Positions 1 to 64,000 of a stretch of DNA of 64,000 nt are shown here, one piece after another. Origin of the DNA: the human T2T-CHM13v2.0 reference genome, Homo sapiens; assembly GCF_009914755.1 (NCBI RefSeq), contig NC_060944.1; one strand, given 5' to 3'. Under the pieces are notes generated by a model, which saw only the letters and a program-made list of their open reading frames with translations, had not been told where the DNA came from and searched no databases. Both the position numbers and the translations under genes were made by a program. Numbering within the stretch: position 1 is the first letter of the stretch; every line of letters begins with the position of its first letter.

Positions 1-399
1 ATAGCCCTTAAGATTAGAAAGCGGCTGGGATAGCAGAGGCGACTGGCCGCGTTACCGACTGACCAACTGACCAGGTGACTTAGTGAGTAACTTCGTTAAG
101 TAAGGAAACTCAGTACCATTACATTTACCGAAAGCTGACAACTTTTCAGATGCAGCGCTCCCAGTTTAAGGAAAGTGCAGTTGGAGGCGGCGTGGGGCAG
201 AGGGAGCCAGCCTCTGAACGAACTGCCCCAGGGTCGCGGAGAGGCGAGGCTGGAAAAGAAAGGTTGAGGAAGTCGGGGGACCTAGGCTGCCAGGACGCCC
301 AATAGCCTCCAGAGGTTCTGGTGGACCAGAGCCTGCGCACTCCGCCGAGAGCATGCCCTTGGCTCATCCAATCAGAGCGGCGGATCCAGGCGCCTGTCT

Positions 400-413
400 G
401 TCGCCTTGGCAAC
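400..413 (+). promoter_or_regulatory. RFX X-box
   Basis: GTCGCCTTGGCAAC matches the 14-bp X-box GTTGCCATGGCAAC at 12/14 positions; 64 nt upstream of the ATG; typical of ciliary/flagellar genes. Confidence 0.8.
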
Positions 414-476
414 GGGACGCATAAGCACGCGAGGCGCGCGGTGGCGGTTTGGATCTGGCCCCTGGGGAATCGCGTT

Positions 477-491
477 ATGTCGCGACCGAAG
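477..491 (+). CDS. TTLL9: TTLL9 first coding exon (MSRPK), phase-0 donor
   Basis: ATG TCG CGA CCG AAG|gtagga inside the CpG island; joins in frame to NQNYKGHG; resembles the recalled mouse N-terminus MSRQKNQNSKGHG. Confidence 0.8.
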
Positions 492-687
492 GTAGGAGTC
501 GACCTGACCCAGATGCTTTTATCGTCCCTAGAAAAAGGGAGGAAAGCAGCAGAGGGATTCAAAATCGGTTGGGGATGGGTGTTCCTCGCGGAATGGGTAG
601 GGGTGGGGCGGGGGGGGCGGGGTGGGTTGTTCTCGCGGAGGAATTCCGAAAACAGGAAGAAAAAAAGCCGAGGAACTCAGAGGAAAG

Positions 688-710
688 ACTACAAGTCCCG
701 GCATGCACCG
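688..710 (+). promoter_or_regulatory. ZNF143/THAP11-type ACTACA-SBS motif
   Basis: ACTACAAGTCCCGGCATGCACCG resembles ACTACAnnTCCCAGnATGC. Confidence 0.65.
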
Positions 711-854
711 CGCCGCCCAAGCTGCTGCGCAAGTCCCGCGAGCCCGGCCAGCTGGCGGGAAGTTTACACAACAGTGGGACTCTAAGCTCCGTGACCCCAG
801 GGGAAGTTGAACCTCAGAATTTCAGATTTCCTGACTTGGCGAAACCCGCCTGCC

Positions 855-900
855 CGTCCATCCGTCCATCCATCCATCCATCCATCCGTTTATTCATCCA
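855..900. repeat. (TCCA)n microsatellite
   Basis: Directly visible; (CA/TG)n tracts also at 9660-9688, 15313-15410, 32463-32507 and 40853-40907. Confidence 0.9.
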
Positions 901-1064
901 TTCAAAACAACGCTAATTAGTGTCTTTTCCAAGCCAAGCTCAGTGCCGGCCAAGGGACACAGGTGAATCAGACAAACCTCTGCCCTCCAAGAGGGCACAG
1001 ACCAACTCTCCCATTTTAAGAATGGGAAAAATGAAAGTCCAAGAGGGAAAATGAATTACAGTAA

Positions 1065-1757
<693 letters not shown>

Positions 1758-3751
1758 TCAACCTCTTATTTCTTTTAATTCCCTCTCACAACAAAAAATG
1801 AGTTTATCTGCTTTCAGAGTGCCTTGAACTTTGCCTTTTTACTACAATTCATTATTCATGTGACTATTTGTTTAACATCTGTCTTCCCTGCTGCTCTGGG
1901 ATCTAATCTGACTTGTTCTTCCCTGTATCCCTGGTCCTCAGCAGAGCTGACTACAGTTGATACATGTTGAATGACTATTGAACTACCTGTCTAGATGCTC
2001 AGCTAAAAACTGGGACTGTTGACTCCTCCATCTTCCTCACATCCCACATCCAATAAAAGCCTCCTTCCTTTAACTTTCTAAATATGTCTTGAATTTATTT
2101 TTTCCTCTACCTCAACTACCACTATGCTAATCATGACCAAACTCTCAAATTTTAAAAATTAATACTCTTTAAATACACAGATTGGGACACATATAACTTT
2201 TTTTTTTTTTTTTTTTTTGGAGACAGTGTCTCATTCTGTTGCCCAGGCTGGAGTGCAGTGGCATGAACACGGCTCACTGAAGCTTCAACCTCTTGGGCTC
2301 TAGTGATCCTCCTGCCTCAGCTTCCTGCATATCACTTTATGAAAGTGTTAGAAAAAAAGAAAACAAACATCTACTGAAATAGTCCCTTCCCTTGAACCCG
2401 ACTGATTCCTTTGAAAGGAAGGACGAACTGCAGGTTGCTGAAGAATGCACAAACTCTTAGCAGTCTACACTGTGAATATAGTATAGACATGGGTGTAGCA
2501 GACCATGTTGGATGAAGGAAAAAAATAGTGGACTACTTCTTTGTGATGCTATGAATTTTGTTTTTGTTGTTGGAAAGGGAAAGAAAGGTCTCCTGTATAT
2601 TGACTTAGGACTTTGTGGTTTCTTTCAAATGACCCAGGGGAAATAGGAGTATGAACTTATTTGAGCAGGAACGTTCATGTCAGCCTTAAGAGAACATGCC
2701 AGGATATACTTTGTGTACCCTCACGAAAATATGCCTAGAGAAGGCCAGAGGTCAGAATACCGCGTGTTCCAACCTTTGACCCCATCTCCTCAAGGTTATG
2801 GTCGCCAAGACCTCAGCTCTGAGTTGTGCTGGGAACTCTCCAGAGGGCTAAGGGGAAATGAGGAATTGGATCAGGCAGGAATGAAGCTGGGATTAGTGGA
2901 ACCAGCTAAGCAATGAAGCTGATCTCTGGTTAGATAATCAAAGTCTTGGGTAAGCTGGTGTGGCAAACTGGTTTCAGCATGGCTGTCTCCACCTGGTAGG
3001 TATTACCAGGGAGCTCAGAGCAGGACTCCAGGAATAGAGACAGGAATGAAGGCAGGTGGCAATGTCACCAGCCTATGCTCTTTTTGACTCAACACCAACT
3101 GGCGCCATTCGTGCTACCTTCCATGAATGGCACCAACGAGAAATAAAATTAAAGTTCTCTGTTTGTAGCCCATACAAGCAACTAAGCCACTTTTGAATCA
3201 TTTTCTCAATAAGATAATTTTTTAAAAAAAAACTCTTGTAGCCTTGTCTTTTCTAAATGCATTATTTTAGTGGTTTGGGGAAAGTATTTATATCCCTGGG
3301 CTGTTTTTTGGGTCAAGATAGTAATAGGACTTCTATCTCAGGCAATATGACAGATGAGATTTCTTGAAAAGCTTATTAACACAACACACTTAAAACTGCT
3401 GGGCAAAATGTAACAAACATCCTTTGAACTGTATAGCTGACCTGTTTATGTGGAGGGGTAAGGATTGGTAGAAGAAAAATCCCCAAGGAACCCCCACCCT
3501 AACACACACACACAAAAAGGAAAATAAAAAAACAGAATTGTCACTAACTGATTCTTCATTCGTCATTTCCCTTGGGGAAGACATTGATTGTCTCACAAAC
3601 AGGAGTTGGAGAGTGTCATGGGGCCCACTGGGCAAGGAGTTGGAACTGAGACCTCACCATAAAGCTGGACCCTTCAGAGACCCCCACCCTTAGTAAAGGT
3701 GTAATTAGAACCAATTTACCCTTCAGCAGTGGGAGACAGCTAGGAAGCTAG

Positions 3752-4090
<339 letters not shown>

Positions 4091-4329
4091 AAGAATTCTT
4101 AATCTTAGATGAGTCCTCAGGCTAATCTGAGAAATGCTTAATAAAATGTTACCATAAAGTTTACTGTTCTTGGGGGCCCAGGCAGATGTAAATGTTAAAC
4201 ATCTCTGAGTCAAACATCTTTGACTCCTATAATGGTCAAATTACATAATAATTACCTAATAAAAGATGTTTTAAATGAATTATATAATTGCATAATTACA
4301 TAAGAAAAGATGTTTTAAATAAGTTAAAA

Positions 4330-6110
<1,781 letters not shown>

Positions 6111-6281
6111 TAAAGATAAAATACAAAAAGACAAGGACAGCTTGACTAGTGTTGGGGGAGTTGGAAGGGCTTGAATGGAAGAATGAAACAAGATTTCACT
6201 GTGTTTCAGTGGGGCTTGCTTCTGCCAGTTTTGTAAAGCAGTTTCCTCCACTCCTCTCCGCCGCTCTTTGAGGGGTAGGCT

Positions 6282-6860
6282 GGTGTGCTAAGCAGAATTC
6301 TCAGATGGGCCCCAAGATTCCCACCCCCTAGAGTACATGCCTTGTACAATTCTCTCTCCTTGAGCATGGAGGAGTCTGTGAATTTGATGGTGTGGTTACT
6401 ATGGTGGTTACCTTCCATTACTTAAGACTCCATCATAGGTGACTTGGAGAGGGGAGGATTGGAAGTCAGAGGGACGTGCTCCATGTGGCCTGGAGGAAAA
6501 CAAATTTGCATGTTGTGAAGTGCCTGTGGGGGCCACACTGCAGGGAGCTGCAGGCAGCCTCTAGGAGCTGAGAGCAGTCCCCAGCAGACAGCTAGCAAGT
6601 AAACAGGGACCTCCGTCCTACAACCCTAGGCAACTGAATTCTGCCTACAACCTGAATGAGCTTGGAAGGGGACCCCACACGCCAGATGAGAGCCATAACC
6701 CCAGCCATCACCTTGACTGTGGCCTTGTGAGAGCTGAGCCAATGATGCAGCTAAGTCATGCCCACGCTCCTGGCCCATGGAAACTGAGATAATGGATTCC
6801 CATCATTTTAAGCCACTGATTTTGTGGTAATTTGTTACCCAGCAATAGAAAATGAATGCA
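6282..6860. mobile_element. MLT1 MaLR LTR
   Basis: cagcctctaggagctgagagcagtcc, ctgaatgagcttggaag, and the tttgtggtaatttgttacccagcaatagaaa terminus. Confidence 0.8.
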
Positions 6861-7134
6861 GATGGCAGGTCTGTCCCAGCTGCAAATGTCATCCTGCACA
6901 GGACCAATTTCGATTTCTCTCTTCATACGTGCCTTAGGAATTGGTCTTCCCAGGACAGAGGGCCAAGCTGTTTTGGACATGGTTGAAGTGAAATAATACC
7001 CACCACCCACTGAGGATTTGAAAGGTCCAATTGGGGTGAAAGGAATGAACATTGCTCTGAGTCTTTGACCTAGCCCCTTCTGGGATCCTCAATTTAATCA
7101 AACATTCCAAGTTAAGAGTAAAAAGTCCAGATCA

Positions 7135-7449
<315 letters not shown>

Positions 7450-7791
7450 TCACAGAGTGTATTGAACTGAGCTTTCAAAACTGGGGTTCAGGGCTGACCT
7501 TTGGAGTACTGAAAACCAGGCATTTGCTATACTGGTCATACCTGTGGAGCAAACCTGCAGTAAGGTGGTACCTTGGATACTTGGGAGTTCATTCACAGCA
7601 GATAAATTCTGGTCCATTTGCTGGGGACATGGTGGCCAGTGGGAACTTGATCAGGCTGGACCTTCGTGTCTCAGAACCTAGGCATTGTTGAGTCTGACGG
7701 TTTGGGCATTTTAATATCTGCAGTAAGTTAACCTGGGAAAACAGGGCAGATATACAAAACCAGTTACATCCTTTTCCTTTCCTCATTGCAG

Positions 7792-7835
7792 AACCAAAAT
7801 TACAAGGGCCATGGATTGTCAAAGGGAAAAGAGCG
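7792..7835 (+). CDS. TTLL9: TTLL9 exon 2 (NQNYKGHGLSKGKER)
   Basis: cttttcctttcctcattgcag|AAC...GAGCG|gtgagt; 44 nt, phase 0 to 2. Confidence 0.92.
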
Positions 7836-8444
7836 GTGAGTGGTCCCATCCAATCCAACAATCACAGCGCAACCAACTTCTCTCCCTCCCTCCCCTTTTC
7901 AATCCCTCTCTCCCTTTTCTACTTCAACAATTATAATGAAAATGATAGTAGAAGGAGTAATGCTAAACCATTATTGAGCACTTACCATGTGCCAGGCTCT
8001 GGGCCTGTCACTTTACCTGTATTAGCTCATTGAATCCTGACCACAACCATTTGAAGTAGATACTACTATTGTGTCCATTTTACAGATGGAGAAACGGAAG
8101 CTCAAAAAGGCTAAGTGACTTGCTCAAGATCACATGATCAGTTAGGGGCAGAGCTAGTTGGACTCCAGGGCCCACTGTCTAACTTTGGTCTCTCCTGCCT
8201 CCTTCAACAACCCTGTGATGACTTGATGACTTGCATGTCAGCTGTGCTCTGATCTTCTGCTTCACTCTGCATGGATAACCTGCATGCCAAACCCAGCACC
8301 CCTTTGGATCTCCTAAAGAGAATCCACTTGCACAAAGGAGGAGTGAGCAACGTAGACTTTACTGAAGATTTTTGTGGGGAGTTAGAGGAGGTAGTTTACA
8401 TAGCAAATGTTTTAGATAGTTTATTCTTTGGTTCATTAGATATC

Positions 8445-8803
<359 letters not shown>

Positions 8804-9044
8804 CAGATATTTTTGTTATTTCTAAAGTCCCTCCTGGCTATACTACCACTGAGGAGGGCATGTGTGATTTGAGATGCTTCTCTCATGCAGTGCCCATCTT
8901 CTTTGCCTTCTTTCTCTCCATACTGACTATCCCACCAACTTCAAATCTCTCACTCTCTTATGTAGTGCAATTCAGCAATGTTCTGAATCCTGGCCCTAAA
9001 CATACATGCCCACCTTAACAAAACAAAGAGCACTTAACAGGCCT

Positions 9045-9632
<588 letters not shown>

Positions 9633-9658
9633 AGGCCCCATCTACTTATTTTATAAAG

Positions 9659-9694
<36 letters not shown>

Positions 9695-9889
9695 TTACCA
9701 TAAAATATTTTTTATTTATGTGCCTTATTGAGGGCACATATAGATATGTGTTCCACTACCAGTAAGAGAAAACTCATAATAGTAGCTTAAACAAATTGTA
9801 TTTATTTTATTCACAAAGAGTGAAGAAAAAGAGTCTGGAGTGCTGGTACAGTGGTTCAATAATGTCAGAGCCAGCATCTTCATGATTGC

Positions 9890-10480
<591 letters not shown>

Positions 10481-10589
10481 TCATGATTGTCTTGACCTCT
10501 TCCTCATGGAGACCAAATGGCCACTACAGCTCCAGCCTTCATGTCATGATCAGGACAGGAAGAAGAGGGGAGGGAAGAATCAAGCCACA

Positions 10590-10647
<58 letters not shown>

Positions 10648-10778
10648 TCCTTCCTTCCTTCTTTCTTTCTTTCTCTTTCTTTCTTTCTTTCTTGCTTTCT
10701 TGCTTTCTTTCCCTCCCTTCCTTCCTTCCTTCCTTCCTTCCTTCCTTCCTTCCTTCCTTCCTTCCTTCCTTCCTTCCT

Positions 10779-10853
<75 letters not shown>

Positions 10854-10862
10854 CTTTCTTTC
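10590..10862. repeat. (TTTC)n/(CTTC)n compound microsatellite
   Basis: Pure pyrimidine tetramer arrays, about 270 bp. Confidence 0.97.
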
Positions 10863-11163
10863 ATCAAAAGAGCAAAACTTTCCCAGGAACTTACCCTTTC
10901 TAGCAGTCTTATGTTTCTATCTTATTGACTAGAATTGTGTCACATGGCCACCCCAACTGCATGAGTAGCTAGGAATACAAGTTATGTAAGTGTTGTTGTA
11001 CTGTTATTACTATTCTGCACCCTGCTTTTGTCACACAAAATGATATGTTTGGTGTTTATCCACATTGGCACCTGTAGCTCTGAATGCATTTTAACTGCTA
11101 CCTCTGTTTCATTGTGTATCGCAAGTTATTTACCCATCTTCCTGTGGAAAGGCACTTACGAAG

Positions 11164-11640
11164 TATTGGTTCCACTAGAAACTGACCCTGAGGGAAGGAT
11201 GTGAGAGCAAGTGGTTTATTTGGAAGGTAATTCCAGTGAGCACTGACAGGGAAGTGGGGAAATAAGACAGCTAAGGAGAGAAACCAGTAAAAGGTGCATC
11301 ATCGACAGGTAATTGCTGTGGACAGTGGGCTGAATCCCCCAGGGAATTCCTGGGAGAACGTAGAATGCACTGCAGACTTATCCTAAGTGAGAGATGAGAG
11401 ACTTAGCGGATTTATCCACCAACTCCAGTCGTCACTGGTTGTATGCTGTTGGCAGAGGGTCAGTTCACGCTGGTGCTTCCAATCTGCTCCACATGCTGGC
11501 TGAGCAGACTCCGGGGGCCAGGGAAAACCCTCAGGTAGCATCGAAGGTGCTGGCAGTGGGAAGCTCTTTGATTTGCATGCACAGGAGTGGTGAATGCCAA
11601 AGGGATATGGGTGGACCACCAACAGTTGTGCCACAGGTTA
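11164..11640. mobile_element. LTR16-like ERVL LTR
   Basis: gaccctgag...gcaagtggtttatttggaaggtaattccag signature. Confidence 0.6.
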
Positions 11641-12129
11641 TTTCTATAAAAAATATTAACAATTACATATAAGCATCCTTGCTCACGTGTTTCCTGGTAG
11701 AAATGCAGAGTACAAACCCAGGGTATAGAGCTAGGACAGGTTGCTGAGTTTAGGGTACGTGCATATTCGACTTTACTAAAAACCGCCCGGTGACCCTGCA
11801 AAGTGTGTTCTACCAGCAGAGGAGGAGTTTCCATTGTATTCCATTGTTGCCAAAACTTGGACCTTTATATTTTTGCCAGTCTGATGTGTGTGACATAGTC
11901 CTTGATCTTTGTAATATGCCAAATTGCTCTCCAAAGGTATGTCCAATGTGCACCCCATCAGCATTGTAAGATAATTGTCATTTCTCCACATTCTTGTGAA
12001 TATTTGGTATTTGTCTGATTTTTAATATTTTCTGCAAACTGATGGATTTTGAAATTGTATCTCTTTGTCGTTTCGGGTCTATTGCATGTATTTTTAGTAG
12101 TTCATGTTGTCTCCTCTATTGACTTTTAG

Positions 12130-18170
<6,041 letters not shown>

Positions 18171-19116
18171 CAGCTCTCCTCTAGGCCCCCTTTAACATCA
18201 CCCCAGAGTGGGAGGGGCACTTCATTACGGCCAGACTGGGGAGGAAGTCCAGGCTCCACACATGGTCTCCACTGCTGCAGTGGGGGTGGGAGGCTCATTA
18301 CCGCCTGGCAGGGATGAAAGCCTGGCTCTGTCTGTGGCCTTCTCTGACAGCACCGAGCGGGGGTGTTGGGTGCCCTGCTGCAAACTCAGGGGAAGTCTGG
18401 ACTCCCTACTCGGCCTTTCCTGGCATCACTGGGAGTGGGCCACAGATGTGTTCTTGGGGGTCTGGCTGGAGTAGAGCAGTGATTGCCCAAGTCCTCTGTC
18501 TGGCTAGGCCGCTCCTTTCTTGGTCCTTTGGCTAGGACGGGGTGCTTTTGTCGAAGCTTTTGTCGTCTATGCCCATTGGCATTTCTGGGTTGGTGGCTTT
18601 TCATCTCCATATCTGAACTATATGAGACAAAAAGGAAACCCAGGGAATTCACCACCATGTAGTTCCCGTGGTCCTGAAATCTCCAGCCAGTCTGCCTTCT
18701 TCTCTTTCAGTCTTATATTTGTTTTATAGATAGTATCTTGAGTTTTCAGTTGTATCAGTAGGAGGAATAGGAAAAAGTACATCTGCTTCATCTTCCCAGA
18801 TGATTGCCAGGAGAGGGCTTTGCAAATACTTATCATTTCATGTAAGGATTAGTCATAGCACATGGAAAGCAACCAGACCATGCCTGGCACATAGTAGGCT
18901 TGGATACAATGATCGTTATTTTTCAATGATTTGAAGATTCTGTAATTCTCAATCTGATTATGTTAAGTGTTATCATGCTCTAATGCTAAATTCTGAAATA
19001 CAGTGTGGAACTTTCCAGGTATGGAACTTGACTTCTCTTCCTCCTTTTTTCCTCTCCTTGCGCCATCCTAGGAAAATCATTGATCCTGAGCAAATGTTCA
19101 TTGCCTTGTCTTGCAG

Positions 19117-19209
19117 AGAGCAGAGAGCATCGATCCGGTTCAAGACCACCCTCATGAACACACTCATGGACGTCCTTCGCCACAGGCCAGGATGGGTGGA
19201 AGTGAAGGA
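19117..19209 (+). CDS. TTLL9: TTLL9 exon 3 ([30 protein letters not shown])
   Basis: ttgtcttgcag|A...AAGGA|gtaaga; 93 nt, phase 2 to 2. Confidence 0.93.
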
Positions 19210-19991
19210 GTAAGACCCTCCCCCCAGCCTTGTCCCTCCTTCCCTTTGTCTCACAGGTCCTTGTCTTCCTTTGTTTTTCTCCCAGTTCCCCTGGGTGGCC
19301 ACTGGGACTTGTCCCAAAGTGGCTGTGACATTTATTTAGCACCCACAATGTGCCAGGCACATTATCACTATCATCTCTGTCTTATTTAAGCCTTCCAACT
19401 AAACCGTAAGATAAGATTATGTTCAGAGTTAGGAAACCAATTGCTTAAGGTCACACAGCATTGTAAGCATCAGAGCAGGATTCAAACCCAGGCACGTTTG
19501 TGTCCTGTGGTTTTCAGTAGAAACTAGGAATGTAGCTACCACAGACCTGTGGCCTGGATCCTCCAGTGACGGGTCCAGATCAAGGACTGCTCTTCCCTGG
19601 CCACTTGCTAGTTCTGTGACTTTGGCCTGTAAGCCTACCTTTCTTCTTTCATGCTGGCCTCTGGGGATACTGATTGAGACAAACCAGCATGTGATGCCTG
19701 GCACAGAGTAGGTGCTATTAGTTATGGCTAAGGTTTGGATGTATGCAATGGAAACCCAAAGTAAAAGAGGCTTCGACATGCTAGAAGTTTATCTGTCTCA
19801 TTGAAGTCCATATGTAGGAAGTTCAGAGATGGTAAGGGGGCCCCACAGAAATGTGGGATCCATCTGCTTCTGTCTTTCCATTCTACTATCCCTTAGGTGA
19901 GGTCCTTGTTTTTCATAGTCCAAGGTAGAGCTCCAGTCTTGCTTTCACATTCCAAACAGCAGGAGGTAGGCAGGAGGCAATAAAAGGCATA

Positions 19992-20704
<713 letters not shown>

Positions 20705-21897
20705 AATCTGGAAAATGTAGTTTTTATTCAGGGAAATACAGGCTACATTTTCCCAAGTAAATGCTGAAAATTCTTTTACTGTAGAGAAAGGGGAAAAGGG
20801 ATAGGAGGGGTAGCTGCCCTGCTGCGTGGTGCTCAGGAAATATTTGCTGCTTACCATTAGCTAAGTCTGCTGGACACTCTAACATTTCGCATGCATGATC
20901 TTTTAATCATCCCAACAAATCTTTCAGGTAGGTGTTATCATCATCCCCATTTTACTAATGAGAAAACTGGGCACAAAGTAGTGAAAATGCCATGTTTGAG
21001 GTCACTCAGCTTGTGAGGGTTTGGGCTGGGATTTGCATTGAGTCTGCTGTCTGCAGAGCCACAGCCTCATCTTATAGTGGCTTCTCAGTGGATTGAAGCA
21101 ACAAATGAGCAGATGTTATGAATCTGTGATTCCCACTGCTTGGGAAGGCTTTACTAAATCATCCCATGAAAAATTAGGAGTTGGCTGTGGTGCAGGTAAC
21201 TCAAGACACCAGCGTCTTCTCTTTAGGGCTTTGGGGAATATTACAACAATGACAGTGATGTTGAGGATGTGGTGATGGCAGCCTTTGTGGATTTGCCTTC
21301 TTGGTTCTCTTGTGATCATGCTAATATCCGCACAGGGTTTCCTTCCCTGGATCCAGAGAACGGGTGTCATGAAAAGTGCTTGGGGGGAGTTGGGAGGAGA
21401 GTTAGAAGAGAGTGAGGTGACTAGCAGGTGGGGGTGGTGTAGGGGAGAGAGAGCAATGTCCCCATCTGCTGTGTGACCTCTGTCCACTCCCTGCCCCTCT
21501 CCTGCCTCTGCTCAATGGGCAGGGGAAGAGAGTCTGAGGATTTGTCTGGTGCTAACAGTGTGGGAGCCCAGAAGCAGGGTGCTCCATGGCTGGTCCCAGA
21601 TTGTCTCAAGAATCCTTAAATCAGGAAGGGCCCAGAGGCCAGGGCCTTTTCCTTCAACACAGCTCTGTGAATCCAAGGCCTCATCCTTTAGGACCTAAGC
21701 TGGGTCTGGAATTTCCAGACAGAATCAGGTCTCAGTTCAGACTGCCAACCCATCAGGTCAGTTTAGAACAGATGTGGCCAGAGCTGTCCCTTCCCTTGCT
21801 TCCCCCTGAGAAAGATACATGAAGCCTTGGAACTATAGCAACCATACTGTGACCCCGACACGATGAGCATGAGGACACGTTAAGGATGGCAGAATGG

Positions 21898-22042
21898 ATA
21901 CTTACCTGGCAGGGGAAATGCCATGAGTGGAAGGAGGTTTTCTCAGGGCAAGGCTCATGTATTGCTCTCCCGATGTGCTGACCCCTGCGATTTTCTCCAA
22001 TGTGGGAAACTCGATTGTGTAATTTATGATGGTCGGAGACTG
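21898..22042 (+). pseudogene. U1 snRNA pseudogene, 3'-truncated
   Basis: ATACTTACCTGGCAGGGGA...GATGTGCTGACCCCTGCGATTT...TGTGGGAAACTCGA aligns to U1; the U1-70K loop, U1A loop (ATTGCTC) and Sm site (AATTTATGA) are mutated; stem-loop 4 is incomplete. Confidence 0.93.
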
Positions 22043-22659
22043 GGAAGGTGGAAAGAACCTGAATCTCCACTGACCTTGTTAAGAGGCAATTTGATGTCTT
22101 CCTGGGTGATTTAAGAGCAACTTGATTGTGACAATCATGAAAATGGTGTGCAAATGAATGAACTTTTGGTATCAGAATAGAATACGAAATCCACACGGTG
22201 GTCTACAAGGCCCTGCTTGATTGGGCCCTTCCCAACTCTTCAGTTTGGTCTCTGACTTCTTTCCTTCCGCCCTGGCTTTTCTTAGTGTTCTTGAACATGC
22301 TCTTCCCAACCTCAGGGCCCCAGTCCCTGCTCTTCCCAGTGCTAGAACCTTCCCCATTGCTTTTGACTAGGCTGCACCTCCTTATCCTTCAGATCTCAGC
22401 TGAAAGGTCCTTCCACAGGGTGACTCCACCCAGCGTAGGTCCCTCAACTACCCCGCCTCATGGCCTCTACTGGATCACGTGGCGGCTCACTTCACAATTC
22501 TTTATTATAGAGTTGTTTCCTTGTTTATTGTTAATCTTCCCCACAAGACTGTGCGCACCACCTGGCAAGGTATTCTGTTTCCTCCTGTATCACTGGCATC
22601 CAACATGGTCTCTGACACAGAGATAACCTCAACACATACATGTTGGAAGAAAAAATATA

Positions 22660-25470
22660 TAAAATCTTTTTAATTTTGATAAGTCCAAAAAATGTATATA
22701 TAGAGAATTTCGTGTCTTTTAGCATATTCACAAAGTTGTGTAATCATCACCACTTTTTTTTTCCCCCACATACCTGCTGTGTCAAAACCACTATCTAATT
22801 CCAGAACATTTTCATCATCTCAGGAAGAAACCCCATACCCACTAGCAGTCATTCCCATTTCTCCCTCCCTCCAGCCTCTGTCTTGGGCCTTGTCTCTATT
22901 TATCTATTCTGGACACATCATGTAAGTGGAATTATACAATATGTAACCTTTTTCCTGTCTTCTTTCACTTAACGTAATGTTTTCAAGGCTCATCCATGTA
23001 GCAGTATGTATCAGTACTTCATTCCTTTTTGTTTGTTTGTTTGAGATGGAGTCTCGCTGTGTCGCCCAGGCTGGAGTCCAGTGGCTCGATCTCGGCTCAC
23101 TGCAAGCTCTGCCTCCCGGTTTCATGCCCTTCTCCTGCCTCAGCCTCCTGAGTAGCTGGGACTTCATTCCCTTTTATGACTGAATAATATTCTGCTGTGT
23201 AGGAGTACCACATTTATTTATCTGCTCATTAATTGATAGGTGTTTAGGTTATTTCCACCTTTGGGCTGTTATACATGATGCTGCTGTGAATATTCATGTA
23301 TGAATTTGAATGGACATATGTTTTCACTTTTTGTTGGTGTATACATAGGAGTGGAGTGACTGGGTGATATGATAACTCTATGTTTAACTTTTTAAGGAAC
23401 TGCTAGACTTTTCTGAAGTGACTATGCCATTTTACATTAACACCAGGAGTGTATGAGGGTGCCGATTTTTCCACATCCTCACCAACTCTCGTTATTATTC
23501 ATCCATTTATTTATTTATTTATTTAGAGAAAGGGTCTCTCTCTGTCACCTAGGCTGGAGTGCAGTGGTACAATCACAGCCAACTACAACCTTGACCTCCC
23601 GCGCTCAAGTGATCCACCCACCTCAGCCTCCTGAGTGGCTGGGACTACAAGCACACACCACCATACCTTGCTAAATGTTTTAAGTTTTTTTTTTGGAGAG
23701 ATGGGGTCTCATTATGTTACCTAGACTCATCTTGAACTTCTGGACTTGAGTGATCCTCCTGCCTCTGCCTCCCAAAGTGTTGAGATTATAGGTGTGAGCC
23801 ACCGTACCCACCCTCACATTTATTATGGCCATCCTAGTGGGTATGAAGTGGTATCATTGTGGTTTTGATTTGCATTTCCCTGATGGCTAATGATTTTTAG
23901 CATCTTTTCACGTGCTTATTAGCAATTTATAAATCTTCCTTGAAGAAATATCTATTGCCCATGTTTAAATTTAGTTGTCTCTTTATATTCGAGTTATAAG
24001 AATTTTATCTTATAAGGGTATTCTTATATATGATTTGCAAATACTTTACTTTCTTCCATTTTGTGAGTTATCTTTCCTCTTTCTTGACTGTGCCTTTTGC
24101 GGTAAAAACTTTTTCATTTTGATAAAGTCCAATTCACCTATTTTTTCTTTTGTTGCTAGTGCTTTTGGTATCATATCTAAGAAACCATTGCCTAATCCAA
24201 GGTCACAAAGATTTACTCCTATGTCTTCTTCTAAGAGTTTTCTAGTTTTAGCTCTTACATCTAGATCTTCGATTTAATTTTTTATATGGTGTGAGGTAGG
24301 TGTCCAACTTTAATATTTTAAAATACTTATTTTTAAACTTTTTTATTTTGAAATAACTTTAGACCTACAGAAAAGTTTCAAAAATCATACATAGCTTCCT
24401 CTTTTAGCAGTTTTACCACCTTTCCCTGTTAGCAGCTTATGTAATCACAGTACATTTGTCAAAGTCAGGACATTAACATTGATATATTACTGTTAACTAA
24501 GCTGCAGACATCATTTGAATTTCACCAGTTTTTTTCCACTAACATCCTTTTTCTGTTCCAGAATCCAATCCAGGATCCCACTTTGCATTTAGTTGACCTT
24601 TTTTACCTCAAATATATTTCAGTTCCTTGGTCTTTATTTGTCTTTCATGCCCTTGACACTTTTGAAGAGTACATTTTGTAGAATGTCCCTTGAATTGGAT
24701 TTGTCTGATGTTTTCTCACCATGAGGTTATGCATTTTGGCAAGAATACCACAGAAGTGATGCTGTGCCCTTTTCAGTGGAACTCATCGGGGGTTTGTGAT
24801 GCTGATGTGTCTTATCACTGGTGACAGTACCTTGATTGACCATTAGATTAAGGTGGTGTCTGCCAGCTTTCTCCAGTGTAAATTAACTTTTTTTAAAAAT
24901 AATAAGTATCTTGTGGGCAGATAATCTGAGACTATGCAAATATCTTGTTCCCAACAAACTTTCACACAATGGTTCTAGCATTTTTTGATAATTCTTTTTT
25001 TTTTTTTTTTTTTTTTTTGAGACAGGGTCTCACTCTGCCGCCTAGGCTGGAGTGCAGTGGTACAATCATGGGTCACTGCAGCCTTGACCCTCTGGGCTCA
25101 AGTGATCCTGCCACCTCGGCCCCCTGAGTAGTTGGGACTACAGGCCCATGCCACCATGCCTGGCTAATTTTTGTATTTTTTGTAGAGATGAGGTTTAACC
25201 ACGTTGACCAGGCTGATCTCGAACTCCTGGGCTCAAGTGATTCTCTTGCCTTGACCTCCCAATGTGCTGGGATTACTGGCTTGAGCCACCGTGCCTGGCC
25301 TTTTTTAAGGATTCTTGCCTAAATCTATTATTATTACAATAATTGCAAAATGGTTACTCTCTGTCATTCCTTCTACATGTATTAGGTGGCATTCTTCTGT
25401 AGAGAAAGTTTTTCTCTTCCTGTCCCTCATTTAATTATTTAGTATCAGTTTGGCTCATTGCAGTCTATCA
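22660..25470. mobile_element. L1M 3' end fragments with inserted Alus (23028-23161, 23506-23812, 24995-25299)
   Basis: gtggtatcattgtggttttgatttgcatttccctgatg and similar L1 3' motifs. Confidence 0.75.
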
Positions 25471-25696
25471 TCTTGCCTAGAGGTTACCACACCTAGATTT
25501 TCCCAATAGGAAGCTGAGGCCCAGAGAAGAGGGCAAGGTCACGTAGTGCCAGTGCCTGTGTTGACTCCTGGTCTAGTGCTCCTTGCACTGTGTGACATGG
25601 CTTGGTACAAACATCAGGGTGGAGAAAAGGCAGGACTGGGCATCTAGATGAAGCCCCAGCCAGCCAGCCGGGAATCTGTGGCACTATGGTATCTGA

Positions 25697-25954
<258 letters not shown>

Positions 25955-26369
25955 TGATCCACACGCCTCGGCCTCCCAAAGTGCTAGGATTACACGCATA
26001 AGCCACCGTGCCCAACCAGCACACGGCCACTTCTCCAGTGGGTTTCCATCAGTTCTTGAAACCGTTCTTCCGAACCACTGTGCCTGGGGCACAGCCACAA
26101 GGGAGGTTTGGAGAAGGACCAGGCCCCAGATTTTCATGAGTAACTTAGGACAAAATTTGGAAACCGTAGATTTCTGGTTCCAGTGTCATTCCATTACCAC
26201 GTGCTTCACGTCACCACATCTGTGCACGGTGTGTGCACAGATGTCCATCTCTGGACATCTCTGAGCTCAGTGAAAGGCTGGGTCTGTCTGCCTGCCTTAA
26301 AGCCCCTCTGCACATGGTGTGACATTCAGGAGAAACACCAACCCAGCAGCCACAAGGAGAAGCAATTTA

Positions 26370-26802
<433 letters not shown>

Positions 26803-28069
26803 TTAAGACAGCATTGCATTAGGTGCGGGGCTCCTGAGTCAGGGACTCTTACAGGACACAGTGGGACTGGCTTGTCTCTGTGACATTGGGGGCATCAGCT
26901 GGGAAGAGTCCAGATCTGGAGGTCACCTGGTGGCAGGAGTTGTCTGAGGGCATCTGACTCACACGTGTGGCAGTCGATGCTAGCTGTCTGTGGGGATCTC
27001 ACTAGGGCAGACAGCCGAAGAAGGTTCTCATGGGTTCTCCTTGCGGCCTCACGGCCCCGCAGCCTCTGGATAAGGGATATAGTGTAGGAATCTTTTGGAA
27101 CTACAGTCTGCCCCTGCATCCTCCCCATTGGTCTTGTTCAGGGCCTCTTCCTTCATCATCCCAAGGTGATGGTGATGTCTCTTCATTTTTCTCCATTTCT
27201 GCCTCAGACCTCCTCCAGATGTCTTTTAAAACTCAGCCTACTTGTCTATATTAGAGAAAAGGGGTGGGGAGAAAGGGAGACAAACCAAACACCTTTTTTT
27301 TCTTTTTTTTGAGATGGGGTCTCACTCTGTCACACACGCTGGAGTGCAGTGGCATGATCTTGGCTCACCACAACCTCCACCCCCCTGCTCAAGTGATTCT
27401 CCCACCTGAGCCTCCTGAGTAGCTGGGACTACAGGTGCATGCCACCACTCCTGGCTAATTTTTTGTGTTTTTGGTAGAAATGGGGTTTCACCATGTTGGC
27501 CAGGCTGGTCTCAAACTCCCAAACTCAAACAATCCATCCACCTTGGCCTCCCAAAATACTGGGATTACAGGTGTGAGCCAGCACACCCAGCCCCAAACAC
27601 CTTTTAATAGGAAAATGGATATACTGTGGCGTGTTCACCCAATGGAATGGGAAATGGCAGTTAGAATAACTCGACCCCTATGTATCAAAAGGATCGATCT
27701 CCAGAACAAAAGTTTGGTGGGAAAAAAGCATGTTGTGAAAAGAAACAGACAGGAGGGGTTCTAACCACAGAGCTTGGACTCTGGAGCCTGAGGCCTGAGT
27801 TCAAATCCTGCTCTGCCACTTACTAACTGCATGAACTAGGTGAGTTTCTCTGTGTGCCTGCCTCCATTTTCTCATCTGTAAAATGGGTATAATAACAGAA
27901 CCTAACACTTCAGGTTGCACTGAGGATCCGTGAATGAATATTTGTGAAGTGTTTAGAGCAGTGCCTGGTACATGGTAAGCAATAAGTATTAGCGTTAGGT
28001 TTAAAATCATGACAAACAACGCCATGTGCCATGATGCATGGATACACACATATATACATGATGAAACTA

Positions 28070-28501
<432 letters not shown>

Positions 28502-29233
28502 TTACTTAAAAATAATTGTGAACAATCATGATAGTGTTTTATTTCCTGTGGCATCTTTTTCAAACACCTCCTCCCCGCACCCCAGCTCTGGCACCCAGAT
28601 TTGGTAGATTGGCCCGGTTTCCTCTCCCTGGCATGGTGGTGGAGAATGGGATCAGAATTTGGAGCCGGCAGAGCTGGGTGTGGGTCCTGCTGCTGCCATG
28701 TCCTCAGTGAGCAAGGCCATCTTGCCTTAGAGTTCTGGGGATGATCCAAGATCACCTTTGGGGGCTGCTCTGAGGATTTAGTGAGTGGAGAGTTTTGTGA
28801 ACTGGGAGGGGCTTGCAAAGGTTATCTCATTCCACTGCGGGCTGCACGCGTGGCAACTGGCAAGAACAAGTGAGGCTGAGTGGCTGTCACACCACAGAGA
28901 GTCATGGGGACTGTGGTTTGAGGAGGGCGTGCCCTGTCTGAAGGGGTGGCTGCTCCTCAGCCCAGCTAATAGGTGCCAGGAGGCACTCTGGGCTCAGTGA
29001 TAGCTCAAGGGAAGCCAACCACCTGGATTTTTGTGGGAACATTTCCCTGGCTTTTGCTCTGGTCTAACAAAGCACATGTAGGCCAGTGGCACCCATGGCC
29101 ACCTCCAAGAGACTCTAGAGGGACACAGTGCTGTGTACCCTTCCTCAAGCCCCCTCGGCAGCACCTCCCTGGGCCCTGCAGTGCCAAGGTCCTCAGACCA
29201 TGACCTTTATCCCCGCCCCCACCCCACCCCCAG

Positions 29234-29345
29234 CGAAGGGGAGTGGGATTTCTACTGGTGTGACGTCAGCTGGCTCCGGGAGAACTTCGACCACACCTAC
29301 ATGGATGAACATGTGCGGATCAGTCACTTCCGGAACCACTATGAG
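29234..29345 (+). CDS. TTLL9: TTLL9 exon 4 ([11 protein letters not shown]...ISHFRNHYE)
   Basis: ccccag|C...GAG|gtgagc; TTL-family WDFYW and SHF motifs; 112 nt. Confidence 0.95.
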
Positions 29346-29764
29346 GTGAGCTGGGCAGGCGGGAGGGACTGTGCCAACCAACTCATGTCACTGGGTGTGG
29401 CCATGAGCTGGAGCTGGTACAAGGATCAGAAAAGTGTATTAGAATGTGGGATGCAACGCCGAGTGGGAAGTCTGCGGGCTAGACCTATGGAGAGCCAAAT
29501 GGTTTCAGGGTATAGGGATCCAAGGCCTGAGGACTGGAGGTCACAGGCTGGTTGGAGTTTCAGCACCAAGATTTGAGGAGCAAGATGGTTTGAGGGTGCA
29601 GGGTCTGAAGGGAGAGGATGCATGAATGATTATGGTGATTTCAGGGTGGAGGCAAGTTGAGAAGTTTGGGGTCTAAAGATGGGAAGGAGGTCTAGAAGGG
29701 ACAGGACTGGAGGAGGCAGTGGTGGGAGATTTTTAAAGGTTAGTGTAGCTTAGCGGTTGAAAGC

Positions 29765-29795
<31 letters not shown>

Positions 29796-30379
29796 GAGAC
29801 AGAGTCTTGCTCTTGTCCCTCAGGCTGGAGTGCAATGGCATGATCTCGGCTCATTGCAACCTCTGCCTCCTGGGTTCAAGTGATTCTTCTGCCTCAGCCT
29901 CCCAAGTAGCTGAGTAGCTGAGATTACAGGTGCTCACCACCATGCCCGGCTAATTTTTGTATTTTTGTTAGAGATGGGGTTTCATCATGTTAGCCAGGAT
30001 GGTCTCGAACTCCTGACCTTGTGATCCGCCCACCTTGGCCTCCCAAAGTGCTAGGATTACAGGCGTGAGCCACTGCGCCCGGCCAAAAGCATGAATTTTG
30101 GAGTCAAGACAGGCCCTGGTCAAATCCTGGGGCAGTGCAGCACCTTCGTTGGATAGCTCTGAGCAATTGACTTAATCTTTCTAAGCCCCAGTTTCCTCAT
30201 CTGTGAAGTGGGGATAATTCTTGACTAGCAAGCTCTTTCTGGGTCAAAGTTACTCTTACTGTTGCTATTTTGTGGGCCAGAGCATGGAGGCTGCAGGGTG
30301 GCTGGTGGATGTGTGGGGCTGGGAGGGGAGCGGGGCTGTGAGCAGGAGCTAATGGCCGCCTGTCCTTCCCGCCACCCAG

Positions 30380-30565
30380 CTGACCCGGAAGAACTACATG
30401 GTGAAGAACCTGAAGCGGTTCCGGAAGCAGCTGGAGCGTGAGGCAGGAAAGCTGGAGGCAGCCAAGTGTGACTTCTTCCCCAAAACCTTTGAGATGCCTT
30501 GCGAGTACCACCTGTTTGTAGAGGAGTTTCGCAAAAACCCAGGAATCACCTGGATCATGAAGCCT
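30380..30565 (+). CDS. TTLL9: TTLL9 exon 5 ([10 protein letters not shown]...FFPKTF...WIMKP)
   Basis: cccag|CTG...CCT|gtgagt; LTRK, FFPKTF and WIxKP motifs; 186 nt. Confidence 0.96.
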
Positions 30566-31521
30566 GTGAGTGCCCAGTGCCAGGGGCTGGGTGGGAGGGA
30601 ATGAGTCCCAGGTGCCATAGCAGGGATCAGGTGCAGACACTGCCTGGGAATTCAGCCTTAGATGCTGTCTGCCTTCCCGAAGGGCCAGCTTTAGCTCCTC
30701 TTCTCTGCAGTGTGTGGACCCAGCAGCTATGACTGCCAGCATACAGTAGGTGCTCAATGAGTGTTTATTGAATGCACAAGTGATGTTTAGGACGCCAGGG
30801 CAGGGAATTTGGAACCTGTCTTCCTGACATGCCAAGTGCTTTACCTGCGTTACCCCAGTCCTCATAGTGACCCTCGGGGGAGGGATCAACAGCCCCATTT
30901 TAGCAATGAAGAACTTGAGGCTTGCTTATTCAAGCATTTCACAAATACTTACTGAGCATGTACCATGTGCCAGGCACAGACCTAGGTGCTGAAGACACAG
31001 CCCTCAGCAAGTCAGCCTGGGTCTGTGCCCTTTTTGCAGGCAGACAATAAGCAAACAAAGGAGACCTATGCAGTTGCAGTTGTGCTGTTATTAAGGAGAA
31101 TGGTGTCAGGAGAGGGATCCACAGGAGGCTCTTCCTGGCTGGGCAGGCTTCTCTGAAGAAGTGAGAGACTGGATTCTGAGGCCTACCCCCTTGTTCAAAT
31201 ACTACTGATACACTTACTAGCTGTGTGGCCTCAGGCAGCTTACGCACCTTCTCTGTGCTCCAGTTTTCCCATCTGCAAAGTGGGATTGTTATAATACCTA
31301 TCACCTAGTGTTAGGGGACTAAATGAGTTAACACAGGTAAAGCACATAGTAAGTACTCAATAAATGAGAATTGTTATAATAATCAGAATTAGTATTGAGC
31401 TGCAACCTGAAGGATGCATACAAGTCTGCCTGGAAAAAAGTAGAGATAGGGAAGAGCATCCTAGGCTGAGGGAACTGCATATGCAAAGGCTTGGTATCAG
31501 GAGGCAGCCTATTGGGGCTCA

Positions 31522-31883
<362 letters not shown>

Positions 31884-32469
31884 TCAGCCCTTTCTGGTGC
31901 CACAACTGTCACTCACCACAAAGCCACATGCCACCGTAGCCTTGAATGGCATCATCAAAGCCCTCTTATGTTTTCCAGGCCTGAGAATGTTCCAGGCCAG
32001 GGAGGGAGCAGGAGGGTGGAGGGAGCAGCCCTTTCCTGTGGAGCTGAAGACTGGTGTCTGGTGTTGGCTGATGCAGATTTAGCCAATAACACAGGTGCTT
32101 GGAGGGGAAACTGACATGGGGCTGACAAAAACAATGGATGCTCCCAACAGGCACGAAGCCAAGGTGTACCCAGGCCTCCCAGGTTCTTCCCCTGGCCCAT
32201 CCTGCATCTCTGGTGTCCAGGGAAGGCGCAGTGAGGAAGGCCGTGGCTGGAGCAGTAGGGATTAGGCTGATGAGCACGGAGTGCTGTGACCCACCAGGGC
32301 GGATTCCAGCTCCCAGCATTATCCTCTCAGACAAATGGTAATTTGTGCTAATTGGGAACAGCACTTGCATATTAAATTGATTCCATTCCCAGCCCACAGC
32401 CTTTGTTAGCAGCAGACACAACGGCAGCTACAGCTGTAATTTAGAGGAGGCATCTTGGCTCGGTGTGTC

Positions 32470-32510
<41 letters not shown>

Positions 32511-32869
32511 TCTTTCCCAAATTGCGAGGCACCCTGTCTCGGGTGGAGAGTGGGCGCTTCTGTGCTTCTAGTCATTTCTGGCATGGGTTCTAATTCTGTG
32601 TCCACTGCTTACAAGCTGTATGTCCCTGAGCAGGTCACTCGACCCCCTTAAGTCCCTCTGGGCTCATTTCTTCATCTGTAAAATGGAATTAATGAGTGTG
32701 TCTACCTTACAGGGTTGTGAGAGAATACAGTGAAGTTACACACGTTCGACACATGAATTTACAAATTATATCAAGGGCTTGGCATTAGGTGCCTGATAAT
32801 TGACCATTTTCATTGTTATTTCCGAGTCCAGGAAACACCGTCTCTTTGCTCTGTCCCTGGGAAAGCACT

Positions 32870-33173
32870 AGGTCAGTGTTTCTCAAACGCTACAGTGCCC
32901 GTGCAGCATCCAGGGACCTAGTGCAATGCAGAGCCTGATTCACAGGTCTGGGTGGGGCCTGGGAACCTGCATTTCTACCAGCTCCCAGGACATGCCAGTG
33001 CTGCTGGTCTGTGCATACACTTTGAGTATCGAGATTGTGGAGCAGCGGTTCTCAAACTTGAGGGTGCAGCAGAATCTCCTGAAGAGCTTGTTCAAGCATC
33101 CCACCCACCCCAGAGTATGATTCAGTCAGCCTGGTGGGGGCCTGAGAATTTGCATTTCTAGCAAGTTCCCAGG
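32870..33173. mobile_element. MER5-like hAT DNA transposon fragments (similar ones at about 61030-61170 and 62035-62190)
   Basis: cagtgtttctcaaac...ggtggggcctgggaacctgcatttcta. Confidence 0.7.
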
Positions 33174-33914
<741 letters not shown>

Positions 33915-35829
33915 CCAGGTTCTGAGGGTGCTACTGGTCTGAGTACCACAGTTTCTGAGAACCACTGGGTTTGAGTATTAGTTCCGGGACCTTATTTGGA
34001 TTCCTTTCAGGAGGAGAGAGTGTTAAAAACAGAACATTGCCCTAAATTTGGAGAATAGAGGGAGAAGAGTCCCCTGAATCCCTCCACTCTTCCCACAAGG
34101 CCTGTCTTTGTGACATGGTTGATCTTTGCCCACCCACAGGCAGAAGTTTTCGCATAGTTGGTGTGGCCCAGCCAGTCACAGGGCAGCCCTCGGGCATCTC
34201 CTCTGCATTGTTTTCCTGGTGTCTGCCGAGCCTTCATCTTCCTCATCAGTGGCAGCAGAGCAGCCCAGGACTCAGAAGGGAGCAGGCAGCATCATTCCGT
34301 CTACACCACCCTGTGGGGACCCTCTTCCTACCAGGCCAGAGCCCCAGCCCATCTTGGAGCTTTTAGGGGAATATAAGAACAGGCTCTTGGGTCTGGCATT
34401 TAAAAGTCCAGTGTAAACATTGCATCGCTCTTAGCTTTCTTCCCATGGAAGCATTCTCCCCTGCCAGCAGTTCAGGCCGTCAGGGTTGGTGGGGAGGTGG
34501 GCAGGACACTGACACAGGTCATGGGACAACTGTGGCTCCAGCCCGCCTCGTGGTGCGGGGAGGCGACTGCTTGGCTGTCACGGATGGGGCCTGTCAGTCT
34601 CTCTGTGTGCCCCCCAAGCTGCTCAGGGACAGGGCCTATCTATCTGCTCACCCTGCGTCCACCAAGCTGGTCTAACACTTCACACACGGCAGCGAGCGTT
34701 CTTGGCAACCAGGGGGCTGTTCTCAGCCTTGGGGGCCTATTTCCAAACTGCAAGGCAGGAAGAGCCACATTTTAACATTCCATCACACTAGTTTACCCCA
34801 ACCAGAACTTCTCAGAATTTTTCACTGAGACTTTCTAAGAGTCGGGATGCTTTACTCAGTAAATAATAGAAAATCCAAATAACAGTAGCTTAAACAAGAG
34901 GGCAAGACTTCTGTACTGTTTTTATGCCATGGGCCTCTTTGACATCTGGTGAAATGTGTGGACCCTATCACAGAATAGTGGTGTTTTTTTAACCACTTCA
35001 TTGAAACATAATTGGCGTACAACAAGCTGTGCGTATTTAATGTGGACAGCTTAATGAGTTTGGAGATAAGTATGTACCCATGAAAGAATTGTGGTTTTAA
35101 AAACATAAAATACAGTACATTCCATTATAAAAGAAGGCAACTATACTGAAAACCCGTTATCAAACTGTGTTAATCTGGGTTCCCCAAGAAACGGATGCCA
35201 AGACAAAATTAAACAGTTTGGCTGGTGAGAAAAAATGGGGAGGGAGCTAGCAGGTGAGGCTGGGAGAGAATCAGGCCTCCAAGGAAGCGAAGAAAGAAGA
35301 GAGGGAGGGAGGGAGGAAGGTTGGAAGTTTCTATTGCTGAGCAGCCTTTGAAAGTTCATCAAGGCCCCTGGGAGGCCTCAGCCAAAGTTGGCTGTCAGGA
35401 GTCCCCTGTCTCTCAGGAATGGCCGGTCTTCATATCCCCTGGGGCTTAGTCACTGACTGGGAGCAGCCCTAGCAAGACGCCCTGGCAAACACAGCTAGAC
35501 CTCAACTGGAAGCCGCTGGCACTCTCAGTCAGTTACTCTGTTGGAGGCCTGCAAGGTGCATTGTCATGGCCACCACACAAGCGATTACAAAATTATTTGT
35601 GCTATAGAAATATGTGCGCTTTTCATTAACAATTAAAGAGGATCTAACAGCAGGCCTCACAGCTACCACAATTTCAAAGTCAGGAGGAGCATAAACAATA
35701 TTTTGAGATATCTGCAACAATTGTAATGTGATGTCGAAATCACTGTGATCTCTTTAGATGGCAAAGTCACGGGCATGGCTAACACTCCTATGATTTGTTG
35801 CATTCCTAATAGAAAGGAATGTGAAAATC

Positions 35830-36121
35830 GGCCGGGCGCGGTGGCTCACGCCTGTAATCCCAGCACTTTGGGAGGCTGAGGCGGGCGGATCACGAGGTCA
35901 GGAGATCGAGACCATCCTGGCTGACATGGTGAAACCCTGTCTGTACTAAAAATAACAAAAAATTGGCAGAGCGTGGTGGCAGGCACCTGTAGTCTCAGCT
36001 ACTTGGGAGGCTGAGGCAGGAGAATGGCATGAATCCAGGAGGCTGAGCTTGCAGTAAGCCGAGATCCTGCCACTGTACTCCAGCCTGGGTGACAGAGCAA
36101 GACCCTGTCTCAAAGAAAAAA
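35830..36121 (+). mobile_element. Alu
   Basis: ggccgggcgcggtggctcacgcc start with poly-A end. Confidence 0.92.
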
Positions 36122-38374
36122 GCATAATATAAAAATATATCCCTCCCAAACCATCAAGTAATAGAGCTGCCCCCAGAACTAGCAGTGTTTATCCTGTGAT
36201 TTTGTGTATCCCCGGCACTTTTCAAGAGGTATATGAGCCCCAGGTTTGTGTAGCACAGATTTAACTATCTCAGATTTGTCACCTGTTGGCTGGGTGACCT
36301 TGGGCAATGTGTTTGGCCTGTCTGTTCGCTGGTTCTCTTGGCTGCAAAATGGGGATAACATTAATGTTTATGTCAAAGGGTGTGTGTTTTTTTTCAAGCT
36401 TTAATGAGGTAACGTGTATAAATCACGGTGTCTGGCACAGAGTAAACACCTGGTAAGTATTGGCTGCTGGTATTGCCATTGTTATGAACCATTCTACTAA
36501 AGCTCGTATTCCGGTTATCTATTTCAGAGTAGCAAACCACTCCCAAACATAGTGACTTGAAACAACAATAATGCCTTATTTAGTTCATGTGAGCCCCCAG
36601 CTTGGACAGTGCTTGACAAGGAAGGCTGCTCCAGCATCCACTGAGGGCTGGAGGATCCCCTTCCTAGCTGGCTCACTGGCTGGGCTAGCAAGTAGGTGCC
36701 AGCTGTTGGCTGGGAATTCAGCCAGAGTTGAGGGCTGGAAGACTCAGTTGCCTTCCAGGTGGGCCTCTCCCTGTGACCTGGGCTTCCTCACGGGATGGCT
36801 GCTGGGTTCTGAGGGCAACCATCCTGAAAGAGAGAGCCAGGCAGAAGCTATATTGCCTTTTATGACCTGGCATTGGAATTCACACATCACTTCTGCCATA
36901 GGCAATTAGTAGAGACACTTCCAGATTCAAGGGAGGGGACATTGATTTACCTTTTGACAGGGTTCTGGAGAACATATGGGACAGGAAATATTGTCGTGGT
37001 TGTTTTTGGAAACTGCCATCTGCTGGAACTAGGTATTAGGTGATTTCCATCTCATCAGCCCCGATGTAACACCATGCAGGCGGTTCATCTTTCATTCTTT
37101 AGGGTTAGTCCCTTAGGAAGGCACCTCCTGGAACAGTCATGTCAAGTTACTAACAATGGCCTGAACAATAAAGGCATTTTGTTATCTCACAGAACAAGAA
37201 GGCTGAGGGTAGGCATATCCAGGTTTGGGGATGTGCTAGATGATGCCACTAGAGGCCCAGGCTCCTTCTCTCCATCGACTCTGCATCCTGTGTGCTGGCT
37301 TTTTGTCATCAGACTTGTCACCTCATGGATGTGACATGGCTGCTGCAGTCACAGGCGTCATCTCCGCAGACTGTAGCATTCAAAGAAAGAAGGAAGGAGC
37401 CCGGGATATTTCTTCCCGATCCCCTTTCTCCCCAGCTCCTTCCCTAATATTTTTAACAAGGAGAAACATCTTTCCTGGAATCTCTGAGCAAATGTCTCCT
37501 TAGGTCTGATTGGCCAAAACTGGTCATGTGGTTTCCACCAACTGCAAGGGAAGCTGGGAAAACCTACATCTGGTCTTTCTAGCCTCCCTCATGAGAGGTG
37601 GGCTTTGCTAGCAAGGAAGAAGAGGAAGGAAAGTGGCCATAGGGAAGGCAGCCAACAGGGTTGGGGATAGGGGTTCCTAGACCAAAGCATATGAACCTGA
37701 AAAGATACCGTTTAATTGAAGTTTAATAAAATATAGAAAAGTAGCCAAATTATAGGGGCACAGTATGAATTTTCACAAAGTGAATCCACTCAAATAATCA
37801 GCACCCAGGTCATAAACAGAGCGTTCCCTACCCTCAGCAGCCCTCTCAGGCCCCTTTCCACTCACTCACAACCCCCCAAGGCACTAAACATCGTAGGTTT
37901 GCTTTGTCTGCTTTTGGACTTTATATAATTGGAATCTTATAGGATGACTACCTTGTGTCTGGTGTCTCTCCCTTGACATGTTTTGCAGTTCATTCTGCTG
38001 ATGTGGGTAATTGTACATTATTAACTGTCATCGTTGTATACTATTCCATTGATTAAATATTCATCCATTGGGGAGTCTCAGGGTGGAGCTATTATGATAG
38101 TGCTGCTGTGGGTGTCTGGGGCCATGTCCATGGTGACATGTGCAGACATTTCTGTCATGTAGGTCCCTAGGAGAGGAATTGCTGGGACATAGGATAGAGG
38201 ATGCCTATGTTCAGCTTTAGCAGATGCTGCCAGTTTCCAAACAACGTACTCTCACACCAGCAGTGTGTGCAAGTTCCAGTTTCTCCACATCCTCACCAAT
38301 ACTTGGTATTGTCTGTCTTTAATTTAACTATTCTCAGGTAGTATATAGTAGTATCATATTGTGATTTTCATTAG

Positions 38375-38947
38375 TGTAAGAATTAAAGAAAGAGGAGAGA
38401 AACACGAAAGGTGGCTCGCCCGTCAAGACAGGTTTATTTTAGAGAAAACAAACCTGAGAGGAACCTTCTGGCTGAGTTAGGTCAGAGCCACACTCTCTTA
38501 CAGACTAAGAGTTTTTAAGGATTCAGGGCGGGAGAGTTTATTAGAGGCTTGGACTGCTTCTGTGTCTCTTTATTGTGCTTATCTGGGAGGGAGAGTTGTG
38601 TGTCTGTTCCCATACATCTTTCTGCAGCTGCAGGCATATCCCCCGGGTTGCTTTTAGCTTTCCTATCTTAGTGCACCTGAAGGGAAAGGAATGTGCTTAT
38701 TAAGATCTACTGTTTTACTGGGGCCCATTGTATGAGGGCGAAGTTTGGCAGTTACCCAAGAGACTTTCCCCCCACCTCCCTCTGTGCCCGAGCTGTCTTA
38801 TCTGTGTTTTACTGTCTGCTCTTTCTGTCTGCTTGTAGTTAGAAGAGAAGTGATTTCCTTGAAATGCATGAGGCCAGAAAGGGAACTGGAACTTAAAGTG
38901 GCAGTGTTTGTCCGAGATGACGAGATGACGGTGCTCTTGTTCTGTCA
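38375..38947 (-). mobile_element. Solo ERV LTR (ERV1-class; subfamily uncertain)
   Basis: TG...CA termini with a perfect 5-bp TSD ATTAG (38370-38374 and 38948-38952); interrupts an old L1. Confidence 0.85.
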
Positions 38948-40493
38948 ATTAGCACTTCTCTGTTGGTGAACCCTCTGATGAAGTTGAGTGCCCGTTCTTT
39001 TCTTTCTTTCTTTTTTTTTTAACAGACAGAGTCTCACACTGTTGCCCAGGCTGTGCAGTGGTGCAATCCCTGCCCACTGCAGCCCTGATCTCCTGGGCTA
39101 AAGTCATCCTTCCACCTCTGCCTCCCAGATAGCTGGTACTACAGGGGTGCACTCTCATACCCAGCTAATTTTTAAAGCTATTTTTAGTAGCGATGTGATC
39201 TCAAGGTCTTTCTACGTTGCCTAGACTTGTCTCGAACTCCTGAGCTTAAATAATCCTCCTACTTCGGCCTTCCAGAGTGCTGGGATTACAGATGTGAGTC
39301 ACTGTGCCCAAGCTATTGTATGTTTACACTGGTAATCTTCTTTCGTAAAATGCCTGTTCAAGTCTTTTGCAAGGCCGTGAACTGTTGGAAGCTCCTGATG
39401 CACACTTATTAGTTGCTTTCTAAAATTGCTGTGCACATTTGGCTGCCCCTGAGCCACCACCAGTGCTCCATAGAGTTTTTGGCACCCAGTCTTCTGGGCA
39501 CACACAACCCTGAACCATGGTGCACAGCATGGCAGGCAGAGCAGGGGCTCTTTGTGCAGTAGACAACCTGTACAACCACACCTGGCAGCCCTGCATGCCC
39601 CTATCTTGTACAGAGAGCCTCGGGTGGGCCAGGTGGGCCATGCTCAGAGGAGAACAGAAGGAAATGAGAGTTGCAGTTATGCTGGAGGTAAGATGACTTG
39701 GGAGATCTGCTCAGTGGCTGCAAATACCTAAAGGACTCTTCTGGCACCCAGGAATCAGCTTTGTTCTAGGAGGTCCTAAAAGCCAAAGCCAGACTGGCCA
39801 GTCTTAGCTCAACACAGGTTAGGCTGTGAACGTTCCATTGCATAATGCTCAACATACAGTATGCACTTCATATATACCTTTTGGATGACTACTTAACAAA
39901 GCTATCCTGTAACAAAATGGGCTGTTTGGCATTGGTGGGGGAGGTAGTGAGCTGCTAGGCACTGTGAGTGTGCAAGGCCAGGCAGGAGGACTGTTGTCCT
40001 TCTACAATGGTAGAAGGGGAGTAATGCCTTTGTTGAGGACCACTCCATATGAGATCAAAGATTCTCTCAGCCCCTAGACTGTGTGAAGCTATGAATTATC
40101 CATGCTGGGGTTCAGTAAAGGCAGGCTGATTTCAGTATTAGCCGGAGCAAACCCTAATTAGGAAGGCAAATTGATTTCCAAAAAAAGATTTGGATGATAT
40201 GTTCCCAGGACTGTTAGAAATGGCTTTTTAATTGTCTGTTCTTTTGCATTATTCATGCAAATGTATGTCTTTGTGAGCTAAGTCAGTCTCCCCCTTCCCC
40301 TCCCTTCCCTCTCTCCCTCTGCCAGGGTTAGCACCTTCTCTGTTCCAGCCCCTTCAGCTAGCCTTCCTCTGGGGAGAGTTGGGGGTTCATAAGGAAAAAG
40401 AGACAGATATGCTGGGGAGAGCCCCCAGCCACGGGGGCCAACAAGGAACCACGCAGAGCTAAGAGCTGGCTTTCTGCCCCCATCCCACCCCAG

Positions 40494-40562
40494 GTAGCCC
40501 GGTCTCAAGGGAAAGGCATCTTCCTCTTCCGTAGGCTGAAGGACATCGTGGACTGGAGGAAG
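40494..40562 (+). CDS. TTLL9: TTLL9 exon 6 ([23 protein letters not shown])
   Basis: cccag|GTA...AAG|gtgagc; SQGKGI ATP-grasp loop; 69 nt. Confidence 0.95.
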
Positions 40563-41279
40563 GTGAGCCTGCCTCTTCCCCCTTCCTCCCTGAACCCTCC
40601 TCTGACCTTGCCAGCAGGAGGGGCCACTCCTTCCTGCAATCAAAGCTCAGAGGGCTGGCAGAGAAACTCTGCCCACAGGTCTGCCCATTGGAGCAGGGTC
40701 TCCAGAGCCAGATTGTCCAGGTTCAAATCCTGATCTTGCCACTCAGTCACTCAATAGCTGTGTGCCCTTGAGCAAGTTACTTCACCTGTCAGTGCCCCAG
40801 TAAATGGGGATGGTAATTATACCTGCTAAGGATGCAGTGAGCTAATAAGCAAACACGCGCACACACACACACACACACACACACATTCTCACACACACCC
40901 ACACACCCAGCACAGTGCCTGGCACTCAGCGCTCGATGCACGTTCTTTATCTGGGCCTCCTGCTCACGTGGCTGGGGAGAGTTTGGCTGACTCTTCCTCA
41001 GGGCCTAGACTGAGCCTCGGGGGCAGCTACCTCCCAACCCCAATCCATTCTTGTCCCAAGACACAGTACAGTAGAAATCCTGGTTCAAATCCTGCCTCTC
41101 CCACTCAGCAGCTGTGTGGTCTTGGGAAAATGACCGAAGCCCTCTGAACCTGAGCGGTGACGATGGTGCAGGGTGGGTGGGAGGAGCAGGATGGCTGAAA
41201 TCCTATAGGACCAGCCCCTGCTGTACCAGGAGGCGCACAGCAGTGCTCAATGTCTTGACTCCTCCCATGAAACTGTCAG

Positions 41280-41353
41280 GGCACTACAGGCAAGAGCTCA
41301 GCAGCCTGGAGGCCCAGCCTGCCTGGAGCACGGTCAGTCCCTCTGGCAGCCAC
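41280..41353 (+). pseudogene. TTLL9: Frameshifted 74-nt TTLL9 cassette exon 7 (GTTGK/LSSLEAQPAWSTVSPSGSH)
   Basis: tgtcag|GGC...CAC|gtgagt between two phase-0 exons; 74 nt, one short of 75; two reading frames together resemble the recalled mouse segment GTSGKKPTGVETQPARANMNPSGSH. Confidence 0.75.
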
Positions 41354-41837
41354 GTGAGTGGAGGTAGGGCTGGGCCCAGGTCCCAGGAAGGGAAGACCTG
41401 GCTGCTTCTGTCTTGACACAGCTGAGTGGGGAACAATGGTGGGTGAAGCAGGTCTACCCTGAGAGCTAGTGCTGCCTGCCATTATTGGGGCTGTTGTGTC
41501 ACCCCATCAAGTGTGTGACCCTTGTCTTTGAGTGAAGGGGACAATAGGTGGGAGAGGTGTTTGCAACCTGCGAGGTGCTGTGCAGATGCATGAGAGCATT
41601 GCTGTCTTCCAGAGCTGGGCTGGCAGGTAGAGAAGAAGGAGCAATGTCCTCGGGGGCCCATGGGTGGTGTAGGCAGCACTGTCCAACAGAACTTTCTAGA
41701 GGGATGAAAATGGATATCTGTGCTCTCCAATGCGGTGACCACTAGCCACATGCAGGATGTTGAGCACTTGCCACATGGCTGGTGTGACTGAGGACTGGAT
41801 TTATAATTTCATATCCTTCTTAAAAATTGTGGGCCGG

Positions 41838-42980
<1,143 letters not shown>

Positions 42981-43329
42981 CTAAGTGCATTCACATTGTT
43001 GTGCAACCACCACCACCACCATCCGTCTCCAGAACGTTTCATCTTCCCAAACTGAAACTCTGTAACTGTTAAACACAAGCTCCCCGTTCCCTCCTCTCCC
43101 CAGCCCCTGGCAACCCCCATCTACCTTCTATCTCTATGAACTTGACTACTCCAGGGACTCATCTAAGTGGAATCAGACAATATTTGTCCTTTTGTATCTG
43201 GCTTATTTCACTTAGCCTTATGTCTTCGAATTTCATCCATGTTGTAGCATGTAATTTCATTTACTTTTCATCAAGGTAAATGTAAATGGCGTCTTGCGGC
43301 CAGTGACTGCCCTACTGGGCAGCACCAGT

Positions 43330-43590
43330 CTAGAGTTTAAACACTCAGGCTCTGGGCCTAGACCATGTAGGTTCACATCCCAGCAACACCACTAACTGGC
43401 TGTGTGACCTTGGACAAGTTACTCTCCCTCTCTGTGCTTCAGTTTCTAATCTGTGAAATGGAAATAACATTAGTACTTACCTGACAGGGTTGATTTAAAG
43501 ATTCAGTGAGCTACCCAAAGTAGTGTCTAACAGAATACCTAGTACACAGGAAATGTTCCATAAATAAATGTTCAATTATTATTATTATTA
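43330..43590 (+). mobile_element. MIR whose (ATT)n tail abuts the exon 8 acceptor
   Basis: MIR core ctgtgtgaccttggacaagttact...cagtttctaatctgtgaaatgg and tail taaatgttcaattattattattatt. Confidence 0.8.
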
Positions 43591-43597
43591 CAACTAG

Positions 43598-43688
43598 GAC
43601 ACAAGAAGCTCTGACGACCAGAAAGATGATATTCCCGTGGAGAACTATGTGGCTCAGCGTTACATTGAAAATCCTTACCTGATAGGAG
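43598..43688 (+). CDS. TTLL9: TTLL9 exon 8 (DTRSSDDQKDDIPVENYVAQRYIENPYLIG)
   Basis: caactag|GAC...GGAG|gtgaga; QRYIxNP motif; 91 nt. Confidence 0.93.
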
Positions 43689-45353
43689 GTGAGATGGCTG
43701 TGTCTGCTCCTGCTCTTCCATTGCATGGTCATCAAACAGTCAGTCAACAAGCTTTGACCAGCAGCCTGCCAAGGGCCCAGCCTGACACCAGGCATGAAGG
43801 GATGCATGGAAAGAGATGGGTTCTGCAGTCTCCCACCTCCTAGCCATTGCCTGTACAGTTCCCTCTGCCCGGCATGTCCATTCCACTCCCTTCTTGGTTC
43901 AGAAAAATTCTCCTCCTTTAAAAACCAACTTATTCATGCATTTATCCAACAAATATTATAAAGCACCTACTTGGTGGCAGCACTGCCCTGAATACTGGCT
44001 GCCCCTCACCCTGCTCTCCTGGAGCTTACACCTGTGATGAGCAGGCTGCAATAAACCAGAATACAAACCACAGGACGGTCCCATGCAGTGCTGGGTGCTA
44101 TGAAGTCAGTCAAGCAGGGCAATGGGACAGAGAGTGACATGGGGGCCAGGAGGTGGACATGTGAGCTGAGACCTGAGTGACAACTGGGAGTCACTGTGGG
44201 TAGATTTGGAGGGAGAGAAATGCAGGGAGGAGGAATCACAAGGGCAAAAGGCCCTGAGGTGGAACCCAGCCTCCTCCCCGCAAGCTTGGTGGGTTTCCCC
44301 AGGCGGGCCAACATCTGCTTTTCTCACTCGGGCTCTGGGAACTGCAGGCACATCAGGCATGCCTGACATCATTGCAATAGCGTTAATGCCAGTTGTCTCC
44401 TCCCACGTCCTCTGGCAATTACCTTCCCCAGGGGGCAGCCCCTGGGCCTCTTCTCCTCTCTCCCCCACAGTGACCCCATCCTGTCTGTGGCTTAAACACC
44501 ACCCAAAGGCCAGTGACTCCCAGCTTTCTGTCCCCAGCCGAGACCTTGCCCCTGAACCCCAGATCCTTATGTCCAGCAGCCTGTGACATCCGTCTTGGGC
44601 ATCTGCCAACCACTCAAACCCAACACATCCCAAATTCTGCCCTCCCATCCCCCCACCATGCCTCAGCTTCTCTAGGGGACACAGCTAGAAGCCAGGAGCC
44701 ATTCTGGGTGTGTCCCCCTTCCCCTTCCACATCTGGTTCTCACCAAGCTCCCACAAGCTCTGGAATCTGGCCATTCCTCTCACCTCCACCCCGGGCCTGG
44801 CCACCATCCTCTTCCTCCTAGACAACCACGCCCGCCCCCTCACTGGTGCCTGCCGCTGCTCTGCCCACTTCACTCCACCCCAACGTGGCAGCCAGAGAGG
44901 AGACACCCTTCCATGGCTTCCCATGGATTGTGAGACAAAACCCCAAAACTGCATGGGACCTGACCTCTGCCAGCCTAACTGACCTCATCTCCTTCCACTC
45001 TGCCCTTGGCCCAAGCTCTTTCCCCCTCCAGACTGTTCTCGCAGTTCCTTCTGCCCAAGATCCTGCACCACTCTGGGCTGGGCAGGCACCTTGTCTCCAT
45101 GAAGGTCACCACTCCCCATGGGGGTCTTTGACCACTGAGTTTCAAGACTTTCCCCCAAGTTGACCCCCACGCACCCCTCCCCCACCTCCCATTATTCTCT
45201 CTTTATACCTTGTGCGTTTTTTTTGTTGTGTTTTTTTGAGACCATGTCTTGCTCTGTCACTCAGGCTGGAGTGCAGGGTCACGATCATAGCTCATGCAGC
45301 CTCCATCTCCTGGGCTCAAGCGATCCTCCTGCCTCAATCTCCAGAGTAGCTGA

Positions 45354-45506
<153 letters not shown>

Positions 45507-45643
45507 TAGCCCCTTGTGTAGTTTCAGCAGGAGCTTCATGAAGGCGGGGTTTCCTGTCTGTCCACTGCTATTTTCCCAAAACCTAGCACAATGTCTGACG
45601 ATCAATATTTGTTGCACAAATTAATTTTTTCCTTGCCTGACAG

Positions 45644-45684
45644 GCCGCAAGTTTGACCTGCGTGTCTATGTGCTGGTGATGTCG
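45644..45684 (+). CDS. TTLL9: TTLL9 exon 9 (GRKFDLRVYVLVMS)
   Basis: tgacag|GC...TCG|gtgagt; KFDLRxYVLV motif; 41 nt. Confidence 0.95.
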
Positions 45685-46507
45685 GTGAGTAACAAAGGTG
45701 GGGGCCCTCCTCCAGCAGGGGTTAAAGGGTGGCTGGGCTAGGGAGATGGGGGGAAGAGGCCTGGGGGTACCTTGTGTGAGCTTGTCTGGTTTTATCTCTC
45801 CCTGGGAGATCCCCGAGGGACATCTAGGGATAGGGTGGGGGCAGGGAGACTTATCTGAGGTTTACCATCTTAGATGCCCCAAAGTCTAGATTTGCCCTCT
45901 CTCTGCCCTTCTTTATTCATTCGGTCATCCACAGCAGACATTTATTGAGCACCTACTAAGTACCAGGCCCTGGCACTTAGCAGGTTTTATCTCATTCAGG
46001 CCTCCTAATAACCCAGGGAGGCAGGTTCTATTATTATTCTCCCTTTACAATGAGGGAACAGATACAGAGGTTGTGTACCTTGCCCAAGGTCACACAGTTG
46101 GTGAGCAGCAGAGCTGGCATTCAAATCCAGGCAGCCTGGCCTCAGAGCCTACTCTTTTAACCAGGGAGTGGCTATATTCCCTCCACCCATTCATGCATTC
46201 CTTCATCCAGCCAATGTTCAAATCTTTTTGCTGGGCACAGGATACAGGGGTGTCCAAGACAGACTCCACCCCTGTTCTCCTGGACTTCACCTTCATTTTA
46301 TTTCCTTCTGTATCCCCCTCCACCTGGGGAAAGGAGGGGATAGAATCAAAGAAGCCTGGTGTAAAAGCAGGTGCCTGAAGGATGATTTGGGAAAGACATA
46401 AGGGCACTCCGGGTGGAGGAAACGGTAGGTGCAAGAGCTAGGCGGTGTGAGAGTGCCTGTATATATTCCCTTTCCCTTCTCTCTCTCTCTTCCCACCTCT
46501 GCCTTAG

Positions 46508-46595
46508 TACATCCCGCTGCGGGCCTGGCTCTACCGGGATGGCTTTGCCCGATTCTCCAACACCCGTTTCACACTGAACAGCATTGATGACCAGT
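46508..46595 (+). CDS. TTLL9: TTLL9 exon 10a, conserved (YIPLRAWLYRDGFARFSNTRFTLNSIDDQ), followed by a U12-type donor
   Basis: ccttag|TAC...CAGT|gtatcctg; contains the TTLL Y-x-x-G-x-x-RF motif; 88 nt, phase 0 to 1. Confidence 0.92.
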
Positions 46596-46683
46596 GTATC
46601 CTGGGATCCTGGCTAACCACCCCCGACACACCTACCCCTTCCCACACTCTGGCCAGTCCCAAGTGAACTCCTTTGTCCCACAG

Positions 46684-46726
46684 GTGTTTGCTGAATGCCT
46701 GCTGTGGTCTGGGCACAGGAGACAGG
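46684..46726 (+). CDS. TTLL9: TTLL9 alternative exon 10b (VFAECLLWSGHRRQ), probably L2-derived
   Basis: ctttgtcccacag|GTG...CAGG|gtatga; 43 nt, same phases (0 to 1) as 10a; this peptide is in the human reference protein as I recall it. Confidence 0.75.
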
Positions 46727-47458
46727 GTATGAGATAGGTCTGGTCCCTTCCCTCCGGGAGCTTCCAGTTTTGTGGGGGTGATTCCATGGGAGAGGCCAAC
46801 TCTGCTCAGAGCAGCTCACTGCAAGCTGCTCTGCCTGATGATAGTTTTGGTGCTATGCCTAACATTCACATTTACTTATATTCCTAGGGTCGGACAGTTT
46901 TAGCCCCTTTGGAGAACATTTGCATCCTTTTATGTGCCTCTTTCTTCAGTGCCTAGTCATTGGCTCACTCATTCATTCAAGTACAATGCTATTTTCACCC
47001 ATCCGATTGGCAGAGACCAAAAATTTGATAACACAGTGTCCTGGCGAGGCTGGGAGAATACATACGTTGCTGGCGGGATTGTAAATTGATTGGTATGACT
47101 CCTTTGAAGACAATCTAGCAAAGATCTGTTAAAAGACAAATGCACACATGCCCTGTGACCCAGCAATTCCTCTTCTGGGATTTTATCATCTTACAAGTAC
47201 ATCTGCGGTATAAGACAAGACAGGCTTCAAGGTCATTCACTGCACAGCCTTGTTTGTGAGAGAAAAAAATAGGGAACATTGAAATGAATGGCTCCTTTAT
47301 ACAGTGGAATACTATGAAGCTGTTAAAAAGGAATGGGGAAAGTGCTTTATGTACTGATATGAAACAATTTCCAAGAAATATTGTTAATTGGGAAAAAACA
47401 AAGCATGTCTAGAACAGTGTTTGAAAGTATGTTCTCGTTCATGTTAAAAATTATATCT

Positions 47459-53650
<6,192 letters not shown>

Positions 53651-54435
53651 CAAGGTTTGGGGAAGCCATCCTGCTTAGTTGTGGGGTGAAGATGTTGAGG
53701 AAGGAGTATTCTGAATGGTGGTCACTTAACTTCTCTGAGCCTCCATGGTCTCATCTGTGAGATGGGAATAATTTGGGGAACAAATGAGATAATGTGTGTA
53801 AACATGCTCTGTGAGCTGCAAAGTGCTGCTGATGTCACTGGTGGTGACGATGGTGATGGTACTGAGAGGCCAAATCTCAGGGCTGGGCCTTCCAAGGCCA
53901 CCCTGACCCTATCCCAGTGCTGGATCCCTTTGCCAATATTCCTACAAAGTGGCCGCCCAGCCTGGACCCCTCTAATGACAGACAGCCTACTGTGTCCTGA
54001 GATGGTTGTTCTGTATTTGGTTCCTTTACTTGTTAGAACCACTCCTCTTGAATTAAAAAAAAAAAATCATAATATACCACAAAGGTTAAAAGAAAAGAAA
54101 AGAAAAACCGTAGTATAATAGCTATGCCAGGCACTGGAAGAGGCACAGTATTTAACCTTTTGAAAAATCCTGTGAGGTCAATATACTGCTATGTACCCCC
54201 ATTAAAAGGTGGGGAAATAGGCCCAGGGAAGTGAAATGGCTTTTCAGGAGCCCACAGCCAGGAAAGATGCAGGCAGGATTTGAATCCAGGCCCATCTGAC
54301 TCCAAAGCTCACACACACGACCGTGGAGCTATTTCGTAGCCTTCCCCATCAATTCTCAGTTCAGTCCTGGGGACTTCGTGGGGCAGAGCTCACCCTTTTT
54401 GTTCACGCTGACCCTTGACCACCACCCTCTCCCAG

Positions 54436-54494
54436 ATGTTCACCTCACCAACGTGGCTGTGCAAAAAACATCTCCCGACTACCACCCAAAGAAG
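54436..54494 (+). CDS. TTLL9: TTLL9 exon 11 (VHLTNVAVQKTSPDYHPKK)
   Basis: ctcccag|AT...AAG|gtgagg; HLTN motif; 59 nt. Confidence 0.95.
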
Positions 54495-55114
54495 GTGAGG
54501 AAGCCGGGCTCGGCTATGCACGGGTACAGCCCTCTGGCGCCAGGTCGGGGTGGGGAGGGTGGAGTGGCAAGGAGCCCAGGACAGGCCTGTCTGAGCCTGT
54601 GTTCACCAGTGAGGCAGGCCTACCCATCCCACTTGCAGGGCTCAGGGCAGGACTACAAATGGAGGCCCACATATCATGTGTCTCAGTATTTAAAAGTTGC
54701 AAATCACACTAACACACACCTAAACAAAATATGTCCTATCCTCCTACCTTGACAGATATCTTCTATTGGTCAACGGATTAATCGATTAATGTAATGTATC
54801 ATACAGATATATTTTATCTCTCTGTCTATGTAAAATAACCTGCAAGGCCAGGTTCAAATACAGAATTCTCAGACTTCTCAGAGTCAAGGGCCAGATCAAG
54901 GGGACACAGGAGAGCAGGTCCCCAGCTCACACCTGTTCCCTTCTCTTCCCTCCCCAGCTCCATCCCACAGTGGGGCCCTTGTGCATACACAGCCCTGAAA
55001 ATGGCAGCCTGTCGGTCACTCCTTGGCCTTGGGATGCACACATGGTCAGTGTGGTCTGTCCTTAGCAAGTCAGGCTCAGAAAAGGGGCCTACGCAGGCCA
55101 TGTGGGCAGGGACT

Positions 55115-55387
55115 TCTGGGGTCCTGCATAGCCAGTCCTCTTAGACATGAAGAATTTTTGCCCCTCAAAGAGGGGCACACCTGGGGTCATCCTAATTACA
55201 GGGCTCAGGGCTGGGCCCCTCTTGCCCAGGTCTAAGGGAAACACTGAGAGCAATTGTGTAAGGGTCCTAGCAGGCCAGGTCCTGACTAACTGAGGCTCCT
55301 CTCTCGACCCGGCTGCCCGGGGCCCAGGGCTGCAAGTGGACGCTGCAGCGCTTCCGGCAGTACCTGGCGTCCAAACACGGGCCCGAG
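55115..55387 (+). repeat. Left arm of a non-transposon inverted duplication (intron 11 end plus first 60 nt of exon 12)
   Basis: Manual alignment to the reverse complement of 56336-56607 gives about 80% identity with a single gap. Confidence 0.92.
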
Positions 55388-55524
55388 GCAGTGGAGACAC
55401 TCTTCAGGGACATCGACAACATCTTTGTCAAAAGCCTGCAGAGTGTGCAGAAGGTGATCATCAGTGACAAGCACTGCTTCGAGCTGTACGGCTATGACAT
55501 CCTCATCGACCAGGACCTCAAGCC
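55328..55524 (+). CDS. TTLL9: TTLL9 exon 12 (GCKWTLQRF...[17 protein letters not shown])
   Basis: branch CTGACTAAC at 55282-55290; cccag|GGC...AGCC|gtaagt; FELYGYD motif; 197 nt. Confidence 0.96.
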
Positions 55525-56335
55525 GTAAGTGGGTGGGTGGGAGAGCCAGGAGGTCATAGTTTGCATACTCGGCACCCAGACTGCCCAGGTTTGAATCCCA
55601 GCTCTGCCAATTCCTAGTTGTATAACCTTGTGCACACTTACATTTACTGTGCCTCAATTTGCCCATTTGTAAATGGGGTTGGTCATGACAGGATCTATCC
55701 ATAGGTCATTAGAGGATCGTTATGAGGAATAAGTGAGATATAGTCTTTGGAGCACTGAGGACCGAGCCTGGCACTGGGAGGCCCTTCCTGATCATCTGCT
55801 GAGTCAGGAATTCTCCCCTATACCAAGCAAGAAACTTCCCCTCTGTAAGTCTTGGAGCTTTGAAGATGCAAAGAGCCATATAATGGAATATTGTTACAAT
55901 GTCGATCTCTGCCAAGACTTTGATCCACTCCCAAGATGCCCGTGGAGGAGGTTGAGCTGACGAATAGAACAAGCCTGACCTGGCAGGGACCACCACGATG
56001 GCCTCACATGATGCAACAGGACACAGAAGCCCAGTGAGGGTCAGGGAGCTTGAGGTCATGTAGCAAGTCAAGGGCAAAGCCAGGCCCAGGGTCCAAGGAC
56101 CTGGGCTGAGCTGCTCCCCACCAGCACTGCCAGCTCCAGGAGCCAACCCCCTATTCAGGGTCACCATGTAAGTGTTGAGGGGCTTTCTAAGCCAGGAGGA
56201 GGAGCCCTAGAGCAAGACCTAAGTCAGGCCCTTGCTCAACGGAAACAGGGTCCTGGCACCAGCAGGTCTCTCTCCTTTGTCCCCTGCAGCAGGATGTGAC
56301 TGCTGGCATTAAGGTGGACGTGGTGGAGGAATAAG

Positions 56336-56607
56336 CTCTGGCCCATGCTTGGACACCAGCTACTGCAGGAAGCACTGGAGCATCCACTTGCAGCCCTGGG
56401 GCCTGGGTAGTCAGGTTAGGGGAGGGACCTCAGTTAATCGCCACCTGGCCTGCTGAGACCCCTAAACAATTGCCCTCAGTGCTGCCCTTAGGCCTGGACA
56501 AGAGGGGTCCAGCCCTGAGTGTTGTGATTAGGATGACTCCGGCTGTGCCCCTCCGTATGGGCAAAAATTCTGCAGGTCCAAGAGGACTGGCTGCACAGGA
56601 CCACAGA
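56336..56607 (-). repeat. Right arm: inverted, decayed copy of the exon 12 acceptor region (GCKWMLQCFLQ*LVSKHGPE)
   Basis: Reverse complement reads ccccag|GGCTGCAAGTGGATGCTCCAGTGCTTCCTGCAGTAGCTGGTGTCCAAGCATGGGCCAGAG. Confidence 0.92.
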
Positions 56608-57512
56608 TGGCTACGTCACCTCTCTGAGCCTGTTTCCTCATTTGTAAAATGGGAAACACCATGTCTACCTCTCCAAGTTGTTAGAGTAATTTACCAAGAT
56701 AATTTGCTGTGTAGTGGAAAGGGGCTTGGTCTCCCACAGACCTGCTGGGTGAGCCCTTCCCTCTCTGGGCCCCAGCTTTCTGTCTGTAAAAGGATGGGGT
56801 TGAACAAGACAAGAGGTGGCTAGCGGGAGGTCTTTGGGCTGCTTTTGGCCTGCAGATACTTCGAATTTGGCCTTTAGACTGTTTTTGTTTTTAATTTCAA
56901 TTTATTGACAGGCTCTAAAATTTGGAAGATGTTTACATAAAAATCAGAATTACCAAGTACAGTGACTCAAACACCTATAATAATAATACCAACTACTCAG
57001 GAGGCTGAGGCAGGAGGATGACTTGAGGCCAGGGGTTCAAGGCTGCAGGGAGCTAAGATTGCACCACTGCTCTCTAGCCTGAGTGACAGAACTGGATTCT
57101 GACTCTTTAAAAAAAAAAAAAGTCTATTTTTGGCTTTTCTGGAAAAATCAGATGATCTCGCAATTCTGGACTCACATTCCCACAGGGCGGCACTCTCCTG
57201 GGGCTGGCCACAGCCACCCCTTTAGACTTGGAATGCCCTCTCCAGCTCACCACAGTCTCCACCCCTCCCCACCGCTTCCCACCCCCTGACACAGCAGGTT
57301 GGGTGCCACCTACAGTGTGCAAATTTTCACTAAGAAAGGGAAGTTTTTCTTGCATTCACATCTCTATTGGAAGAAGGGAAAACAATAACACCACGAAAGC
57401 ACCATAATCATTCCTATGCCAGCTTTCTACATTTGAGTTACCTTTCTTCAAAGTGGAAAGGTGGCTCATGCCTGTAATCCCAGCACTTTGGGAGGCTGAG
57501 GCGGGTGGATCA

Positions 57513-57846
<334 letters not shown>

Positions 57847-58031
57847 CTAGCCTGGGCAACCTAGCAAGACCCTATCTCTATAAAAATAATTAAAAAAAAA
57901 TAGAAAGGTAGAGAGAGTAGCCTGGATTGAATTGACGGTGGGGTCCATGCATCCATCTAGCCTCTCAGTGAAATCCTAGGGGCTCCAGGGACCGAGTAAC
58001 CCTAAGACTCTCTACTCCCCTCCCTTCCCAG

Positions 58032-58145
58032 GTGGCTCCTGGAGGTCAATGCGTCCCCATCACTGACAGCCAGCAGCCAGGAAGACTATGAGCTCAAGAC
58101 CTGCCTCCTGGAAGACACCCTGCATGTTGTGGACATGGAAGCGAG
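58032..58145 (+). CDS. TTLL9: TTLL9 exon 13 ([11 protein letters not shown]...DMEAR)
   Basis: ttcccag|G...GAG|gtgagg; catalytic LEVN-x-x-PS motif; 114 nt. Confidence 0.96.
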
Positions 58146-58654
58146 GTGAGGGAGGGCAGCCTTGATCACATGTCCTTGTACATGACAACTGAGGCTCCCA
58201 CCAAGGAAGAGGGGGAGCTTAGAACCTTGGGGCCTGAGTGGCCCTCAGCGATGGCTCTGGCCTGCCCCACCACTTTATAGATGGAGAAGCTGAGATGTCC
58301 ACAGAGGGTGGGGTCCTGACCCAAGGACTTGACCTCTCCAGGGCAGAGCAGGGCCAACTACAGCTTTCTGAGACAGTCCAGCAGGATTTCCTCGAAACCT
58401 CCTGACTGTGGGGCTCTGGACTAGTCACATCACCTTTCTGAGCCTCAGCTTCCTCATCTGTAAAATAGGAAATGCCATGTCTGCCTCTCAGAGTTGTTAA
58501 TTTACAAAGATAATTTACTATCTAGTGCTTAGCTAACAGTAAGTGCTCAATACAAAGCTATTGTTTTAACAATGTGCAATAGCAGAAAAAAAAAAAAACC
58601 CAGAGCTACTTTTAGGAATGGGTGAATCCAGGTGCTCAATGTTGGCTGGTCTAT

Positions 58655-58785
58655 TCTCTCTCTCTCTTTCTCTCTCTCTGTTTCTCTCTCTCTCCCTTTC
58701 TCCCTCCCTCTCCCTCTCCCTCCCTCCCTCTCCCTCTCCCTCTCCCTCCCTCCCTCTCCCTCTCCCTCCCTCCCTTCTCTTTCCT
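58655..58785. repeat. (CT)n/(CCCTCT)n polypyrimidine tract
   Basis: Directly visible low-complexity run. Confidence 0.92.
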
Positions 58786-59777
58786 CTGTATTAGCTTTTC
58801 CCCGATTATTCCAGCAGAAGTTTGAGGGCTGATTCTCCTTGCTGGTAACTGGGACACATTCCCATTCCTAAACCACTCACTGTGACTCTGCTTGACCAGG
58901 TATAGTTCTTGTGCCCACCTCCTAGGGAGTGGGGTCAACCCCATGTGAGCCATGGGGTGAGGGAGGGAGGGAGGAGTGGTTCTCAGAGGAAAACCCAAGG
59001 TACTCTTGGACTGAAAGAAGGTGAAATGGATGCTGAGCAGGCAGAAACCTCAGGTATCCACTATTCCTACCATCACCTATTCATTCAACAAACATTTGAG
59101 CCCTGCTCTGTACCAGGCCCTGTGCCATACCCTGCGGACACAGTAAGGAACACAACAGAACTAGTCCCTGCCTTTATGGAGTTTAAGGTCTGAGGAGGAA
59201 AGCAGACTTTAAACCAGAAATCACAAATAGCGGCCGGGGGTGGTGGCTCACGCCTGTAATCCCAGCACTTTGGGAGGCCGAGGCGGGCAGATCACTTGAG
59301 GTCAGGCGTTTGAGACCATCCTGGCCAACATGGTGAAACCCCATATGTACTAAAAATACAAAAATTAGCTGGGTGTGGTGGTGTGCGCCTGTAGTCCCAG
59401 CTACTCAAGAGGCTGAGTGAGGAGAATCACTTGAACCAGGAGGCAGAAGTTGCAGTGAGCCAAGATTGTGCCATTGCACTCCAGCCTGGGTGACAGAGAG
59501 AGACTCTGTCTCAAAACAAGAACAAAAACAAACAAACAAAAAAAACAAATAGGGGCATGTTACCAAGAGCAAGTAGGAGGAGCCTTGGGGGAAAAATGGG
59601 AACAACCCCTCAGAGACCTACATAGGCACCTGGGAAACAGCCAATGAATGGTTGGGAAAAAGGACTTCTGAGGGACGGACATCAGTTGGGCTCAGGGAGA
59701 GATCAGGGACCTCACTTGGGTCTTAGGGCTCTGCCAGGTGCACCTTCATTAACCCTGTGGGCCTCCTTCCTGTCCAG

Positions 59778-59902
59778 GCTCACGGGAAGGGAGAAGCGAG
59801 TCGGGGGCTTTGACCTCATGTGGAATGATGGCCCTGTTAGCAGAGAGGAGGGGGCTCCTGACCTGTCGGGAATGGGAAACTTTGTGACCAACACACATCT
59901 CG
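59778..59902 (+). CDS. TTLL9: TTLL9 exon 14 ([15 protein letters not shown]...NTHL)
   Basis: tgtccag|G...CTCG|gtatgt; GGFDL motif; 125 nt. Confidence 0.94.
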
Positions 59903-61571
59903 GTATGTAGGGCCAGGTGGGGAGTGGGCACAAGGGATGGGGTCATGGGAGGTACCAGGTAGTCTAGGAGGCAGCTTGGGATAGTGGTTAGATTGTTTGA
60001 ATTCAATCTGCAACTTACCAGCTGTGTGACCTTGGGCAAGGGACTTAACCTCTGTTCCTCGTTTTTAAACTTGGTTTCTAAAAAGTGAAAACTTTCCCTG
60101 ATTATAAAAAAGGGATTCACACTCATTGTAGAATATTTGAAAACTAGAGAAAGAAATAAAAACATCCAGACATAAGCATCTTTAACAATCTGGTGTATTT
60201 CCTTCCAGTTCTTAAAAAATGCATATATTCATACTTTTTCTTTTATAAAATTGGCATTGGGCTAGAGTTTTGAATCCCTCTTTTCCCCTTGGCATTTTTC
60301 ATTCAAGCATATTAAGAGCCTCCCTCTTGAATGCACTTTTTGGTCCAGTCCGGATGAAATCTTTTACATACATTATCTCATTTTATCTTTAAGGAGTTTT
60401 TATTGTCATTTTACAGATGAGGAAATGATATCCAGGTGCTATGTAACTTGCTGAATGAAGGTTTTGGCCATAAGTGGTGAGCCAGGACTCAAACTCCCAT
60501 CTGCCTGGCTCCAAAACTTGAGTGCTTGTCCGCTAGACTCTCCTGCCTCTTGGCAGAGTTTAAAAAAATTACCATATGGCTGCAAAATATTTCAGTTTGT
60601 ACATATGCCAAAATTTACTAAACCAATTTCTTATAATTGGACATTTGGCACAATTGCATTTTATTTTTTTTTTACTTTTATAAATTATACCATGATGAAC
60701 ATCCTTTCACATTAAGCTCGGCTGAAATTCTGGCCATTTCCTGAGGACAGATTCCTAGAAGCAGAATTATTGGGCCAAAGGGATGGGATTATTACAACCA
60801 AATTTCTTTCCAGAAAGATTATACGAATTTGTCAGATTTGAATTTTTAGAAAAAAGAAATCTGTGCCAACTGGTGAGGTAAAACATACTGACTCGTTGTT
60901 TTATGTGCATTCCATTGATTACTGGTGAGGTTTCCGTTTTTTAAATTTGCATTTCTTCTTTTGTAAGCTGTCCATACTCTTTATCCATTTTTCTATGGGT
61001 TGTTTAGTTTTCTAAATGTATAAGGCTTCAGATGACTATATAACACTGTCCAAGCTTAATTTAATATGCATACAATCACCTGGAAATCTTGTTAAACTAT
61101 AGATTGTGACTCCATAGGTCTAGGGTGGGGCCTAAGATTGTATTTCTAACAAGCTCCTGGGTGATGCTCTATTGATTAACCATTGCTGTGTAACAAGCCC
61201 TCCCAAAACCTAGCAGCTTAAAGCAACTATTTTATTTGCTCATCCTTCCTCAGGTCTCTCCTGGGGTCACTTATAGGGCTGCAGGCACCTGGCAGATTTA
61301 CTGGAGACTTGATGGTGTACGACAGCCTCATTCATAGGTGTGGGGGTTGATACTGGCTGTCAGTTGGGCCTCTCTTTCCATGTGGCCACTCGTCTTCCAA
61401 CAGTCTGGCCCTGGCTTCTTCACGTGGTAGACTCGGGGTTCTAAGAGGGTGAGAAAACACACTGCAAAGCCTTTTGCGGCCCGGACTCAGAAGTCCCATA
61501 AAGTCATTCTGCTACAATCAAAGCATTTGCTGGTGTAGCCCAGTCACTGGGTAAGAAAATAGACCCCACCT

Positions 61572-61880
<309 letters not shown>

Positions 61881-63581
61881 GAAAATAGACCCCACCTTTT
61901 GATGAGAGGAGCAGCAAAGTCACCTTGCACAGAGGTGTGCATATAGGAACATTGTTGCAGCCTTCTTTGCCAACAGTGCACCAAAGATATCAATGCGCTA
62001 CTTCCTGGACCCCCATTTGAGTAGCAAAGATGGAAAGCGGCGGTTCTCTATCTTGGCTGCCCATTGGAATCACCTGGGAGCTTTAAAGACTACTGACGCC
62101 TGCCAGATCAAGATATGGTTGGTGTGGGCATCAGTAGCTTTTAAAGCTCCCAGGTGATTCCAATATGCAGCCCAAGTTGAGAGCTACTGTTTTTTTTTTA
62201 TTATTTTTTTTTTGAGACGGAGTCTCGCTCTGTTGCCCAGGCTGGAGTGCAGTGGTGCAATCATAGCTCACTGTAACTAACCTCAAACTCCCAGGCTCAA
62301 GCAGTCCTCCTACCTCAGCCTCCTGAGTAGCTAGGCCTACAGGCACACACCACACCTGGCTAATTTTATTTTTGTGTGTGTGATTTTTTTCCTGTAGAGA
62401 CAAAATCTCACTATATTGACCAGGCTGGGAGAGCCAGTGCTTTAGAAGTCTCTAGAATTATTCCTGTTTCAAGTGTTTGGGTTTATGGTGGTAAACACAA
62501 GGGTAGCTGGTTAGGGTAGGAAGAGTACTGATGAACTGAGTTAGGGAAGCGTTCAGGGACATCCAGGTGAAAGGGTCAGCAGATAACTCAGAGATGAGTG
62601 TAGAACTCCAAGAAGTTTGCACTGGACAAGAAGACTCGAGAGTTAGGAATGAGCCAAATAGAGTTTAAGTTAGGGCTGCATGGAACTCACTCTGGAAAAC
62701 CCTGAGGATGTGCATCGTAGGCTCTCAGCTCAGTGAATGGCTGAGTGAGTGTCTGGGAAGCAGGGACAGGGTTTGGGGGGATGTGGAAGATGGCAGACAC
62801 CCACAGGTCAGAACTAGTGGCCACAGAGATTCAGTCATTCAAGCAGCATTTTTGAGTGCCAGCAATGTGCCTGGCATGAGGTTAAATGACCATAGTTACC
62901 TCAAGGATCAGCTCTGAGAGCAAACAGCCAACATGTAGCACCATGAACGTCCTGGGAGAGACGTCTCAGCAGCTCACGGCAGCCTCAGCACGAACTGCCT
63001 GGGATTGGGGGCCACATGTACGGAAAACTCATCTCTTAGCCAGTTGTGCCTGGCACATGGGTTGGGTAAGGGAAGAAAGCTAACAGTACTGGGCAGCTAT
63101 GAGGTGCCAGGCACTGTGCTAGCTTTAAATGCATTTTCACTGAGCAAAGCCAGGAGAAGCAGCAGCGTGGGGTAGTGGTTAAGAGTGTGGCTCTGGCACC
63201 AGGTAGTCTGGGTTCAAATGATTTAACCTCTCTGAGCCTGTTTTCCCTTCTACACATCATTCCTGCGAGGGCCAAACAAATCCATCCACATTCAGCATCT
63301 GGAGCAGTTCCTGGCTTGAGGTAAGCCCCCAGTCCTCATGTTCACTCCATAAGGTGGGCAGTAGTATCCTGGTTTACAGATGAGAAGACCGATGCTGAAA
63401 AGGGTAACTGACCTGCTTGAGGGCCATGGCAGTTTAGGAATGGAGCCAGGATATAAACCACAGGCTGTGTGTGGTTGTCTGACTCCCGCTGTCCCCTCTT
63501 CCCAGCAGGGAGTTGGGGCACAGGCCCCTCCACTCCTCCCAAGCATAGGTCATCCCAGCCAACACCCCACTTCCTTTCCAG

Positions 63582-63658
63582 GCTGCGTCAACGATCGGAA
63601 GAAACAACTGAGGCAGCTCTTCTGCTCCCTTCAAGTTCAGAAGAAAGCTTCCAGTTGA
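63582..63658 (+). CDS. TTLL9: TTLL9 last coding exon ([25 protein letters not shown])
   Basis: ttcctttccag|GC...TGA; completes a 1311-nt CDS (436 aa) when 10a is used and exon 7 is skipped. Confidence 0.93.
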
Positions 63659-63974
63659 TCCCCAGCTGCCAGGAGGAAATCAGCCTTAGCAGGTGCCACC
63701 CAGGCCTCCCCCCCACTCCCAGATCCCAGCACAGCACCTCACAGCATTCGCCTCCCCACCTCCAGCCTGGCACCAGCTTTGCTGGCTTAGCAGCTGCAGC
63801 TTACTACCTGAATTGGGCCCCTTGGATACCTCCAGCCCATCCCCAGGCATCTTTGCACCAGGAGACAGCCAATCACTGGGACTGGGGGAGGTTTAACCTT
63901 GACAAACTGACTTGGCAGTTAGGCCCAAAGAGAACAAATACAGCAAGTTCTGCTACCCCCAGGAGATCATATCT

Positions 63975-63980
63975 AATAAA
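63975..63980 (+). terminator. Candidate polyadenylation signal
   Basis: AATAAA about 317 nt after the stop codon. Confidence 0.65.
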
Positions 63981-64000
63981 TGAGCACAGGCCCTACTTGG

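What the first reader, a model, noticed from the sequence alone, without database searches (positions are those of the whole stretch)
55115..56607. Inverted duplicate of the gene's own branch point, 3' splice site and exon start could form an in-cis antisense hairpin
Seen: 55115-55387 (213 nt of intron including branch CTGACTAAC and the AG, plus 60 nt of exon 12) is copied in reverse at 56336-56607, about 950 nt away. By manual alignment it is about 80% identical with one gap, and many mismatches are G-U compatible. The copy encodes GCKWMLQCFLQ*LVSKHGPE, so it derives from the gene and not from a transposon. Inference: in pre-mRNA a ~270-bp duplex would hide the exon 12 acceptor and loop out its donor. 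Skipping this 197-nt FELYGYD exon shifts the frame. The duplex could also be an exonic ADAR substrate or an endo-siRNA source in the germ line.
Basis: partly seen in the sequence, partly recalled or inferred. Interest (0 to 1): 0.8.

Follow-up and report, generated by a model that had tools for sequence, protein, structure and literature searches.

The report
Old inverted copy of TTLL9 exon-12 acceptor
A 273-base piece of the human TTLL9 gene, spanning the end of intron 11 and the start of exon 12, was copied backwards into the next intron long ago; it could fold back on the splice site in the RNA, but its sequence looks like a slowly decaying relic, not a maintained switch.

Summary
Window 55115-55387 (213 nt of intron 11 plus the first 60 nt of TTLL9 exon 12) recurs reverse-complemented at 56336-56607, 948 nt away. 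There are 221 matches, 51 mismatches and one 1-nt gap, 81% identity. In the whole T2T genome only these two copies exist, so it is not a transposon family. The exon end of the left arm belongs to the TTL domain. The copy carries a stop codon, so the left arm is the source. In silico the duplex dominates the fold. It is present in the MFE of 1.5-kb and 3.7-kb contexts, the acceptor AG pairs with probability 1.0, and ddG is -212 kcal/mol. That is in the range of inverted Alu pairs of the same gene. No sequence signal shows the pairing is maintained. Transitions that keep a G·U pair in the sense RNA number 17, against 18 that give A·C (p=1.0). Mismatches are evenly spread and the copy has lost its CpGs. 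My reading is an old, neutrally decaying local inverted duplication that gives the pre-mRNA an Alu-pair-grade hairpin as a by-product. Effects on splicing, editing or small RNAs are untested. Cross-species and RNA data were not available here.

The parts
55115..55387 (+). Left arm, the source: last 213 nt of TTLL9 intron 11 (55115-55327) plus the first 60 nt of exon 12 (55328-55387). T2T chr20:33659115-33659387.
   Evidence: The exon part belongs to a Pfam TTL match.
56336..56607 (-). Right arm: inverted, decayed copy lying in intron 12, 811 nt past the exon 12 donor. Read on the minus strand it reproduces the branch region, the AG and a 20-codon exon fragment with an in-frame stop. T2T chr20:33660336-33660607.
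   Evidence: It has 3 CpG against 9 in the source.
55388..56335 (+). The 948-nt spacer, which is the loop of the predicted hairpin. It holds the remaining 137 nt of exon 12, its donor (exon ends at 55524) and the first 811 nt of intron 12.
   Evidence: No Rfam family matches here at E<=1.
55282..55290 (+). Branch-point-like motif CTGACTAAC, 36-44 nt upstream of the AG. It is paired to the right arm in the predicted folds.
   Evidence: Sequence. A55285 and A55289 pair with 56438 and 56434 in the 3.7-kb MFE. Mean pairing probability is 0.79. That this is the branch point is inferred from the consensus, not shown.
55326..55327 (+). Acceptor AG of exon 12, inside the duplex.
   Evidence: Pairing probability to the right arm is 1.00. 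It pairs with 56397/56396 in the 3.7-kb MFE.
55328..55524 (+). TTLL9 exon 12 (197 nt, phase 0 start), encoding TTL-domain positions 184-249 of 292.
   Evidence: Annotation supplied with the finding; (E=4.9e-11).

Best explanation
This is the relic of one old, local, small inverted duplication. A 273-bp stretch of genomic DNA spanning the intron 11/exon 12 boundary of TTLL9 was copied in reverse orientation into intron 12, about 0.95 kb downstream. Template switching during replication or templated break repair is the likely route, but that is inferred. Since then the copy has drifted as neutral intron, and so has the intronic part of the source. Only the 60 exonic bases of the source stayed constrained. 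As a by-product, the TTLL9 pre-mRNA carries a long-range self-complement about as strong as the many inverted Alu pairs in the same gene. This one differs in covering a branch region, an acceptor AG and coding sequence. It probably forms in a share of nascent transcripts. There it would act like an inverted Alu pair, a promiscuous ADAR substrate and perhaps a mild brake on use of the exon 12 acceptor. Nothing in the sequence indicates that the pairing has been selected. Shown: the repeat, its uniqueness, the direction of copying, the in-silico duplex and the neutral substitution pattern. Inferred: the mechanism of origin, an age of roughly 40-90 million years, and any behaviour in vivo.
For: (1) The repeat is real and single-copy. 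It is 81% identical over 273 nt. Only the two arms are found in the 3.1-Gb assembly with either arm as query, apart from one 41-nt 90% match on C15. Of the 13 TTLL9 exon segments (+-60 nt) in the window, only exon 12 has a second copy. (2) Direction of copying: exon 12 matches Pfam TTL over residues 1-65 (E=4.9e-11), while the copy has a Tyr-to-stop change and 5 non-synonymous against 4 synonymous differences (and my own reading of the codons). (3) Neutral pattern. There are 35 transitions and 16 transversions. Transitions that preserve pairing in the sense RNA (G·U) number 17, against 18 that break it (A·C), p=1.0. The 52 non-matching columns fall 7, 7, 7, 7, 10, 7, 7 across the 39-nt bins. 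The longest perfect run is 18, against 20.8±5.2 for random placement. 14 of 51 mismatches sit at CpGs. The copy lost all 6 of the CpG sites that differ in the exon part, and in the intron part each arm lost 4. Non-CpG divergence is 34/200 (17%) in the intron part and 3/48 (6%) in the exon part. That is the direction expected if only one of the two exon copies drifts, though Fisher p=0.07, so the support is weak. (4) The hairpin is ordinary in strength. ddG of arm pairing is -212.5 kcal/mol (-0.78 per nt), against -0.76 to -0.94 per nt for four inverted pairs in the same window whose arms match the Alu-ancestral SRP model in opposite orientations. The window holds 52 inverted pairs of at least 100 nt within 5 kb.
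Against: The duplex is predicted to be very stable and to include the acceptor itself. It appears in the MFE of 1493 nt and of 3710 nt, with 228 of 273 left-arm bases paired to the right arm. Mean pairing probability is 0.84 and the AG pairs at 1.0. Some effect on splicing is therefore plausible and was not excluded. With only two sequences and no outgroup, the G·U against A·C test has little power, and compensatory changes cannot be seen at all. 81% identity after a long time could also reflect some constraint or past gene conversion. The arrangement of an exon with its complement in the downstream intron is exactly that of classical editing sites.
Confidence: 0.7

Rival explanations
1. Selected in-cis antisense switch. 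The right arm is kept because pairing with the branch region, AG and exon start lowers exon 12 inclusion. Skipping the 197-nt exon shifts the frame, presumably leading to NMD. This would tune TTLL9 output, with helicases or ADAR setting the balance.
For: The duplex covers the AG with probability 1.0 and the branch region with 0.79, and it persists in the 3.7-kb context. Exon length is 197 = 3x65+2. From the sequence, the tract just upstream of the AG is purine-interrupted, which I read as a weak polypyrimidine tract and hence possibly structure-sensitive. No score was computed for this.
Against: Substitutions show no bias toward preserving pairs (17 against 18). In the exon part all 5 transitions give A·C. 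The acceptor-proximal bin has the most mismatches, 10 of 39. The selected RefSeq transcript includes exon 12. No paper links TTLL9 with exon skipping (1 paper, and its single TTLL9 passage concerns expression only). 13 papers hold TTLL9 and 'alternative splicing', and none concerns this by title or abstract.
Confidence: 0.1
2. Editing-complementary-sequence-like element. The 60-nt exon/downstream-intron duplex, alone or within the 273-bp helix, recruits ADAR and recodes or marks exon 12.
For: The geometry matches classical exon-ECS pairs, with the exon 5' part paired to a complement 0.95 kb into the next intron. The 98-nt acceptor+exon sub-duplex has ddG -84 kcal/mol. One exonic A (55375) faces a C, which I recall as a favoured ADAR context, but editing it would be synonymous (AAA to AAG).
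Against: No paper in the library holds both TTLL9 and 'A-to-I' (0). The helix is imperfect and Alu-pair-like, which predicts low-level promiscuous editing and not site-specific editing. No editing database could be queried here.
Confidence: 0.08
3. Circular-RNA promoter. The 213-nt intron-intron part of the repeat flanks exon 12 and brings its donor and acceptor together for back-splicing.
For: Reverse-complementary matches lie in both flanking introns, 948 nt apart.
Against: The helix runs through the acceptor and 60 nt into the exon, so the site needed for back-splicing is itself occluded. 2 papers hold TTLL9 and 'circular RNA', and neither is about a TTLL9 circle by title or abstract. Their texts were not read.
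Confidence: 0.04
4. Hairpin source of endogenous small RNAs (endo-siRNA, or a proto-microRNA locus formed by inverted duplication of its own target, as proposed for plant MIRNA genes).
For: It is an inverted duplication of genic sequence, the starting point of the plant model. I saw that model only in the title and abstract start of the preprint 10.1101/682591 listed.
Against: The longest perfect helix is 18 bp, or 22 with G·U. The element is intronic and therefore nuclear. No miRNA family matches the arms or the spacer at E<=1.
Confidence: 0.02
5. The two arms are copies of an interspersed repeat, or the match is chance.
For: None beyond a 41-nt 90% match on another chromosome.
Against: E=1.5e-65 between the arms. 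There are only 2 copies in the genome with either arm as query, though that tool warns its counts of repeats are lower bounds. One arm contains a TTL-domain coding exon. No Rfam SRP/Alu-type match falls in the arms.
Confidence: 0.01

Closest known systems
Inverted Alu pairs (IRAlus) in introns flanking exons (Lev-Maor et al. 2008, PLoS Genet, PMC2533698; Athanasiadis et al. 2004, PMC526178). I saw the search listing and abstract starts only. That such pairs shift exons from constitutive to alternative is recalled.
   Same: Two ~270-nt reverse-complementary segments, ~80% complementary, about 1 kb apart on one pre-mRNA. The pairing energy per nt is the same as for Alu pairs of this very gene. 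The expected behaviour is also shared: intramolecular dsRNA, promiscuous A-to-I editing and a possible weakening of the enclosed exon.
   Different: The arms are not Alu or any other repeat family, with only 2 copies in the genome. One arm is the gene's own acceptor region plus coding sequence, so the helix covers the splice site itself and does not merely sit beside it.
Exon / editing-complementary-sequence (ECS) duplexes of recoding sites such as GRIA2 Q/R (recalled, not looked up).
   Same: An exon segment pairs with its complement in the downstream intron, so any editing must precede removal of that intron.
   Different: Classical ECSs are short, highly conserved and direct one specific adenosine. 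Here the helix is long and imperfect, shows no pair-preserving bias, and has no reported edit.
Catalogued conserved long-range pre-mRNA structures (PCCRs; Kalmykova et al. 2021, Nat Commun, PMC8052449). I saw the listing and abstract start, and searched 3 supplementary files.
   Same: Long-range complementarity within a human pre-mRNA that loops out a donor and overlaps a splice site.
   Different: Those pairs are defined by conservation, which could not be tested here. [quoted passage not shown] The full catalogue is not in those files.
Small templated or fold-back inverted duplications as a mutation class (listing only: PMC3907307, PMC10622511).
   Same: An inverted duplicate with a spacer and sharp junctions.
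   Different: The published cases in the listing are large chromosomal events. This one is 273 bp, ancient and fixed in the reference.

Membership tests
Intramolecular inverted-repeat dsRNA of pre-mRNA (IRAlu-type) | Two reverse-complementary segments of hundreds of nt on one transcript, within a few kb | tested here: met
   273/272 nt, 81% identical, 948 nt apart. Both arms lie inside the TTLL9 transcription unit (annotation supplied with the finding).
Intramolecular inverted-repeat dsRNA of pre-mRNA (IRAlu-type) | Arms are Alu/SINE copies | tested here: not met
   Only 2 copies genome-wide. There is no SRP/Alu-type Rfam match in the arms, whereas the comparator pairs do have one. So it works like an IRAlu but is not one.
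Intramolecular inverted-repeat dsRNA of pre-mRNA (IRAlu-type) | Duplex forms in vivo (clustered A-to-I editing, PARIS/RIC-seq chimeras) | not testable with these tools
   Only in-silico folds were possible. 0 papers hold both TTLL9 and 'A-to-I'.
Conserved splicing-regulatory long-range RNA structure | Substitutions biased toward keeping pairs (G·U or compensatory changes) | tested here: not met
   17 G·U-compatible against 18 A·C transitions, p=1.0. Power is low because there are only two sequences and no outgroup.
Conserved splicing-regulatory long-range RNA structure | Both arms conserved across species | not testable with these tools
   No other vertebrate genome is held. states that the assembly has no relatives here.
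Conserved splicing-regulatory long-range RNA structure | Disrupting the pairing changes splicing | not testable with these tools
   This needs an experiment.
Exon-ECS editing duplex | Exon segment pairs with a complement in the adjacent downstream intron | tested here: met
   55328-55387 pairs with 56336-56395: 51 of 60 matches. Mean pairing probability is 0.80.
Exon-ECS editing duplex | Site-specific exonic A-to-I edit | not testable with these tools
   No editing data were available. Literature search gave 0 hits.
circRNA-promoting reverse-complementary match | Complementary segments in both flanking introns | tested here: met
   55115-55327 (intron 11) against 56396-56607 (intron 12).
circRNA-promoting reverse-complementary match | Back-splice sites remain accessible | tested here: not met
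   The acceptor AG pairs with probability 1.0 inside the helix. This is an in-silico result only.
Interspersed repeat / transposable element | Many dispersed copies in the genome | tested here: not met
   2 copies plus one 41-nt fragment. The tool warns that its repeat counts are lower bounds.
Hairpin small-RNA locus | Long near-perfect stem able to give Dicer products | tested here: not met
   Longest perfect run 18 bp, 22 with G·U. No miRNA family match in the arms.
TTL (tubulin tyrosine ligase-like) coding exon, for the source arm | Match to Pfam PF03133 above the curated cut-off | tested here: met
   42.8 bits against a cut-off of 20.1, E=4.9e-11, profile positions 184-249 of 292.

The most novel reading that the evidence does not exclude
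The inverted copy is a built-in antisense to the gene's own exon 12 acceptor, arising roughly in the primate era. In tissues where dsRNA helicase or ADAR activity is low, the 270-bp helix closes over the branch point and AG. This would be a lineage-specific splicing throttle created in a single mutational step by self-duplication, not by a transposon.
Probability: 0.1. Interest if true: 0.6.

Novelty: new member of a known kind. Interest (0 to 1): 0.3.

Why it matters
Long-range pairing in human pre-mRNA is almost always discussed for Alu pairs or for short conserved boxes. This case is clean and single-copy. A gene carries a 273-nt antisense to its own acceptor, branch region and coding start, at a distance where Alu pairs are known to pair. 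That makes it a convenient natural test of how far a strong helix placed directly over a 3' splice site is tolerated by co-transcriptional splicing, without the confounders of repeat families such as multi-mapping reads and competing partners. If the neutral reading is right, the lesson is sobering. A very stable predicted hairpin over a constitutive acceptor of a functional gene can persist for tens of millions of years, so predicted stability alone is a poor guide to regulation.

Tried and rejected
(1) Extending the repeat. The inner flanks (rest of exon 12 and intron 12 against the sequence upstream of the right arm) and the outer flanks score within 200 shuffles (33 against a null maximum of 35; 25 against 39), so the duplication is only 273 bp.

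(2) Dating the insertion by asking whether the right arm interrupts an older repeat. Alignments of its flanks to the repeat-like stretch at 55530-55800 were weak (scores 36, 25 and 20 against null maxima of 33, 32 and 34), which is inconclusive.

(3) Known RNA families in 54300-58200. Only sub-threshold Alu-type matches downstream at 57026-57880 appeared, and none in the arms or the spacer.

(4) U12-type donor motif. It matched 2 places in the window, with 1.1 expected by chance, and neither is at an annotated exon end, so it was dropped.

(5) Literature. TTLL9 with 'exon skipping' gave 1 paper, whose one TTLL9 passage concerns expression only. TTLL9 with 'A-to-I' gave 0. TTLL9 with 'circular RNA' gave 2, unrelated by title and abstract. 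TTLL9 with 'alternative splicing' gave 13, none about this by title or abstract. One badly framed search did not require TTLL9 and was uninformative. 'editing complementary sequence' with 'inverted duplication' and 'exon' gave no paper among the 12 listed that holds the first term.

(6) Supplements. They might list this pair, since they cover long-range structures beyond conserved regions and RIC-seq structures.

(8) Considered without a computation: recombination between the arms inverting the spacer. I judge it unlikely at 81% identity with 18-bp perfect runs.

Full report
**1. The observation**

The repeat finder on 54000-58500 reports two adjoining inverted pairs: 55156-55387/56336-56567 (232 nt, 80%) and 55115-55163/56559-56607 (49 nt, 86%). 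A gapped local alignment shows they are one repeat split by a single 1-nt gap. It runs from 55115-55387 against the reverse complement of 56336-56607, with 221 matches, 51 mismatches (35 transitions, 16 transversions) and 1 gap column. Identity is 81% and the K2P distance is 0.22. The arms are 948 nt apart.

The left arm is 213 nt of intron 11 plus the first 60 nt of exon 12. It contains CTGACTAAC at 55282-55290 and the acceptor AG at 55326-55327. The source reads [20 protein letters not shown] and the copy GCKWMLQCFLQ*LVSKHGPE.

Homology ends abruptly at both junctions. Neither the inner nor the outer flanks align better than shuffled sequence.

**2. Not a repeat family, and which arm is the original**

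I searched the window's own 3.1-Gb assembly with the right arm. It finds itself, the left arm (E=1.5e-65) and a single 41-nt, 90% match on another chromosome. The intronic 213 nt of the left arm find only the two arms, even at E<=10. The tool warns that repeat counts are lower bounds, but a dispersed family would have given many candidates.

Of the 13 exon segments of TTLL9 in the window (each ±60 nt), only exon 12 has a second copy. Exon 12 translates to 65 residues that match Pfam TTL (PF03133) at profile positions 184-249 of 292, with 42.8 bits and E=4.9e-11. The copy has a Tyr-to-stop change. So the left arm is the source, and the right arm is a dead fragment of gene sequence inserted in reverse.

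No Rfam family matches the arms or the spacer at E<=1.

**3. Could it fold?**

In silico it clearly can.
- The 1493-nt stretch from arm to arm has an MFE of -765.6 kcal/mol. Its outer stem is the whole repeat, and the centroid keeps it.
- Pairing the arms gains -212.5 kcal/mol over their separate folds.
- In the partition function a left-arm base pairs with the right arm with mean probability 0.84. The branch region is at 0.79, the tract plus AG at 0.88, AG|G at 1.00 and the 60 exonic bases at 0.80.
- In a 3710-nt context from exon 11 to exon 13, 228 of 273 left-arm bases still pair with the right arm, including both candidate branch adenosines and the AG.

These are equilibrium predictions for naked RNA. 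They ignore co-transcriptional kinetics, proteins and helicases.

**4. How unusual is that strength?**

It is not unusual for this gene. The window holds 52 inverted pairs of at least 100 nt within 5 kb, and the exon 12 pair is the second longest. Four of the others gain -0.76 to -0.94 kcal/mol per nt on pairing, against -0.78 here. Their arms match the metazoan SRP model, the ancestor of Alu, on opposite strands, so they are inverted Alu pairs. Two things set the exon 12 pair apart: it is not a transposon, and its helix lies on a splice site and coding sequence, not beside them.

**5. Is the pairing maintained?**

The two arms allow a few internal tests, and all give the neutral answer.
- (a) Transitions are either harmless to the sense-strand helix (G·U) or disruptive (A·C). 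The counts are 17 and 18, binomial p=1.0. In the exon part they are 0 and 5.
- (b) The 52 non-matching columns fall 7, 7, 7, 7, 10, 7, 7 in 39-nt bins. The highest count is in the bin holding the branch motif and the start of the pyrimidine tract. The longest perfect run (18) is as expected for random placement (20.8±5.2).
- (c) 14 of 51 mismatches are at CpGs. In the intron part each arm lost 4. In the exon part the copy lost 6 and the source none (CpG 9 against 3 overall).
- (d) Non-CpG divergence is 34/200 in the intron part and 3/48 in the exon part (Fisher p=0.07). This is the direction expected if both intronic copies drift but only one exonic copy does.

With two sequences and no outgroup these tests are weak. 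They cannot detect compensatory changes or a modest constraint.

**6. Age and origin (inference)**

A per-copy non-CpG divergence of about 6-9% is similar to what separates Alu copies in the same window, whose pairwise complementarity is 71-87% among the 25 longest pairs. Using my recalled values for neutral rates on the human lineage, this suggests something like 40-90 million years. I cannot say whether non-primate mammals have the copy.

The sharp junctions, small size and nearby inverted placement fit a replication template switch or templated repair. At this age no junction microhomology can be trusted.

**7. What it most likely does**

My best reading (0.7) is a neutral relic whose hairpin is a by-product. 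By analogy with inverted Alu pairs about 1 kb apart, I expect the helix to form in some nascent transcripts and to be edited promiscuously. It may cost some efficiency at the exon 12 acceptor. The right arm is transcribed about 1.0-1.3 kb after the acceptor, which is seconds to tens of seconds later (recalled elongation rates), so competition with spliceosome assembly is conceivable.

A selected splicing throttle (0.1), an ECS-like editing element (0.08), a circRNA promoter (0.04) and a small-RNA hairpin (0.02) remain as rivals. The circRNA idea is weakened because the helix occludes the acceptor that back-splicing needs. The small-RNA idea is weakened because perfect runs are at most 18 bp.

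**8. Literature**

Full-text searches gave the following.
- TTLL9 with 'exon skipping': 1 paper, whose only TTLL9 passage concerns expression.
- TTLL9 with 'A-to-I': 0 papers.
- TTLL9 with 'circular RNA': 2 papers, unrelated by title and abstract and not read.
- TTLL9 with 'alternative splicing': 13 papers, none on this topic by title or abstract.
- TTLL9 is absent from the 3 supplementary files held for the PCCR catalogue paper PMC8052449. The full catalogue is not among them.

I therefore could not see the supplements of PMC10691357 and PMC10573301, which might list this pair. I also could not read PMC2533698 or PMC3564746 beyond the listing. On these searches this inverted repeat is not described in print. 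The kind of feature is well known: an intragenic reverse complement affecting pre-mRNA.

**9. Verdict**

The origin from the gene, the folding capacity and the frameshift arithmetic hold. The hint of maintained pairing does not, and all functional claims are untested. It is a new member of a known kind. Interest is modest (0.3). The case is tidy and experimentally attractive, but the sequence evidence points to neutrality.

Noticed in passing
window 7135-7416 (+) and 8562-8803 (-), around exon 7792-7835: This is the longest inverted pair in the window (263 nt, 82%, 1143 nt apart, pairing ddG -246 kcal/mol). It consists of two Alu-type (SRP-model) elements in opposite orientation that flank the 44-nt TTLL9 exon at 7792-7835. 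That is the textbook arrangement for Alu-mediated exon skipping or back-splicing.
   Followed up: partly
G000:C15:72175925-72175966 (locus L003): A 41-nt, 90% match to right-arm positions 142-182 (window ~56477-56517), E=1.8e-5. The corresponding part of the left arm does not find it even at E<=10. It is probably compositional or chance.
   Followed up: no
window ~55560-55775, 56617-56700 and 56749-56835: These stretches are weakly similar to one another (score 36 against a shuffle maximum of 33). From memory they look like old MIR-type SINE cores, all in the same orientation. One begins about 10 nt after the right arm ends. Whether the copy was inserted into such an element could not be decided.
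   Followed up: partly
window 56984-57088 and 57454-57897: Direct repeats and sub-threshold SRP / mir-1268 / mir-3135 / mir-1285 matches indicate Alu-type elements in intron 12, downstream of the right arm. The miRNA-family hits are all far below gathering score and overlap the Alu-type matches.
   Followed up: no
TTLL9 gene (place not known): A paper on vertebrate twintrons (U2- and U12-type introns at one position; PMC3564746) mentions TTLL9 once (listing). I could not read it. A U12-type donor motif search gave only 2 chance-level matches in the window, neither at an annotated exon end.
   Followed up: partly
window 56168-56173 and 56281-56290: Within the hairpin loop the sense strand carries a consensus-like donor (ATG|GTAAGT) and, about 110 nt further on, a pyrimidine-rich ...CCCCTGCAG acceptor-like site. 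They are in the wrong order to define one exon, and no transcript in the supplied table uses them.
   Followed up: no
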